Shown here: positions 1-64,000 of the stretch, one piece after another
Layout: the number at the start of each line of letters is the position of its first letter
Numbering within the stretch: position 1 is the stretch's first letter
Source of the DNA: Podarcis erhardii
Lineage: Eukaryota
DNA length: 64,000 nucleotides
Reading direction: 5' to 3' (one strand)
NCBI GenBank assembly: GCA_964252035.1
Contig: OZ176205.1
Position numbers and translations under genes: made by a program
The notes under the pieces: generated by a model
What the model was told of the DNA's origin: nothing
What the model saw: only the letters and a program-made list of their open reading frames with translations
Databases searched by the model: none

Positions 1-336
1 TTATTGCCTGCTTCCAAGGGCTAAAGTCAAGAAAGAAAATGTTTCTATTATCCTGGAGAAGTCTTGAGTGGCATTAAAAATCTGGTTTCTGTCAGTGATG
101 TGAAGCAGCTCCCTTGAAGCACACTCTCCCTGGTCCAAGGGACAAGATATATAGTCCTCACCCCACCCACCACTTCTCGACTGCCTCTGAGCAGGTGAAA
201 GGAGAAATGTTGATAGCCTAAGAGTAATCCTGTTACACTGAAAGATGCTCCTGAACTGCAAAATCAGACAATGTGATCAATGACATGTGCAGATCATGCA
301 AGATCAAGTCTGACCAAGAGAGCACCAAGTTCAGTA

Positions 337-695
337 CAGTGGAACCTTGGTTGTCGAACGTAATCCGTTCTGGAAGATCGTTCAACTTCCAAAATGTTCG
401 ACAACCGAGGATCAAAGGGCTGTCAGTAAATCTCTCTCTCTTTTTTTTGAAAATCTTTATTAAACAAACTTTTAAAAAAACATACATCCCAAAAAATAAG
501 GGTACAGATACAATTACATTTACAGAAACAAAGACTGTCAGTAAATCTCATTGGGGGGGAAAATGAGAAATATGCATCAGAAGCCATTAGACTTCTGAGG
601 TGCGTTTGAAAACTAAAGCAGTTACTTCCGGGGCGTTGGCGTTTCGTTTCCGAAACATAAAGCAGCTAAGATGTTTGACAACCAAGGTTTGACTG
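337..695. mobile_element. Tc1/mariner-type MITE, interrupted by a short L1-type insertion
   Basis: TA flanks at 335-336 and 696-697; 23-bp terminal inverted repeats CAGTGGAACCTTGGTTGTCGAAC / rc CAGTCAAACCTTGGTTGTCAAAC (3 mismatches). Confidence 0.85.
435..534 (-). mobile_element. 100-bp 3' terminal fragment of an L1-type retroposon
   Basis: 15-bp direct repeat CTGTCAGTAAATCTC at 420-434 and 535-549; poly-T tract and TTTATT (reverse polyA signal) at the left end. Confidence 0.75.
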
Positions 696-1507
696 TACAA
701 GCAATTCTGAATGAGATCAGCTATTGGGGTTCTCAGGAATGACAAACTTTCTGGCTACTTAAAATCCCAAAATATGCCACTAAACCCTCATGCGTGAGAA
801 GCATACAATCCACCTCTGAAGTCCTTCTGCAATCTAATAACATTTGAACACCCCTCTCTCTATATTTTTGGTAGATGAAACATTCCTTAAGTAGCAAAAA
901 CAAATGTGGATTGAGGAACTGAAAAAAAAATTATCTCCCATTTTGTCTAATGCAGAGATGGGAAACTTCAGCCTGTTGGGCAGATGCAGTCATTCAGCCC
1001 TCTCCACCTGGCCACTGGGATGTTCTCTAGGCCAACTTCCCCTACCCAGCTACACCCAGCAACAGACCTACTTTGTACCATCACTGAGTATTTTTGCCTG
1101 GCTGGAAACATCCTTGAACTCTGATGATTATTTTTCCTTGCTTAGATAAAGGTTGCTGCTACTGCTGCTGCTGCTGCCGCCACCACCAGTTTAAACGTGT
1201 TAGTCACTTGTCACCTAAGAGGTCTTCAAGTGACTTACACATACCCTCTAATATACCTCAGATGAAAATCTGGAAACACGTCTTTTTGGTGCCACGCTCT
1301 CACGGGAGCCAGCTGATTCGTGTGAAAGCACCGCACTGCTACAAGCGCCAGCTGCAAGCACTGGCTCCTCCTCCCCAAGCTCAGTGGTGCTGGTGCTGGA
1401 GGGGGAAAACAGGGCATTCCAGGATCAAATCAGAAGCTAGGATGGCTACTATCATTCTTGGATGTCCTGGGACACTTAAAAGGTATGCTCACATTGCAGA
1501 ACATATA

Positions 1508-1749
1508 CAGTGGTACCTTGGGTTAAGAACTTAATTCGTTTTGGAGGTCTGTTCTTAACCTGAAACTGTTCTTAACCTGAAGCACCACTTTAGCTAATGG
1601 GGCCTCTTGCTGCCGCCGTGCTGCTGCCGCACGATTTCTGTTCTCATCCTGAAGCAAAGTTCTTAACCCGAGGTACTATTTCTGGGTTAGCAGAGTCTGT
1701 AACCTGAGGCGTCTATAACCTGAAGCGTATGTAACCTGAGGTACCAATG
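1508..1749. mobile_element. Tc1/mariner-type MITE (family also at 19328 and 53832)
   Basis: TA flanks; ends CAGTGGTACCTTGGGTTA ... TAACCTGAGGTACCAATG; internal sequence matches the two other copies in reverse orientation. Confidence 0.9.
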
Positions 1750-3449
1750 TACACAAGTACATTATAAAACTAGGGGGCAGAGCTGAACTTAAAGGCTGCA
1801 CAGCTTCAGTGGCCAGTGCCTCTCCCTCTTCCTGCCGCCGCCAGAGGCTGCTTCCCTGCACTTTCCCCTTTGCCCAGCTCTGCACTTGGCCTCCTCTGCC
1901 TACTTTGAATGTTGCAGGGGCCTGACCTCTCCCAAAAATATTGGGGGTGTGGGCCAAAAGAGCTCAGCCCCTAGGAGTTGTCGCCCCATTGCAGAAAGTG
2001 AAGTGGGGTATTAATGTGGATACGCCTCCAAACTAGGATTGGAAATAGGGGACAATAGAGTCTGATCACAGGTAATTGGTGATATCTCCACACTCTGAAA
2101 AAAAAAAAGACTCAATGTTTGGAACTTTCAGAGCATACACCACTCTGAGATCGCCTTGCTGTAACCTTCCCTGAATCTGATTTACCTGTTGGACTGTAGT
2201 GCTTCACTTGTTCTGGCGAGTCACCTGGGGAAAGCATCCTGTGCAGTCACTTTCTTCGTGTGATAAGGACCTACCAATATGGTAGTCCTGGGTGGCTAGG
2301 GATCTGTAAATTACACTAAGATTGTGGCAATGTCTTCCCGGAGACATCCTTATCTGCAGGCCTTGCTAGACAGTCTTAAATTGGCAATATTGTACCCTAG
2401 GAAGCATCCAAATTAGAACATAACTACTTAGCATGCCTAATTTACCACTTCATTAGAGCTGTTGATAATTTATAATAAAGGATTATTATCGTTGTGGGCT
2501 TGTCTCAAAAAAAAAAAAAAAAAAAAAAAAAATCAGATACAAAAGACGGGGCAGGGATGGGAGTCAGGAATGTTAACTAAATTATATGCCAAGAATGTAA
2601 AGGGACATTATTGTATCTGTGAGAAATCCATCATAGGTGCTCTTTAAAAGGTTGTTTGTATGTAACTGGGTACTTTTACAGGCCCCCTTTTAAAGGGGTT
2701 CCCAGTTAAATGCAGAGATATAAATCAACACAAGCGGAGGGGAAACATTCCGACGCCTTGACTGTATGAGCCAATTACCTGCTGATTCCACAAATTTCAT
2801 GAATTATTAAAGAAAATCAAAGATTGATGGGATCGACTTTCGCCCTTCAGAACTTGCAATAAAAAAACTATACAGTTTCCCTTTTCAGGGAAATTTGAGA
2901 GCAGGTGGCCCCCCCTCCTGAAGATGGCTTTTTCATTGTGGCCATATGCTTTGAACATAGGCAGCCTTTATCTTAATATCTTTCTTACTAATAATAAATA
3001 GCAATCTTATGTTATGTTGAGAGATCTTAAAGAGCAATTTACCACAGTCAATGGTGTGTCTGATGCAAAGCAGGGCAGATGGTTAATAGAATTTTATTAA
3101 TGCACTTAAAAAGTGTGGGATTCATTCCAGTCAATTCTTCTGGTCCTCTAGTGTATCCTTTGTTGACCCTGGGTCCTCAGATGTTGTGGGACTACAACTC
3201 CCATCATCCTTGACCACTGGTCCTGCTGGCTAGTTGTAGCCCAGCAGGGACCCAAGGCTGAGAAATTCCACTCTAATACCTTGCCTCTTCCTTTTCCTTC
3301 TCACTGTTCTTTAGGCTGCAACAGTAGGTGACAGGGCAGACAGGACAACATTGCATGCCCAGCTTCCTGATTCCAAGTTTCACTGCTGCTTACCATAAAG
3401 AAGAAGGGTGGTCAGAAATGGAGCACCTACTTCCAGAAGAGTTCTTTCA

Positions 3450-3740
3450 TTTTTATTTTTTATTTTTTTGCATATCCTTTTTATTAAATTTGCAGATTTT
3501 ACAATCTCTTTTAAACAACAAATCTCACATATCCATTGACTTCCCATCCACCCTTCCATGGTGTTCTTTTCCTATCATATAAAGCTGCCACATTACTTAT
3601 TGTTTACCTATTATATACATGAATCCCAATTTATTAAACTGCCAATTCTCATCCTCTGCTATACTTCAAATCCTGCATGTGTTTTAACGTAACCATGACA
3701 TACACCCCCAAATATTCCACAAAATATTTCCATCCTTCAA
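3450..3740 (-). mobile_element. Old L1-type LINE 3' fragment
   Basis: T-rich left end with TTTATT; composition like the other L1 3' ends; degenerate flanking repeat AGAAG..TT..TCATTTT. Confidence 0.5.
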
Positions 3741-3845
3741 GAAGTTATTCCTCATTTTGTTCCAGGAATATGACGGTGGAGGAGGTCAGCCATAGCGGTA
3801 GTGGAGCCTATGACAGAAGCTGCCACAGTTGCTGTGGCCACCACA

Positions 3846-3885
3846 GAGGAGGAGGAGGAGGAGGAGGAGGAGGAGGAGGAGGAGG
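3846..3885 (+). repeat. (GAG)n trinucleotide microsatellite
   Basis: About 13 uninterrupted GAG units. Confidence 0.95.
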
Positions 3886-5261
3886 TGGCAAGGTAGAAGA
3901 AACAGGACATCTCAGACTTCAAACAGAAGCCAGGGCAGCTTCTGTGAATCCAAGATGTCCCGCTTAATTTGGGATAGTTGAGTGGTGTGCAAGGCAACAC
4001 TGAGACTGGGGAAGAGGAACTTGACACTCAGTGCTTGGAAAGGCTGTAAGTAAGAAACCAGGCTGGCGTTGGAAGGAGCACTGACTGAGGGCAAATGAGT
4101 TTGGTGAGGAAGAATTCTGTTTCCCTTTATGGATCAGCTTCCACTCTTTGTAATACATGTTTTAATGTTAGTCCCTTACTCTTGGTGAAGCTCTTATTTT
4201 GTGCCTCTTGTTGATCACTGCAAAACAAATGAACCCTGAAACCAGCTGCCTTGATGGTACTTCTGCAACATTGTCGGGGGAGTAAATATAAAAACACCAA
4301 GAAATTCTGAACTAAGCCAAGGTGAGTTTGCCTATAAGCAGGCAATACTGAGTTAGACAGTGGTCTGACTCAGTATAAATCATGTCACTCTGTTTCTAAT
4401 AAGCAAAGTTTAATAAGGCCATGGAAGCCAACTTGAAAGCAGCTTTCCAGCAGAGGTATAAACCAACATCTAACCAACCAATAAGTAGCTGAATCATCAA
4501 GAAATTTTGAACATCTTCCCAAGTTATTGATGAATCATCAGCTTCTTGGTGGGTGGGATGTGATACAATAAATTCTTTAAGGGCTGAGACAATCCTTCCA
4601 AAAGAAGCATGAATCACAGTTCTAGTTTCTGACGTGTTGTCCAAAACAGACGTCACTGAGGTCGCAGGGAGAAAACCGTGGGGGAGATCTGCAGGCTCCC
4701 CCTTTCCAGCCATTATAAGGGCACAAAGAATCAGATGTGTGAGTTGCTCATGTTTCTTCATATCCACTTCTATGGTTCCTATTTATTGGGGATGGCTCCT
4801 GTTTTCTGCTGGAAACAGAAACATGAGAAGTGACTTTATACTGATCTAGCTCAGAATTGGTTATACTGATTAGCAGTGGCTTTCCAGGGTTCAGGCAGGA
4901 GTCTTTCCCACCCCTACACAGAGATGCCAGTGACTGAACCTAGGACCATCTGCAAAGCAGATGCTCTACCAATGATGTCCATTTCGCGTCATGTTGCCTG
5001 ACCTGGATAAACCACGTTGCTTAATTATTGCTAGCTCTTGCTCTATTTTTTTTAAAACCCCCCACATACACACAAAGGAAAGGCCATAAAGGCCAAGGAG
5101 AGAAACAAAAGAAAAGCTCTGGTATATTCTAGGCAGGCAAAAATAAAGCAAAACGTGGAAGCAAAAGAGGGTGGATGAAGGGTGCAGCTTTGGGAAGATG
5201 CGTGACTAAGGAGTGGGGTCTAACAGGAGAGTCTGAAAGACTAGAGAGAGCCCTGGAGGTA

Positions 5262-5636
5262 AAAAAGGTAAAGGTAAAGGACCCCTGGATGGTTAAGTCC
5301 AGTCAAATGCGACTATGGGGTTGTGGCACTCATCTCGCTTTCAGGCTGAGGCAGCCAGCATTTGCCCACAGACAGCTTTCTGGGTCATGTGGCCAGCATG
5401 ACTAAGCTGCTTCAGGCACAACGGAACACCCTGATGGAAACCAGAGTGCACTGAAACGCTGTTTACCTTCCCGCCGTAGCAGTACCTATTTATCTACCTA
5501 CACTGGCTTGCTTTCAAACTGCTAGGTTGGTAGGAGCTGGGACAGAGCAATGGGAGCTCACCCCATCACGGGGATTCGAACTGATGACCTTCTGATCAGC
5601 AAGCCCAAGAGGCTCAAGGGGTTTAGACACAGCACC
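5262..5636 (-). mobile_element. Sauria SINE
   Basis: (ACCTTT)n tail seen as AAAGGTAAAGGTAAAGG; tRNA-like head with B box at the right end; flanking AGCCCTGGA/AGCCCTAGA. Confidence 0.9.
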
Positions 5637-7191
5637 AGCCCTAGACGGTCTCATTAGCTGCCTACCCAGGCCAGAGGTCCCCCACCTCTGTTGTGATATC
5701 TGCCTGAAAAAAGCTTGACTGGTTGAGTTTGTTTTGCTTTTTACTGTTGTGCCTGAGAATATATTGGAGAGAGCATAAAGATTTCAGAACGATTCCTCTT
5801 GCTGTTGAACTCATTTGGAACTTTGCATTCTTTCCTCACATCTGTGAAACGTGCCTCCTATTGCTTGCACTTTAAGATCCCAGAATATTCAACTTATTCG
5901 TGTGCCTCCTCCATGTGAGGTCCAGAGGGTGGCAACATAAGAACAGGCCTTTTCTACAGTGGTTCCCCATTTATGGAATACTCTCTCCAGGGAGGCTCTC
6001 CTGGCTCCTTCATTACATATCTTTAGGCAGCAGGCAAAAATGTTCCACTTCAACCAGGCTGATTAATATTCTCCAACATTTCAAATGTGTTTGTTGGGGG
6101 GGGGGATGTTTTAACTATTTACTTGGGTTTTTACCTTGTATTTTATGCTGTGAACCACTGTGAGATTTTGTGATGAAAGGCAGTATATAAATTTAGTTAT
6201 TTAGTTATAATAACTTAATATCTCTGATCTGCCCAATGCATCTCAGTGTCTTGTATTTTCCATGCCAATTTCCTCTTTGATCCGTTTCTCTTGCTCTTGT
6301 GGTGCTCCATAGGGGGGAAAGCTGCTTTCCCCCTCTCTCATATGATCACAAATTGCCTTGATGTGTGAATGACAACAGTAGGGGGTCCTGGGAGGGCAGG
6401 TCTGGTCAACCACTTTGCCCCAGAACCATAACAATTCAAAATATAATAAGCCCTACATGCTGTAGAAAAATCAGGACAAATGGACACCTGGAATGATTAA
6501 AGCACTAAAAGGAAATAGAATAGCTCCAGAAAGGGAGGAAAAAAGTATAATGATTAAGGGCACGTGGATGTTGAAATTTTTACTATGTGATCTTTTGATA
6601 TATCATGACATTAGTTGCATTCAGACAGCGCTCCCCCCGCCCCCATTTTCCTGAAGTTTCCTTGCCAGATAATTTCTCTGTGTTGTTCTATCTTTCACAC
6701 AATGCAGAAGCCACTTCTGGAAACCTAGCAGAATCTAGAGGGGAATTTCATGCTCATTTCAGTGTTCATTGCTTCCAGAAAAAGATCTGTTTGCAACCCC
6801 ATTAATCCAGATAATCACAGGGTGGAGGTGGGGGTGGGGTTGCATTGTAATCTCTCTGCAGTTTACACAGATTGTTCCATGTGATGAAATTTGGGTTGAT
6901 ATTCCAGCTACAGTTCTCTCCCACCATTTTCATGGGTGAATCATGAGGGAACAGAAGCACACATGCACAAAAAGGGCGGTGACACGTCCAGTGTTGTCTC
7001 ACACCACTCCCACTGATGTGAATGAAATTTAGAATGGCATGGCAGTATGTTGACCAAAAAGCCATAGTTCCATAATGCAACAGGTAATGCAGTGTACAAG
7101 AAATGTTAGAATCTAGGACTGAAGTCCTAGCATCATAAGCAGGAAAACTAACACTGTAATCTCCATGTCTGAATGCACCCACTATTACGTA

Positions 7192-7368
7192 CATTTACTC
7201 AAATCCAATGATCTCTTTTTTGGGCCAAATACATCGCAAAAATTAAGATGCACATTAGATTCAATGGCATATTTAGATTCACCAGCAAAGACTTTTTTTA
7301 GGTTTCAAGGTTCTGAAAATTGAGGTGCACATTAGATTCAATGGCGCATTAGACTCAAGTAAATACTG
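7192..7368. mobile_element. Degenerate Tc1/mariner (pogo/Tigger-like) MITE
   Basis: TA flanks; imperfect TIR (ATTTACTC.AATC.AATG vs rc CAGTATTTACTTGAGTCTAATG); internal repeat GCACATTAGATTCAATGGC x2. Confidence 0.5.
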
Positions 7369-8540
7369 TATTACATTATCAGTAGCATGGGTGTTTTTAT
7401 GATTCTTTTCACTGGTGTAATGACATAGGCCAGGATACAAAGAACCCTGTGTTCAAGAAGGATTGCTGTTGTGTTTTTCAAACAGTAGCACCATAATAAA
7501 CAATAAATAATGCAAAGTTACACATCATTGGTTTCCAACATTTTTCCTTCTTGATTGTGGAAAGTTCGGAAACTATGTGACTCCAGTTATGTAAGCAATA
7601 GGAGTTGGAGAGGAAATTCTTTGATGTCAGAAGGTTAAAGACACTCTAGTGCATCATGGGAAATGCAGTTCTGAATGATGCACCAAAAGGGAGACCAGCT
7701 TTGCAATGAGGTGTGTTCTCTTCTTCAGAAGCAGGAAGTGTGTTTCTCTCCCCACGTGGTGCTTTATGATGCAAACATCTAGCAAAAATTGAACACAGCA
7801 AAAATGGTTTCATTGCCAAAGCAGCAGCATTAACTTGGATTCTGTAAGTGTGAACTCACTCTAGATTGCTTCGTTTCTCCTTCTTCTCTTCTTCCATCCT
7901 ACTTCTTTTCATTAGTTTGGACCAGCTGCAGTATTCTGAGTGCAGTGCCTCTGCAACAAAGGCTCCTTTTTTAAGTCCTCTGTTAAAACTGACACAAAGA
8001 TGCTGCAAATCAGGAAGGAGAGAGAAAGAGGGAGAGAGACAAAAGAGATTGAAACTTGAGATGGAGACTCATCACTTGACCCCACTTTTGCTTGTATTTG
8101 GCAAGACATGTATTTTCTCCACCTGAGTGTACTAGAAAATTGGAAAGAGTCAGAACATTATTAAGCTACTTGAAGTGTCTTGAATACTTTGAAAATTCTC
8201 TGACCTAAGCATGACAGAGAAAATAGGGATAAAACCACCAGCAGCTACGGAGCAGATTTTAAAGCATTTATACGCAGCAGAAGTAGTAAAATATCACATT
8301 GTGAATGGTCATAACTGCATTAGAGACAGGAGGACAGCCTCGGCTCCCATCCTCTGGGATTTTAAATGGATTGTTTCTCTCGACATTCAGATTGTTATTC
8401 TAGAGTCTAGTTTGTGGAGATTGTGGGAGGAGAAACGGGCAGAGAAGAGATGGGAAAGCTCACTCACCCGCCAAAGCCTTTTGCTATCCATGAATCAAAT
8501 AACCACAGCCTATAAAAGGGATGGGGAATGTGCCCTATGT

Positions 8541-8676
8541 CAGGCATAGGCAAACTTGGCCCTCCAGATGTTTTGAGACTACAATTCCCATCATCCCTGA
8601 CCACTGGTCCTGTTAGCTAGGGATGATGGGAATTGTAGTCCCAAAACATCTGGAGGGCCAAGTTTGCCTATGCCTG
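8541..8676. mobile_element. hAT MITE, near-perfect palindrome
   Basis: Perfect 8-bp TSD CCCTATGT (8533-8540, 8677-8684); 58-bp arms with 1 mismatch; decayed relatives near 3160, 32690, 44650 and 45840. Confidence 0.95.
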
Positions 8677-8987
8677 CCCTATGTCCTTCCAGATGATGTT
8701 GGACTCCGAGTTCCCTCAGTCCGAGCCAGCATGGTCAATGGCCAAAGAGACAGTGGGAGTTGTAGTCCAATGACATTTGAAGGCCACAATTCTAGTTGAA
8801 TAATTCCAAGCTGTTTAAGGCACATACCCTGCTAATTGTCTCAGAGCAGACCCACAACATCATATTTCTCCATGGGACTGTGAATTCTATCAGTCAAAGA
8901 TAACTAACCCTGCTATCCTGTGAATAATATTGCTATATTCCCATACCCTCTAACATTTCTGCGATGAAAATAGGGATGCCCTGTGTA

Positions 8988-9110
8988 ATTTTAATTTTAT
9001 TATTTATACCCTGCCCACCTGACTGGGTTGCCCCAGCCACTCTGGGCAGCTTCCAACATATATAAAAATATAATAAAACATTAAACATTTAAAAACTTCC
9101 CTATGCAGGG
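8988..9110 (-). mobile_element. L2 LINE 3' tail
   Basis: Matches the 3' end of the L2 at 28759-29158 (CCCTGCCCA.CTG.CTGGGT..CCCCAGCCACTCTGGG); flanking CTGTGTA duplication. Confidence 0.8.
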
Positions 9111-9591
9111 CTGTGTAGTTACTTATGTCTTTGGCTCATGGGTCACATAACTCCATACCCTCCAACATTTCTCTGATGAAAATAGGGACGTCCTAAGGAA
9201 ATGTGGGACATTCCAGGATCAAATCAGAAACCGGGATGGTTTCTGCAAATCTGGGACTGTCCCTGGAAAATAAGGATATTTGAAGATCTGTATGTCACCC
9301 CACCTCCATTGGTTATACTAATGTAGGTTATTAAGTGGAAAGCTAAGGCAATTATCTTACAATTGCTTAGTTAGCAATATAGTCCCCATCAGCCTTTAAC
9401 CCTTACTGGGTACAGGACTCCCAAAACTGGGTGACTATCATGAAAATTGACTCCACCTTACACCCACATTTTAAAAATTGCACAAAACTCTTTCCAGACA
9501 CAGGGTCATTCTTTTAGTGGAGTGAGATTTTTGTCCTAGTGGTTTGTGCAGAACAGTTATTGAGGTGTGCCACCCTGATCTCTCCCTCTGC

Positions 9592-9632
<41 letters not shown>
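9592..9632 (+). repeat. Compound (TC)n(AC)n microsatellite
   Basis: Direct reading. Confidence 0.95.
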
Positions 9633-12060
9633 CAGTTCTTGGCCTGAAGCTAAATAGAAACCTTGTCATGTGTCCATTTTTTAACAAACACCTTTTTTTA
9701 AAAAATGCCTGTTGTTTATACTATTTTCAACGCTTGTTGAGAACATATTGGTTGATTGTTTTGATAGGGTTCAGTGCCCACTCTTTTTTTCTTCTTTTTT
9801 TTCTTTTTTGCATTTACTGCCCTCACCGTCACTGTGTGAGGCTGAACCTGCCACTTAATCTGATTGTGGTGATGACCCACATTGTTTTGCCAATGACTTC
9901 ATGCCTCTGTAGCCAAACAACGAAGTGGCAACTGTTCATAAAGAAAATCACATGGGCTAATCACAGTCAGTCGGATAAAGCAGCATTGGGAACAAATGAA
10001 GCAGAGGGCAGGGAGGGTAGGGAAGACGAGGAAAAAATAGCACAGGGATAGGAATGGTAGCCAGGGGGACAAAGGGACTCTGAATGAACTAATGTGAAAT
10101 TGGCAAGGTGACTATCTGTTTTGGACATTTTATTGACTGATCTGAATGTGCTAATTTGAAGTGACAGTTGAAATTAGTGAATATTTGGCACGGACCAAAG
10201 TGCTCTCCGATCCAAAACACATTATCTCAGAGGCAAATCTTATTGATGTTGTTGGGACTTTTCTCCAAATAAATGAGCTTAGGACTGAAGCCTTTGGCAA
10301 ATTAGATCCTGGCTCATGTTTTGGGATGATATACACCAGTTGAAAGCAATCTTGCTCCAGCTGTGTGCCTTCTGCTTCCTTAGTTTTTTTTACTCTCTCT
10401 CTCAATATTCTCTAAGTTATCCTGAGTTGGAGTGTGAGCCCCTCAGAGTCTAATGGACATTTTATCCACCTTCATGCCAGAGAGGATACAATTACTGGGG
10501 GCATAAGATCCCAGGCAATTATAGTTCGATCATGGCTGCTGCAACTCTGATGGAAAATGTTGCCCAAATAACCAGTCACAGTGTGAAGCAGGTTTTGGAG
10601 AACATTCAGTTCTGTGTGCACTGGAAATGGAGGTTTTATGAGTGCAATGGGAAGCAAAGAAATATGGAGGGGGGAGGTAGCAAGAGAGTGTAAAAACTCT
10701 GCAGTATATATTTGCATGATATAATAGCAGTGCTTCCACCAGCAGCAAAAAAAAGGAAAAAAAAAAAAAGGAAATGGAAAGAAAAGAATCCCACAAATTT
10801 TCCAGGATTTGACCTCAAATGGAATTGGCACCTGCTGGAAAAATTGGGTTGAGAGAATAATCAGAGGCTTGAGAGAATTGCTTACCCTTTCTGAACAGAA
10901 ATGTGGATGTTTAATTTTTTGAAAATGATTCCGAAGGATTGAGAAGACATTTTTGTTGTTGACAGGTCTGCTTAAACTTTAACATGAGTGAAAAACTAAA
11001 ACTTCCCAGTGATTCTCTGAATTTGCTGAGCTGCTGTGTTGATGGGGGGGGGGGCATCCAGATCTAACATTTCTAGTGGTATATTCACCACACCCTGCAA
11101 TTATTCATTTTGCAAAGGTGTTATGGATTTTTTTCTGCTCATGCACACAAGTTAAAATAATTAATAAATCCCACCATTGGTATTCTGGAAATTTTTTAAT
11201 GTTCTGTCAGTAAAAAAAAATTAACTATTACTTTCTCTATGAGATCCCTAGCCCCTACAGCAGACCCCAGAACTTCCTTCAGTACTGCTTGCCATTCTCG
11301 CTCTCCTCAGATGACAACTAGTGAGTAAGAAATGGTGTGAAACAGGTGTAACCCAAGCCACACTCTCCACTTTTACCCAACCATACTGTGGAACTACACC
11401 CAACGTCTTCAACATCACTGAACATACAGAGGGGTCATACCAGATCTTTCTTCAAATATAACTTTTCCAACAGTAGGAAAATCAGCCTGGTGCCTCCATT
11501 ATTCTGAAATACCAGTGGACTACCAATGATGTCATGTGGAACCAAGTGGGACATTCTAGGGAATAAACAGGCATGATAACTCTGCCAAAGCCACATTTGG
11601 AAGGATCCTGGGGATACGGGTCCCAGCAACTGAATGAGCAGGAAACATTTGTCCCCTTCTCTTAATAACCTGGGCCAACTTTGCTTCTGAGAGTGCCTCC
11701 TTTTGTATATATCACTATGGCCCTTGGGAACATGATATATGGTTTTACTCAGCCTTATCCCATTCATAATGCAAGTGCACTAGAACCACAGAGCACAGCC
11801 TTTTCCATGGTGACACCCATCTTTTGGCATGACCTGCTACGCTGATCTGCTAGGAGACTTCATTGGTTTCCCACCATTGCTGGGTGACTGTGAACTGAGA
11901 AGGGGGAGGCTGTGGCCCTACAGATGTTTGCGGCACTATAACTCCCATTGTCTCTGACTTAAGGCAAATAAGATACAGCAAATATTTTTGTTAGTCTAAT
12001 GTAAACTATTGTTTGTACTGCAGATGCTGAGACTACCGTAATTCGAAGCATCATACTAAT

Positions 12061-12430
12061 GGGTTTTTGGAAGACTCCTGTACGTGAATTTGTTTTATGT
12101 GTGTACATCAGTACATGCTGACCAACGCACAGTCTTTGCAGTAAGGCTGTATTCCGATGGCATGAGTATAACGATGACTGGTTGATTCTTATCTGGTGCA
12201 GCCTTCATCCGCCTTCACAGCCATTGTAACATACCACTTGTTATCATCCACCTGTTCTACTGTTGAGGACTTTTTGGATCATTCTTTGTCTAGCTCCTCC
12301 CCTTTGACCTTACCACCTTTAGTGACCCTGCTGGGAGTACGAGACTGCTGATGGTTTCACTCACAAGGGTCATAGGAACGTGCAAGCCCACACACCACAA
12401 CAAGGTGATGGTCTAGTGAGGGAGTAAAGT
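12061..12430 (-). mobile_element. RTE-clade non-autonomous fragment
   Basis: Motifs CCCCTTTGACCTT...GTGACCCTGCTGGGAGTA...CACCAC.ACAAGGTGA and CAGCCTTCATCCGCCTTCACAGCC, recalled as RTE terminal sequence; flanked by a long direct duplication. Confidence 0.6.
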
Positions 12431-14057
12431 GTAAACTATTGTCAAGTGTAAAGTATTGTTTGTACTGCAGGTGCTGAGACTAATTCAACGAATCATACTA
12501 ATGATGTGGGGTTAGATCTAGACATACTCTTTTGTGGATGGAAAGCCTCCCAATGTTGGAAAAAGGGGAAAGCCTCCTACATTGTTCAAGAGATCCCAAA
12601 CCCATCATGAACAGGAAGATTTAGCACCCCCTCTCAAAAAAACTTTAAAAATCACAATGAGTAGGCATGGACAAAACTGTCAATGTTTGTTCTCCAAGTT
12701 TCTCATTTTTTCCATTCTTAAATTCAGTTCTCCACTTTTCCACAATTTGTGACCCTTAAAAAAATAATATCATGAGCATTCATCAGCATATGAATATGAA
12801 TTTCTCTTACTAAACATACTTTGTGTGCAGTTTTGACTAATTTTTGCAATCAATTTCCCCTTCTCTAACTTATGCTGTGTGTTATTTGAACTAATATATG
12901 CAGAAAACTACTGTGGAAAACCCCCAGAGTTAGCAGTACACATTTAGCCATTCTCCATTTTAAACCTTCATTAATACACACAGGGTTTTCCCCATTTCTG
13001 TGTCAATTAAACCAATTATACTTAACAGGTCCTGCTTCCAGGCTTTTAAGAGGCACCTAGCTGGCCACTGTCAGAACAGGATGGGAGAGTAGATGGGCCT
13101 TTGGGTTCTTCTTATGTTCTTAGAGAAGAATCACATCTGACTGGCATTCTTGTCAAAATGATTTCATCGTTATAAGGCTGTTTCCAACATAGTCACCTCT
13201 CAGCTGCAGATCACCATGTTACTCAGTAAGCCAGGAACTAACAAATGGCACATAACTGACCTCTTGCTTAATGAAATCTCTGTCTCCCTCTCTCCAACAT
13301 TTTTATTGGTTCATTATGTGAAGCATCGGGAAATCTGTGTTTCCTATCCGACAGCTCAACATAAAAATTTAAGCGCTACTAAACGCAAATGCAAATGTAA
13401 ATGCTGGTCTTCTGTTAAAAGCAAGCTAACACAAATTAATAGTGTCAGGAATCTTTACTGGAAAATAACAAAAATATATTTGAAGGGCTTCATCAGCACA
13501 TTCCAACACTTACGGTGGTTTAGCTGAGGTCATGTTGTTCTTGGACAAAATTCACTGTTCTTAAAAGAGGTTGAATCTCACTGATCATACACGTTCACAA
13601 TTTGTTTTATAGTTGATTTAGAAAAAAAACAACAGCAACACATGCTCAGCTTGGCCTTTTGGCAATTGTTCTAGCTGGTTCGCTCACCTAAATTCTCTAT
13701 GGGCCTCTTATTGGATATTTGCATAGCAACATATTTTAGCCAAGAGCCTTTGCTGATGCTGGAGATTCTAGCTCCCTGCAAACTTGCAAATGCATCATCA
13801 TCAGATTCAGCACAGAAATACACTAAGGTTCACACAGATGGCGGCCTTTGTACAATTGCGCTTGAGAGCATATGGAGTCGCTGGCAGGCTTGCAGTACAT
13901 CCAGAATTGCAGTGACACCTCCATGATGCTCAGATGATGGCTGAAATTGTAAGGCCACTCAAAAGCGATCCTGTGATTTCACAAGTCATGAGAATGACAC
14001 AGACAGACAGCAAGTGAAGGCAAATGTTCATACCGACAATGTCTCCAACATGAAATA

Positions 14058-14303
14058 GGGACGCGGGTGGCACTGTGGTCTAAACCACTGAGCCTCTTGG
14101 GCTTGCTGATCAGAAGGTCAGCAGTTCGAATCCCCATGATAGGGTGAGCTCCCGTTGCTCTGTCCCAGCTCTTGCCAACCATGCAGTTCAAAAGCACACC
14201 AGTGAAAGTAGATAAATAGGTACTGCTGCGGCGGGAAGATAAACAGCGTTTCCATGTGCACTGGTTTCTATCATGGTGTTCCGTTGTGCCTGAAGTGGTT
14301 TAG
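14058..14303 (+). mobile_element. Sauria SINE, 3'-truncated
   Basis: Head GGGACGCGGGTGGCACTGTGG; B box GTTCGAATCC; body matches the other copies; no tail. Confidence 0.9.
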
Positions 14304-14451
14304 AACTCTTGGCAAGCAGACACACCGACAACCAAATGCCTGCCAAGTGAGATCCTAATTGCTAAGCCTATTCCAAATTGATTTTTGAAAGGAACTCACC
14401 CATCACTAAATGAAATCCCTAAACCCATCAGCATCTGCAATTACTATTGCG

Positions 14452-14837
14452 TGTCAATACCCCTCCCCCCCAGAAATAAAGACACAGGAGACGTTGATTA
14501 AGTTAATTGGGCATGAAAGGCCACAACTTTATTGATTAGAGAATTGAAGGTATTGGCCTTAGGCATTGGCACCTATCCACTACCCGGCATGGTGACCGGG
14601 ATGGGTTAACACGAACCGTGGGGGTCCTGTTGAAGTACGCCAACTAGGATCCCACGGGTGTCACCGCTCGGGGGCGTGCCGGAGGCCCTTACCTTCCCAG
14701 GTTTCGGACAAGACAACGCCCCCCGGAGTCCTTTACCGGACTACCCCTTTTCTTGGGGAAGGTGATGGCGTACCTTCCCCCCCGATCCATTTGCATAACA
14801 ATTGAACCCCCAGCCAATGCCTAACCGCCACCCGACA
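14452..14837 (-). mobile_element. LTR-like element (ERV-like), boundaries uncertain
   Basis: Minus strand reads TGTCGGG...AATAAA...GTATTGACA; CpG-rich relative to the flanks; no matching TSD found. Confidence 0.45.
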
Positions 14838-15142
14838 AAGACAAAAAAATCCGTAAGAGAATAGAAAATTGCAGTTTTGGAAACAATTTTGTACTTTACT
14901 TGGCTGAGCTTGAGAATTCCCCACCCCCAACTTACAACCACCAGGAACGATGCCTCGATGCCTGCATCAGGAAAATTTTGGGCAACACATGGCAGGGCAG
15001 AGTCAAACAAAGATGTGGTGTCCCAAGCCCACATTCTCAGCATGTTCACACTCCTGCCTCAGTGACATCTGCTCTAGCTTAGTTTATGTCAACAGAATGG
15101 AAGGTGACAGGATCCACAAGGACATGCTCTACGGAGAGCTGG

Positions 15143-15753
15143 TGTGATGGCCTGGGATTCAGACTTGGAGGCTGAGCCTGAGGAATCTCAGCCTACACAG
15201 GAGTCCCCGCCTCCAGAACCAGCTGAGCCGGGGCTGGGGCTTGAACTTGAAGGGTCCTCACCTGTGCTGGATCCTCAGGTGCAGGCACCAGCTGAGTCTG
15301 CTCTGGCTCCTGAGGTGATGGAGGACCCATTGCCTGCAGGTACTCCACTCTCAGCCCCATCAGGGGAAGCTGAGGTTGCCTCTGGGTCTGGTAACCCTCC
15401 AGCCTCTCCTGAGCTACAGAGGCTCAGGGCAGAGAGGCAGAGGGAACTAAGTTCCCGCAAGAGGAGTGCTCGCCTCCAGGCCAGGAGAGGCGAGTCACCT
15501 GTGGACCAGGGCTGCCCTATGCCTCGGGGCAGATAAAAGCCAGCCAGCCCCAGTCCCAGGTTGTGGAAGCAACATTGTTGGCAGCCTGTTCCTGCCTGCA
15601 CCCTCCTGTCCTGCTCTCCTGCCAGAGTCCTGACCTCACCCGACTCCCTGCCTTGGACCCTGCTTCAGCTTTGACGGACAGCCTCCATACAGCACCCTCG
15701 ACCTCGGACTGGACTCGGACCTCGCTGCACAGTTAACCCTCGGGACCAGCACA
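15143..15753 (+). mobile_element. Solo LTR, family A (611 bp; probably Gypsy-type, clade not proven)
   Basis: TG...CA termini; perfect 5-bp TSD GCTGG (15138-15142, 15754-15758); TATA-like GATAAAA at 15532; homologous to 48870-49480. Confidence 0.9.
15144..15536 (+). CDS. LTR(U3)-encoded 130-codon acidic Pro/Glu/Ser-rich frame with a basic C-terminal motif (retroelement-derived, not a host gene)
   Basis: Open from LTR base 2 to TAA; SPELQRLR..RSARL..GESP.DQ shared with 48871-49296 through synonymous codon changes. Confidence 0.6.
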   Translation: MMAWDSDLEAEPEESQPTQESPPPEPAEPGLGLELEGSSPVLDPQVQAPAESALAPEVMEDPLPAGTPLSAPSGEAEVASGSGNPPASPELQRLRAERQRELSSRKRSARLQARRGESPVDQGCPMPRGR

Positions 15754-16142
15754 GCTGGCTTCAGGAATCAGATCCACCAGGTGACCAACTTTGTGTTACA
15801 ATGATGCAAACATAACATGAAGGCTGGCAACCCCAACTCTATTGTGTGGGAATCCCTTGCAGACAACCACAATGCCTGGAGATAGGGATCCATAACAGTG
15901 CCCAGAGGAGGAATGACTACTAGGTGGGGTGCGGAAAGAAGAAATGTCATGGTGCACCTGAAGCAGCACAACCAGATGCCTTCATCTGCCCCAGCTGCAA
16001 CAAAACATGTCTCTCTTATATCAGTCTCTACAGTTACAGCAGGCACGGCAAACTTCCATCAGTTTGACTTTAATCCCAAAAGCACACTCTTCCATTGTCT
16101 CCTGAGACATATGGATGCTAACAACAGTTAATATGTTGTTTT

Positions 16143-16494
16143 AAAAGGTAAAGGGACCCCTGACCATTAGGTCCAGTCGCGGACGACTCTGGGGTTGTGG
16201 CGCTCATCTCGCTTTATTGGCTGAGGGAGCTGGCATACAGCTTCCGGGTCATGTGGCCAGCATGACTAAGCCACTTCTGGCAAACCAGAGCAGCGCATGG
16301 AAATGCCATTTACCTTCCCACCGGAGCGGTACCTATTTATCTACTTGCACTTTGATGTACATTCAAACTGCTAGGTTGGCAGGAGCAGGGACCGAGCAAC
16401 AGGAGCTAACCCTGTTGTGGGGATTCAAACCGCCGACCTTCTGATCAGCAAGCTCTAGGCTCGGTGGTTTAGACCACAGAGCCACCCGCGTCCC
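16143..16494 (-). mobile_element. Sauria SINE, full length
   Basis: Complete head to tail; 13-bp TSD TAATATGTTGTTT (16129-16141, 16496-16508). Confidence 0.95.
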
Positions 16495-16744
16495 ATAATA
16501 TGTTGTTTATAAATGACTAAACTAACAAAGATCACAAATATGGCACACACTTGAAGTAGCATCAACATGCCCTTAAAACAGTTTATTTCTCACTATAAAG
16601 TCATTATTCAAAACTGCACATGAATGATGCAGAATGGAATCTGTTTGTCTACTTTTAACTGCCCCTCCTGCCCTGTTCTTGCACAACACAACTCTCTGTG
16701 GCTAACTTCTGTAGTGCCTCTTCATTCTTTTATAAGAAGAAAAC

Positions 16745-16789
<45 letters not shown>

Positions 16790-16796
16790 GATTATT
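16745..16796 (+). repeat. (TAT)n microsatellite
   Basis: Direct reading. Confidence 0.95.
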
Positions 16797-18032
16797 AAAA
16801 CATCTCTCCAAAAAGATATTAATGTTTCATCCAAGATGGTCAAAGCTGGGGCGACGGAGAAAACTTGACAGGATAATACTAAGTCTGAGGAGCAAGTGTC
16901 TAAAAATATCACAGCTTCATAGACGCAAAAGCATTAAAGTAGAACATAGCTCAGCGTGTCGTAAGGCAAAGATATGCATTGTTGAATAGATTGGCTATAC
17001 ATCAAGGGCAGACAAAAGGTATGTGGAAATACATTACATTGCATAATACCAAGAGTTCCACCGGATTGCTGCACTTCTGATCAAGGAATCCTGAGGATAA
17101 AAGTCTTGCAAGGACTCCTAAGAACTGCTGGAAGTTTCATTAAAAAGTATAAAGAAACTTTCACAATGAGGAACAATGAGAATCCAACCTCCAACTTCCA
17201 AATGGGAAATTACATGGATTCTGATTTTTATAAAGAGAGAACAAAGCTGTTGAAGGTGGAAGCCTCTGCCCCACCCCCCACCCCCGGGTTTTTTTTTTGG
17301 GGGGGGGAATTGTTAGCATCATAATATTATATGAGGAACTCATGAAAGATAAATTATAATGGATTGTGCACATATTATGAGAATTCCTCTTGCCCCCTAA
17401 ATCCCACTAATACAAGATCAGTGTTGCATCGTGATGCAGATACATACTATTTCTTGCTGTTCTGTTTCTTAAAAAAAGAAATTGAAATTGGGTTTCATTT
17501 AATAAAATGGCCTGAGCTAATCTGAAATAAGTAATGTGGAGATGCAGGCAATCATTGATAAAGGACATAAAAGAGTGAATGTCAAAAACTTCACAGGTAT
17601 TAGCTACAACAAAGGGATGTGTGATAAGCTGCATTTAACCTCTCATAATTCTCTCTTCTTGATTTTGCATAAAAGTAAAAATAAAAGCTAGCAATGGGTG
17701 CAACCTGACAGAGGTTGTGGACAGGTTAGTAACGTGGTAGGATCTTGCCATGATTAATTTCATCTACTTTTAATAGAGGACAAAGGCAAAATATGTTGCT
17801 TTTCAAGAGTATATAGCTGTCCCCAATAATTAAAAAAACCCAAATTAAAACAGAGGATAGTATTCAACTAAGTTTTACTCAGAGTAAACCCATTGAATTA
17901 ATAGGCCTAACTTAGTCATTATTATTATTAATTTCATTAATGGAATGCCACCCGGAGAAGTCTGGAGTGCATCCAGTTGTGGCAATGCCTTACTCAGGAA
18001 TCACCAGTTTGGTGCCAAAGTTGTTGAGCTTT

Positions 18033-18398
18033 TGTTGTTGTTGTTTAGTCATTTAGTCATGTCCAACTCTTCGTGACCCCATGGACCAGAGCACACCAGG
18101 CACTCCTGTCTTCCACTGCCTCCCGCAGTTTGGTCAAACTCATGCTGGTAGCTTCGAGAACACTATCCAACCATCTCGTCCTCCATCGTCCCCTTCTCCT
18201 TGTGCCCTCAGTCTTTCCCAACAACAGGGTCTTTTCCAGGGAGTCTTCTCTTCTCATGAGGTGGCCAAAGTATTGGAGCCTCAGCTCTGTCCTTCCAGTG
18301 AGCACTCAGGGCTGATTTCCTTCAGAATGGATAGGTTTGATCTTCTTGCAGTCCATGGGACTCTCAAGAGTCTCCTCCAGCACCATAATTCAAAAGCA
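18033..18398 (-). mobile_element. Bov-B (RTE) LINE 3' fragment
   Basis: Translation LQYFGHLMRREDSLEKTLLLGKTEGTRRRGR.RTRWLD...AWCALVHGVTKS is the Bov-B ORF C-terminus; (CAA)n tail. Confidence 0.92.
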
Positions 18399-18789
18399 GG
18401 AATCTCAACTAAAGCATCCCTAACAGATGACCATCCAACCTCTGCTTAAAAACTTCCAAGGAAGCAGAGTCCACCACCTCTTGAGAAGTCTGATCCACTG
18501 TCGAACAACTCTTAGCAGCAGAAAGATTTCATGATGGTTAATCGGAATCTCCTTTCTTATCGTTTGAATCCATTGGTGCAGTTCCTTTCCTCCAGAGCAG
18601 GAGAAACAAGCTTGCCTCATCTTCCATATGACAGCCCTTAAGATATGTGAAGATGGCTATCATATCTGCTCTCAGACTCCTCTTTTCTAGGCTAAACATA
18701 CCCAGCTACTTCAACTGTTCCTCGTAAAGCTTGGTTTCCAGATCTTGATCAGCTTGGTTGCCCTTCTCTGCACATATTCCAGCTTGTCA
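18399..18789 (-). mobile_element. CR1 LINE fragment
   Basis: Homologous to CR1 pieces at 47715-48700 and 60291-61445; decayed ORF2 C-terminal region. Confidence 0.8.
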
Positions 18790-19327
18790 TTACCCCCCCT
18801 CTTTTGCATTTTTAAATATCCTGCTATGTTTTGTACACATTGCTTGCATCTGCACTTTCCCAAACCTTGCTAAACCCCAAATGCAGCTGTCCTCGAAATT
18901 TGTACTTTGGTGAATGTTGCAATATACCAACCAAGCAATCCGTACAAAAAATGCATCTATTAGGTGAAAGTGTGCATCAGAATGCATATATTGGTGAAAA
19001 GAAAAGAAAAACAATAAATTATTATATTAGAAGAAATTGCTTGCAAATGTGTACATTAGGCAAAATTGTGTTTGGAAGTGTATATAGGAGGAGAAATGTT
19101 CACTAAAATGCTGATGAGTTTTCACTGGGACTTTAAGAAAGATACAAAGGGATGCAGAAGTGTGGTGAATGTAATATGAATGGAAAAATGAGAAACTGAA
19201 ATTGACAGATTTCTTCATCCCTAGGATAGGGGTCCACTAGAGTGTACATACAGTTTATTCCTGCTCCCTCCCCCATAGTAATAGTGTTAATTAAGCTTTA
19301 TTATGACTACAGTAATGAAATCTGATA

Positions 19328-19553
19328 CAGTGGTACCTCGGGTTACATACGCTTCAGGTTACAGACTCCGCTAACCCAGAAATAGTACCTCGGGTTAAGA
19401 ACTTTGCTTCAGGATGAGAACAGAAATCGTGTTCCAGCAGCATGGCGGCAGCAGGAGGCCCCATTAGCTAAAGTGGTGCTTCAGGTTAAGAACAGTTTCA
19501 GGTTAAGAACAGACCTCCAGAACGAATTAAGTACGTAACCAGAGGTACCACTG
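19328..19553. mobile_element. Tc1/mariner-type MITE
   Basis: TA flanks; CAGTGGTACCTC ... GAGGTACCACTG termini; same family as 1508-1749. Confidence 0.92.
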
Positions 19554-20090
19554 TATTATTACGACAGTGACCAGAAGCAAAGGAGCACAGGGCTCATGCA
19601 TCTTTTAAGAACCAGTTTGTGTATATTTTAAAGACAGATATGGACCTCTCAGAAGGTCCTGCTTGACCAGCTGCACCTGCCCCCTCCCAAACCCATTTTC
19701 TATACATGCAAGAGCCTCCTTTGCATCTGAGCAAGTGGTGGCATGCCATGCTGTGTGAGTTGTGAGTGACACCACTGTGGTATGGCCTCCCTAGGACATT
19801 ACATAAGGAGAAGAGAGCTTGGTGTGTGTACCTGGGTAGCATAGGCAAAGGTTATGGTTACCCAGTTGGGGAACTCTCTCCCATTGGAGACATGTTCATC
19901 CCACTTGCTGACATCCTTTTATCCTAAAGATGCATTTGTTCTGGCCACTCAGGGTCAGCTCTAAAATGGGACACACAGTCATCCCACATGGGGTCGAGGT
20001 GGCAATTCTATGAGCAGTCTTTCCTTCTCTACCACCACACAGTGATGTTGCTTGAGGGACAATGCCAAAGGCCCTCTTCCCCTTCTAATT

Positions 20091-20994
20091 GGAAGTCGTG
20101 GAAGTCACGCCGGATGTTCAGCTTCTGAGGCAAAGTTCGCAAACTGGAACACTTACTTCCGGGTTTGCAACTTTTGAGTTCCAAGTTGTTTGTGAACTTT
20201 TTTAAAAAATGTTTTTATTAACAATTTCAACATAACAAAATATCAAAACATATCATATTCATTATTTTTCCCCTTCCCCCCATCAAACCCTCCCCCCCAG
20301 AGACTTCCCTCAGCTCCTCTCTCTGATTTTTCAGCACATATTATTCTCTGCATGTTATAAAATTATACAGATCCTTACATTATCTATCTACCATGTTATC
20401 AACCAATAAATTTGTGCATGTTTATTCAAAACCTGCCAAGGAGTCCAATTCATTTTGTTGTCTTTTTAAATAATTTGTGAAAAGTTCCCATTCTTCTTTA
20501 AAGTCACAGTTGTCCTTGTCTCACAGTTTGTATGTCAATTTGGCCAGTTCTGCATAGTTCATCAATTTCTCTTGCTACTGTTCTTTTGTTGAGGTTTCCT
20601 CATTCTTTCATCCTTGTGCTATTAAGACACTTGCCAGTGTTGTAGCATACATAAATAGGTTCTTTGTTTTCCTTGGCAGGTGTTGTCCTACAATCCCTAA
20701 CAAAAATGCTTCTGGTTTTTTTTTTACAAATGTCATTTTAAACATTTTCTTCAATTCATTATATATCATTTCCCCAAAATTTTAAACTTCTCTACATTCC
20801 CACCACATGTGATAAAAAGTCCCTTCTTCTTTTTTGCATTTCCAAAATGTATTTGATCCAGTTTTGTACATTTTTCCTATTTGTACTGGTGATATATACC
20901 ATCTATACATGATTTTCATATAGTTTTCTTTCAAAAGAGAACAGTCTGTAAATTTGCTTGTGAACTAAGATGTCCAAAAACCAAGATACGACTG
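20091..20994. mobile_element. Left-truncated Tc1/mariner MITE hosting an L1
   Basis: Right terminus CCAAGATACGACTG-TA; MITE-like sequence on both sides of the L1. Confidence 0.6.
20199..20957 (-). mobile_element. 5'-truncated L1 LINE (decayed ORF2 C-terminus and 3' UTR)
   Basis: TSD TTGTGAACT (20190-20198, 20958-20966); minus strand reads KENYMKIMYRWY...WKC..EGTFYHMWWEC, with stops. Confidence 0.9.
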
Positions 20995-23900
20995 TATGTA
21001 TGAACAGGAGAGGAAGGCGAATCATATATTTTGCATGTCAAAAACCCTCTCCAGCTCCTTCTGGTCAGTGCTCAACAGCAACCATCCACAGCACCACCAA
21101 CCAGCCACTGGTGGAGTTGTTCTATGCTCAGTGTAACACCCAATTTCTTAAACTGCTTTGCAGGAGATAGGTAGCTGCCACTTAGCTCTGTTGCATAAGA
21201 GCTTTTTCCCCTTTGCACCATCTATATTTCCCCAAAATTGTTGGTAATAAGGACAAATAATAATAGCAACAATGAGAATGCAATGTATTTTTGGTGGCTG
21301 GCAGACCGGCAATTTTCTTGTCAAAACGTAATTTGTCCACCCCCACCCCCATGCATCTCTGGTGGTAATGTAGTTGAATTCCACCCACCTCCACCCCCAC
21401 CCCATAAACCAAGAGATGATGCACTCATTCCCTCCCGCTTTTCTTTATTTGGCAACAGCAAAATATATCTGCGCTGAGAAAGCAAAGGCGATATGGATGG
21501 CTTTTGTCGCTGTGGTTTGCATGTTTGTTTTAATCATCCAGTTTCTTGGTTTTGTTTTGTTTTTACTTTGGGAAAGACAGCTTGCAAAGGCTTCTCAGAT
21601 GGATGAGATTGGATTTGCGCAGGGCAGAGTCACAGGGATGTCATTTTTCATCACTTAATTGGAGACAGTTATGCCTCGGTGTTAAGAAGGGGCTTTATAT
21701 TGATGGTGAAAATAACGACGGCGCAACAACAAAAAATGCATGACAAAGTGCATCATGTACCAATTAGCCAGGCTTACTCTGATACTATTAGGGGAAAACA
21801 AAAGACTGAGCTAGACACAAATGTTCCATTTGGTTTTGGTGAGGCTGCTGTAAAGATGCCTCTTTCACCCTCTGAAGCTGTTATTTAGCCATAGGAATGT
21901 GTGTAATGAGGCCTCACAGGGATCACTTTCTTCATAAGTCTTATTATTGTGCTTCAATAGGCCCTGGATGTCTTAGTTACTTCCCTCCATGCCACCCGCT
22001 CTTTCAGACGGAGACTTAGTTATCATACTGTAGTTCAGTGGGAGGTAGAGGGCAAGCTATCTATTTCACAGGTTTTTGTGCTTGCCGATTCACTGAAATT
22101 CATAGGCGAGAGAATTCTTGTCCACCTGCAATCTCTGAGCAACCAAAACAGGCAAAAGTGGAGCAGAGCTACCAATGTTTGGATAAATAAACAATCAAGT
22201 TTAGGGGGTGGGTTGGAAATTTAGAAAAGAACCCCCCCCCCAAAAGCACATAAATCTCTTCCTTCTCAAAATAGACAAATTTGCACAGACAGACAGACAA
22301 AGAAATTCAGTCATGTTTGGCTTTCCCTTGCAGATTTACAGTACGTATCAGGAGTTTTATTTATGTATTGATTTATATATTTAAATCCTTTGTATTGTGC
22401 CTTTCATTTCAAACAAATATTAAGATGGTTTGCAGAACAAAAGAACAAACAGCATATGACGATTGAAAGCATATCAATAAAACATAAGTATCAGTTACAG
22501 TTAGTGATTTTTGATAATTCTGATGAAAATGTAAATAGGAGTAGAAACTGCCAACATTCAGTTATATATCCCATGCCATGTTTGGAATGGAAATCAATGC
22601 AGTGAATATGTGCAGTTGTTGATGTTTGGTTGGTTGGTTGGTTGGTGCTGGAGGTGCTGGTAGAGGTTGTTTTCAGCCCACAGATGATGCATAATGATAG
22701 ACAATTGACTTGCATTGTGTTTCCTTTGCCCTGAAATTGTATGGAATAATGCAATGATAATGCAATTAATTATGTAAAATTTTGCCATACTGGAGAATTA
22801 TACAATGTAGCAGAATGAAAACAGTGAATATAAAGTAGAACAGAAATCGATGACTTCTTACATCCATAATTACCGTAGCCAGAAATGCCAAGAGCTGGTA
22901 TTAACAGTCAGGAAAAGCTTGGGTGAAAAAAAGAGGCATGTTTTTAATTTTGGAGGTGGAAACAACTGACCGTCAATACTTGCCTGATCTCTATGGGGAT
23001 ATCATTCCACAGGTTAGGTACCATGAGAAAGGTATGCACCACCATATCATTCAGATGGATAGTTGCCAACCATGCTACAAGTGAGAGGATCATATCATGA
23101 ACATTCATAATTCAGAAGCCTATAGCACTGTGCTCTCTCTCTCTCTCTCTTACACACACACTACAGCCAGGTGTAAACCCAGCAAGTGGCCTATGAGCAG
23201 TCCACTAGAAAAAAACCTATGTGGTGACCAATGGCATAGAGAGGTTCCATATGCACCAAGGAGAAGACAACAGAGGCAGACGACACTCAAACATCATGAA
23301 TGTCAATAGTGCTGACTAAGACAGCCCCTGCCTCTACCCTTGCCTCTCCACACCATGCCAACAACCAACAATGGTTTTGCCTAGAGGACTAGCTCTCTGG
23401 CAACTGCTTTATGAACTGGTTTGTAGATTCTTACATTATTATAGTATGTGTGTGCTGCTTGTCAGAAACACTATGGGTTGTATCCAATGCTAGTACTATT
23501 GAGAGTAGAACTATTGAAATTAATGAACACGAGTCAATTAGGTCCATTGATTTTGTTGGGTCTGCTCTGAGTATAAACTAGGCCACTTTCTCACCATACA
23601 TTTAAAGCACCATGAGTCCACTCTAAACAATCATTACTCCCCTCCTCCAAGATTCATGGAAATTATAGTTTGTTAAGGGTGCTCTTAGTAGTTAGGAGAC
23701 CCCAATTCCCATCACAGAGCTACAACTCCCAGAGTCCCCTGGGAAGAGGGATTGTTAAAGCACTGCATGAATTGTGGCTCTAGGAGGGTACTGGGGGCAT
23801 CGTCAAACAGCTCTCAACACAGCCTGCAAACTGCACTGTAAGAAAGAGAATATTCTTTTCTCCTTGGCACTAGCTTTAGAGACAGCTCTCAATGCTGTTT

Positions 23901-25240
23901 CACATGCTGCAAGACAGCCAAGTTTGCAACGAGCTATTCATTCAATAGGGAGGCTCAACCAATCTGGAACCAACCATTTATTTATTTGAAGCATTTTATT
24001 TTATTCTATTTTTTGCCCCGCTCTTCAAAAACACTCCCAGTACAGTTTACAGTTCAATAATGATACCGAGAAAAGACGAGGCAGTCTCTGCCTTCTTGCT
24101 TACAATATGGAAGATATAACACAAAAGGAAAAACAAAGGGTGGGGATGGAGGAGGAAAACAATAGTGAACTTGGGCATCAGTGCTTGATTTGAACCATTA
24201 TTATAGTGACTAGCTGGGATGGAGGGAGAGGAGGAGCCAAATGGAGCTGGGTTGTTGTTGTTTTTCTAGCACACCCCATGGAGTGGCTCTGCTTCTTGTC
24301 TTCTGCTGCAGGTTGATGAATTGTGCGATGCACACCTTTGCCACGTACGTGAAATGAATCGGCCCCATTTACATTTCACATATTCAAGTGGATTAATAGA
24401 AATTGAAGGGGATATACTTAAAAAGCCGCTAAATGCCTGAAAGGGACCCTGAATCTTCAAAGATGACTAGTTGTAGCTCACAGTGCTGCGAAAGAGCCTT
24501 TCAGTGCCTTTGTACTGCCAAGGCTCAGCTCACAATCGGAAGGTAATGATGCAACAATTGCAAATAGGCACCTGCCATGGGACAGGATTAATTGATTTAT
24601 TAGATGAACTGGATTAACTTTCCAATTACAACCTGAATTGTTACTTACACAAGATAATTGACTAGATAGGGGGAAGAAAGGAGAAGGGGGTGGGAGGGAG
24701 AGAAGAGAAACCAAACTTTGGTTTGATTTTCTAAGACTTAAAAAAAAAAGGGGGGGGACTGATTTTGCCTGCAGCGATTTTCCTGCTGTGAGGAAATGAT
24801 CTCTAGTGGCAGGGAATTTCCAGGGAGTGCAGAACGGTCTGTGTAGTCGATGGATTCCCTGCTGTTCTTTGGGAGCCGTCAGTCACAGATGCTCCTTTCT
24901 GGTCTTGTTTTATCCCCTGATGTTTTTATTAGTGGGGAACTTTTTCTTCCTAAGTGGCTTTAAGTGATATTCTTGGATTGTTGCGCAGGTGAGGATGGCA
25001 AAGTTATCCCCCTGGGAAGAAAGCAAGGTCATGACAGCGCATAATATAACTGCTCCCTACAGGGAGCCATGAAAATCCAACCTTGCTGAACCTTCCCACT
25101 GGGAGTGAAAGCAGAGCCATCTGTAAGGGGGTTGTTGTTGCTCTGCAATTATTTCTTCATAGGCATAACAGTTAGGTCATGTTCTGGCTTCTCATTTCTT
25201 TCCCATCATCATTATGTTGCACCTGCATGTTGCGATCTTT

Positions 25241-25490
25241 CATAAGAACATCAGAAAAGCCCTGCTAGGTCAGGCCAAAGCCTCATCTTGTCCAGCATCT
25301 TCTTCTCCCAGTGGTGAACCACATGCCTCTGGGAAGCCTAGAAGCAGAACCTCAGTGCAACAACACTCTCCCCACTTGTGAATCCGAGCAACCGGATCCC
25401 AGAAAAACCCTGTCTGCAACAGTGGAGGTAGAATATAGCCGTCATGACTACTAGTCACTGATAGCATAATCCTCAATGAATTTGTCTAAT
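25241..25490 (-). mobile_element. CR1-type LINE 3' end
   Basis: Tail CATAAGAACA; same family as 58232-58330, 57868-57950 and about 13050-13120. Confidence 0.75.
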
Positions 25491-25833
25491 ATTTTTAGAA
25501 GGACTTCTTGCATATCATTGCTTGCCTTCTACTTCTTGATTTTTCTTGCCCATGGGGAGTTGTTCTTGTAAAAGGCAATAGCTTCTTCTCCAGAGGTTGG
25601 CAACCTAAGGCCCATGGGCCACAAGTGCCCCATGGGGGTCGTTTAACTGGCCCACGAGCCGCCCCCAAACTGAGCCACCCACTCGGCGAGTCCCCGCGCT
25701 CCGCTAAACCAACCCAGCATGGCGCAGGGACTCGCTTCCACGATGCTAGAAATTGTGTCTGTGCATGCTCAGACACCGAAAATTGCATCTGCGCAGATGC
25801 AGACAACAGAATTCATGTCTGCACAGACTCAGA

Positions 25834-25982
25834 ATTGAGTCTTCAGTGTGTATCTGAAGAAGTGTGCATGCACACGAAAGCTCATACCTAGAACTAACTC
25901 AGTTGGTCTTTAAGGTGCTACTGGAAGGAATTTTTTTATTTTGTTTTGACCATGGCAGACCAACACGGCTACCTATCTGTAA
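25834..25982 (+). mobile_element. Penelope-like element terminal fragment
   Basis: 15-bp TSD CTGCACAGACTCAGA (25819-25833, 25983-25997); near-identical to 54998-55123. Confidence 0.85.
25850..25887 (+). ncRNA. Minimal type I hammerhead ribozyme motif
   Basis: GUAU-CUGAAGA-A-GUGUGC-AU-GCACAC-GAAA-GC-UC-AUAC: stem I GUAU/AUAC, palindromic stem II, catalytic boxes CUGANGA and GAAA, palindromic AGCU in place of stem III. Confidence 0.8.
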
Positions 25983-28758
25983 CTGCACAGACTCAGATGC
26001 CAGAAATCGTGGCCATGAGCACTCATGTGCGCGAGAGATCCAGTCCATGGAGGGATCTCTGCTGGAGTGAACCGGCCCAGCCGAGGTAAACCTTGCCGAC
26101 CCCTGTTCTACTCCATCAGACCTCAAGACTGAATTAATGAAAAGCACTCATTGTAGTACTGTCTTTGGTCATGGTCCAGAAACTCGATGAAGAGTGCAGT
26201 GACTAGACTGCTGGTGGGGGCAGATGGTTGACAGCATGAGATACTTTTGCTAAAACATCTGCAATGGCTGCCCATATGTTAATGGTCCAGGGGCAAGGTT
26301 CTTGTATTAATATTCAAAGACCTGGACAACTTGGGTCTAGTTCAAGGATGTCTTAAAAACCATCTGTGCCCTTATATTCCAACTTGATTACTGAGATCAT
26401 CCAGAAGCACGCCATTAGTTGTCCCACATATCACTGGTCCCATACTGTGGAATATACTTCCAATAGAAATTCAGCTAACCTTCAGATATCTTGCTTGATT
26501 TACCTTTTTTGAGTTGAGTCAATAATTATTTTACTTATTTTGTATAGTTTTACAATATTTTATTATATCCATGGCCTTGACATTTTGTGTGAGTGGGTAG
26601 TGTGTAAATACTTTTATAAATAACTGAAAATAAGAGAGAGTAGTGTGTGGTTTAACGATCCCAAGAGCTGCTGCTTTGCCCCATGCAAAGTGTGGGAGAG
26701 CCCCTGCTTGGATAAAAAGATGAGTCTGGCCAGGATGGAATGCACATGCAGGAATGCAGCTCCACCTGGGGCAGAGCCAGCAAAGAGAGATGGGAAGACA
26801 GCATGGAGAGGGAAGATTCCCTTGGGCTCCTGTTGCAAGTCACACTGCAAGCTGCTTTCTGTGCAGATGCAAAGAATCATGCTGGGTGGGGAAGCAGGAA
26901 TGCACCCGGTTCAAATGTGGAAATGGCCATCACCCAAACGGTCCATGTAATGTATGTTCCTCCGTAGCTTCAAGAGGGCTCAAGTGCCTCCCTAGCAAAG
27001 TGCCTTCCACCAGAAGCTGGTGGAAACTAGGAAAGGCAGTGGCAGAGAACCTGTTTCAGTCTCAGACCTGCATTCCCATCTGGGCAACCTTCCAATGGTC
27101 ACATGCAAGGGTTGGGTGAGGTCAGAGGAAAAAATGGGTGAAGCAACAGGTGTAAATTTTACCTTTCTGAATTTTAACAGGTGTAAAGTGCTTTCTGAAT
27201 ATGCACCCCTCTCTGTTCTCCAGCCATGTAAATAAGAGCTCCAAGATTTCATTCCAGACCAGCAAAGTCTCTCATCTGGGGTATGTTAGCAGGGGTGGTG
27301 AGGGATGTGGCCTAGGAGAATGTGTGGAGCTGAGGAAGGGATGGGGCCTCAAACAAGTTCTGAGAAAGAGATAAAGGTGCTCCCCACCCCTGCTAAAAGG
27401 GAGTTGTCCGGAAGAATGATAAGAACAGCAAAAGAAAGTGGATCAGAGGAGAGTGCTAAAAGGAAAGATCTAGAGAGGAAAGAAAACAAAGTGAGAAAGG
27501 AAATTGTGAAGAGGTAGAATAACTGAGAACAACGGAAGAAAAAGTGGTGATCTACATACCGTCAAATATTTAGCTGCATGCCTTCCTAGGATTTCCCTGT
27601 GATATACAATAACTCCTGAAATTAATATGGAACTAGGTTGACTGAAAGGTTGGGTCAAAGCTGAGTACTGACTTCATTGTTTACATCTCTTGACGAATTA
27701 GTTATTCTAATTAGGAATGGATAACTGATCTCTGGAGCAGACATCCATGCCCCGTTCAGGTTCAATGAAAGAAAACCAAGAAGGAGTGTGAATATAACAA
27801 TGCACAAATCTATTAGAAAATGCAAACAGTTCAGGGGCTATAACTTGCTCAAGGGCAAGCAGGAGCTGGAGTAATTCCAAGCAGATAACTCATTGTAAAG
27901 GTATGCTAAGTGGTAAGAATGAGCAATATTTATCAGGTGTTCAGACTAAGCTGGTGGGAGGACATAAAGTGAGGATGCTTAAGGAAGAAGGCATTCCTAA
28001 ACTTCTCCTCTATCTGCTTTCTCAAATAGCAGAGAGAAGCGGTGCTAGACTAGCATGGATTATAAATGAGAACTGGAAGATGAATGCTCACTCTTCCTTT
28101 CTCCCTGTTTCAAATTCTTGTGGTCATGAGAAGACTGAGACTCAAAGAAGGAGAGTGATATACTGTCCACCCCTCTTGCTGTCTACCCTTTGGTCCACCA
28201 AACTCACATGCTCTTGCTGCAATGTTGGTCAGTTTTGAGCTTAGGTCAAAGAAATATGTGAGCTCCTTGTTTCCACCTAGAGTTGGCTGGCCTGACTCAA
28301 GGCAACTGTTTGAATCACCTGGAGCTATTTGCACTTCATTGTAGACCACATGCAATGGTGGTTGCATAGTTGGGGACTTCATGCCAATGGGTTTGACTGA
28401 AGCCAGCCATTAGTGAGGCTTTTCACACACATTCATAGGCACACACCCACTTCTGGGGAGTCTGCCCATTTGGAGCCTGATGTTTAACTTTCCCCTTCTG
28501 AAGAGTAGACAATGCCCCCTGCCATCTGCAATTACAGGAAAGGCCAGCCAAGATTGGCATGGGATTTTCCAGAAGTGTGGGAACCCCAGAAGGCTGCAGG
28601 GTCCAGAAAACCACAGAGATGGTTTGCAGAATGAAGGAAATGGGAGACTCACAAACACCTCTTGGCTACCTCAAACGTTAGTAGAACAAAAACACTTCCT
28701 CCAGCCCTGAAAGTTTAATAATTTTCTAATGCGATTTCATTTCTCATTAGCTGATGGA

Positions 28759-29158
28759 ATAATAATAATAATAACAATAATTTATTATTTGTACCCTGCC
28801 CATCTGGCTGGGTTTCCCCAGCCACTCTGGGCGGCTTCCAACAAAGATGAAAAATACACTAAAATGTCACATATTAAAAACTTCCCTGAACAGGGCTGCC
28901 TTCAGATGTCTTCTGAATGTCAGGTAGTTGTTTATCGCTTTGACATCTGATGGGAGGGCGTTCCACAGGGTGGGCGCCACTACCGAGAAGGCCCTCTGCC
29001 TGGTTTCCTGTAACTTGGCCTCTCGCAGTGAGGGAACCTCCAGAAGGCCCTCGGAGCTGGACCTCGTTGTCCGGGCAGAACGATAGGGGAGGAGACGCTC
29101 CTTCAGATATACTGGACCGAGGCCATTTAGGGCTTTAAAGGTCAGCACCAACACTTGG
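28759..29158 (-). mobile_element. Young L2 LINE 3' fragment
   Basis: Open ORF2 C-terminus LTFKALNGLGPVYL...RAFSVVAPTLWNALP...; (TAT)n tail; TGATGGA flanking duplication. Confidence 0.9.
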
Positions 29159-31319
29159 TGATGGAGAATGATGTGGGAGAAATTTTTGGTACAGCACTAC
29201 ATGTTGCAAAACAGCATCTATCACTTCATGATGCCTCTTCTTTCCTAAATTCTGTCATCCATCATCTTCCTGTGGTTTCTAGTTTCTCCTCCTGCCCTAA
29301 GTTGGTTTACGGTGAGACAATTCCTTAGCATTTGCTTTCTGTTAAACTCTGAATTCTTCAAAGTTCAACTTTCAACTCACTCTTAGTGAAAAATTTAATT
29401 TTCTGTCACAGTACTCAACCCATCCATCACTGCTGTATTGTTCTTTTTTAGGTAGAAGGTATCTTCATGCATGTGGTGAATTCCCACCTTCCCTGAGAAA
29501 CCTCTTTGTAGGTTAGTAACAGTTTTGTTCTGTTTTAACTTCTGATCTTGGCCATTATATGTTGGGTTCCAAATGATGCCTAGGAGAGTTTGTCTCAATA
29601 AGGATTGAGCTGAAGACCTTTGAAAAGTAATGGTGGTTAGCTTTCCAAAAATAAGCACTTGAGAGCAGCCTGTTTGATGATATTGATCCCTTTCTGCTAA
29701 AAAGGAGAGAAAAAAACTGAGGCACTTAATGGCCCATGTTATGTATCATTGTCTAAGGAGCATGGTATTGTTCAAGGATATGGAATATCATTTTCATTCT
29801 CTGTGTATGGGGGTGAATAGACAGAATTAATTCCAGATTGTACTAATTCCTTGCTCTGAGGTTGGTATGAAAGAGGTATTCAGCACCTTTGAGGATTAAG
29901 CTCATGATTTCTGAATACATTTTGAATCATCTTTAGTTTTTCCACATCCCCTCTTCACTCCCAAGATAATCCACTTGTAATTATTAAATTTGTCTTACTG
30001 TCAATCTTTTTACAATACACCGACAGTCTCTTTTTCCTCTCTCATTAGATTGCTTTTCCATTAGTTTCCAATGAAGTTATTCTTGGTTTATTTAGAATGT
30101 TGGAAATGAAAGTCTCAAATCCTGAAGCCCTCCATTTATATCACCTTCCTTCACATCCCTGTTATTTATTTGAATGTTTACCCTGGCCTTTCTTGAAGGC
30201 TCTGTGTAAGTTACAAAGTGCTTAACAAAAAAAAAAGCAATAAAAAGAAACTCTGAAAACACATCAGATCTTACCAACTGATTAAAATCTCATCTCATCA
30301 TCGCCTTTTAACAGCAGGCTGCTCAATGGACTTGTCTTCTTGTGACAGTTTCAATGCATTAGAGGAAGGGGAAATAATCTCTATTCTTTTCCCTTTGGAA
30401 AAACCTCCCAGTTCGTATTTAGACAAGAATTCACAGGTTATGTTCATCTCATCTCTTTCCTAATAAAACTTATGTTACAGCACATATTTTAGTTATCAAT
30501 CTCTGTTTTAATTTGTGTATTGATTCTACCTTTAAAGCCCTGAGACGTTGGTCCTCTTTCCCCTTCCCAGAAGCCTTACAATGGCACAGCACTGTTTTGA
30601 CCAAAGGCATTAATTTGCCCACTCCCGTGTTCTATTGGACAGAGACAGACTTCCCTAGAACCAAATTAATAATTCTTATGAATCTGGACCAATATGGTCC
30701 ACTCCCTAGACCAATATGTGAACTGAAATACAGCCGTCCTTCAAAATGTGCACTTGTCTGAATTTTGCAATGCAGTTCTATCGCACCATCACCTACCTTC
30801 TAGAGTTCTATCACTTTTGCAACTGAATCTTGTATCCTTCACTCAAGCCAGTGGCATTCTTTACCTCCTGCAACACACACCTTGCAAATTTTGAAGCACA
30901 TAGAATATTGGACAACAACTCATTTCCCCTCCTTCCCCTTTCTCCCCTTAAGCTGTTCCTGCTGGTCTTCAAAATAGTTTACTATTTTTAAAATTAGAGA
31001 CTAATTGGTCTAGCAGCTGCTTTTCTTGCTGTACTGAATAATTCATGCTATCTGAGTTTAAAAGTGCAATATTAGGGGTATCATAGCATGCGTATAAGAA
31101 AGGACAGGTCTGCTACAGAATTACCATCTGCAATGCTATACAGAGCCAAAACATATTTTCAAAACCAAAACCAGCCCAGGAACAATAAAAATTCTCTTGG
31201 GTGCTCTCTGAATTGACATTAAAGTATATAGTTCTGAGGGGGGTTGGAACTAGGTGGAAATTGAACACTCATAGAGGAATGTTCAGCCTCCATGTCATTA
31301 TGCCGAGAGAACATCAGAT

Positions 31320-31350
<31 letters not shown>

Positions 31351-34300
31351 TCTGTATTCTTGTAAAGGAACTTTTCTGAAAGCCATGGAGATTTGAAGAT
31401 GGAAGCCTTGAGTTTGTTCACCATATTTGTTCAGATGGATCAGATATCATGATCCAGTTTTGCAAACCCAAAACTCGCATATTCCCGTGGAAGGAGGAGA
31501 CATTGCCACTAAACTGGGTGTGAAAGTCACACTGTGCATGTGTGAGCATTGCTGTTGTGCATGTAAACTAAACATAAAGGCTGATGCCATTTCTGCTTTG
31601 TGAAAATATATTTAGACAAAAAGAATGAGTTCCGGGGGGGGGGGGTTCATCTTGTGACAGAGAAACAGGTTATTGGATTCCGCTAGCAGCACTCCACTTG
31701 GGGCTGCCCTTGGACAGCATTTGGGTAAAAGTCAGCTCTTACAACCCCTGGTAGCCAACTAGACATTCCAGGCAGAAAGTCACAAATAACATTGTGTTTT
31801 ATCCAACGTAGTGCTAAGTAACTGGCTCAATTGCCACAAGTATTTCCTCTTGTGCAATGGAATTTCCCCCCTCCTTTCTCCTATGCAACCCCTAATTCTA
31901 TTCTGATTGTTCTCTCCACCTACCATAGCAGATTTGGGGAAGCTACAGAGGAAGGGAAGTTCCATTTTGCAAGTGTAAATCCTTGTGCTGATGAAACAAG
32001 TTAGTTGCATACAATTTCAATTATTGTTACCCATCCTTTACCATAAGACCCCAGGCTGGAATACATCTGGAGAAAGCTAATAACATAAAATAAAGGGGAG
32101 ATTAACCCACCCCTAAACCCCATGCAATTGTGTGACACCAAACTATTTGAAGGACCAACTCCTCTTCTACAATCCTGCTCACTTACGTGAGCATTAGAGG
32201 CCTTGTTTGGCATCTTACCCCTTTTAGTGGCATGGCTTGATGCGATGCAAGACAGAGCCTTCTTTGTTGCAGCACACAGGATGTAGAACCTGATTATTTC
32301 CCTCCATTTCAAGCTTCAGATGAGCTCTTAAAACTTCTCTGTCTTCTTAAAAGCACCTAGCTTTTATTCTGTGGTACTTTCTTTGTCTCTCCTATTAGTC
32401 TACCCTTGAAGCTGGTCCAGAAGCTGGTGCAGAATGTAGCTGCCAGGTTTTTGAGCAGCGCAGCAAAATGAGATCACATGTCATCAGATCTTTAAGAAGT
32501 GCACTGGGTACATTATCACCGAGTTGTCATTAACAGCTTTCAGGAATCAACTGATGAGGTATCTTATTCTCCAGGCCTTTGGGGGTTATATGTCCAGTAA
32601 TTATTTTGTTTGCTGCTGAGTTCAGTATATATCTGTGCCTTAAGATCATCAAATGGTGTGTTTTGTTTATGAGCAACCAGCCCAGATATCTTAACTGTTT
32701 GGCTCAGCTCTGATGGGAGTTGTAGCCCCAAATATTCAAAGGCCATCTTGTTGGGAAAGACAGCTTTAGCTAGAGATTAGGGACTAGCAGCCCCAGCAAT
32801 TACTACATACAAATCATGGATTCTTCCACCAAGTTCTGGCCCTTTCCCTATCTTATAATTAGTTCATATCTCTGTCTAGGATTGCATACATGGGGTTATC
32901 CCAACAACCCTGCTGAAAGACAATATCCAAAGCTACCCAGCTCCATAATTTTCACAGCAAAGCACGATTCTGGATGCAAGTCCAATGCACTATTCATGAT
33001 ACAACACTGTTTCTCTTTTACATACTATCACAATGCTCCTAAATCCAGTTTAACTGTGGTTCATAATAGCTTCATCACCCTCTGGTGCATTTTATTCATC
33101 TAGTTACTTGTGCGTTGCTTTTATTTTCTTGTGAGTTGGTCTTATTTTCAACTATTGACTAAGGACCATTTCCACGTTGAATATAATGTGTGGTCTGTCT
33201 CTAGTAAATGACTGAAAGAGAGAGTCAAATTATTCACGTATTAAGAGGGCTGACAAAAGCAGATTTAAACAATAAATCCTGCATTTTTAACTACTTCTCC
33301 TTGCCCAACAACCATTCCGAGGCAAATTTAAGACTGAAGGAATGAGTTCCAGCAATGCAGAACTGTTTGAAAGCCTAAAATTCCAATCCTTTTCAAAGAC
33401 ATTCTTTGGAAGGATGGAAAGGGTTGCAGATAAATGTAATGTAAGCTCCTTGTGGATCTGCTGATTCTTGCAAAGTGCAATTTCTAGCAAAAATCTACTA
33501 AAAGGCAAGGGATGTGATGACTTGAATAAATAATTAGATGAAAGTTGAAGAGGGGGACATTTTACTTTCCTGAACATGAAAGTGATCTCAGTCTCTTAAA
33601 CATTGTTAGGCAGTAGAACTAATCAAGTTGAAGTCAAATAGAGTCCTAGATTCAAGTAATTTTACATCTCCTTTAATCTTCTTCTCGAATGCTGGTCTTA
33701 GAGGTGGGAACCACAGTTAGAAGCAGTTGGCTTCTAGGGAACTTGTTCCATTTTGAAACAGAAAAGCCCATAGTATATTAGTTTTCTTAGAACCCAGACC
33801 TTTAATGAAGGGATTTTTTATATTTATCTCCCTACAGAGAGGAATATAAAGTAATATAAAACCATAATTTAGCATTGAATAGTTAGCGCAATATTCAGAT
33901 GACAAAAAGAGTTATATCAAATATCTCCCTGAATCTAGCAATCTGAATCAGGATCTAGCAATGTAACCAAAGATGCAAGGCATAATATTAATAAAAATGA
34001 AAACATTTTAATTCCTGCATAAATATAATAATAAAACTATCATGCATCACAGCAAGATGAAGTGGTCCATTTGCTTCTGAGTGGATGCACCTGTAGCTAA
34101 ATTATCATGAAGCCCAGCTTTGTGCAAGGATTTGCTTCTGTTTAAAGAGGTGGATGAAGGTGGAGCCATTTTTGACTCCCAATAGCAGTGAATGGAGCTG
34201 GGGGATTGGATTTTAGTTTTTCAGACCACAAAGCACTTAGGGAGAAAGTGAGCTGCTGAATCCAGATCAGAGATACTTTGACATATATGTCACAACATGG

Positions 34301-37300
34301 ATGAAATTCCTATAGGATGTTATAGATGAGTCATATTTTGCATTGGCTGGACCCTCTAGCCATGCCATATGGAAGTGGTTGAGTACATATTTCACGAAGC
34401 AAACATCATTGTGGCTAGTTAGGAAATAACTCTTCAATTGCAAACAATGCAACTGCTTCATTTGCAAGGGCTTGGACAATTTTCCTGCTGAGAAAATTAA
34501 TCCATTTTTTTAAGGGCCACAGCCAGATTGCGCCTTAGGGAGGAATCCAACAGTATGCTAAGGCAATTGTTCCAACAGGGCAAGCATTTAGGCTTGCCAG
34601 ATGCAGCAATCTTTTCACTCTACATATTGTTCTCGCGGGGCAGGTTCTTCTGACCAGCCCTGAACCAATTTGGGGGAGTGCAGGGGCACATGAGGGGGTG
34701 TAAGAGAGGAAAGCCTCATTGTGCAAACGCCTACACTGCTTCTTCTGCTGGGGCTCATTGATTGAAAACTGCCCGCAGTTACTAAAGTTATGAAAATGCC
34801 CAAGCATTTGGTGAACACAGGTATTGTATCTGAAATTTGGGGTGGCCACCTATCAGAGATGTCTGGGAGTCCATTTCCTGTATCTGCAGTGGTTTCAACC
34901 AGAAGGCCATCGAGGTCCCATGCAGCTGTATGATTCTATGATCTGGTCATCAAATAGAAATAGACTTGATCATGAAATAAAAGTTTCAAATTAAAAATAA
35001 TGAACTGCAAGACGGTAACTCATTTCGAGTTTTTCTTAATGGTCCCTAATGTATTTAGATGAAATGCCTTGTCGTTTTCCGTGACAAAGGGGAACTGTGT
35101 TTAACTTGTCATGGAATTCACTTGATATTGGTATAAATGAGCTATAAAGCATGTCTGTGATTGCCTTCTGAATAATATCCATGCGTTCCTCCTGTAAAAT
35201 TGTTTCATAAGAGATGAAATATAGTCTTGGTGCCAGATTGACACTTTAGGAACCTTAATGTGAATGAAAGATTAATGTTAATCATAGGACAATGTCATTT
35301 TCTTACAAGGCATTATAACTGTCTGTGTTAAAGTAGCTTATATTTATTGGGTGGCTATTTGACTTCAAGCAGAAGCCTTTTGCCCACAATTATGAAAAAA
35401 ACTGAGAAACCTTAGTAGAGAAAAGTTAATATAAAACTGTTAGCAGCTGAAATCCTATCTTATTTCTTGTGCTGTATTCTATTGTATCACATTATGAATT
35501 CTAGGGAATTCAGATGGTTATACAGTGTAAAGGTGGTGTTTCCACTTCGCAATAACACTCCGGCACAGTCAGCATTGGTATTTACATTCTTTATTACATA
35601 TATACAAGAAACAGCTACAGTCCAGAATTACGTGTCCAAAACCATTGAGTCAGATTAGGGGAGTGGCTTCCTACAATTCCCACGCCAACAAAGTAGGCAT
35701 GGGAATCGCTCAAGATGTCTTTGATCCTTATGTTTCATTTCCCTCCTTGTCTGTGCTGATTTGAAAGCCCACTCTTTTCCTGATTCTGAGCTTCCTTCCC
35801 AAGCCTCTGGGAAGTTGAAGGGCTCTTCAGCATCCCTGAGCCCCTGTTTTGCCTCTTCTGACCATTGCTCCTCTGAATCCTCCCTGACATACAATAAAAT
35901 ACAATATAAGGAATAAAAGAAGCAATTAAAAATCACACAGCATCTAGCACAGACAGAAAAGTCAGGGTTCTTTTACCTGGGGGTGCAAGGGGTGTGGGGC
36001 ACCCGGGCGCCAAATCCTGGTCCCACCGCTGAAGCTACCTAAGCTCTTAACTATCTACCTGTTATGAAATAATAAATAATTTTGATCAAGCTAGAAAAAC
36101 AAAATACATATATATCTAGGTATTCCTGAAATGTATACCTACTGTTTCACTAAAGGACTTTCGACTTTGTATGCCCATTTACCAAAGATGTGCCATGCCA
36201 GAGGTGGCACTTGTCATTCACAATGGCGATGCTTGACTCAGTGATGGCGGTTGTCATTCACAATGGCGGCACTTGCCATTCTCAATGGCGCTGTGCACGC
36301 AAAATTAACTCTTACATCAAAATATTAAAAATTAATTTGGGGGCTAAATTAATTTGGGGGTGCTGGGTTGATCTTTGCACTCTGGCAGCACATATGCTAA
36401 AGTCTGCGCTGAGAAAAATCATTAAGTGCCCCCAACCCTCAGCAATTTTCAAGTGGTTCAAGTGGAAGGGGTGTCTTGGGAACTACTGCCTTAGTTAAGT
36501 CAAACAAAAAGTTTTTAATCAGGCATTAGTGAACTTCACTTCCCGTCCTTGAGGCTGGTGGAGAGAGAGAGAAAAAGAGGTAATGTGTTCATTACGAGAA
36601 ATGTTGATTGTGCAGTGCCACAGGTAACTGATGTTAATTTGAGTGAGGCTACACATTCAGATAAGCAATAAATAGTTTGTGTACAAATCTCATGAGTGTC
36701 AATATGCATTCCTCTTGGTATTCTCATCTTCTTCACAACTCCCTGCCCTACCACACAAAACAAGCTGAGTAAGTCCAGTTAAGAGATGGTTTAAAGGTGT
36801 AAACAGAACAATGACATGTTGTCCACCCTTTGAAGGACAGAGAACATTCAAAGGGTGCCCTAGCCTGCCACCCTTAATTAACCCATTCTCCCATTGAGCA
36901 CAAGCAAGGGTTGAACTGAACCAGGATGCTGGAATTTTGGACTTGGGTTACCTGAAAGTGTACCTAGCTTTGGTACTTTTCCACAACATCATCTATAACT
37001 TTCCTTTTTGTGACACTGTAATTAGCTGTGGTGGAATGGATGGCACTGCAAAGACTGAATTACGACTTCAAGTGCAGAGTAAGCCTTAGGGCAGGTGAAC
37101 TTAAAAGAAACAAAGGTGCAGTTTTCATTCAGACATCCCTCATGATAAGAAAAGGAAATGACAGATAAAGAAAGAAAGAAAAAGAAAAAGAAAACTCATG
37201 TTGGAAAGATGAGATACTCACTGGACTTCATTCTTTCATTCAAAAGTTTGAAGAAGTCTCCTAAATTGTGTGTATGTTTGCACACACTCACACGCTACAG

Positions 37301-37749
37301 ACACAAGAGAAATTCAAATCAGTATGCATTTAAAGCCAAATCTGTCAAATTTGCACTTATGAACTGAAATACAACCATCCTTCAAAATTTACAATTAGCC
37401 AAATCTTGCGATTCAGTTCTGCAAACCAAAGGTTTACAAAAATACATGTGTTAGGGGAAAGTATGTGTGCCTAAAAATGATATAGCATACACAAATGACA
37501 ATAGCATACACCAATGCATTATATTATGGGAAAGTACTTGCAAAAATGTGTACAATAGTCAACACTGCATATACAGAAATATATTTATTAGGAGAAAATT
37601 GCAATAAGATGCTGGTGAATTTTCATGAGAAATTTGGAGAACTCAGTTGAAGACTGGAAAAATGAGAATTGGAGAGCACCAAGATTGGCAGTCTTACATT
37701 CCTACTAACTTTGCAGGTAAGTAAGTAGGTAGAGTACCTGAGTTTTCTA

Positions 37750-38030
37750 GAGAAGGACTGTAGATGGGGAACAGGAGGGAGGAGCAGCTATGCTTGCTTC
37801 CTGGCAGGTGGCTCACTGTCATTATCAGGAGGAAGAGGCAAAAGGCTAAGGTGGCAGGAAGGCTGGTGCAGTGCAAATGCAGTGGCAGGAACAAAGGACT
37901 GACTTCCCCAGTGCATCTGCACCATGCCAACCTCCCTGCTGCCTCCCCCCATCACACTAAGCAGCAGCAAGCCACCGGCAAGTAGCATAGTCGCTCCATC
38001 CCACACAGCTCTGTTTTCCTGCACATTCCA
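37750..38030. repeat. Old partly palindromic interspersed repeat, unclassified; relative split at 48710-48865 and 49740-49830
   Basis: Shared AAGGT.GCAGGAAG..TGGTGCA and TGCACCATGC..ACCTC motifs. Confidence 0.4.
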
Positions 38031-40929
38031 GCACAAGCTAAGGAAGCTACAATTTAAGAATTATGAGGGGTCTCTATAACCAAGAAACTTTAATGTTCTA
38101 TATACTTTGTCAAAGGGAAAGGAGGTTCTAAAGCAGACTTTCATCATTCTGATACAAGTGAAAAATCCTCCACAGCTACACAATCATCTGTCACCTAGCT
38201 TTTATAAATCTTGAGAAATTCTCCATTTACGCTAAGTAAGAAATCATAAGGTATTTTCACTTAAAAGAATTTCATAAGCAAATAGGCTTCTTGCAAGATG
38301 CGCGTTTCCATTATATTGTTGGTTTGTGGAAGTATGTGTCAGTATATACATAAATATAAAATGATATTATTTCCACTTTCTTTTTCTTTTCTCTTGGAAT
38401 AATACACATTTGGGTGGGGAGTAATGCTTTGGAGCCTCTTAAACTTTGCATTGCTTAGGGGCCTCAATGTGTCTCAGTCCCATCCTGCTCACAAGGCAAT
38501 CACTGCCCACTACCTAATTGCAGGACCGGTCACACAAGCTACATAATGTATGGAACCTGAAGACAAGAGATCAGACTTAAATCACCAGTTGGTCATGGAG
38601 GCTCTGGAAAGTGGCAGAAGTGTGTCTGGGAAGTCCTGTTGATAAATACATGGTTACTACTCTGGAACTCAACTGTTATGAAAGTGCTGTTGTTAAGATC
38701 GGGAGCTATGGACACCTCTGTTTATACATATATCAGTTTTATATAAAGGCAAGGGGGGGTAGATTGCCCAAATGACAAAGATTGTGATAATGGGAGAGAA
38801 GTGAATTGGCATAATTGGCATAAATCTATTCAAGGACTTCTGCCAAGGTGGCAGAGAACAAAACTGGGCTCCATGATTCCGCAAGACTAATCTTTGGAAG
38901 TAATTAGTCCAGCTTGAATAAGAAGGGCAACATTAGCATAAGCATCACATAACTCCTACATTAAGCCTATCATAAAAGTTCCAAATGTTTAAATGAGTTC
39001 TTCCATTAAGGCAGTCTGGGCATTCATTCCATCTGCGCAGGGAAAGCAAATCTATTTCTCCCCCCTCTCCCTGCATTTTCAATAAACCCTCTTGGCTACA
39101 GTTAATGTAAGAGAAACCCATCTCAAGGCAGATGAGCAATGATAAATTGCAATGTTTTGTAGCATTTTTCCAAGAGGCATCAATGAAGGTTGTTGTTGCT
39201 GGGGTGTGTGTATGGGGGTGTGTGTGTGTCTGTTTTTACATACCAAAGTATGCTTTATTCATTTGAGAGAGAAATAAATTACATGAAAGCTGTATTTCTG
39301 AGTCACCAAGCTCACAATAATCACAGTACATAACTCAGTGCCAAAGCAGGATGCAACAAAGAAAACATTGACTCTTGGAGCTGGAGATCTGTGCAGCCCT
39401 AATAGATTATGAACCATAGATCTGTACTCTGATCTAGTTCTTTTCTGCTCTGTGCCAAGAAACACAATGCATTTCTGCATTATGGCAGATTAACAATTAA
39501 GGTTTTAAAGATATTTTCATAAACAACCATATACATAATGATTGCAATATTTGAAGTTCTAACATTTGACCTTTAGGGGTTGTCACTATAACCCTGCACA
39601 GGATTCAAGTCAAATTGGTCATATTCTGCTACACAAAACTATGGATCACTGCAAGTTGGGTTGAATTGGCCCATAGTGATCAATGGCTCTCAGGGGGCAG
39701 GACAACAGACAGGAAGGTGAAGCAGAGAAGTCATGAAAAGGGCCAAGGCATAACTGACTGGCATGTGTCTCTACCCAAAAGAAGGTAGCTGGGTGCCTGA
39801 TGCCCTGCAGGATCAATGCCTCTGCTCAACACTTTTGATCCTCTGAGGTATGGATGCTGCTTCTCAAGTGGCTCGAATAGAGCTGTAGTTCAATCTGAGT
39901 TGCTAGCTGCACCTCCAAGGAGAGAAACCTCTTCAGTGAAAAGGGTCCAGCCTATTCCAAGAAGCATTGACTCCAGAAGCAGAAGTGAGACTGTGGCTCT
40001 GCTGGGGCATCAGAGAGCAATGTGATCTCCTCAGCCCAGACGGATGCTGAAAAACAGGGCTTCCAACAGTTCTGGGGCAGTGGAAACAACTGGGGCCAGA
40101 TGGACTCAGACTCCTTGGCTCATGACAGCCCAGTCTAAAAACTAGCAGTGTCTATCCTTAGTCGTGTTATTACACATACTCTAGTATAGGTGCAGTTTGA
40201 ATAAAACCACAACCTGGGCCTTTGGGAGTCCTGCATTTCATTCTCATAAATATAATTTAATAAGCTGCCTTTTACTGGTTGTATGCTCATGAAAAGTCCT
40301 TGCAGAAATTGTTTGTGACAATGAAAAATGAGGTGATTAAGTACCTCTTACCCTCTGTCCCCTCAAATAATACAAACAGCATATTGGAAGCTGGAACTTT
40401 TCCATGAAATAATGTTGACCTCCCCCTTTCACATCCATTATTCATTTGCAGATTAAATCCTGAAAGGTATGGAGCACCCGCTTTCAAATAGACAATCAAT
40501 GTTTCTGAGGTTCATGGTCATGAATGACTGTAACAGTCTTTGCTTACTATTCGTGGTCGAGACATTACTATAAGTTTTTGTTTGGACCATAAATGAGCAA
40601 GTAGCCAGCAAATTAATCAATAAAAGAGTGTATATATCTCTCTTAAAGTATTGTAGCAATGTCACCAAAAATTGCATCAACATGGTTGTTGCATCATCAC
40701 CAAGATTCTGGAGAAATGAGTAGGACAAGAAGAACACTCCAGTACACTAGCATGGTAAATTATATATTGATCTAATTGTTTCTAGATACCTTGGGAGTGA
40801 CTGAGGAATGGCATAAAGAATACGCTAAGAAATTAATTAAATTTGAGTAAATTTCCTCATAAAGTACCATTGTTCTGAGAACAATGGGCATTGTAGCTCC
40901 CATATTCATGAGCAAAGGAACAGTGGTGC

Positions 40930-41110
40930 AAATGCAGCTCAGTGGTAGAACGTCCGCTCTGCTTGGAGAAAGACCCAGGTTCAATTCCTGGCATCTCTAG
41001 GTATAGCTGGGTATGTCTCCAGTTTGAAATCCTGGAGAGCCACTGTTGCTAATTCTGAGCTAGAAGGACCAATATTATGTCTCAGCATAAGGCAGCTTCC
41101 TATGTTCCTA
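40930..41110 (+). mobile_element. tRNA-derived SINE (Squam3-like)
   Basis: A box AGCTCAGTGG, B box GGTTCAATTCC, tail AAGGCAGCTTCCTATGTTCCTA. Confidence 0.75.
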
Positions 41111-42947
41111 AGTAACCCACTCCCAAAATCACATGCTCCTGTCTAGGACTTCCCCTGAGGTTCGTCTGTGGTGCCCAGATTTTTGCAGGAAGGAGTGTTA
41201 TACATGCAAAGACCCCCTTCCTACAGACACATGCTCTATATACAGCAGATGCCTGGGATAGGACTATTGGACACAATCCTGCACCTTATTCCCACACCCA
41301 CCAAGAAGTATCTCTTTCATCACCCAAATTAGTGGGGAATAGAATGGGTCTGACATCTTCTCCTTTTATACTGGATCCTTTTCAGTTTCCCCCACTTGAT
41401 TTCCAAACCTAACCACTGACTTAAATTCACTAGTTGCTGAATCAGCAACACAGTAGAGAGCAATGTGTCTGGGCTCTCACAATTTTGAAATGACAGTTTC
41501 CATTTCTAAACTCATTTAATTCCCATCGGAAACTGTGATGCAAGTGAAGGTTTGCATTTCACCGTTTCCATCTCAGGTACATAAAACCTCTTTGTCTTGT
41601 GCTTCAAGTTTCATGCTCACAGCACCAGCTGGCATCAAAGAAATTCACACCAGCCATTCACCCCCCCCCAAAAAAAGCCACACGTTTCACTTCTGTTAGC
41701 ACCTCTTTAAGTCGGAAAACTGATATTTAAGGTTTTGCAGTGACAGCTGGGAGGCTTCTTTCCTTTCACTGCAACACAGGAAGTGAGCAAGTGAGCAAAA
41801 AGATGCTCTCTAATGGTGCAAAAATCCATTGTTAAGTTGGTATGTGATGCTGTTTTTCTACTTTTGCTTTTTGTCGTCTTATCTTGTAACTGCCCCCCAA
41901 ATGAGCCAGAGGGCACTGCAACTTGGAGCCAGTGCCACAATAATAAGGGAGTCATATATCTTCTAGATATCCATATATAAGACATGCTGAGATTCTGGCA
42001 TAGGGTTTGGTGCAATGCCTCACCCAGCATCTGCCAGGGAAATCCCTACATTAGTTTGTGATATTACTGAATGTTGAGTTCGCAATTCCTGCTTCAGCCC
42101 GTTTCCAAGGAACGCCTATTTATAATTAATAGAAAAGGAATAAATTCTAATTTAACTATGTAACCTAATAGGAAGACAGAAGCAGCAATAAAAAGAGAAA
42201 TCCCTCTGGTTATAATTAAAAATGTTGCTGAGTGAAGGTGAGCATTATCTGCCCAATGACAAACATTAGCTGTAAGATTAAATTGCAGACATTTGTAAAC
42301 AGTAACCCTGGTGTGCTGCTAATGCTTGAGTGTATGACTCTCTTCCATTGTGGGGTGCAAAGCCACTTTGATTAATGGTAAATAGGTAGGTAAACTACCT
42401 GCCTATCTTCCCATTGCATCAAAGTAAATTCTGGCCTTGTGGGGAAACCACTGCAGCTATAATCCTGAAAGCAGGCGGATTTCATATCATCAGAAGAAGC
42501 AACCATGCTTGCAAAATACACCCAATTCCTTTCCCTTTGTTTCTTTTAAAAGCAAACTTTAAAGATGTGCTGCATGAAAAACTCTGGATGTATCTATCTA
42601 CAATTTCAAATAATGCATTAGCCTTGGGAGGAGCTGCTTTGCCTGAAAATTTCACCCAATTCAGTAAGAAAATTATAGCCATTTTTAGTGGAGGGAGGGG
42701 AGGCAAAGCTTCATTTTTAACAGGTCTAATTCAGTCTGGAATAACAGGTTGATTTGGACAAACACAGAGCAGCTCCAAAAACTGATGGGTCTACTTCCCA
42801 AAGCTACAGATCCAAGACCATTTTTGTGGCTTTGTGCACATCCCTGCTAAGAACTGTTGAAAACCCTGTGATGTTATCTTCTAGTCTGCTCTTCAGATTG
42901 TTTGCTGACTACTACTGGTTATGAAACTTTGTCTCCATGCTGCCCAA

Positions 42948-43324
42948 TGTAGGCATCCCACTAGACTGGCATGCCAGGCCTCAGCTACCATCAGGATCTG
43001 GGCCAGCAAAACCAAGGAGCACTGGCTATCAGTCCAAAGGAGCCAGGAGCTAGTGCATGGTCCAAGCCAGGTTGGAACCAAGATCCTGAGCAGCAGTCAG
43101 GAGTTTAGGCAGTGACCTTAGAGCATTTGCACTGAGGAGCAAGCAAGCCCTGAGATTAGGGCTTTATACTGTTGGATGCAGCTGAAAATGCTGCCTGGAG
43201 GGTGTCCTTGAATCAAAGGGTTTGCAATGGAGCCTGAGTGTTGGTTGCAGAGATGGTAGGGTGCAGGAGTCCCACTGCTGGGAATCCATCCTGGTTTGAG
43301 ATCTCCTGCCACCATTGCCTTACA
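42948..43324 (-). mobile_element. Old decayed LTR-like element
   Basis: Minus strand TGTAAGG...GTATAAAG...CCTACA; pyrimidine-rich post-TATA region resembling family A; no clean TSD. Confidence 0.4.
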
Positions 43325-44020
43325 CAAGCCCATCTTGTACTTCAGTTTGACCCAGATTTCTTTGGGATTTATATGTGCTGGATCTTTCATTGTGCATGGG
43401 AAATCTGATATTTGCGGTGACCATGGCTTGGTACTGATGTCCTTCTAACCTGTTGAATTGTAATGCAGCCTCAGTTGTGTAATGGTGCTTTATTGCCAAA
43501 TGCAGATCTGATGTCAAAGCTCTAAAATGAATCGTTGTTGTTGTTGTATGTGTATTCACTGTATGTGACTTTTTTGGAAAGGAAACTTTCATCTAAAATA
43601 TCAAAGTAATAACTTTGCCTTAGATTTCACTGTGCTATTGTGAGGCCTCTTGTATCACCCTATATTGCTTTCTTATAATTTTGTGGGGGAAGACAAAAGA
43701 TTATGATGGGTAAAGGCCTCAGTGCTTCCAAAATAAAAAGCAACGCTATACTTTATGGGTTGCTTTAGAAAAGTCTAGATTTTCTAAAAAGCACACTACT
43801 TCCTCTTTATAATTTGACCAATTTTTCAAAGTCATTTTTGTAGCTTTCATTGCTCTAAGATTTCCAACAATTGGTCAAGATAGACTCAAATTGTCCCTTG
43901 CCTTTTTAAAAATAAAAGCAATATTTAGTTGCAATTGGAAATATGGATGCCTCTGTTCTCTGTGTACTGACTAAAACAACCAGGGAAAGAAGTGGGATAA
44001 TTTTAGGTCCACCTGGAATA

Positions 44021-44266
44021 GAAGAAGAAGAAGAGTTTGGATTTGATATCCTGCTTTATCACCACCCTAAGGAGTCTCAAAGCAGCTAACATTCTCCTTT
44101 CCCTTCCTCCCCCAAAACAAACACTTTGTGAGGTGAGTGGGGCTGAGAGACTTCAGAGAAGTGTGACTAGCCCAAGGTCACCCAGCAGCTGCATGTGGAG
44201 GAGCGGAGACACGAACCCGGTTCACCAGATTACGAGTCTACTGCTTTTAACCACTAAACCACACTA
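44021..44266 (-). mobile_element. MIR/CORE-type SINE
   Basis: Minus strand TGGTTTAGTGG (A box), GGTTCG (B box), CORE-like GTGACCTTGGGC..GTCAC, (CTT)n tail. Confidence 0.8.
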
Positions 44267-44514
44267 GCACCCACCCCACTCCAGGTGCTGCATTTACAAC
44301 AGGGATGGGGAACTTTAGACCTGGGTGCTGAATTGTAGCCTCTGGCTCCTTCTACCACTGGCATACAGCCCTTTGAAGGCTGCCCGTAAAAGAATGTGTC
44401 TCTTGGGCTGAAACAGATTCCCCACCTGTGATTTAAAGGATGTTTCTCTCCATGAATTCACCTATGGTGGTATGCATGGGGATGTCAGGGAATTTCTGAT
44501 TCAGGCAATGACAA

Positions 44515-44590
44515 TCATTCCTGCATTGCAGGGGTTGGACTAGATGACCCTTGGGACCCCTTCCGGGCTCTACAATTACATGATTCTATT
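44515..44590 (+). mobile_element. CR1 extreme 3' end
   Basis: GGGGTTGGACTAGATGACC...ATGATTCTAT is a CR1 terminus. Confidence 0.7.
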
Positions 44591-45463
44591 ATTCTAACAC
44601 CCTGTTGGCTTTTGTATGGTTGCTTTATTCTGTGCCTTTGGATTGCCAGTTTTTGCTAGACTCCAACTCCCATCAGCCTCAGGCAGCATGTCAGTGTTCA
44701 GGGATGTTACAAGTTGAACTTGAGCAACATCTGGAGGGCCACAGGTCTCCCACCCCCCAATCTGTGCTTTATATCACAATTTCTGGGATTTATTCCCTGT
44801 TCATGCTCTGTGCTGTTTGTGACAGAACATATTGTTGCTCCCACAAATATCAAAGCCTTTGGTGTTGATGGCTCCACTGAGAATTCCTAGAAGTATGGAA
44901 CACCTGTAGTTTATTCTGCTTCATTCATTAGTCACTGATATAGCACAAAAAAGCAACAACAACACACAGTTCAAGGCATGTGTAAAAGAGGGATTAGACT
45001 TGAATCTAAACTGTACATGCAAGTGCAAATTGTTTACCCTAGTCACTTGTTTATTGCATCACAACAACCAGCATATTGAGGGGAGAGAATTTCAAGAACA
45101 TTTAAGTCAGGTGTCTCTATTCAGCTGGCAGAGCAGACTTTGAATCTAAAAGTACAGCTGATAATGTAATCTACAGATCATTGCCCTTGAAACGGACTAA
45201 TTCTTGGGATTCTGAAGTACATGCATGCCAATCAAAGCAGTTCACTGTAAGTATCATCTAATCTCCTGCAATGCTGTGGACTTTGGTAAATGAATGAGTT
45301 CGTGGATGTAATCCTTGGGCAAATGTCAAATTGGCAGTGTTAGTGGCCAGAGTCCTGTTCTTTTCCTGAATGGGTGGAACAACTACATCATCAGTTCACC
45401 AATTAGCAATTACTGTGGTTTTTTTCCTTTGTTATTGTTGAATTATAAATAAAGTATTATTCT

Positions 45464-45466
<3 letters not shown>

Positions 45467-45516
<50 letters not shown>
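45467..45516 (+). repeat. (AT)n microsatellite
   Basis: 25 units, direct reading. Confidence 0.95.
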
Positions 45517-45522
<6 letters not shown>

Positions 45523-46803
45523 CATCATCAGTTCACCATGTCTAATGGTACCAGGGGCAGCAACTACATACCCTCCAACATTTTCCCAATGAAAATAGAG
45601 AAGCCCCCTCCAATATTTCTCCAATGAAAACAGGGACATCCAGTGCAAATTTTCTTGAAAAAAGAGGTGCCGGAACTCACATCGCCTTATAATGGCAATG
45701 GTGCCCATGTGAGAGGTGCCAGAACTGAGTACCAGTGAGTTCCAGAATGCTTTGCAGGAAGCCTTTACTGGTATCACAGCAATTTAAATGTATGGGTATG
45801 CCAAAATCCCCAACAGTTATCTTGCAAGGCAGCCTTTCCAAGCTTGGGGTCCTCCAGATATTTTGAATAATAGCTCCCGTCAGTCCTTGTCAGCATAGCG
45901 AATGATCAGGATGATGGGAGTTGTAGTCCAAAACAGCTGGAGGGCACCAGGTTGGGGAAGTCTGTTATAAGGTAAAGTGTTCTTTGTAGAGCAGTCATCT
46001 TTGCGGATGTGAAATGTTCATTTGCAGTGGTTCCAGCAGATGGGGTACAAATAACATCTTCTAAAATATCTTTCAAATGGTGCTGTGCACCTGCAGCATG
46101 TAATGAATTTGTTTGCGAACGAGTTTTCTTTCATTACACGGTTCTCTTCATTAGCATATACCTTCCATTAAGGGATATTGTTTAAGCAGGGATTTTCAAT
46201 CCTTCTAAGTAAGATCATGTTGTGCAAATTATATTTATTATTTTCAATTCTGTGTAAATTATAGCAGGATTATATCCAGGAGTCCTGAAAACAATGAATC
46301 CCTAATGAGGGCCAACTATGTACTTCAGGAAAAAAATAAGATATCAAAAGATGCCTTTGGAAAAGAAGAATTGTAAATATGCTGTGATGGTTCTATTAAG
46401 AATTACATTTTAAAAAGACTGTAAAAAGAGCAGTGAAATATTTGTCAAACAGCACTCGCTAATATGTAACATTTACATGAGAATTAATTCAAAACAGACG
46501 CAACATTTTTCAGAATGCACAACAACTTGCATATATTCAGCTGCAGTAGTAAGCCTTAGGCATAAAGAACAAGTGTTGACAAAGTTTGTAAGGAAGTATA
46601 GCCAATGCCCTACCTCACCCCATCAGCTCTATAGTTGAGTGGGAATTTGAACTGGGTCTCTTTCAGCCTCATCTAACACTCTAACCCCAACACTGCTGTA
46701 GCATTGATCTTGTGCTCTTCCCTGGCCTACGCAAGACACCACCAGTGGCACCTATAGAACTTAAGCAGGAGAGGGTACTATACAGTATGATGATATTACA
46801 ATA

Positions 46804-47683
46804 TTGTTGTTGTTTAGTTGTTTAGTCATGTCCGACTCTTCATGACCCCATGGACCAGAGCATGCCAGGCACTCGTGTCTTCCACTGTCTCCCGCAGTTT
46901 GGTCAGACTCATGCTGGTAGCTTCGAGAACACTGTCCAACCATCTCTGTTTGACAACCACCAGATGTCAAAGAGAACAACAGCTACCAGACTTTTAGAAG
47001 ACATCTGAAGGCAGCCCTTTTTAGGGAAGCTTTTAATGTTTGATGTATCACAGTATTTTAATATTCTTTTGGAAGCCGCCCAGAGTGGCTGGGGAAACCC
47101 AGCCAGATGGGCGGGGTATAAATAATAAATTATTATTATTATTATTATCTCGTCTTCTGTCGTCCCCTTCTCCTTGTGCCCTCAATCTTTCCCAGAATCA
47201 GGGTCTTTTCCAGGGAGTCTTCTCTTCTCATGAGGTGGCCAAAGTAATGGAGCCTCAGCTTCACAATCTGTCCTTCCAGTGAGCACTCAGGGCTGATTTT
47301 TCTTTACAGCATTGGACTTTCCTTTCACTTCCAGGCAAATCCACAACTGAGCGACCTTTTGGCTTTGGCCCAGCCACTTCATCAGCTCAGAATCTACTTG
47401 CACTTGTCTTCCACTCTTCCTTAGTAGCATGTTGGATGCCTTCCGACCTGAGGGGCTCATCTTCCAGCGTCATAACTTTTATATGCCTTTTGTCTTTGTC
47501 CATGGAGTTTTCTTGGCAGGGATACTGGAGTGGCTTGCCGGTTCCTGCTCCAGGTGGATCACGTTTGGTCAAAACTCTCCACTATGACCTGTCCATCTTG
47601 GGTGGCCCTGCACAGCATAGTTCATAGTTTCTCTGAATTATTCAAGCCCCTTCACCATGGCAAGGTAGGGATCCATGAAGGGA
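46804..47683 (-). mobile_element. Internally deleted Bov-B derivative, interrupted by an L2 tail
   Basis: 46804-47295 matches 18033-18398; 47300-47683 is Bov-B-like 5' sequence (GCAAGCCACTCCAGTATCC.TGCCAAGAAAACTCCATGGAC). Confidence 0.8.
46947..47146 (+). mobile_element. L2 3' tail inserted in Bov-B
   Basis: Matches the 3' end of 28759-29158; (TAT)n tail; ATCTC duplicated at 46942-46946 and 47147-47151. Confidence 0.85.
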
Positions 47684-47894
47684 GATATTACAATATAGGA
47701 AGTCATTATTTTGTATCCCCAACAGGAGAAAGCAAGCTTGCTCCATCCTCTATGTGACGGTCCTTTAGATATTTGAAGATGGCAATCATATCTCCTCTCA
47801 AACTCCTCTTTTCCAGGCTAAGAAATACCCAAACCCCCTCAATTGTTCCTCATAAGGCTTGGTTTCCAGACCCTTTATCTTCTTGGTCGCCCTC

Positions 47895-48377
47895 TGTCAG
47901 ACGGCTGCAAGCAACTCCCACAGCCGGTTGCCAGGAACGTACAAAGACAAGGAAAAGTTTCTTACTGTCCGCTTTTTATTCAATATTTGGAACACAGTCT
48001 CATGGATAATGGCGTTGTCCCAAGTGAATCTGCATCCCCCTTCTCTCCAACTTCCTCATTTGTCCTCATCACCTCCTGTACGGCTGCTGCTTAGTGCTTT
48101 CTGTCTTTGAGCTTTTTGTTCTCCTGCTTTTAAGGCTTGCCAGGGTCTGGGAGATGGCGGGTCTGGATTGCTTTCTAGTGACAATGTGTCAGCCAGCTGC
48201 TGTTCTGGCTCTGCCTACTCCTTCTCTCCCATTATTTCCCAACTTTTCCCCTCATCTGCCTCTGAGCTGTGACTTCCTTCAACCCCCTGTTGTAATTCTG
48301 AACTGTCTTCCTCTTCTCTTGAAGGGTCAGGCTGGGGAGGTGGTCTCCACCATTCCTCCTCTGCCCAGTCCCTGACA
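47895..48377 (-). mobile_element. Solo LTR, family B (483 bp)
   Basis: TGTCAG...CTGACA termini; 5-bp TSD CCCTC/CCCAC restores the CR1 sequence; AATAAA on the minus strand near 47975; homologous to 62507-63765. Confidence 0.9.
48056..48376 (-). pseudogene. LTR(U3)-encoded 106-codon acidic frame of family B, one internal TAG
   Basis: VRDWAEEEWWRPPPQPDPSREEEDSS...HSSEA...SWEIMGEKE*AEPEQQLADTLSLESNPDPPSPRPWQALK...; aligns with the frame in the 62507 LTR. Confidence 0.6.
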
Positions 48378-48869
48378 CCCACCTCTACAGACGTTCCAGC
48401 TTGTCAATATCCTTCTTAAATAGTGGCACCCAGAACTGTATTCCGGGTGGGGCCTTGACCTTGGTCTGTACATTATACTTCTCTTGATGCAGCCTAGAAT
48501 AGCATTAGCCTTTTTTTGTTGCTGCATCACACTGTTGACTCATGTTAAGCCTGTGGTGTACTAAAACTCCTAGGTCCTTTCCACATGTACTGCTGGCAAG
48601 CCAGATGTCCCCCATCTTATATCTGTGCAGCTGGTTCTTCCTGCTTAAGTGCAGAACCTTACATTTGTCCCTGTTGAAATTCATGTTGTTAGTTTGCTCC
48701 AAGTCAGTAGTGCCACTGCTGCTTATGAGGAAGTACAGCAGGAGGGGCAAGGTTGCAGGAAGATTGGTGCAATGGGAGCACACCTGCAGGAGCATTAGAT
48801 TGGTTCCACCCAGTGACAAAGCTGCATGCTCCAGCACCGGGGGGTGGGGTGGGGTGGAGAGCAGGCGGG

Positions 48870-49480
48870 GGTGATAGCCTGGGACTCGGGCTCAGACTCG
48901 GAACCAGAGGAGACTCAGTCTGTACCGAATCCTTTGCCTTCATCTGAACCAAGTCTGGGGCCTGATCCTGAAGAGTCCCAGTCTGCACAGGTTCCCGTGC
49001 AACAAACACCAGCTGGGCCGAGTCAGGGGCCTGAGCCTGCCCTGGCTCCAGATGCGGGGATGACCTTGTTTCCTTCAGCTGGGCAATCACTTACAGCTGC
49101 TCCACTACCAGTTGGGTCAAGAGAGGTTGAGGCGGCCCCTGGGTCTAGTAACTCACCGACATCTCCCGAGCTGCAAAGACTAAGGTCTGAGAAAAGGAGA
49201 GACCTGAATACTCGCAGGAGGAGTGCTCGCCTTTGGACGAAACAGGGTGGTGAGTCGCCAGGGGATCAGGACCGGCTGCTATCCCGACAAAGATAAAAGG
49301 CTGTCGGACCCCGCCCCAGGTTGCGGGAGCAACATTGCTGTATGCTAGATCCTGCTTGAGATCCTGTACCTGTCCTTGCCTTGTTTCCTGCCTCGTGGCC
49401 CTGCCTTGGCCCTGTCAGACTGACTCCCAGTGGAAGCTTTGGATTCTGGACCGGTCCTGGACTGTGGTTCACGGGTTACC
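48870..49480 (+). mobile_element. LTR, family A, second diverged copy; 3' end lost or interrupted
   Basis: Colinear with 15143-15753, including GATAAAA and CCCAGGTTG.GG.AGCAACATTG; no terminal CA or TSD found. Confidence 0.8.
48871..49296 (+). CDS. LTR(U3)-encoded 141-codon acidic frame ending RRRSARL...R-stop (retroelement-derived)
   Basis: Open frame VIAWDSGSDSEPEE...SPELQRLRSEKRRDLNTRRRSARL...GESPGDQ; paralog of 15144-15536. Confidence 0.6.
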   Translation: MIAWDSGSDSEPEETQSVPNPLPSSEPSLGPDPEESQSAQVPVQQTPAGPSQGPEPALAPDAGMTLFPSAGQSLTAAPLPVGSREVEAAPGSSNSPTSPELQRLRSEKRRDLNTRRRSARLWTKQGGESPGDQDRLLSRQR

Positions 49481-49728
49481 CAGTGGGGACGTGGCTGGCA
49501 CGCATCCTGGGGGCGTGGCGCGTGTCCCGGGGCCATGGTGTCCCACCCCACAGTGGTGTGGCATGTGTCCTGGGAGCGTGGCACGCTGCCTGCGGGGGCG
49601 TGGTACCTGGTGCAGTGGGGGGATGCGGTGGGGAGTGCTCAGCACATGTTGGGAAGGCGTTCACGATGGTACCCCCCTCCCTGATGGTGCTGGGGGCAGT
49701 ACGCTCCCCCCCGTTTCTCCACCAGTGG
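49481..49728. mobile_element. GC-rich hAT-like MITE abutting the LTR
   Basis: CAGTGG start; repeated GGG.GCGTGG motifs; imperfect right end; TSD unclear. Confidence 0.4.
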
Positions 49729-50752
49729 TTCCACCAGTGTGTTTGCACCATGCTGACCTCAGCACCTCCTCACCCCTTTGCCTTACCTCCCAGTAAGCAT
49801 TGCAACCAGCTGGAGGTCATATTGTCCTCTACTGGTTGGCCTGCTGGAGTTATGTTGCCACTTAACACACTTGAATGAAGCTTGATTGGAAACAGTTGCA
49901 TTTCCATTTGCAAATAAGTGTGTGCATGTGCAAAATGCTACCTACCCATTTACATGCCCATACATCTTCAAAGCTATTGATTCTCAGTCAACATCTACCT
50001 TAGCTTCTCTATCCCAGCTCCTATCCTTCTGTTGCAACTTGGAGCCTGGAGCTCATTTTCTTTGTGCAGCCTTTTCTGTTAAAGGTCTAACTAAATCAGG
50101 AATGTTTGATGAGACAAAAGGAATCTGCCACTGCGGCTGCTTAAATTATACAGTACTCAAAGCATATCTGAAGACCCGGCTCCAGGCAAACAAATAACGG
50201 TGTGATGTGGAAGCTTCAAGATAACAATCAGAGTAATAGCTTTTGATTCGAACTTGCTTTAGTTGCTTTTAGAACAGCAAGTAAAACCGGAGAAATGTGC
50301 TCCTATCAGATGACTGTCCTTTGAGGGTTTGTAAGTGATACAAAAAGGATTTGTGTAATTTCCAAGAGTGTTTGGAGGGTGGTGGCGGAAATCAGTAGGT
50401 TCTATCAAGTCTGTACTATTTGACCCTTTGCTTTCCTTCTGACATTAGATAGATATCTAATGTACTTTTAATCTGCACATCAGAGAAACTTTGGAGTGCA
50501 TTTTAATGCAATCCACTCAATGAGATGCTCGGTTTCTGATGCACATTAGGGTTGTGGAGTTTGGGCAGGCAGGCATGAATTCAGCGACATACGCTCCCAT
50601 GCTTCCTTATTCTACCAAAGAGTGTCTCAGTAGACCCACACTGACTTGAGGAATCCTGCAAAGTGTAGCAATGAACATTAGCCCAATCTATGCTATTTTG
50701 TGATCTGTTTGAGACAGGTTTACTTGTTTTTATAATTGTAGCTGTTGTATTT

Positions 50753-50875
50753 GAATCATAGAAGAGTTGGAAGACACCACAAGGATCATCCAGTCCAACC
50801 TTCTGCAATGCAGGGATCTTTCACCCAATGTGGGATGACCTATGACCCTGGGATTAAGAGTCTCATGCTCTACTG
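50753..50875 (-). mobile_element. CR1 extreme 3' end
   Basis: GAATCATAGAA...GGATCATCCAGTCCAACC.TCTGCAATGCAGG is the reverse complement of the 44515 terminus. Confidence 0.7.
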
Positions 50876-51115
50876 ATCACTCTACTGACTGAGTGATCCT
50901 CTGTTTGTTTTATAATGGTATGCTAGAGTGTTGTAATCCATTCTAGGACCTTATGGGAAAGGCTGGGTAAGATATACAGTACTGTATATAAATAAATGGC
51001 TTTTAAAAGGATTAGGCAGATACATGGAAGATTTAGTGGTACAGTTTGATTCAGGACTTAATGGTCTCTCCCTCTTCACTGGGTTGTGCATTTTACTTCA
51101 CAATGTTGTAGGCCA

Positions 51116-51784
51116 TTTTTATACATCTTTCCTAATTTTGCCGGAGATGTATAAAAATGCCGATAATAGCTGTTGGAGATGTAAAGGCAAGATTGGGACC
51201 TTTTTTCATATCTGGTGGACCTGTGATGTAGTGAAGGAATTCTGGGGAAAGGTGTATGACGAATTGAAAAAAATTCTGAAGTACAGCTTCCCGAGAATAC
51301 CTGAGTTGTTCCTCTTGGGCATGACTGGTGAGGAAATAAAAAAACCGGATCAAACTTTCTTTCAATATGCCATAGCCGCTGCGAGGATCTTGATTGCGCA
51401 AAAATGGAAATCCCCTGACATGCCCACGATTGGAGAGTGGCAAGTGAAGCTATATCAATATATGGAATTGGCGAGATTAACTCAGAAAATTAGGCAAAAT
51501 AATACAACGAAACTTAAAGATGAATGGAAGAATTTTTTAATTTATATTGAGAATAATATGGGAATTAGCAATATAACAGCAGACGATAATTGATACCTTC
51601 GATGTACTATGCTATTGTAAGTTCTACTGCGGAGATTGTATCATGGTTATGGTTATGTAATCCTAAACCAAGCTGGATGGAAGTTGGTTTTATCGTTTTT
51701 TTTCTATTTTCTTTTCTGTTTTGGTGAATTTTGTTCTCTGCTATCTTTTCCTTTTTCTTTTTTGTAACTACTTTTTCTAAATAA

Positions 51785-51819
<35 letters not shown>
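51116..51819 (+). mobile_element. Young 5'-truncated L1 LINE (open ORF2 C-terminus with CCHC motif, 3' UTR, polyA)
   Basis: Perfect 16-bp TSD ACAATGTTGTAGGCCA (51100-51115, 51820-51835); CWRC...GTFFHIWWTC; frame open to TGA at 51593; AATAAA plus about 30 A. Confidence 0.95.
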
Positions 51820-51821
<2 letters not shown>

Positions 51822-52793
51822 AATGTTGTAGGCCAGCTCTGCTGCATTTGCAGGCCCTCCTACTCATTCTTCTGGGTCCAGGGCCCTACAATGATGGTGC
51901 CAGTAGACTGCCAAGTGCTGTTAGCTATGAGAGCTCCATGGAATTTCCAGGTTCAGAGGCCAAGTGACTCAGAGTATAGGATTCTTGGGGAGGAAGAAAC
52001 TAAAGAAGGGCAGTTGCATTAATGCTTATGAGCTTTCTGCTTAATGCTTATGAACTGCCTTCTGGTTGGTCACTGTTGGCCCAAGAAAGGTGGACTAGTT
52101 TGTTGTTTGGTCTAATGCAGCAGGCCTCTACTTGTGTAACCTCAGCATCACACCATGAAATTTGGGGAATTAATTGTTCCTTAGTCCATGCTAACAGAAA
52201 CAAGCAAAATGCTAGAGGAACATGCAGCTGTGATTTGTGTTGCATTTTTAATTCATAAGTGAAAAGTCTTGTAAATTTTTGCACCAATGCTGTTAATATT
52301 TTATGTAGTAAAGTAATGGCAAAATATTTCCTAATATTATATGTCAGCAATAAAGACCTTGCAAATCAGACTGCCCCTATACTGCTATTAAATGAGTGTT
52401 TATCTCTTGTTATTAATTTATACCTCCATGTAATGAAAGGGCAGTTTATATCATAAGAAGACATATAGCTGTTGTGCTGTTTATGCTTTAGTAATAATTA
52501 TGCTGCATTTTTTTTTTTAATGTTCAGATATGTAGACCTCTATTATATTGGGTGAGGAAGTGCTAGATGAATTATGGGCTTATTCTTCTGTTCAATTACT
52601 CCATTTTAATAATCTCATTAGCATGAATCTTGTTTACATGTAGAACAAAATTTAAGGGATGATGGTGATGATCATCATAGTAAGGATAAAGAGATGGTTT
52701 GCAGGAATTGGAAGCCTTATCAAAGATCAAAGATCACCAAAAAAACCTGCTGGGCCCACGTATTAAATAAAGCACTAGCTAGATTCCATAAAA

Positions 52794-53139
52794 GGGATGT
52801 GGGTGGTGCTGTGGTGTTAACCACAGAGCCTAGGGCTTGCTGATCAGAAGGTTGGCGGTTCGAATCCCTGCGACGGGGTGAGCTCCCGTTGCTCAGTCCC
52901 AGCTCCTGCCAACCTAGCAGTTCAAAAGCACATCAAAGTGCAAGTAGATAAATAGGTACCACTCTGTGCGCTGCTCTGGTTTCGCCAGAAACGGCTTAGT
53001 CATGCTGGCCACATGACCCAGAAAAACTGTCTGCGGACAATAGTCAGCTCCCTCGGCCAGTAAATTGAGATGAGCGCCACAACCCCAGAGTCGTTGGCAA
53101 CTGGACTTAACTATCAGGGGTCCTTTACCTTTACCTTTT
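52794..53139 (+). mobile_element. Sauria SINE, full length
   Basis: tRNA-like head with GGTTCGAATCCC; (ACCTTT)n tail. Confidence 0.95.
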
Positions 53140-53831
53140 AGCTTCTATAAGGAACATAAGAGGCAGAGGTTATCTTGATCCTGGATGGGCCATGTTGAAG
53201 GCAGAAGCTTTACCTACAAAAAAGACAAAAAGACATATTAAACAATCCCCCAAGCAGTGTCTAATTTTAACTTCACTTTGGGGGCTTAGTTTTGCATTTT
53301 AGAAAGTAACAGCTGCTGGAGACTAAATGCAGGATGCTATTCAAACACTGTACATATAGCCAGAGCACAGTGGTGCAGCACATTATTTGAATATAAATGG
53401 GCCCAGGTTCAATCTCGCAGGTAACAGAGCTGAGAATATTCACTGCTTAAGATCCAGGACATTCACAACCAATCAAAGAAACCCTAAACTGTAACAACAA
53501 CAACAAGAACAGGGGATCATCACATGTTGCAATGTTCTTTTAAGGTGCACATTAGAGCCGAATCCAGGATTTCTTATTAGGACTTATATAAAAAGATGGG
53601 GTGGGGAGAACAATCATGAGCATGCTAGCTCTGCAAACTCCCCTGGTCCCTCTGCATGTTCCAGGGAGGCTGTTTGCAGAGGAGATTTCTGCATTTTTAA
53701 TCAATCAATCAATTAAATTTCTATACCACCCTTCATCCAAGGTTCACATGGCAGTTTACAATATAAAAACACAAAAAAATATACAACAAAGTAACAAATA
53801 AAACAATATCCCCCCAATTTAAAAGGTCATA

Positions 53832-54820
53832 AAGTGGTACCTCGGGTTACATACGCTTCAGGTTATAGACTCCACTAACCCAGAAATAGTGCCTCGGGTT
53901 AATTACTTTGCAGTGGCGTGGTGGCAGTGGGAGGCCCCATTAGCCAAAATGGTGCTTCATTAGCCAAAATGGTGCTTCAGGTTAAGAACAGTTTCAGGTT
54001 AAGAACAGTTTCAGGAATTAGCAGCTTTTGGAATTAGAACATTTGTGCAGGAGAGCAGGGGAAAAAAAAAGGAGGAGAGGGATTAACAAGAACAACAAGA
54101 ACAACAAGAATTGGATAAAGTGGGAACATTTGGGACATCCAGATTTGAAAAGTCTAAGAAATAAAATTGGAGTTTTTACTCCTTAAAATTGGAGTTTTTA
54201 CTCCTAAATATAAAAATCTGGATGGAAGAAATGGGCCTTTTTGAGATAGACTCCTTCCAAAATTGGACATTCGAAACTAAAGATGACTGGTAAAGGACTA
54301 TGGCCTAGATAGATGTGGGAGCTCCAGGAAGACATCAGACGTTGATGAACATTGGGAACGCAACCGGGAAAGGGGGGAGGGAAATTTGGAATCCAAAGGG
54401 TGTAAAATTATATTTGATTATCTTAATTATATTTTTACAATTTTATTTTAATTAATTATATTTGATTATTTTAATCTGTATTGTATATTAAAGGAGGGAA
54501 CGCGCGGAAGGGAACAGGTCGATTTTAGGGGATGGGAAAATATTTTTAAAACTGGGCTAATGATAATAAGTTCAAAATCTGGGATAAGAATTTGCTGAAT
54601 TCATTTGTAAGAATTGGAATACAAGAGGGGGAGGGGAGGGGAAGTCCTGGAAAGATGCTACTGAAAATAAGATTTTAAATTGGGATGTTTTGTTCTTTTT
54701 ATTTTTATTTTTTTGTAATTGGAAATTTCTAATAAATATTATTAAAAAAAAAAAAAGAACAGTTTCAGGTTAAGAACAGACCTCTGGAACAAATTAAGTA
54801 CTTAACCCGAGGTACCACTG
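53832..54820. mobile_element. Tc1/mariner MITE (family of 1508 and 19328), interrupted by an L1-type insert
   Basis: GTGGTACCTCGGG ... CCCGAGGTACCACTG termini; 20-bp internal tandem duplication CATTAGCCAAAATGGTGCTT. Confidence 0.88.
54016..54754 (+). mobile_element. L1-type retroposon 3' fragment (UTR-like, polyA)
   Basis: 15-bp TSD AAGAACAGTTTCAGG (54001-54015, 54755-54769) at a TT/AAGA site; AATAAA plus A tail; no recognisable ORF. Confidence 0.8.
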
Positions 54821-54885
54821 AATATTGTTTAATCAGCCAAAGGCCTGGTAAAAGAGGAATGCTTTTGCCTGATTAGGTAAGATAT

Positions 54886-55123
54886 AACAAAAAATTCCTT
54901 CCAGTAGCACCTTAAAGACCAACTAAGTTAGTTCTAGGTATGAGCTTTCGTGTGCATGCACACTTCTTCAGATTCGTGTGCATGCACACTTCTTCGTATC
55001 TGAAGAAGTGTGCATGCACACGAAAGCTCATACCTAGAACTAACTTAGTTGGTCTTTAAGGTGCTACTGGAAGGAATTTTTTGTTTTGACTATGGCAGAC
55101 CAACACGGCTACCTATCTGTAAC
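54886..55123 (+). mobile_element. Penelope-like element fragment with an inverted 5' duplication
   Basis: 12-bp TSD TAGGTAAGATAT (54874-54885, 55124-55135); perfect 88-bp inverted repeat. Confidence 0.9.
54996..55033 (+). ncRNA. Minimal type I hammerhead ribozyme motif (mirror copy with a stem I mismatch on the minus strand at 54938-54975)
   Basis: Same GUAU-CUGAAGA...GAAAGCUC-AUAC core as 25850. Confidence 0.8.
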
Positions 55124-55315
55124 TAGGTAAGATATGTAATGAAGGTGCCAGGCAAGCATCCCTGTGGAGAGCATTCCACAAACGGGAAGCTACTACAGAA
55201 AAGGCCTATTCTCATATTGCCACCCTCTGGACCTCTCATGGAAGAGGCACATGAAGAAGGACCTCAGATAATGATTGCAGGTCCAGGTTGATTCATATGG
55301 AGAGAGGGAGTCCTT

Positions 55316-56068
55316 TAAAAACACACACACACATTTATTTGAAAGTTACAATACAATACATTTTCAATCATGTATCCCCCCTCCACAGACACCTCTGTGA
55401 TTATGGTGGCATTAAAATACCCTGTTCTTCAATATAAGAAGAAAAAGGAGACCAGATTGTGTCAAAGGTTTTTTTTTTTTTTTTGAGATGCCTTTGATTG
55501 GTTGCCAATGGTATGTGAGGAATTCTGATAGAGCAATGCCCCAGATGTTATTAACCCAAGCCTCTGTTGGTATTTTAGAAGTTTCCTTCCATCGTTGGGC
55601 AATAACTAGTCTAGCTGCTATGAACAGGATGGAAATTCTTTAGATTTAAGGGTAGAATTTGTGGTCAAATCTAATGATAATAAGGCAAGTGCCGAATTAG
55701 AAGGGATAGATTGTTTAGTGATTTTGGAGGTCAGATTAAAAACTTTCCCCCAAAAGGTGTGGACCATGTTACACTCCCACCAAACATGAAAATAGGAACC
55801 CAGTTCTCCACAGCCTTTCCAACATAATGGTGAGCTTGAAGGATTTATCTTTGCAAGGCATGTGGGGGTTCAATGCCACTGAAAGATCATTTTAATGGAA
55901 ATTTCCTTGAGGCAAGCCAAAATTGTTTTTAAAGATGAATTTTGCCATATTGATTCCCATGCTTCTTCACTTATTGAAATTCCTATGTCAGTTTTCCATC
56001 TCATTTGGATATCTTCTGTGTTTCCCATGAAGCTGTCTAATATCACTGAGGCCTAGCCATGACGCAAA
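55316..56068 (-). mobile_element. 5'-truncated L1 LINE, decayed
   Basis: Minus strand CWKGCGELGSYFHVWWEC zinc-knuckle motif; imperfect flanking repeat ATGGAGAG..GG.GTCCTT. Confidence 0.85.
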
Positions 56069-56262
56069 ATGGAGAGGGGGTCCTTGAGGTATAAAGGTTA
56101 TACCTGAGGTCCTGAGTTAGTTAAAGCTTTATAGGTCAGCACTTTGAATTGAGCCTGGAAATTCATTGGCAGGCAGTGCATTCGGACCAGGAATGGTGTT
56201 ATGTGCTCAAAGGTTTTTGCAAGAAGCCTTCCCTAAAACAATGCATTTTTGTGCGTGGTCCC

Positions 56263-56263
56263 A

Positions 56264-56315
<52 letters not shown>
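56263..56315 (+). repeat. (TATC)n microsatellite
   Basis: About 13 units, direct reading. Confidence 0.95.
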
Positions 56316-56376
56316 CCATTGGGTTTTTTGGTTGAAGAACTGCATTGCAAAATTCAGAGGGGGTGAATTTCATATA

Positions 56377-56620
56377 CAGTGGACGTTCGGGTTGCGAACC
56401 TGATCCGTGTGGGAGGCACGTTTGCAACCCACAACGCCGCATCTGCACACACACGGGTTGCAATTCAGCGCTTCTGCACATGCGTGAAGCACGATTTAGA
56501 TTTTCTGCGCATGCGCAAGCGCTGAAACCTGAAAGTAACCCATCTGGTACTTCCGGGTTTCAGCAGGTCCATAACCCGAAAAAACGCAACCTGAAGCGTC
56601 TGTAACCCAAGGTATGACTG
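56377..56620. mobile_element. Tc1/mariner-type MITE
   Basis: TA flanks; CAGTGG...GGGTTGC / GTAACCCAAGGTATGACTG termini; related to 58665-58916. Confidence 0.8.
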
Positions 56621-57959
56621 TACTGGTTCAGGAAATGCAAATTAAGTAGGCTCAGATGAATTTCTCTCCCATACTTAAACAACCGGAAAAACAAAGACCC
56701 TTATAACTAGCTTCTGGCGCTGCTGAGGTGCTTGGATTGAGCTCTGCTATCTGAGCCAGCCTCCCACCAAAGGAGCAAGCAGGTGGGAGGCACAATGATG
56801 GTTTCAGGTCAGAGAGCCCTGAGATCGGGTGCTCTTCCAAGTGTAGAGATGATTCTCTGGAAGCTGACTTGGCTGCACTGCTGTTGTGTGATGGCATCAG
56901 GCCTGACTATCATGCTCTCTCCACTTTCTGCTGTGAGCAGTTGACCTGAGGACATGCTGATGTCTCCACCACTCTGCAGAACCCCACTAGCAGGGGTTGG
57001 GTGTTTAGATTTCACCCTCAGTTGCACACACACCTCCCTCGAGGCAAAGCTGACTTTTGCTTGAGGAATTATTCTGTGCAACAAAACTGACTGCATTTTA
57101 AAAAAAACTTGATGCTTATTAGTTGCCGAATTTGGAGTGGGCCATTCCCTCGCTGTTTTATAAACCAATAGCGGAATGCACAGATTAAAAACAACACTGA
57201 TTGGATATGGCAGTCAAATAGGTACATGGTGCAAAGCAGCAATCATCCTAGAACAAAACATTCCTGCCACACACTTCTTAACTAGGTACAGCTCCTGCTG
57301 TTTTTCCCATTTTCAAAAAAAGTTCATCAGCAGGTGAACTGGAATTCAGAAGAAGAAAAAATTAAAGACCATTTTTATTTGCATATGTTGCAGGAAGGAA
57401 CACGGGGAATAAGAGTCAGTCCCAATAAAAAGCACAACTGATGTGTGAATGTGAACAAAAGAAGGCATTTATTTGCAAAGTTCTTGTAAATGTATTATTA
57501 ATGCAGAAGAGAGAATGCACAAGAACAAACCCACAGGCATCAGACTTCTCTCTCTTGGCATTACATCTCCACCTACGAGTGCTCTGATCTTCCTTCTTGT
57601 CTGGCTGCTAAGGATTTTGTGAAATAGCTGGTTCAAATATATACATTTCATATTCAACATTCCCCCCTTGCATTCATATTATGCAGTTTTTACCCACCAT
57701 AGAAGGGCCTTGATGTGCAGCTGTATGTGCAGAGGCACTGTTTATGCAAAGCACTGTACCTTTCCTTGTGGGGTTTGAGTTCAGTGTCACTGCGATGCCA
57801 GGTGGTTGACACCAAGTCTGCAGGGAGTGGGGGAGACAAGGATGTGGCCCACTGACACTCAGTTGCTCCTACGGGAGGCAGCGATGACCGCCAACTTGGA
57901 TGGCTTAAAAAGAGAATTGGACAAATTTATGGAAGAGAACATTATTAGGCCCAATGGAG

Positions 57960-58222
57960 GTGGTGGAACCAACAGTAGCTCGCTGTGACTTATTTGCAAA
58001 GCATTTTGAGGATAAAATCACTTGCATCCACCAAGATCTTGACTCTGCTGTTATAACAGATGAATCTCATGGGGTGTTCAGAACACAGTCTAGTCCTGTT
58101 GTGTTGAATGAATTGCAATTGGTAAGGTTCAAGGAAGTGGACATGGTGCTCAGAGCGGTCAGGGCAACTACTTGCACTCTAGACCCTTGCCCCTCTTGGC
58201 TGATAAAAACCAGCAGGGAGGG
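57960..58222 (+). mobile_element. L2 ORF2 internal fragment, between two CR1 3' pieces (57868-57950 +, 58232-58330 -)
   Basis: CDLFAKHFEDKI..I...RATTCTLDPCPSWLIK is the L2 pre-RT motif; the neighbouring NLDGLKRELDKFMEE is a CR1 C-terminus. Confidence 0.8.
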
Positions 58223-58535
58223 AAAAGCTGGCAGCACTCTCCCTTCTACTGGTTTCCAGCAACTGGTGTTCAAAGCATTACTGCCCTTGACCCTGGAAGC
58301 AGGATACAGCCATCATGGCTAGTAGCCATTGCTGTTTGGTTTCCCACAGGCAATTTGTTGGCAACTGTAAGAATCAGGAGGTGGGCCTTTGATTTCATCC
58401 ATCTGCCTCTGAACTGACGAATCTGTCAAATCTATCAATTTCAGCTCTTTCAGTTTCTCATCTTTCTAATCTTAAATTCAGCTACCCAATTCCCCACAGG
58501 AACTTGCTAATGTTACAAGAAGTCCTCGTGAAAAT

Positions 58536-58662
58536 CTGAAGAAGTGTATCTGAAGAAGTGTGCATGCACACGAAAGCTCATACCAATGACAAACTTAGGT
58601 ACTACTGGAAGGACTTTTTTATTTTGTTTTGGCTACGGAAGACCAACACAGCTACCTACCTG
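58536..58662 (+). mobile_element. Penelope-like element terminal fragment
   Basis: 10-bp TSD TCGTGAAAAT (58526-58535, 58919-58928) encloses it and a MITE inserted at its 3' TA. Confidence 0.8.
58546..58583 (+). ncRNA. Minimal type I hammerhead ribozyme motif
   Basis: Same core as 25850 and 54996. Confidence 0.8.
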
Positions 58663-58664
58663 TA

Positions 58665-58916
58665 CAGTGGTACTTCTGGATATGAACGGGATCCGTTCCA
58701 GAGCCCCATTTGCATCCTGAAGTAAATGTAAGACACGACTGTGCGTGCGTGGGTCACGTTTTGCTGCTTCTGTGCATGCGCGTGACGTCATTTTGAGCGT
58801 CTGTGCATGAGCGAGCAGCGAAACCAAGAAGTAACGTGCTCCATTACTTCCGGGTCACCACAGAGTGCAACCTGAAAATACTTAACTTGAAGCTACTTCA
58901 ACCCGAGGTATGACTG
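58665..58916. mobile_element. Tc1/mariner-type MITE
   Basis: TA flanks (58663-58664, 58917-58918); CAGTGGTAC ... GAGGTATGACTG termini. Confidence 0.8.
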
Positions 58917-60290
58917 TATCGTGAAAATTTGTTAGCATTTTAGTGCTAATTTCTCCCAATAAACACATTTTGTATGCAATTTTGACTGTTATAACCTATT
59001 GCAAGAAATCATCTCAACTATAATGCATTTTGTACATTATTTTCACAAATATATGCACAATTTTCCCCAATATATTTATTCCCCCCCCCCAGTGTTTGGA
59101 GAAGAACTGTGTTGCAAAATTCAAAGAATAGTTGTGTTTCAGTTCACGTTGTGGTTTGAGTAGTACAAATTAGGTGGCTCTTTAGTAAAATACAAAAGTA
59201 CCATAAACCTTGCCCTATGCTCCTCATTGTCCTCAGGTATGGTGGAGGAAGCTGTCTCATAACCATATTCAGTGCATGCCAGTCCACTCATCTTCTGTAC
59301 TTAGAATGCAGAATGTACTGTGGAATTTAGTCTCGTCCTGTTTGCAGTTTACTCTCATTTTTGCGCATTCCTGAAATTTATGGTTCTTTTTTTAATTGCA
59401 TGTGCCTGAACTAGTAGCATAGGTTGGAAAAGACGTTCTACTTCCCATTATGGAAATGTGCCCCAAGGAATTAGTCTAAAATTCAATTAATGAACTCATG
59501 TATAATTAGTCATGAACTGCAGTCTGATCTCTCAACCATAGTCCAGTTCCATGTTCTCAGCAAAAGAAAAATGTTTACTTATTTCTCTGTGGGCAAAAGA
59601 TGACTTCATAAAAAGTGTTAAGAAAGGTTGTATGGTGTGGTTTTTTCCTTCATTCCTCTGAAAGGCAGCGTAGTTGAGAGGAAGGAAAGAAGTTTAATTG
59701 CTGCTAGGTTCCATTATAATTCCAAATATGTTTGGCATATTCTAATTCAAAGGGGAAAATAAAAAAAATAAAAAATTGCTAAGTTATTTCCAGAATAAAC
59801 TTTTGAAAACTTTGTGGTGATGAAATGTCAGTTTTGCTAAGGGAATCAACAATTCCCCTCAAATTGCCCCCCTTGTTCTTTTCAGTGATAAATGCTCCCT
59901 CCAAGCAATTCTTGAACAATGAAATGGCAAAGAGCTTATTTGAATACTATTGTATCACATTTCATTGACACAAAGAGAGATGAAAGCATTTAATACCTTG
60001 TACTCTCCACAATTTCATTATAACAGAACACTCCTTCCTGTGTCAGGAAACCAATGCGTTATGAATAAATGGCAAACGAGGCTCCATGTCTCCTAACAAC
60101 TTTCAACATCCTTATCAAACTGCAACTCCCAGCATTACTTTGGCAAAGCCATTGCTGTTACAGTGGTATAGGAGTGCTTTAAATGTATGATTATTTATTA
60201 TGATGATTAATTACTTATCATTATGTATTATGTATTATTTATTATTAATTATTATGATTAGTGTATGAATTATTATTATTATTATTATTA

Positions 60291-61445
60291 ATCAGAGAAT
60301 CAGAAGTCCATCTAGTCCTACCCTGTGCCATGCAGGAATCATCGCTAAATAATCCCTTACCGGTGGACATCCAACCTCTCTTTAAAAACCTCCAATGAAG
60401 GAGTGTTCACCACCTTCCATGGTAGTCCATTCCGCAGTCAAATGGCTCCCACCATCAAAAAGTTATGTTTAGTCAGAATCCATTTAAATTGAATCCGTTC
60501 ATTCAGGTCCTTCCTACCCTCTGGAGCAGCAGAAAACAAACTCACTGCATCTTCCATGTGGTATGCAAGGCCTCTCATTTTTCTCTTCTCCAGGCTAAAC
60601 ATACTCAGCTTCCTTAACCATTCCTCATAGATCTTGGCTTCCAGACCCTTTATGTCAGGGGTCAGCAAACTTTTTCAGCAGGGGACAGGTCCACTGTCCC
60701 TCAGACCTTGTGGGGGGCTGGACTATATATTTTTTAGGGGGAGGGGAATGAACAAATTCCTATGCCCCACAAATAACCCAGTGGTGCATTTTAAATAAAA
60801 GCACACATTCTACTCATGTAAAAACACCAGGCAGGCCCCCAAAATAACCCAGGGATGCATTTTAAATAAAGGACACATTCTACTCATGTAAAAACATGCT
60901 GATTCCCAGACCATCCGTGGGCCAGATTTAGAAGGTGATTGGGCCGGATCCAGCCCCCAGGCCTTAGTTTGCCTACCCATGCTTTATGTCCTTGGTCTCC
61001 CTCTTCTGCACACATTGCAGTTTGTCAATATCCTGCTTAAACCCAGAGCTGGAGACTACACTGCAGGTTCCCACCTGACCAAGGCAGAATAGAGTGATAC
61101 TATTACTTCCCTTGATCTGTACACTGTACTGCTGTTGATGCAGCCTAGAATTTTTGCTGCTGCATCACTCTGTTGACTTATGTCAAGCTTGTGGTCTACC
61201 AAGACCCCTAGATCCTTTTCACATGTACTGCTGTCAAGCCAAGTGTTCCCCATCCTATATTTGTGCATTTGGTTATTCCTGCCTAAGTGCAGAAGCTTAC
61301 ATTTGTCTCTATTGAAATTCATTTTGTTATTTTTGGTGCAGATCGCCAATCTGTTAAGATCATCATGAATCCTGATTCTGTCTTCTGAGGTATTAGCTAC
61401 CGCCTGCCAGTTTTGTGTCATCTGCAAATTTGATGAGCATCCCCC
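60291..61445 (-). mobile_element. CR1 LINE 3' fragment with RT motif, interrupted by a hAT MITE
   Basis: Minus strand KFADDTKL, then MNFNRDKCKLLHLG...EKDLGVLVDHKL; CR1 tail at 60291. Confidence 0.92.
60656..60981. mobile_element. hAT MITE
   Basis: Perfect 8-bp TSD CTTTATGT (60648-60655, 60982-60989); CAGGGGTCAGCAAAC / GTTTGCCTACCCATG ends; internal ~60-bp tandem duplication. Confidence 0.92.
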
Positions 61446-62809
61446 ATGGATGTGATTTTGTTGTTGGGTGCAGATAGATGATAAATAGATGATATTCTGT
61501 ATCTATATTTTCTTTTTCTTTTTTTGTATCTTAAAACCACTTAAACTACTATGTTAATGTCTTTCAAGTTCAAGAAAAGACTGCTGAATCTCATTAAAAT
61601 GAAGTTAAGCATCTTTGTTTGTTTTTTTTAAAAAAGAGGTGAACTACACTCTATTTTTCAAAAGTAAATTATTAGGACATAAAATGTGTCATGTTCTTTC
61701 CTCTGAACTTTAGATATTCGTTTATTTGCAAGGGATAGGGGAATTCAGGGTCACAAAGCTGCAAAAAATCAACATCATTAAGCTCTATACTTTATTTATA
61801 TTGGTGGATTAATATAATATATTTTTAGTTGGGATTTAAAGTCATAGTTTGGAATTAAGAATTACTCTCTTTCCTGGTCCATGACATACATAAAAAACAA
61901 AGGAACCAATATTGATCAGTACAGATTGATCCCAACAGCCTAACCTACCTCACAGGGTTGTTGTGAGGGTGAAGTGAAGGTCAGGAGAAGAACCGTGTGC
62001 TCCAACTAATCAATCAATAAACACACACACACACACACACACCAACATGAGGCTACAATGGGAAATGCCGCACCAGGAACTGGAATTTGCAGATGCCTCT
62101 GACTGTCAGCAAGTCATCCAATAAAAATCAAATTGAGAAGCACACTTTTTAAAGATGTAAGCTGATTTACTTCTTAGATATTTGGTGAAGAGAGCGCCAT
62201 GTGCTGTTTCATTCAAACTCTATCACATTTCAGCTCTTTCTTATATGACATAGCCTTTTGGTAATACAGGGTGATTTTATGGGTATTTCATTTTCATTGA
62301 TTTAAGTTAAATAAAATGATGGGGTGATTTCTTTTTTCTTTTTCTTTTTAGCTGAACTGCAATAAATATTGAGAGACACTTTTTGTAAGGAATTTGAGCT
62401 CCTCATGTTAACACCCAGCACTGGATCTATCCCAGCACACTGGTTCTCTATGGTTGTGATCCTATACACATTAAACTGAGGCAAATTCCATTTAATTCAG
62501 CTGTGCTGTCAGGGGCTGGACTGAGGGGGGGGGCAGCACCCCCCTTCGACTGAACCTTCCCGAGAACAGGAAGACAGTATAGATTTAGAACAGTGGTTTG
62601 CAGAAGGGCATAGTTCAGAGGCTGCAGAGAGGAGAAGCTGGGAAATATTGGGAGAGGAGCGGGAGGAAGAGGAAGCACCAGGGGAGAGTCAGCTGACAGA
62701 CTCAGTGTCTTTGGAAAGCATTCCTGACCCCCGCCCTCCCAGGACCAGACGAGCATTGAGGGTAGCAGAAAGCTCAAAGGCAGAAAGCTCAGATTAGCTG
62801 TCTCAGGGG

Positions 62810-63227
62810 CAAACTGTACGTAGTGATGCCGCACATGCGCCCTATGTAGCGGTTTCCTGACAGCGCCGCTTGAGTGCCGTACAGATGGTGCCGGGATCCT
62901 CTGCTCATGGCTGCAGCTGTGAATGGAGGATCTTCTACATGAGGTTGTAGCGGTGGCGGAGGGATCCTACCGCCATCCATACGACGCTAGAGTGGCTCTG
63001 GCGGCAAACCGCTATGTACAGCACAAGTGCGGCACCATTACGTACAGCGCATGTGCGTGACACCGCACATGCGCTGTACATAGCGGTTTGCCACTGGTGC
63101 AAGGATCCTCCACATGCGGCTGTTGTGGCGCGATGGCTACAAGCCATCCCGTGGGATGCCTTCTTGTCACCCCCCCCCCCGACATGGCACCTGAGGCGAA
63201 CTGCCCCCCCCCATTGCGGCAGCACTG
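62810..63227. mobile_element. CpG-rich hAT-like MITE inside the LTR
   Basis: Right end ...GCAGCACTG; flanking CTCAGGGG/CTCAGGTG possible 8-bp TSD; internal hairpins. Confidence 0.55.
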
Positions 63228-63347
63228 CTCAGGTGTGATGTAGAATAGGAGAGACGTACATACGGGGTGGGACTTTACTTGGAGCAACTCCATTATCTAC
63301 GAGAGACCGCATTCCTTTCTCTCTCTCTGTGAATATTGAATAAACTA

Positions 63348-63693
63348 CACGGGTGGCGCTGTGGGTTAAACCACAGAGCCTAGGACTTGCCGATCAGAAG
63401 GTCAGCAGTTCGAATCCCCGCGATGGGGTGAGCTCCCATTGCTCTGTCCCTGCTCCTGCCAACCTAGCAGTTCGAAAGCACGTCAAAGTGCAAGTAGATA
63501 AATAGGTACCACTCCGGCGGGAAGGTAAACGGTATTTCCGTCTGCTGCTCTGGTTCACCAGAAGCAGCTTAGTCATGCTGGCCACATGACCCAGAAGCTG
63601 TATGCCAGCTCCCTTGGCCAATAAAGCGAGATGAGCGCCGCAACCCCAGAGTCGGCCACGACTGGACCAAATGGTCCAGGGTCCTTTACCTTT
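63348..63693 (+). mobile_element. Sauria SINE inside the LTR
   Basis: GGGTGGCGCTGTGGG head, GTTCGAATCCC B box, CCTTTACCTTT tail. Confidence 0.95.
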
Positions 63694-64000
63694 AAGAACT
63701 CTTCTTGTTTACCTGCTTTTTGGCATCCCACTGGGGGAGGGATAGGATTCCCTGAAGCCTTGACATGTGCTTACTTTTGAATATACATGTTTAGGATGCA
63801 CAGCAAGTCTTCGGTTTTACACACACTTACATGGGTGTATAAATGTTCAATAAAACAAAAGAATTAGATGGTTGAATTTACATTGCTGGTGGTGGTTTTA
63901 TTTGCAATTGAGTTCTGTGTTCTGTTTTATTAAATATTAATAAAATTATTAAATAAACAGAGTGACACACAACTCTAAAACGTCTGTCTCCAAACTGAAA

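Follow-up and report, generated by a model that had tools for sequence, protein, structure and literature searches.

LTR copies in the window

The window, a stretch of 64,000 nucleotides from the lizard Podarcis erhardii (contig OZ176205.1), holds two diverged LTR copies, a solo LTR of subfamily A and a damaged LTR of subfamily B, each with a reading frame through its U3 region (Table 1). Copy B begins with GG and its natural 3' end is lost at about position 49481, which leaves its target duplication unreadable. In both copies the frame is open from LTR base 2 to a TAA within the ATAAAAG box, and the lengths of 130 and 141 codons given in a preliminary description of this DNA were found to be exact. 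The same holds for its comparison of the two translations: 23 residues are identical (of 31 aligned), 12 of these are encoded by a different codon, and all 12 differences lie at the third position. Openness is confined to this one frame, since the remaining five frames across the same U3 contain 2-10 stops each. The constraint on spacer codons 26-83 was weak, and the spacer differs in length among the subfamilies by whole codons.

The window copies are members of large groups. About 2300 first-look candidates were obtained in the genome for each window copy (2372 for copy A), of which 40 were scored; those scored for copy A were 93-94% identical to it. A pattern made of the TATA-like box plus the R start gave 2225 exact matches in the genome, and the reversed control gave none. 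The window also contains fragments of reverse transcriptase and several copies of a repeat of about 350 bases, which, from their appearance, we take to be LINE-like and SINE-like, respectively.

Table 1 Features of the window; positions are counted from its first base
Feature	Position	Strand	Remarks
Solo LTR, subfamily A	15143..15753	+	TG..CA ends; Tf1/sushi-type Gypsy chromovirus, by sequence
5-bp target duplication GCTGG, flanking copy A	15138-15142 and 15754-15758		
U3 reading frame, subfamily A	15144..15536	+	130 codons; in a 3' LTR very probably the C-terminal tail of Pol/integrase
Acidic, proline-rich spacer	15144..15392	+	codons 1-83; 18 D/E, zero K/R
Conserved basic block	15393..15476	+	codons 84-111; purifying selection; HMGN-like motif at its end
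KRSARL (copy A version of the motif)	15459-15476	+	
TATA-like box ATAAAAG	15533..15539	+	stop codon TAA of the frame lies inside the box
Putative R start	15563..15573	+	decayed version of the sequence that pairs with the element's own primer-binding site
LTR, subfamily B	48870..49481	+	first base and 3' end damaged
U3 reading frame, subfamily B	48871..49296	+	141 codons
RRSARL in copy B	49216-49233	+	
Reverse-transcriptase fragment, presumably LINE-like	48505-48891	-	
Reverse-transcriptase fragment, presumably LINE-like	50937-51593	-	
Reverse-transcriptase fragment, presumably LINE-like	57909-58322	+	
Reverse-transcriptase fragment, presumably LINE-like	61056-61502	-	
Repeat of ~350 bases, presumably SINE-like	5263-5640; 14054-14303; 16138-16494; 52790-53139; 63347-63699		several copies

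Identity of the element

Judged by sequence, the window LTRs belong to a high-copy, self-priming Gypsy chromovirus of the Tf1/sushi type. The LTRs have TG..CA ends and the target duplication could be read in 37 of 43 copies of subfamily A, 24 of 36 of subfamily B and 15 of 17 of subfamily E. In whole elements (L091 and L092), gag carries the Pfam domains DUF4939, Retrotrans_gag and zf-CCHC, and pol carries, in this order, RVP_2, RVT_1, RT_RNaseH, Integrase_H2C2, rve, SH3_Tf2-1 and Chromo. The order is thus gag followed by PR-RT-RH-IN, and no env was found by the Pfam domain scan of these whole elements. The chromodomain stands at the integrase's C-terminus (PF00385, E 8e-15) and keeps three aromatic cage residues, Y/W/Y, when compared with the cage as given in the available text of PMC3605345.

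In L091, 10 contiguous bases of the primer-binding site are complementary to a sequence located 30 bases past the TATA-like box. Such a self-priming arrangement is a described feature of Tf1/sushi elements, according to the accessible sections of PMC6317226, and the match predicts that the lizard element primes itself as well. Because the self-primer sequence begins 30 bases past the box, the frame lies wholly in U3; the same spacing would make the ATAAAAG box a promoter element.

The tree, one of integrase and chromodomain, holds none of the named Sushi-ichi and Amn-san references and does not resolve at its base. The lizard element has much in common with the Tf1/sushi vertebrate chromoviruses (V-clade: Sushi-ichi, Amn-san): the DUF4939/Retrotrans_gag type of Gag, the PR-RT-RH-IN order, the Tf2-like SH3 domain, the chromodomain, self-priming instead of a tRNA primer and the 5-bp duplication. 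Unlike them, it adds a selected extension of 110-140 codons through U3, whereas the fish relatives among the matches have a basic stretch of the RGRP type and mostly a short extension. Copies of the element are scattered along chromosome-scale contigs.

The expression layout was found to differ between sister subfamilies. L092 has gag and pol in different, overlapping frames, while L091 and many copies of subfamily C have a single fused gag-pol ORF of about 1620-1630 codons.

Continuity of the frame with pol

The U3 frame is almost certainly the C-terminal tail of the integrase, read in frame with pol. A pattern combining the G-rich (polypurine) tract with the LTR start gave 394 matches in the genome and none with the reversed control. 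Among the first 30 of these loci, the LTR frame was open across all 504 codons held upstream in 19, a stretch which spans the integrase zinc finger, the catalytic core, the SH3 domain and the chromodomain. In a further four loci the chromodomain or part of it was in frame, and the remaining seven were out of frame just before the tract. Young full-length copies (subfamilies C and D) have no stop in pol between the chromodomain and the LTR, so that the polypurine tract is read through and 111-117 codons of the 3' LTR are included. The LTR pairs of the whole copies L091, L092 and L094 are 99.7-100% identical, and the pol ORF of L091 and L092 terminates 114-117 codons into the 3' LTR. The start of the frame, for which the preliminary description had pointed to full-length elements, thus lies upstream in pol, from where it runs through integrase and chromodomain.

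At locus L151 a subfamily A LTR was also found to follow this polypurine tract and the remains of an integrase, the one real case among the five distinct places returned by the tract search for this subfamily. No subfamily B LTR was seen on an internal region in the corresponding pattern search, which gave two matches behind a G-rich tract, neither of them internal by its flanks; the link of this subfamily to pol would follow from homology. Since the genomic RNA includes the U3 of the 3' LTR, and this U3 is then copied to both ends of the element, every LTR, solo LTRs included, carries the frame. Translation coupled to pol would be possible only from the 3' copy of a whole element.

In 10 of 56 junctions (L066, L068, L069, L077, L081, L084, L086, L154, L155 and L208), the G run just before the polypurine tract has 7, 9 or 10 bases rather than 8, which puts the tail out of frame; this set includes loci picked by protein similarity, and homopolymer or assembly errors are possible as opposed to slippage. 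Sense-strand RNA reached a depth of up to about 5 over the integrase in two bulk runs and one contig spans the junction between tract and LTR, in a data set of four runs (three of RNA and one guessed to be RNA) that is too thin for expression of the tail and silent on translation.

The preliminary description had spoken of a protein or protein tail, and of a possible accessory gene comparable to nef or sag. Of these, the tail stands, by continuity of the pol ORF, and the accessory gene was not sustained: two whole elements and 19 of 30 loci show the frame continuous with pol, and env is absent from the element. We consider it improbable that a separate small protein is also, or mainly, made from the ATG at LTR codon 2 via a subgenomic or read-through RNA. 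This ATG stands in a strong Kozak context, an in-frame ATG past the junction is found in the lacertid family, in Anolis and in Rhineura, and LTR sequence is present in RNA of both strands. However, the ATG falls within the terminal bases recognised by the integrase and is missing from the snake tails and from most members of a second lineage (see below), the putative promoter of the element lies downstream of the frame, and the four low-depth runs showed no splicing into the start of the LTR. Moreover, the continuity with pol accounts for the frame without a second gene.

Selection on the U3 frame

Selection was evaluated on 125 distinct LTR copies in which both the start and TATA/R could be recognised (43 of subfamily A, 36 of B, 17 of E, 24 of C and 5 of D); copies without these landmarks were excluded, and A and B are enriched for the best matches to the window. 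The frame was open as far as the motif in 97 of the 125. Modal distances from LTR start to motif were 318, 354, 288/318, 288 and 270 nt, all of them whole codons. At the level of subfamilies the length changes therefore preserve the frame, as had been anticipated from the two window copies, but this does not extend to single copies, where 17 of 26 departures in length shift it.

For the codon-position analysis the DNA was aligned without the help of protein sequences, and no block was picked beforehand. The minimum number of changes among the five subfamilies was 54/51/93 at codon positions 1/2/3 (third position, 93 of 198), to be compared with 201/191/186 for the rare variants in old copies (186 of 578; Fisher p = 2e-4). 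The claim that U3 codes for a protein under purifying selection was borne out by this excess of fixed third-position changes. The signal was strongest in codons 84-111, with 7/2/18 against 39/57/30 (p = 4e-5), a block that was chosen after the fact. Codons 1-25 gave a lesser signal (p = 0.015), and neither spacer codons 26-83 (p = 0.54) nor codons 112-130 (p = 0.3) reached significance.

Estimates of dN/dS gave the same picture. Between subfamilies A and B the ratio was 0.06 in the 28-codon basic block (dN 0.078, dS 1.27, 24 scored columns) and 0.80 in the spacer. It is the terminal basic block, rather than the acidic part, that carries most of the selection; the acidic spacer is near neutral. 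When L091 was compared with L092 (subfamily C against D), the tail showed a dN/dS of 0.36, while values of 0.02-0.09 were obtained for RT, RH, IN and SH3/chromodomain; constraint on the whole tail is much weaker than on these enzyme domains. Among 50 McDonald-Kreitman tests with all within-group variants as the reference, only that on the A-B block was significant (p = 0.003), because the within-group variation includes selected lineage structure and a transition bias.

The codons of RRSAR are identical in all five subfamilies, and a promoter constraint at the DNA level may be layered on them. The last codons and the stop of the frame differ between subfamilies. Taken further, these observations could mean that the read-through is harmless and that the block is conserved as a promoter element of the U3 DNA, with no selected protein function: about 60-75 bases separate the unchanged RRSAR codons from the TATA-like box downstream, the spacer is near neutral, and the end of the frame varies. 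A three-base periodicity of fixed changes (7/2/18) would not be expected from such an element, though, and the length changes among subfamilies would not need to be whole codons. In addition, the signature is repeated in a second lineage, where synonymous sites are saturated, and the motif recurs as protein in Anolis. Conservation as DNA only is improbable and has been largely refuted by these data.

A second lineage in the same genome

Twenty stretches of other chromovirus families of this genome were read, several of which are broken or have no locatable chromodomain motif. In two of them, with the border set by LTR pairs, the frame reads 109 (L211) and 100 (L217) codons into the 3' LTR, and L210, L213 and L218 share this end. 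On either side of the polypurine tract, the 3' end of this lineage (e.g. L211, 7164-7491) encodes an acidic stretch; it also has a basic motif of 38 codons, with a conserved Cys-Trp and a lysine/arginine cluster at its end, that is unrelated to RRSARL. For the last 38 codons of the five copies, dN/dS was 0.05-0.29 in 8 of 10 pairs, dS being saturated in 2. This lineage provides a second, independent example of a U3 tail under selection, with a basic motif of its own.

A further family (L190-L196 and L221), 95% like the Podarcis lilfordi protein P0181, has an acidic-then-basic integrase tail of 140 residues. A large share of the older chromovirus matches was found on contig C19 (30 Mb), which would fit a repeat-rich sex chromosome.

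Relatives in other vertebrates

Relatives were taken from 150 matches of 50%-identity representatives and from the best 120 of 1358 matches of a profile search. Among the matches listed, squamate integrases run 100-120 residues beyond the chromodomain, with a G-x-x-x-D-S/G-V junction, an acidic stretch and a basic end; such tails were found in Rhineura (P0007), Vipera (P0020), Crotalus (P0157, P0165 and P0168) and Anolis (P0158-P0162). Placed solely by the junction motif, the tails of Anolis, Rhineura and the snakes would also sit in LTRs. An ATG after the junction follows the distribution described above.

The five integrase clusters of Anolis carolinensis have the chromodomain, a G-D-S-V-M junction and an acidic tail of 103-115 residues. 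Two of them end in RRSARIAAK and the others in RRSLRIAAK, RQSLRIAAK and RRNLRIAAK; an arginine or the serine is thus missing from two of the five, and the alanine is replaced in a third. The rest of the Anolis tail aligns poorly with the lacertid tail, the integrases themselves are far apart (branches of 0.36 and 0.28 per column), and the Anolis tail used as query against this genome gave no matches. Among the matches listed, 94 new proteins had a chromodomain that could be located, and 3 of them, all from Anolis, contained the pattern R[RK][ST]xR[LIV], and none was seen among the 50%-identity representatives listed. RRSARL was absent from the tails of Rhineura, Crotalus and Vipera, although these are acidic-then-basic too. 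In the integrase tree (29 rows), the lacertid family, Anolis, the vipers, Rhineura and the second lineage form a polytomy, and descent and convergence of the lacertid and Anolis motif are for this reason not separable.

Many amphibian and fish matches have short extensions or ends that were apparently fused to unrelated exons by gene prediction, and in several fish matches an RGRP stretch is followed by a short, SPE[YF]-like terminal tail. The fish-type integrases P0097-P0099, P0111, P0123, P0124 and P0147 (Labeo, Hemibagrus and Prochilodus among those named) carry RGRP repeats behind the chromodomain, which we assume to be AT-hook-like, and a short conserved SP-x-aromatic end past a G-rich junction.

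An HMGN-like motif in the tail

RRSARL was found in 74 of the 97 open-frame copies and in all 26 of those from the young subfamilies C and D. The lizard tail thus contains the core that defines the HMGN motif, RRSAR followed by L or I, a likeness that the preliminary description had overlooked. In HMGN2 this core (residues 22-26, RRSAR) is the part that cryo-EM resolves on the acidic patch of the nucleosome, as described in the available text of two reports (PMC12487698, PMC13347269), which also give the HMGN consensus as RRSARLSA and the related sequences of Dsup (RRSSRLTS) and Dot5 (RRSARIAT). Dsup and yeast Dot5 bind the acidic patch in the manner of HMGN, and changes of the Dot5 arginines abolish binding, according to the accessible part of the second of them (PMC13347269). 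The ending of the Anolis tail is alike to the Dot5 motif at 7 of 8 positions. Lizard element, HMGN2, Dsup and Dot5 have in common the RRSAR core with a hydrophobic residue, within a low-complexity protein region; the lizard motif differs from that of HMGN in standing at the end of a transposon integrase.

No wider similarity of the tail to HMGN was detected, no Pfam family scored above the cut-off, and a PDB sequence search with the 30-residue block gave 0 matches. PP1_bind (E 0.13) and EF-1_beta_acid (E 0.06) were sub-threshold Pfam matches in the tail and were rejected. The ESM Atlas search returned leads for the chromodomain only, below 0.9. A complex prediction of the tail block with H2A and H2B of this genome scored 0.02, which speaks neither for nor against binding; AlphaFold 3 also fails on the HMGN2-nucleosome complex, as stated in the available text of PMC12487698.

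We propose, with a probability of roughly 55%, that the conserved RRSARL end binds the acidic patch of the nucleosome as an arginine anchor of the HMGN type. The tail would stay on the mature integrase, the acidic, proline-rich part serving as a flexible spacer whose length need not be exact. The arginines would dock in the H2A-H2B acidic patch as they do in HMGN2, Dsup and Dot5, tethering the integration complex through a second chromatin contact beside the chromodomain with its intact cage residues. A flexible spacer with a nucleosome anchor is suggested by the binding of the Dot5 and Dsup motifs and by the precedent of foamy virus Gag, whose arginine anchor occupies the acidic patch and whose loss of this anchor redistributes integration sites (PMC9040877, available text).

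The basic block has two arginine clusters in a bipartite-like spacing and is nearly free of lysine. It is possible, if rather unlikely, that the integrase tail carries this block mainly as a nuclear-import signal or as a general patch for binding DNA or RNA, and that the likeness to HMGN is incidental. The spacing of the clusters would suit an import signal; all squamate tails seen are acidic and then basic, with a basic sequence specific to the lineage, and the lysine/arginine end of the second lineage is strongly selected. The NLS region of the Ty1 integrase is said to target integration. A large disordered C-terminal half has also been described for that integrase (PMC8487063, in part). On the other hand, an import signal tolerates the exchange of K and R and needs no S-A-R-L/I-x-A-K/R, yet precisely this sequence is shared by the lacertid and Anolis tails, whose alignment is poor elsewhere, and the lacertid block is nearly without lysine. 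The acidic-then-basic tails without RRSARL elsewhere suit a looser basic function equally well.

Returning to the HMGN-type anchor, we give an even chance to the broader proposal that at least two distant lizard lineages carry it in a coding module of U3, with an integrase that reads nucleosomes through both the chromodomain and the acidic patch. If so, a transposon integrase would mimic a chromatin protein of its vertebrate host, and the HMGN motif, shown outside HMGN for Dsup and Dot5, would extend to a mobile element.

Comparison with known systems

The preliminary description regarded coding in the LTR as a departure from a non-coding norm, and in this respect it needs correction. In the plant CRM group A and in beet Bingo, pol runs into the 3' LTR and a CR targeting motif encoded by the LTR replaces the chromodomain, according to the available text of PMC3605345 and PMC3059260. 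The lizard element and these plant elements (CRM group A with its CR motif, including Beetle, and Bingo) have the extension of the pol ORF into the 3' LTR in common. CRM group A has the CR motif instead of a chromodomain, is primed by tRNA-Met and has centromeric copies; by contrast, the lizard element keeps the chromodomain with the tail behind it, has a self-priming site and is spread along contigs. These likenesses suggest that the LTR-encoded integrase tail is of a kind known in plants, here in a vertebrate element.

Short arginine anchors to the acidic patch are also known from the chromatin-binding site of foamy virus Gag, KSHV LANA and CMV IE1. Those motifs are located in Gag or in herpesvirus proteins, not on an integrase, and are not LTR-encoded. 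The lentiviral nef and the MMTV sag are separate genes of env-bearing retroviruses, with coding sequence that overlaps U3. The lizard frame shares with them the coding use of U3, and differs in being continuous with pol and in belonging to an element without env.

No report of a U3-encoded tail of a vertebrate chromovirus was found in the searchable, largely open-access full-text literature, nor was an integrase or retrotransposon with an HMGN-like motif found there. The available text of a paper on LTR models that covers Sushi LTRs contains neither 'ORF' nor 'open reading frame' (PMC3601003), and a survey of frog elements, in its accessible part, describes Amn-san chromodomains without a tail (PMC4131045). 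Few studies deal with the choice of insertion sites by vertebrate Gypsy elements, and the chromodomain usually counts as the last domain of the integrase. A selected tail with an HMGN-type motif amounts to a short peptide that is directly testable for nucleosome binding.

The frame is carried by thousands of lizard solo LTRs that count as non-coding, and analyses of these families based on LTR dating or promoters should allow for selection at the codon level. UniRef entries named 'Gypsy retrotransposon integrase-like protein 1' already contain the tail, unremarked, and the public proteins nearly identical to those of the element come from Podarcis. In Podarcis muralis, the gene predictions P0003, P0004 and P0053 fuse the 5'-LTR copy of the frame to gag; these spurious proteins probably arose in annotation because the U3 frame is open.

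Follow-up and report, generated by a model that had tools for sequence, protein, structure and literature searches.

The 64,000-nucleotide stretch of Podarcis erhardii DNA analysed here (the window) contains, on the minus strand at positions 47895-48377, a solo LTR of 483 bp. There is little doubt that this LTR derives from a lizard chromovirus of the Tf1/sushi type and that its reading frame 2 is the C-terminal tail of Pol. The explanation as a whole, in which the frame is a selected Pol tail that likely gives integrase a second means of being targeted to chromatin or the nucleus, is very probably correct. The window copy itself is a dead remnant.

The solo LTR and its relatives in the window

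The LTR belongs to subfamily B1 of family B. It is bounded by TGTCAG...CTGACA, carries the target duplication GTGGG/GAGGG and was inserted into a fragment resembling a CR1 LINE. The ends of most family B copies read TGTCAGG...CCTGACA, from which the window copy is one base off (TCTGACA). The tail frame occupies 48056-48376 (minus strand), about the first two-thirds of the LTR, with 106 codons and a TGA, and starts without ATG. Re-reading confirmed the peptide and the coordinates given by an earlier sequence-only reading: the frame begins at 48376, its TGA lies at 48058-48056, and a premature TAG (48217-48215) breaks it. An S-P motif followed by a predicted basic helix lies at 48089-48154 (minus strand), within that third of the tail where constraint is strongest; this segment reads SPRPWQALKAGEQKAQRQKALS in the window copy, whereas sister copies, L014 for example, have SPRTRRALKVGEQ. 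An AATAAA at 47975-47980 (minus strand) is likely the polyadenylation signal of the LTR.

The window holds a second family B solo LTR, of subfamily B2, at 62507-63765 on the plus strand, with a perfect TGTGC/TGTGC duplication and later insertions interrupting it from about 62790. Family A is present twice, both times on the plus strand. A solo LTR at 15143-15753 (target duplication GCTGG/GCTGG) has an open tail frame of 130 codons (15144-15533) with KRSARL close to its end, and an LTR of subfamily A2 at 48870-49341, the 3' end of which is not defined, has an open tail frame of 141 codons (48871-49293) with RRSARL. A 91-nt inverted repeat (99% complementary, 18-nt spacer) was also observed at 54886-55085, with related copies at 25850 and 58546; it likely consists of head-to-head short elements.

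Family B is a high-copy LTR family. In a genome search, 40 of 2527 first-look candidates were scored, and 29 B1 copies were extracted from 30 loci, one being left out as interrupted. With ends called automatically, target duplications were perfect in 12 of these 29 copies and matched at four of five positions in 8, and no flank adjoining the LTR was common to different loci. The target duplications and unshared flanks thus identify the family B copies as solo LTRs. A further, very divergent solo LTR of the same plan (FPRTRRKLKWEEQ helix) was seen at L031:1512-1990. A derivative recurring at seven loci (L033, L043, L045, L047, L052, L061, L063) consists of a short LTR stub, a GAGGAG run, pre-polypurine-tract sequence and a whole LTR, and looks like the product of a whole-interior deletion at short homology.

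Continuity of the pol frame with the 3' LTR

A pattern search for a G-run before the LTR start revealed that the polypurine junction of GGGGGTGA with TGTCAGG recurs at several loci; reading across it gives GGD followed by VR. The first polypurine pattern had matched 8 places, none of them with internal sequence. Chromodomain sequence was found upstream of the B LTR at three loci (L046, L064, L065), two of which (L046 and L064) also keep integrase sequence; at L064 the reading frame of the chromodomain continues via GEGGD into VRDW. The end of a chromodomain precedes the B LTR at L067 as well, and sequence upstream of the LTR at a family D locus (L092) matched Pfam SH3_Tf2-1 and Chromo. Thirty loci with an internal stretch were classified as in frame (10), out of frame (10), without anchor (7) or without junction (3); by our reading, about six of the ten out-of-frame calls are mis-placed junctions or lost LTRs. 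Both landmarks were present at nine B-lineage loci, six of which are in frame (five with a spacing of 119 nt) and three one base off, some of these loci being likely neighbouring duplicates (L067/L070, L075/L086).

An intact family B element was searched for in the genome loci and not found, the B junction being seen in decayed copies; likewise, neither a family B 5' LTR nor its primer site was found in four upstream regions and L100. The latter, a decayed B-lineage copy, matches gag-pol residues 124-1478 in order, giving the domain order gag-PR-RT-RH-IN, which is intact in family A. Paired LTRs were detected in 8 of the 12 regions fetched for relatives. In all eight, the longest frame has its end within the 3' LTR; six of them reach 311-358 nt, and the other two, which are broken copies, stop sooner. 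The clearest layout is that of L136, with identical (100%) 600-bp LTRs and a single gag-pol frame of 1624 codons ending about 355 nt into the LTR. This LTR is about 70% identical to the window sequences 15143-15753 and 48870-49341, which are taken to be family A of the sequence-only reading. Past the chromodomain, the frame also runs uninterrupted in families F and H, for 172 residues in L130, 146 in L133 and 144 in L135.

In family A, a TATA-like site lies about 10 nt or less past the stop of the tail and the complement of the primer-binding site about 30 nt further, an arrangement that self-priming elements would be expected to show; the predicted transcript start is downstream of the stop. 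An exact 10-nt complement was identified in the LTRs of L136, L144 and L141. In family H the complement falls inside the tail frame, so that the label 'U3' is inexact for some families and provisional for family B.

Two observations concern the distribution of the elements. L136, L137, L139 and L144 belong to a family of very recent origin: about 100 of the matches listed are nearly identical, and many have open frames of 1500-1670 codons. Fifteen of the first 30 listed decayed elements keeping internal domains are located on one 30-Mb contig (C19), which is possibly a low-recombination or sex-limited chromosome.

Selection on the tail frame and its predicted structure

Selection on source elements was estimated from net distances, that is between-subfamily minus within-subfamily distances, which isolate source-element divergence. 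A first run on 29 B1 and 30 B2 copies, six of the latter trimmed to 295 nt, gave a net dN/dS of 0.33 for frame 2 (95% bootstrap 0.18-0.55). The other sense frames gave 2.3 and 2.4 (2.2-2.4 overall) and the antisense frames 1.8, 2.2 and 0.47, the last of which is read as a shadow of shared third positions. A second run was restricted to 22 of the 29 B1 and 17 of the 30 B2 copies, the rest having mis-called ends or insertions. Here net dN/dS was 0.30 for the whole of frame 2 and 1.1-1.9 for the three sense frames past the stop. By thirds of the tail it was 0.62 (0.2-2.05), not distinguishable from neutral, then 0.34, and 0.15 (0.05-0.37) over codons 67-99, which contain the S-P-R-T-R-R helix and have a dS of 0.95. 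The last pair of values indicates that amino acids, not bases, are kept on the helix segment. Frame 2 of family B is under purifying selection, which is strongest over the S-P-helix segment.

These results bear on the starting observation of the sequence-only reading, namely that at least 13 residues identical between the window copy and the paralog at 62555-62770 use different synonymous codons. Fourteen were counted, all nine listed codon pairs included, among 39 identities in 69 aligned residues (pair dS 0.61, dN 0.29), and the first-run estimate for frame 2 makes clear that the synonymous excess persists in the larger alignment. The coding frame proposed for U3 is thus selected; it is no stand-alone U3 gene, being the last 105-140 or so residues of Pol, reached via the polypurine tract.

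Within subfamilies, singleton changes look neutral (152 non-synonymous, 36 synonymous, 8 stops), which is what decay following insertion would give, and shared variants carry a weak signal only (56, 33 and 4, respectively). Stops per 100 codons amount to 1.55 in frame 2, about 4.7 in the other sense frames and 1.62 in one antisense frame. Frame 2 is open in 8 of the 29 B1 copies. Since that antisense frame is about as poor in stops, openness was treated as weak evidence. The in-frame indels of the family B alignment sit largely in GAG/GAA repeats. When L144 was compared with three young copies, dN/dS was 0.43-0.47 in the family A tail and 0.08-0.10 in RT/integrase; tail dS (0.16-0.18) was below that of RT/integrase (0.26-0.31), so that DNA-level constraint contributes.

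The tail is acidic over its first 60-80 residues and basic thereafter. AlphaFold2 models of six B copies showed a confident helix at 76-97 (pLDDT about 90), a weak helix at 58-66 and little structure elsewhere. The B tail is predicted to be a disordered acidic spacer with one basic helix. Outside B1 and B2, the motif SP[RK][ST]R was found at 8 of 28 loci (two of them duplicates), one a B3 locus and the others from families D, E and F. Each time it stands on the sense strand, 281-450 nt past the chromodomain, against a window background of 1 in 128,000 positions; none of the family A, G or H loci among the 28 has it. When frames were ranked with an HMM built on the B helix, it placed 11 sense-strand frames at the top of 168 ranked frames, with mostly weak scores.

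The family A tail has a different ending, S-P-E/D-L-Q-R-L-R-x-E-R-x-R followed by RRSARL or KRSARL, which is kept across A subfamilies that are 43-59% identical. RRSARL is intact in 19 of 30 A2 copies, and several of the losses (RRSAHL, RRSACL) fit CpG decay. All 36 matches of [RK]RSARL in the 1.94 million translated positions of 247 loci fall in family A tails, and the motif is absent from the family B alignment. Its RRSAR codons display no synonymous change between A subfamilies, and a 23-codon estimate of dN/dS was 0.34 (0.07-1.32). The parallel that had been drawn between the A and B architectures holds by position, by tree and by one short motif; homology over the whole tail was undetectable, the comparison of A and B profiles by HHalign giving a non-significant probability of 6%. 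As a separate observation, 75% of the 99 best-scoring A2 copies (query 48871-49293) on the ten largest contigs lie near a contig end, within the outermost 30% of the way from end to middle, compared with 19% of 36 B1, 19% of 27 B2 and 42% of 91 young A copies. This end bias may be an insertion preference or result from best-match selection favouring GC-rich regions.

Several other explanations of the frame were weighed. An artefact of composition, on a purine-rich and T-poor strand with GAG repeats, would account for the 41 T in the first 321 nt and for the antisense frame that is about equally open, and triplet slippage could give indels in multiples of three. It has next to no chance of being correct and was rejected, however, as the synonymous excess is specific to frame 2 against the other-frame and after-stop controls and the frame is continuous with pol. 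Two further candidates were discarded as well, an endogenous retrovirus LTR because the linked pol is that of a chromodomain Ty3/Gypsy element, and a domesticated host gene because the copies decay neutrally. It is very improbable that the frame is an accessory gene of its own which overlaps U3, in the manner of nef or sag, and is expressed by way of a spliced transcript or by solo LTRs. Such a gene could start at the in-frame ATG at LTR nt 5-7 of family A, where the public gene models P0107-P0110 begin, and a protease could free the tail as a protein of its own. Against this, gag-pol of intact elements runs into the frame without a break, the window copy offers no ATG before about codon 50 and few B1 copies are open. 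Moreover, with TATA-like site and transcript start past the stop, a family A solo LTR cannot transcribe the tail from its own promoter.

It is possible, though less likely than not, that the read-through of Pol is real and its product mostly a passive spacer, in which only an NLS-like basic patch or an open frame is kept while promoter DNA conserves the rest. The weak constraint on the acidic part, the lower dS of the LTR relative to pol and the large differences between the tails of the families are compatible with this, as is the short read-through into the LTR in fish elements (P0098, P0018). Against a mere spacer stand the net dN/dS of the helix segment at its high dS and the recurrence of SP[RK][ST]R in families D, E and F.

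The lizard clade and its comparison with known systems

A tree was calculated from 52 sequences and 310 integrase-to-chromodomain columns (LG+G4, ultrafast bootstrap), with no rows dropped; it rests on integrase, not RT, and is without a named reference such as Sushi-ichi and without Anolis, snake or turtle elements. All tailed lizard families and the named Podarcis and Rhineura proteins form one clade (bootstrap 96), sister to a fish and amphibian clade (83), the two being joined at 85. Family A branches first, and family B lies inside a group supported at 100. The proposal that coding U3 is general to a clade of squamate LTR elements is upheld in so far as coding 5' LTR sequence is common to this lizard clade (families A, B, D, E, F and H, and named Podarcis and Rhineura proteins).

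Among 95 proteins inspected, the residues after the chromodomain number 98 in Rhineura (P0001) and 164 in Podarcis (P0004), and 6 in Paramormyrops, 9 in Ranitomeya, 10 in Pleurodeles, about 32 in Cirrhinus and 67 in Xenopus. The remaining long C-termini of named proteins seem to be products of fused gene models. Extensions of 260-500 residues past the chromodomain also occur in several proteins without a name, and a link of these to an LTR is not assumed. In Takifugu (P0098), about 45 residues are read beyond the purine tract. Podarcis muralis has an annotated Pol with 97% identity. For the family B tail, no longer protein relative was found among 8000 scored candidates and no match in Pfam or the ESM Atlas; the family A tail was without match in the ESM Atlas, and its profile gave 8 matches in 1.84 billion representatives, all in Podarcis, so that the host range was not extended. 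Public Podarcis gene models P0107-P0110 and P0113 begin with or contain the LTR frame of family A, in two cases joined to domains that look like host sequence. They are likely annotation artefacts, and annotators should be warned that several Podarcis gene models start with the LTR tail frame.

In the selected-tail explanation, the pol frame of a full element runs from integrase through SH3, chromodomain, acidic linker and polypurine tract into 105-140 or so codons of the 3' LTR. The tail would be made as the end of Gag-Pol and would likely stay on integrase. Reverse transcription copies U3 into both LTRs, and recombination between LTRs leaves solo LTRs. The coding U3 is thereby duplicated to both LTRs and then spread over thousands of solo copies. 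Selection acted on the source elements during their replication, and inserted copies decay neutrally. No new gene is needed to account for the protein-like signal that thousands of solo LTRs show in lizards, and these elements are a case of a retrotransposon in a vertebrate in which selected coding sequence and promoter region coincide.

The flexible acidic spacer may present the basic helix beyond the chromodomain, together with an arginine anchor in the case of family A, and so could make a second contact with chromatin or import factors. Judged from sequence, a chromatin-binding role of the tail falls a little short of probable; a role as chromatin tether is plausible, with more support in family A than in family B. 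More tentatively, the lizard clade may have recruited the greater part of its LTR as a further chromatin tether of integrase, independently of plant CRM elements and with the chromodomain kept, family A mimicking the HMGN anchor by RRSARL and families B, D, E and F using an S-P-R/K-T/S-R-R helix. If so, swapped tails would steer the insertion site of each family.

Retroviral genes overlapping U3 are known as lentiviral nef, MMTV sag and foamy bet, which are separate genes. The lizard frame likewise places coding sequence in U3; it is instead fused to pol, in a Ty3/Gypsy element.

The V-clade is a named clade of vertebrate chromoviruses (PMC2774666) of the Tf1/sushi type, including Sushi-ichi and the Amn-ichi (Anolis), Amn-ni and Amn-san elements. 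The lizard elements share with it the chromodomain at the end of integrase, and the ends of the family B LTR fit the Sushi motif TGTYANR...CNTNACA given in Table 3 of PMC3601003. Lizard family A has a candidate binding site of the self-priming type; no 5' junction of family B was found in the regions searched. Named fish and amphibian Pols mostly stop about 6-67 residues past the chromodomain, whereas Pol of the lizard elements continues with an acidic linker and some 100-140 LTR-encoded residues. Among the papers that literature searches listed, judged by title and opening of the abstract, none describes such a tail in a vertebrate element or an HMGN-like motif in a retrotransposon; the description of Amn-ichi, supplements, Repbase or Dfam may note the overlap.

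The RRSAR segment of HMGN2 is reported to contact the acidic patch of the nucleosome (PMC12487698). The RRSARL or KRSARL of family A tails resembles the HMGN/Dsup motif RRSARLSA and is a candidate nucleosome anchor; the final SA of this core is missing in family A, and family B is without the motif. Should nucleosomes prove to be bound by the tail, a transposon would be mimicking HMGN, in direct parallel to the CR motif of plants, and a short peptide would make the insertion-site choice of chromoviruses testable.

In plant CRM elements, which are centromeric chromoviruses, the CR motif is reported to take the place of the chromodomain (PMC6317226), and its partner has been called unidentified (PMC3059260). 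The pol frame of CRM group A (CR motif, CHDCR) extends into the 3' LTR, likewise in the lizard elements. The chromodomain was lost there, whereas the lizard elements keep it upstream of the polypurine tract. Host kingdom and clade differ, and the likeness drawn here is one of layout. The layout has a precedent in plant CRM elements and, within the literature covered, appears new for vertebrate chromoviruses.

What the first reader, a model, noticed from the sequence alone, without database searches (positions are those of the whole stretch)
49213..49233. LTR peptide ends in R[KR]RSARL, the HMGN nucleosome acidic-patch motif
Seen: RRRSARL at 49213-49233 and RKRSARL at 15456-15476 are the most conserved segment, after a long acidic/Pro-rich linker and SPELQRLR. 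Established: RRSARLSA is the invariant core of the HMGN nucleosome-binding domain, which docks on the H2A-H2B acidic patch; KSHV LANA and foamy virus Gag use arginine-anchor peptides for chromatin tethering. Inference: the retroelement may encode a nucleosome tether or nuclear localisation signal that guides integration. A short basic motif can also arise by chance or serve only as an NLS.
Basis: inference. Interest (0 to 1): 0.78.

Follow-up and report, generated by a model that had tools for sequence, protein, structure and literature searches.

The report
Integrase tail with HMGN-like motif
The "LTR peptide" is the C-terminal tail of the integrase of a very abundant lizard Ty3/gypsy chromovirus, encoded inside the LTR, and it carries a strictly conserved copy of the HMGN nucleosome-binding core (RRSARL), so it may be a second chromatin anchor beside the chromodomain, though binding is untested.

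Summary
RRRSARL (49213-49233) and RKRSARL (15456-15476) lie at homologous places in two solo LTRs that are about 70% identical.

The peptide is not free-standing. Podarcis muralis Gag-Pol models of 1240-1559 aa read from the integrase chromodomain, across the LTR's 5' end (..GVMAWDSD..), through a 110-116 aa tail. They end 16 residues after [AS]PRRSARLKA[KR].

- **Conservation:** in nine sequences (seven distinct) from two subfamilies that are 44-50% identical, RSARL is invariant and RRSARL is present in eight.
- **Selection:** the C-terminal 49 codons have dN/dS of about 0.10, while the acidic, Pro-rich linker is near 1.
- **Caveat:** the motif codons also form the longest exact DNA match between the two LTRs (15 nt), so an overlapping cis-element is not excluded.
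- **Match to HMGN:** the motif matches 7 of 8 residues of the published core RRSARLSA. That is closer than the validated acidic-patch binders Dsup and Dot5. It is not an HMGN family member, since there is no Pfam hit.

A role as a nuclear localisation signal (NLS) remains a live rival.

The scan has noted the same motif at least ten times elsewhere in this genome; those notes are unchecked. I found no paper describing it. Interest is moderate to high.

The parts
15143..15753 (+). Solo LTR, copy A (611 bp), A-type subfamily
   Evidence: The termini are TGTGATGG...CCAGCACA, a 7/8 terminal inverted repeat running TG..CA. It is flanked by a perfect 5-bp direct repeat GCTGG (15138-15142 and 15754-15758). 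No gag, RT or chromodomain lies nearby.
15147..15536 (+). Tail reading frame in copy A (129 codons plus stop), in frame from the LTR's first bases
   Evidence: It is an open frame. It is 62-65% identical to the tail part of P. muralis models. The TAA stop at 15534-15536 sits inside AGATAAAAG.
15405..15428 (+). SPELQRLR, start of the conserved basic segment (copy A)
   Evidence: Compared with copy B there are five synonymous and no non-synonymous differences. A low-confidence AF2 model places a helix here.
15456..15476 (+). RKRSARL (copy A)
   Evidence: K replaces the family's R.
15531..15539 (+). AGATAAAAG, a TATA-like box holding the stop codon (copy A)
   Evidence: It is a 9-nt exact match between the copies. 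Its role as TATA box, and so the U3/R border, is inferred and not mapped.
48870..49493 (+). Solo LTR, copy B, B-type subfamily; the 3' end is uncertain (49484-49493)
   Evidence: nhmmer and alignment to copy A. Summed contig depth is 1e4-1e5 against 12-27 in unique flanks, and 66 contigs diverge at 48871/48872. It is inserted into another G-rich repeat (joints 48843>49485 and others).
48874..49296 (+). Tail reading frame in copy B (140 codons plus stop); ATA (Ile) where the relatives have ATG
   Evidence: It is 78% identical to P0001, a P. muralis LOC114604991 isoform.
49162..49185 (+). SPELQRLR (copy B)
49213..49233 (+). RRRSARL, the HMGN-like core (copy B); this is the finding itself
   Evidence: No majority difference among family contigs is listed inside it, whereas 49208 and 49237 beside it do differ.
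49291..49299 (+). AGATAAAAG, a TATA-like box holding the TAA stop at 49294-49296 (copy B)

Best explanation
**Shown.** The two stretches are solo LTRs of a Ty3/gypsy chromovirus that is present in thousands of copies in this lacertid lizard genome. In full-length elements the single Gag-Pol frame does not stop after the integrase chromodomain. It runs through the polypurine-tract region (inferred from the G/R-rich residues), across the LTR's 5' edge and through the first ~390-420 nt of the 3' LTR. It ends at a TAA inside the TATA-like box. Every LTR therefore carries the code for a 110-140 aa integrase tail with three parts:
- a conserved acidic start (AWDSDSE.EPEE);
- a variable, disordered, acidic and Pro-rich linker of about 70-95 aa;
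- a conserved basic end, SP[ED]LQRLR.E..R.L...RRSARL[KQ]A[KR], which stops 16 residues after the motif in the five intact Pol models (20-21 in the two window copies).

**Inferred.** RRSARL acts like the HMGN core, with its arginines docking on the H2A-H2B acidic patch. The integrase would then hold a nucleosome at two points: the chromodomain on a methylated H3 tail and the arginine anchor on the acidic patch, joined by a flexible acidic spacer. This would help the intasome stay on chromatin and/or choose its target. The same basic cluster may also serve nuclear import.

The anatomy is about 0.95 certain. The acidic-patch function is about 0.4-0.5.
For: **Anatomy**
- Seven P. muralis models read from the chromodomain (Pfam Chromo, 5e-15, for P0003 and P0009) straight into GVMAW[DE]SDSE. 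They are P0003, P0009, P0014, P0021, P0026, P0027 and P0028.
- P0026 and P0028 (1559 and 1551 aa) begin with gag. P0014 carries RVP_2, RVT_1, RNase H, rve and Chromo. All five long models end at the same place, 16 residues after RRSARL.
- Copy A has TG..CA termini, a 7/8 inverted repeat and a perfect 5-bp target duplication.
- Summed depth in the LTR is 1e4-1e5 against about 20 in unique flanks.

**Selection**
- All indels between the two copies are in frame.
- dN/dS (Nei-Gojobori method) is 0.33 overall, 0.10 in the last 49 codons and about 1.0 in the linker.
- SPELQRLR has five synonymous and no non-synonymous changes.

**Motif**
- RSARL is invariant in 9 of 9 sequences and RRSARL is present in 8 of 9. 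The flanking residues vary, and the two subfamilies are 44-50% identical.
- It matches 7 of 8 residues of the published core RRSARLSA.
- Dsup (RRSSRLTS) and Dot5 (RRSARIAT) match less well, yet both bind the acidic patch through R1, R2 and R5 (PMC12480509, PMC13347269).

**Precedents**
- Plant CRM group A chromoviruses encode their integrase targeting motif in the 3' LTR (PMC3059260).
- PFV Gag, LANA and IE1 use arginine anchors on the acidic patch (PMC9040877).
- Ty1 integrase targets integration through a short C-terminal segment that is also its NLS (PMC7459421).
Against: - No binding, localisation or integration-site data exist, and no complex model could be run.
- There is no profile-level similarity to the HMGN nucleosome-binding domain (no Pfam hit at E<=10). 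The Lys/Pro-rich DNA-contacting half of that domain is absent.
- The RSAR codons are identical in DNA in both window copies, and they form the longest exact match in the LTR. This lies 60-80 bp upstream of the TATA-like box, so part of the conservation may be a cis-element.
- All relatives come from one genus, Podarcis. Seven of the nine sequences are closely related A-type copies, so the count of independent lineages is small, effectively two subfamilies.
- A tail with net charge -17 could shield the motif or repel the acidic patch.
- RR.S is also a basophilic kinase site, and the cluster is NLS-like.
Confidence: 0.45

Rival explanations
1. The basic cluster (RLR.E.RR.L...RRSARL.A[KR][RG]) is only a nuclear localisation signal for integrase or the pre-integration complex. 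Its likeness to HMGN is coincidental.
For: The basic segment has net charge +7 to +10 over about 40 residues at the very C-terminus. Ty1 integrase carries its NLS in the same position (PMC7459421). The selection seen is equally explained by an NLS.
Against: An NLS tolerates K/R swaps and shuffling. Here S, A and L are invariant as well, and the order is fixed in both subfamilies. The cluster is almost purely Arg and fits no classical K-K/R-x-K/R pattern well. The two functions do not exclude each other: in Ty1 the NLS is also the targeting domain.
Confidence: 0.2
2. The conserved block is mainly a DNA or RNA cis-element of the LTR, such as a promoter-proximal factor site 60-80 bp upstream of the TATA-like box. 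The amino acids it encodes are a by-product.
For: GAGGAGTGCTCGCCT is the longest exact match between the two LTRs. It is longer than the TATA-like box (9 nt) and the blocks after it (9 and 10 nt). None of about 3-4 synonymous sites in these codons changed, although pS is 0.73 in the surrounding coding segment; I estimate roughly p~0.01 before allowing for multiple windows.
Against: A cis-element would spell 7 of 8 residues of a known nucleosome-binding core in the pol frame only with a chance of about 1e-7 per position (one search gives 0.007-0.014 per window). The neighbouring SPELQRLR shows clean protein-level selection. Only two DNA copies could be compared.
Confidence: 0.1
3. The motif is a selected short linear motif with another partner or role, for example a basophilic-kinase (RRxS) phospho-switch or 14-3-3 site, nucleic-acid binding, or pairing with the tail's own acidic part.
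For: RR.S fits PKA-type kinase consensus sites (my own knowledge). The tail joins a -17 acidic part to a +8 basic part. AF2 puts a charged helix just before the motif (low confidence).
Against: None of these requires the invariant A-R-L after the serine. In HMGN the same serine is a regulatory phospho-site within the nucleosome-binding core (my own knowledge), so this is compatible with the main reading rather than opposed to it.
Confidence: 0.15
4. Chance resemblance in a functionless read-through tail.
For: The motif is short, and the resemblance was noticed after the fact by a reader who knows many motifs.
Against: dN/dS is 0.10 in the C-terminal part and all indels are in frame. All five long Pol models share the same stop position. 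RSARL is invariant across subfamilies that are 44-50% identical.
Confidence: 0.05

Closest known systems
HMGN nucleosome-binding core (RRSARLSA), and HMGN-like motifs of tardigrade Dsup (RRSSRLTS) and yeast Dot5 (RRSARIAT)
   Same: RRSARL is identical. RRSARL[KQ]A matches 7 of 8 core residues, including the three arginines (R1, R2, R5) needed for acidic-patch binding in Dsup and Dot5 (PMC12480509, PMC13347269). The motif lies in a disordered region of a chromatin-directed protein.
   Different: It is not an HMGN protein. There is no Pfam HMG14_17 match, and the Lys/Pro-rich DNA-binding half of the domain is missing. The motif sits at the end of a ~1550-aa retroelement polyprotein. Binding is untested.
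Plant CRM group A chromoviruses (CR motif encoded in the 3' LTR)
   Same: Both are Ty3/gypsy chromoviruses whose polyprotein frame extends into the 3' LTR, so that the LTR encodes the putative integrase targeting motif. The LTR starts with TG(TG)ATG, like the CRM TGATG (PMC3059260).
   Different: CRM elements replace the chromodomain with the CR motif. Here an intact type-I-like chromodomain is kept and the LTR adds a further tail. The host is an animal, and there is no sequence similarity to the CR motif.
Viral arginine-anchor tethers: PFV Gag chromatin-binding sequence, KSHV LANA N-terminus, hCMV IE1 C-terminus
   Same: Each is a short basic peptide of a genome-invading element, proposed or shown to dock on the H2A-H2B acidic patch. 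For PFV Gag, loss of chromatin binding redistributes integration sites (PMC9040877).
   Different: Those peptides differ in sequence, and none lies in integrase. Here the motif is a copy of the host HMGN core and is fused to integrase beside a chromodomain.
Ty1 integrase C-terminal NLS/targeting segment; Ty5 and MLV integrase tails
   Same: Each is a short linear motif in a long disordered C-terminal integrase module that tethers integration to a host factor (PMC7459421, PMC10050235, PMC4027182).
   Different: Their partners are Pol III (AC40), Sir4 or BET proteins, not the nucleosome surface itself.

Membership tests
HMGN protein family (Pfam HMG14_17) | Core RRSARLSA of the nucleosome-binding domain | tested here: met
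   RRSARLKA or RRSARLQA (7/8) in P0001, P0002, P0014, P0021, P0026, P0027 and P0028. Copy A has KRSARLQA and copy B has RRSARLWT. The core is as given in PMC13347269 and PMC12480509.
HMGN protein family (Pfam HMG14_17) | Profile-level similarity to the whole ~30-aa nucleosome-binding domain, including its Lys/Pro-rich half | tested here: not met
   There is no Pfam match at E<=10 for whole tails or for the C-terminal 41-56 aa. There is no PDB sequence match either.
HMGN protein family (Pfam HMG14_17) | Small stand-alone nuclear protein | tested here: not met
   The motif is the end of 1240-1559 aa Gag-Pol or Pol models.
HMGN-like acidic-patch-binding motif (functional class: Dsup, Dot5) | Arginine-dependent binding to the H2A-H2B acidic patch | not testable with these tools
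   No histone sequence was available as session material for complex prediction. This needs EMSA or FP with acidic-patch-mutant nucleosomes.
Chromovirus (Ty3/gypsy with integrase chromodomain) | gag, protease, RT, RNase H, integrase and a C-terminal chromodomain in one element | tested here: met
   Precomputed Pfam domains of P0014 are RVP_2, RVT_1, RT_RNaseH, rve, SH3_Tf2-1 and Chromo. P0004 carries Retrotrans_gag, RVP_2 and RVT_1, and P0003 and P0009 hit Chromo at 5e-15. P0026 and P0028 start in gag and end in the tail.
Chromovirus (Ty3/gypsy with integrase chromodomain) | LTR with TG..CA termini, short terminal inverted repeat and 4-6 bp target duplication | tested here: met
   Copy A has TGTGATGG..CCAGCACA and the duplication GCTGG/GCTGG. 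The 3' end of copy B is degraded, with flanks GCGGG/GCTGG matching 4/5.
Type I (H3K9me-reading) chromodomain | Three aromatic cage residues | tested here: inconclusive
   EYEVE..LIDWKGYG keeps Y, W and Y at the positions I recall from HP1 (positions from memory). There was no structural or profile check of the cage. The AF2 single-sequence model was poor.
Pol frame extending into the 3' LTR (as in CRM group A) | Continuous frame from integrase across the LTR's 5' terminus | tested here: met
   The junction ..RGDGVMAW.. in seven protein models lines up with the LTR start at 15143 and 48870.
Classical importin-alpha NLS | K-K/R-x-K/R, or a bipartite KR-x10-12-basic cluster | tested here: inconclusive
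   The cluster is Arg-rich, with no clean classical pattern on inspection. No NLS predictor was run.

The most novel reading that the evidence does not exclude
A vertebrate retrotransposon integrase carries, beside its chromodomain, a near-exact copy of the host HMGN nucleosome-binding core. The motif is encoded within the U3 of its own LTR. This would give a two-point nucleosome tether (methylated H3 tail plus H2A-H2B acidic patch) that helps or directs integration. It would also scatter thousands of ready-made nucleosome-binding exons, in the form of solo LTRs, through the genome, and some of these already appear in host gene models.
Probability: 0.4. Interest if true: 0.75.

Novelty: new variant of a known kind. 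Interest (0 to 1): 0.62.

Why it matters
Chromoviruses are the textbook case of integrase-borne chromatin readers. Arginine anchors on the acidic patch are known from foamy-virus Gag and from herpesvirus proteins, but I found no report of one in an integrase or in an LTR retrotransposon.

If the motif binds the acidic patch, this would be natural mimicry of a host chromatin protein by an integrase. It would also be a natural counterpart of engineered fusions that add HMGN1 to retroelement proteins (PMC13708176).

It gives a simple, peptide-sized, testable model for two-point nucleosome capture. It also shows an animal element in which U3 is both promoter and coding sequence. Finally, it explains why so many solo LTRs in this genome hold long open frames that gene predictors turn into exons.

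Tried and rejected
- **DNA of the relatives.** The look-up of encoding contigs found no DNA for P0001-P0004. Synonymous variation in the motif could therefore be judged from the two window copies only.
- **Complex prediction.** It was not run. It needs H2A and H2B as session sequences, and none was available; its reference option is described only for bacteria, archaea and phages. I did not probe it or type histones from memory.
- **Profile and structure-sequence searches.** Pfam and PDB sequence searches with the tail gave nothing.
- **Tail relatives outside Podarcis.** The exhaustive profile search found none: 7 hits in all, five carrying the tail, all from Podarcis, and two unrelated weak hits.
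- **AF2.** A single-sequence model of chromodomain plus tail was poor (mean pLDDT 55). It suggests only a helix over DLQRLRAERRRELV and coil elsewhere.
- **RNA reads.** Two runs showed low coverage (about 10-20x) from many copies. There were no start or end peaks, so the U3/R border and the TATA role stay unmapped.
- **Rejected: the G-rich stretch before copy B is a leftover polypurine tract.** It belongs to another repeat into which the LTR inserted (joints).
- **Rejected: a free-standing 'LTR protein' starting at the ATG.** That ATG lies in the conserved LTR terminus TG(TG)ATG. The models that start there (P0002, P0004, P0008, P0013) splice a 5' LTR to gag and are probably annotation artefacts.
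- **Not done on purpose.** No consensus of the element was built.

Full report
**1. The observation.**
On the + strand, 49213-49233 reads CGC AGG AGG AGT GCT CGC CTT (RRRSARL). 15456-15476 reads CGC AAG AGG AGT GCT CGC CTC (RKRSARL). Both lie near the end of open frames of 140 and 129 codons. Each frame starts with [MI]AWDS, runs through an acidic, Pro-rich stretch and SPELQRLR, and stops at a TAA inside AGATAAAAG.

The two frames belong to two copies of one repeat of about 610-625 bp, roughly 70% identical in DNA. These are the only two copies of this family in the window. [RK]RSARL is expected 0.014 times in the six-frame translation of the window, and it occurs only at these two homologous places.

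**2. What the repeat is.**
Copy A (15143-15753) has termini TGTGATGG...CCAGCACA, which form a 7/8 inverted repeat running TG..CA. It has a perfect 5-bp flanking duplication, GCTGG. No gag, RT or chromodomain sequence lies anywhere in the window. Both copies are therefore solo LTRs.

Copy B (48870 to about 49493) sits inside another G-rich repeat, and its 3' end is degraded.

Contigs of public runs were laid on copy B. Summed depth is 1e4-1e5 inside the LTR against 12-27 in the unique flanks. Sixty-six contigs diverge exactly at 48871/48872. This is a very high-copy family in at least two related organisms. One run matches the unique flanks without any difference, so it is probably the source species.

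**3. What the peptide is.**
Protein searches found relatives only in Podarcis.

The decisive relatives are P. muralis models in which an integrase chromodomain (Pfam Chromo, 5e-15) reads on without a stop. The path is ..KPGPDPRLRGGPGRGDGVMAW[DE]SDSE.., leading into the tail (P0003 and P0009). Five long models do the same: P0014, P0021, P0026, P0027 and P0028. P0014 carries protease, RT, RNase H, integrase and chromodomain. P0026 and P0028 (1559 and 1551 aa) begin with gag.

All five long models end at the same point, 16 residues after RRSARL. Their tails are 110-116 aa long. The 'GV[MI]AW' junction lines up with the first bases of the LTR in the window.

The 'LTR peptide' is thus the C-terminal tail of Gag-Pol, that is of integrase, encoded by the 3' LTR. 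The stretch is called U3 because it precedes the only TATA-like box. That assignment is inference: RNA reads gave no start or end peaks.

Gene models that start at MAWDSD and splice to gag (P0002, P0004, P0008, P0013) probably join a 5' LTR frame to gag artificially.

A known precedent is plant CRM group A chromoviruses. [quoted passage not shown]

**4. Is it selected?**
All indels between copies A and B within the frame are multiples of three. dN/dS values from the Nei-Gojobori method are:

| Segment | Result |
|---|---|
| Whole frame | dN/dS 0.33 |
| Last 49 codons | dN/dS 0.10 (pS 0.73, pN 0.24) |
| First 30 codons | pS 0.80, pN 0.24 |
| Linker | dN/dS about 1.0 |

SPELQRLR shows five synonymous and no non-synonymous differences. 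Both copies are decaying solo LTRs, which pushes the ratio towards 1, so the real constraint was stronger.

The tail has conserved ends and a free-running spacer. The spacer is acidic (net -12 to -18) and about 19% proline. The basic end has net charge +7 to +10.

A single-sequence AF2 model is poor (mean pLDDT 55). It predicts coil except for a helix over DLQRLRAERRRELV, just before the motif.

**5. Motif conservation.**
Nine sequences reach the motif, seven of them distinct in this segment. They fall into two subfamilies that are 44-50% identical over the tail:
- A-type: copy A, P0002, P0014, P0021, P0026, P0027 and P0028.
- B-type: copy B and P0001.

RSARL is invariant in all nine, and RRSARL is present in eight. 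Residues just before the motif vary (SSR, NTR, STC, VSP, VAP), as do those after it (QARR, WTKQ, QAKQ, KARR, KARG, KAKR). LQRLR and RSARL are the two longest invariant runs.

Among family contigs, the majority letters differ from copy B at 49208 (N to S) and 49237 (T to A). No difference is listed inside 49213-49233, although only the 40 best-supported of 249 rows were shown.

The family form is therefore RRSARL[KQ]A[KR]. It matches 7 of 8 residues of the published HMGN core RRSARLSA. From my memory of HMGN1/2 (RRSARLSAKP), it matches 8 of 9.

**6. A caveat at DNA level.**
The 15-nt run GAGGAGTGCTCGCCT (49218-49232) is the longest exact match between the two LTRs. It is longer than the TATA-like box (9 nt) and the two blocks after it (9 and 10 nt). 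None of about 3-4 synonymous sites in those codons changed, although pS is 0.73 in the surrounding coding segment.

With only two DNA copies this is weak evidence; I estimate roughly p~0.01 before allowing for multiple windows. It does leave room for an overlapping cis-element 60-80 bp upstream of the TATA-like box. DNA of the relatives could not be fetched.

**7. Function.**
HMGN-like motifs outside HMGN proteins have been tested twice. Both bind the nucleosome acidic patch through R1, R2 and R5: Dsup RRSSRLTS (PMC12480509) and Dot5 RRSARIAT (PMC13347269). The lizard motif is closer to the core than either.

It sits at the end of a long flexible tail on an integrase that already has a chromodomain. 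That chromodomain keeps the three aromatic residues expected of an H3K9me reader (position call from memory; type I definition in PMC3059260).

Foamy-virus Gag, LANA and IE1 show that invading elements use arginine anchors on the acidic patch. For PFV Gag, losing that contact redistributes integration (PMC9040877). Ty1 shows that a short C-terminal integrase segment can be both NLS and targeting domain (PMC7459421).

My best reading is a two-point nucleosome tether, possibly doubling as an NLS. I put the acidic-patch function at 0.4-0.5. The rivals are:
- NLS only, 0.2;
- another partner or a phospho-switch, 0.15;
- mainly a cis-element, 0.1;
- chance, 0.05.

**8. Membership.**
This is not an HMGN family member:
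- there is no Pfam HMG14_17 hit at E<=10;
- the Lys/Pro-rich half of the domain is missing;
- the motif is part of a polyprotein.

It is a member of the chromoviruses, and of the smaller set of elements whose pol frame runs into the LTR.

**9. Novelty.**
Full-text searches found no paper that links an HMGN-like motif or an acidic-patch anchor to an integrase or an LTR retrotransposon. They found no description of lizard chromoviruses with this tail either. The held library lacks most papers of subscription journals, so absence there is weak evidence.

Within this scan, first-stage readers noted the same RRSARL tail at least ten times on other DNA of this genome, including 'fused to integrase-chromodomain'. 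Those are unchecked notes on the same family and do not count as independent support. Here the fusion and the selection were checked against public proteins and the window's own DNA.

**10. Limits.**
- All relatives come from one genus.
- No complex model was made.
- There are no binding data.
- The U3/R/U5 borders are unmapped.

Noticed in passing
window 49250-49255 (GTGAGT), with P0001: A consensus 5' splice donor lies just after the motif in copy B. The NCBI model LOC114604991 isoform X2 of Podarcis muralis (P0001) starts at the LTR's MAWD, keeps CRRSARLQAKQGG, then splices to unrelated sequence. Solo LTRs of this family are being annotated, and perhaps used, as first exons that carry the HMGN-like motif.
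   Followed up: partly
P0005 (P. lilfordi, family-3 GPCR model) and P0007 (P. muralis CEP63/Deup1-like model): Host gene models contain pieces of the LTR tail frame. P0005 has it at the N-terminus (MAWDSDSEDETEES..) and P0007 has an internal segment (EEPGLGLEPEGPSPVPDPQEQ..). These are either exonisation or annotation artefacts.
   Followed up: no
window 48400-48705 and 48505-48837 (- strand): A CR1-like LINE fragment on the minus strand (..FNRDKCKVLHLSRKNQLHRYKMG..) lies directly upstream of copy B. It is also very high copy, with summed depth up to 1.5e5 and RNA reads on both strands.
   Followed up: no
window 48808-48869 and 49494-49776: A G/C-rich, moderately repeated sequence with CGTGGC-type periodicity (summed depth about 300-3000) flanks copy B on both sides. 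Contigs join the two sides without the LTR, so the LTR inserted into this repeat.
   Followed up: partly
window 51024-51593 (+): A 189-aa open frame has a C..C..H..C zinc knuckle, with a weak Pfam zf-RVT hit (E 0.015). It is probably the C-terminal end of a LINE ORF2.
   Followed up: no
window 15138-15142/15754-15758 and 48865-48869/49494-49498: Both LTR copies are flanked by nearly the same pentamer: GCTGG/GCTGG for copy A and GCGGG/GCTGG for copy B. This could be chance, a target-site preference of the integrase, or a mis-set boundary.
   Followed up: partly
window 48096-48377 vs 62507-62788 (-), 47147-47299 vs 18173-18318, and others: Several other interspersed repeat pairs occur in the window. 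The first-stage reader filed 62507 under another LTR family. I did not examine it.
   Followed up: no
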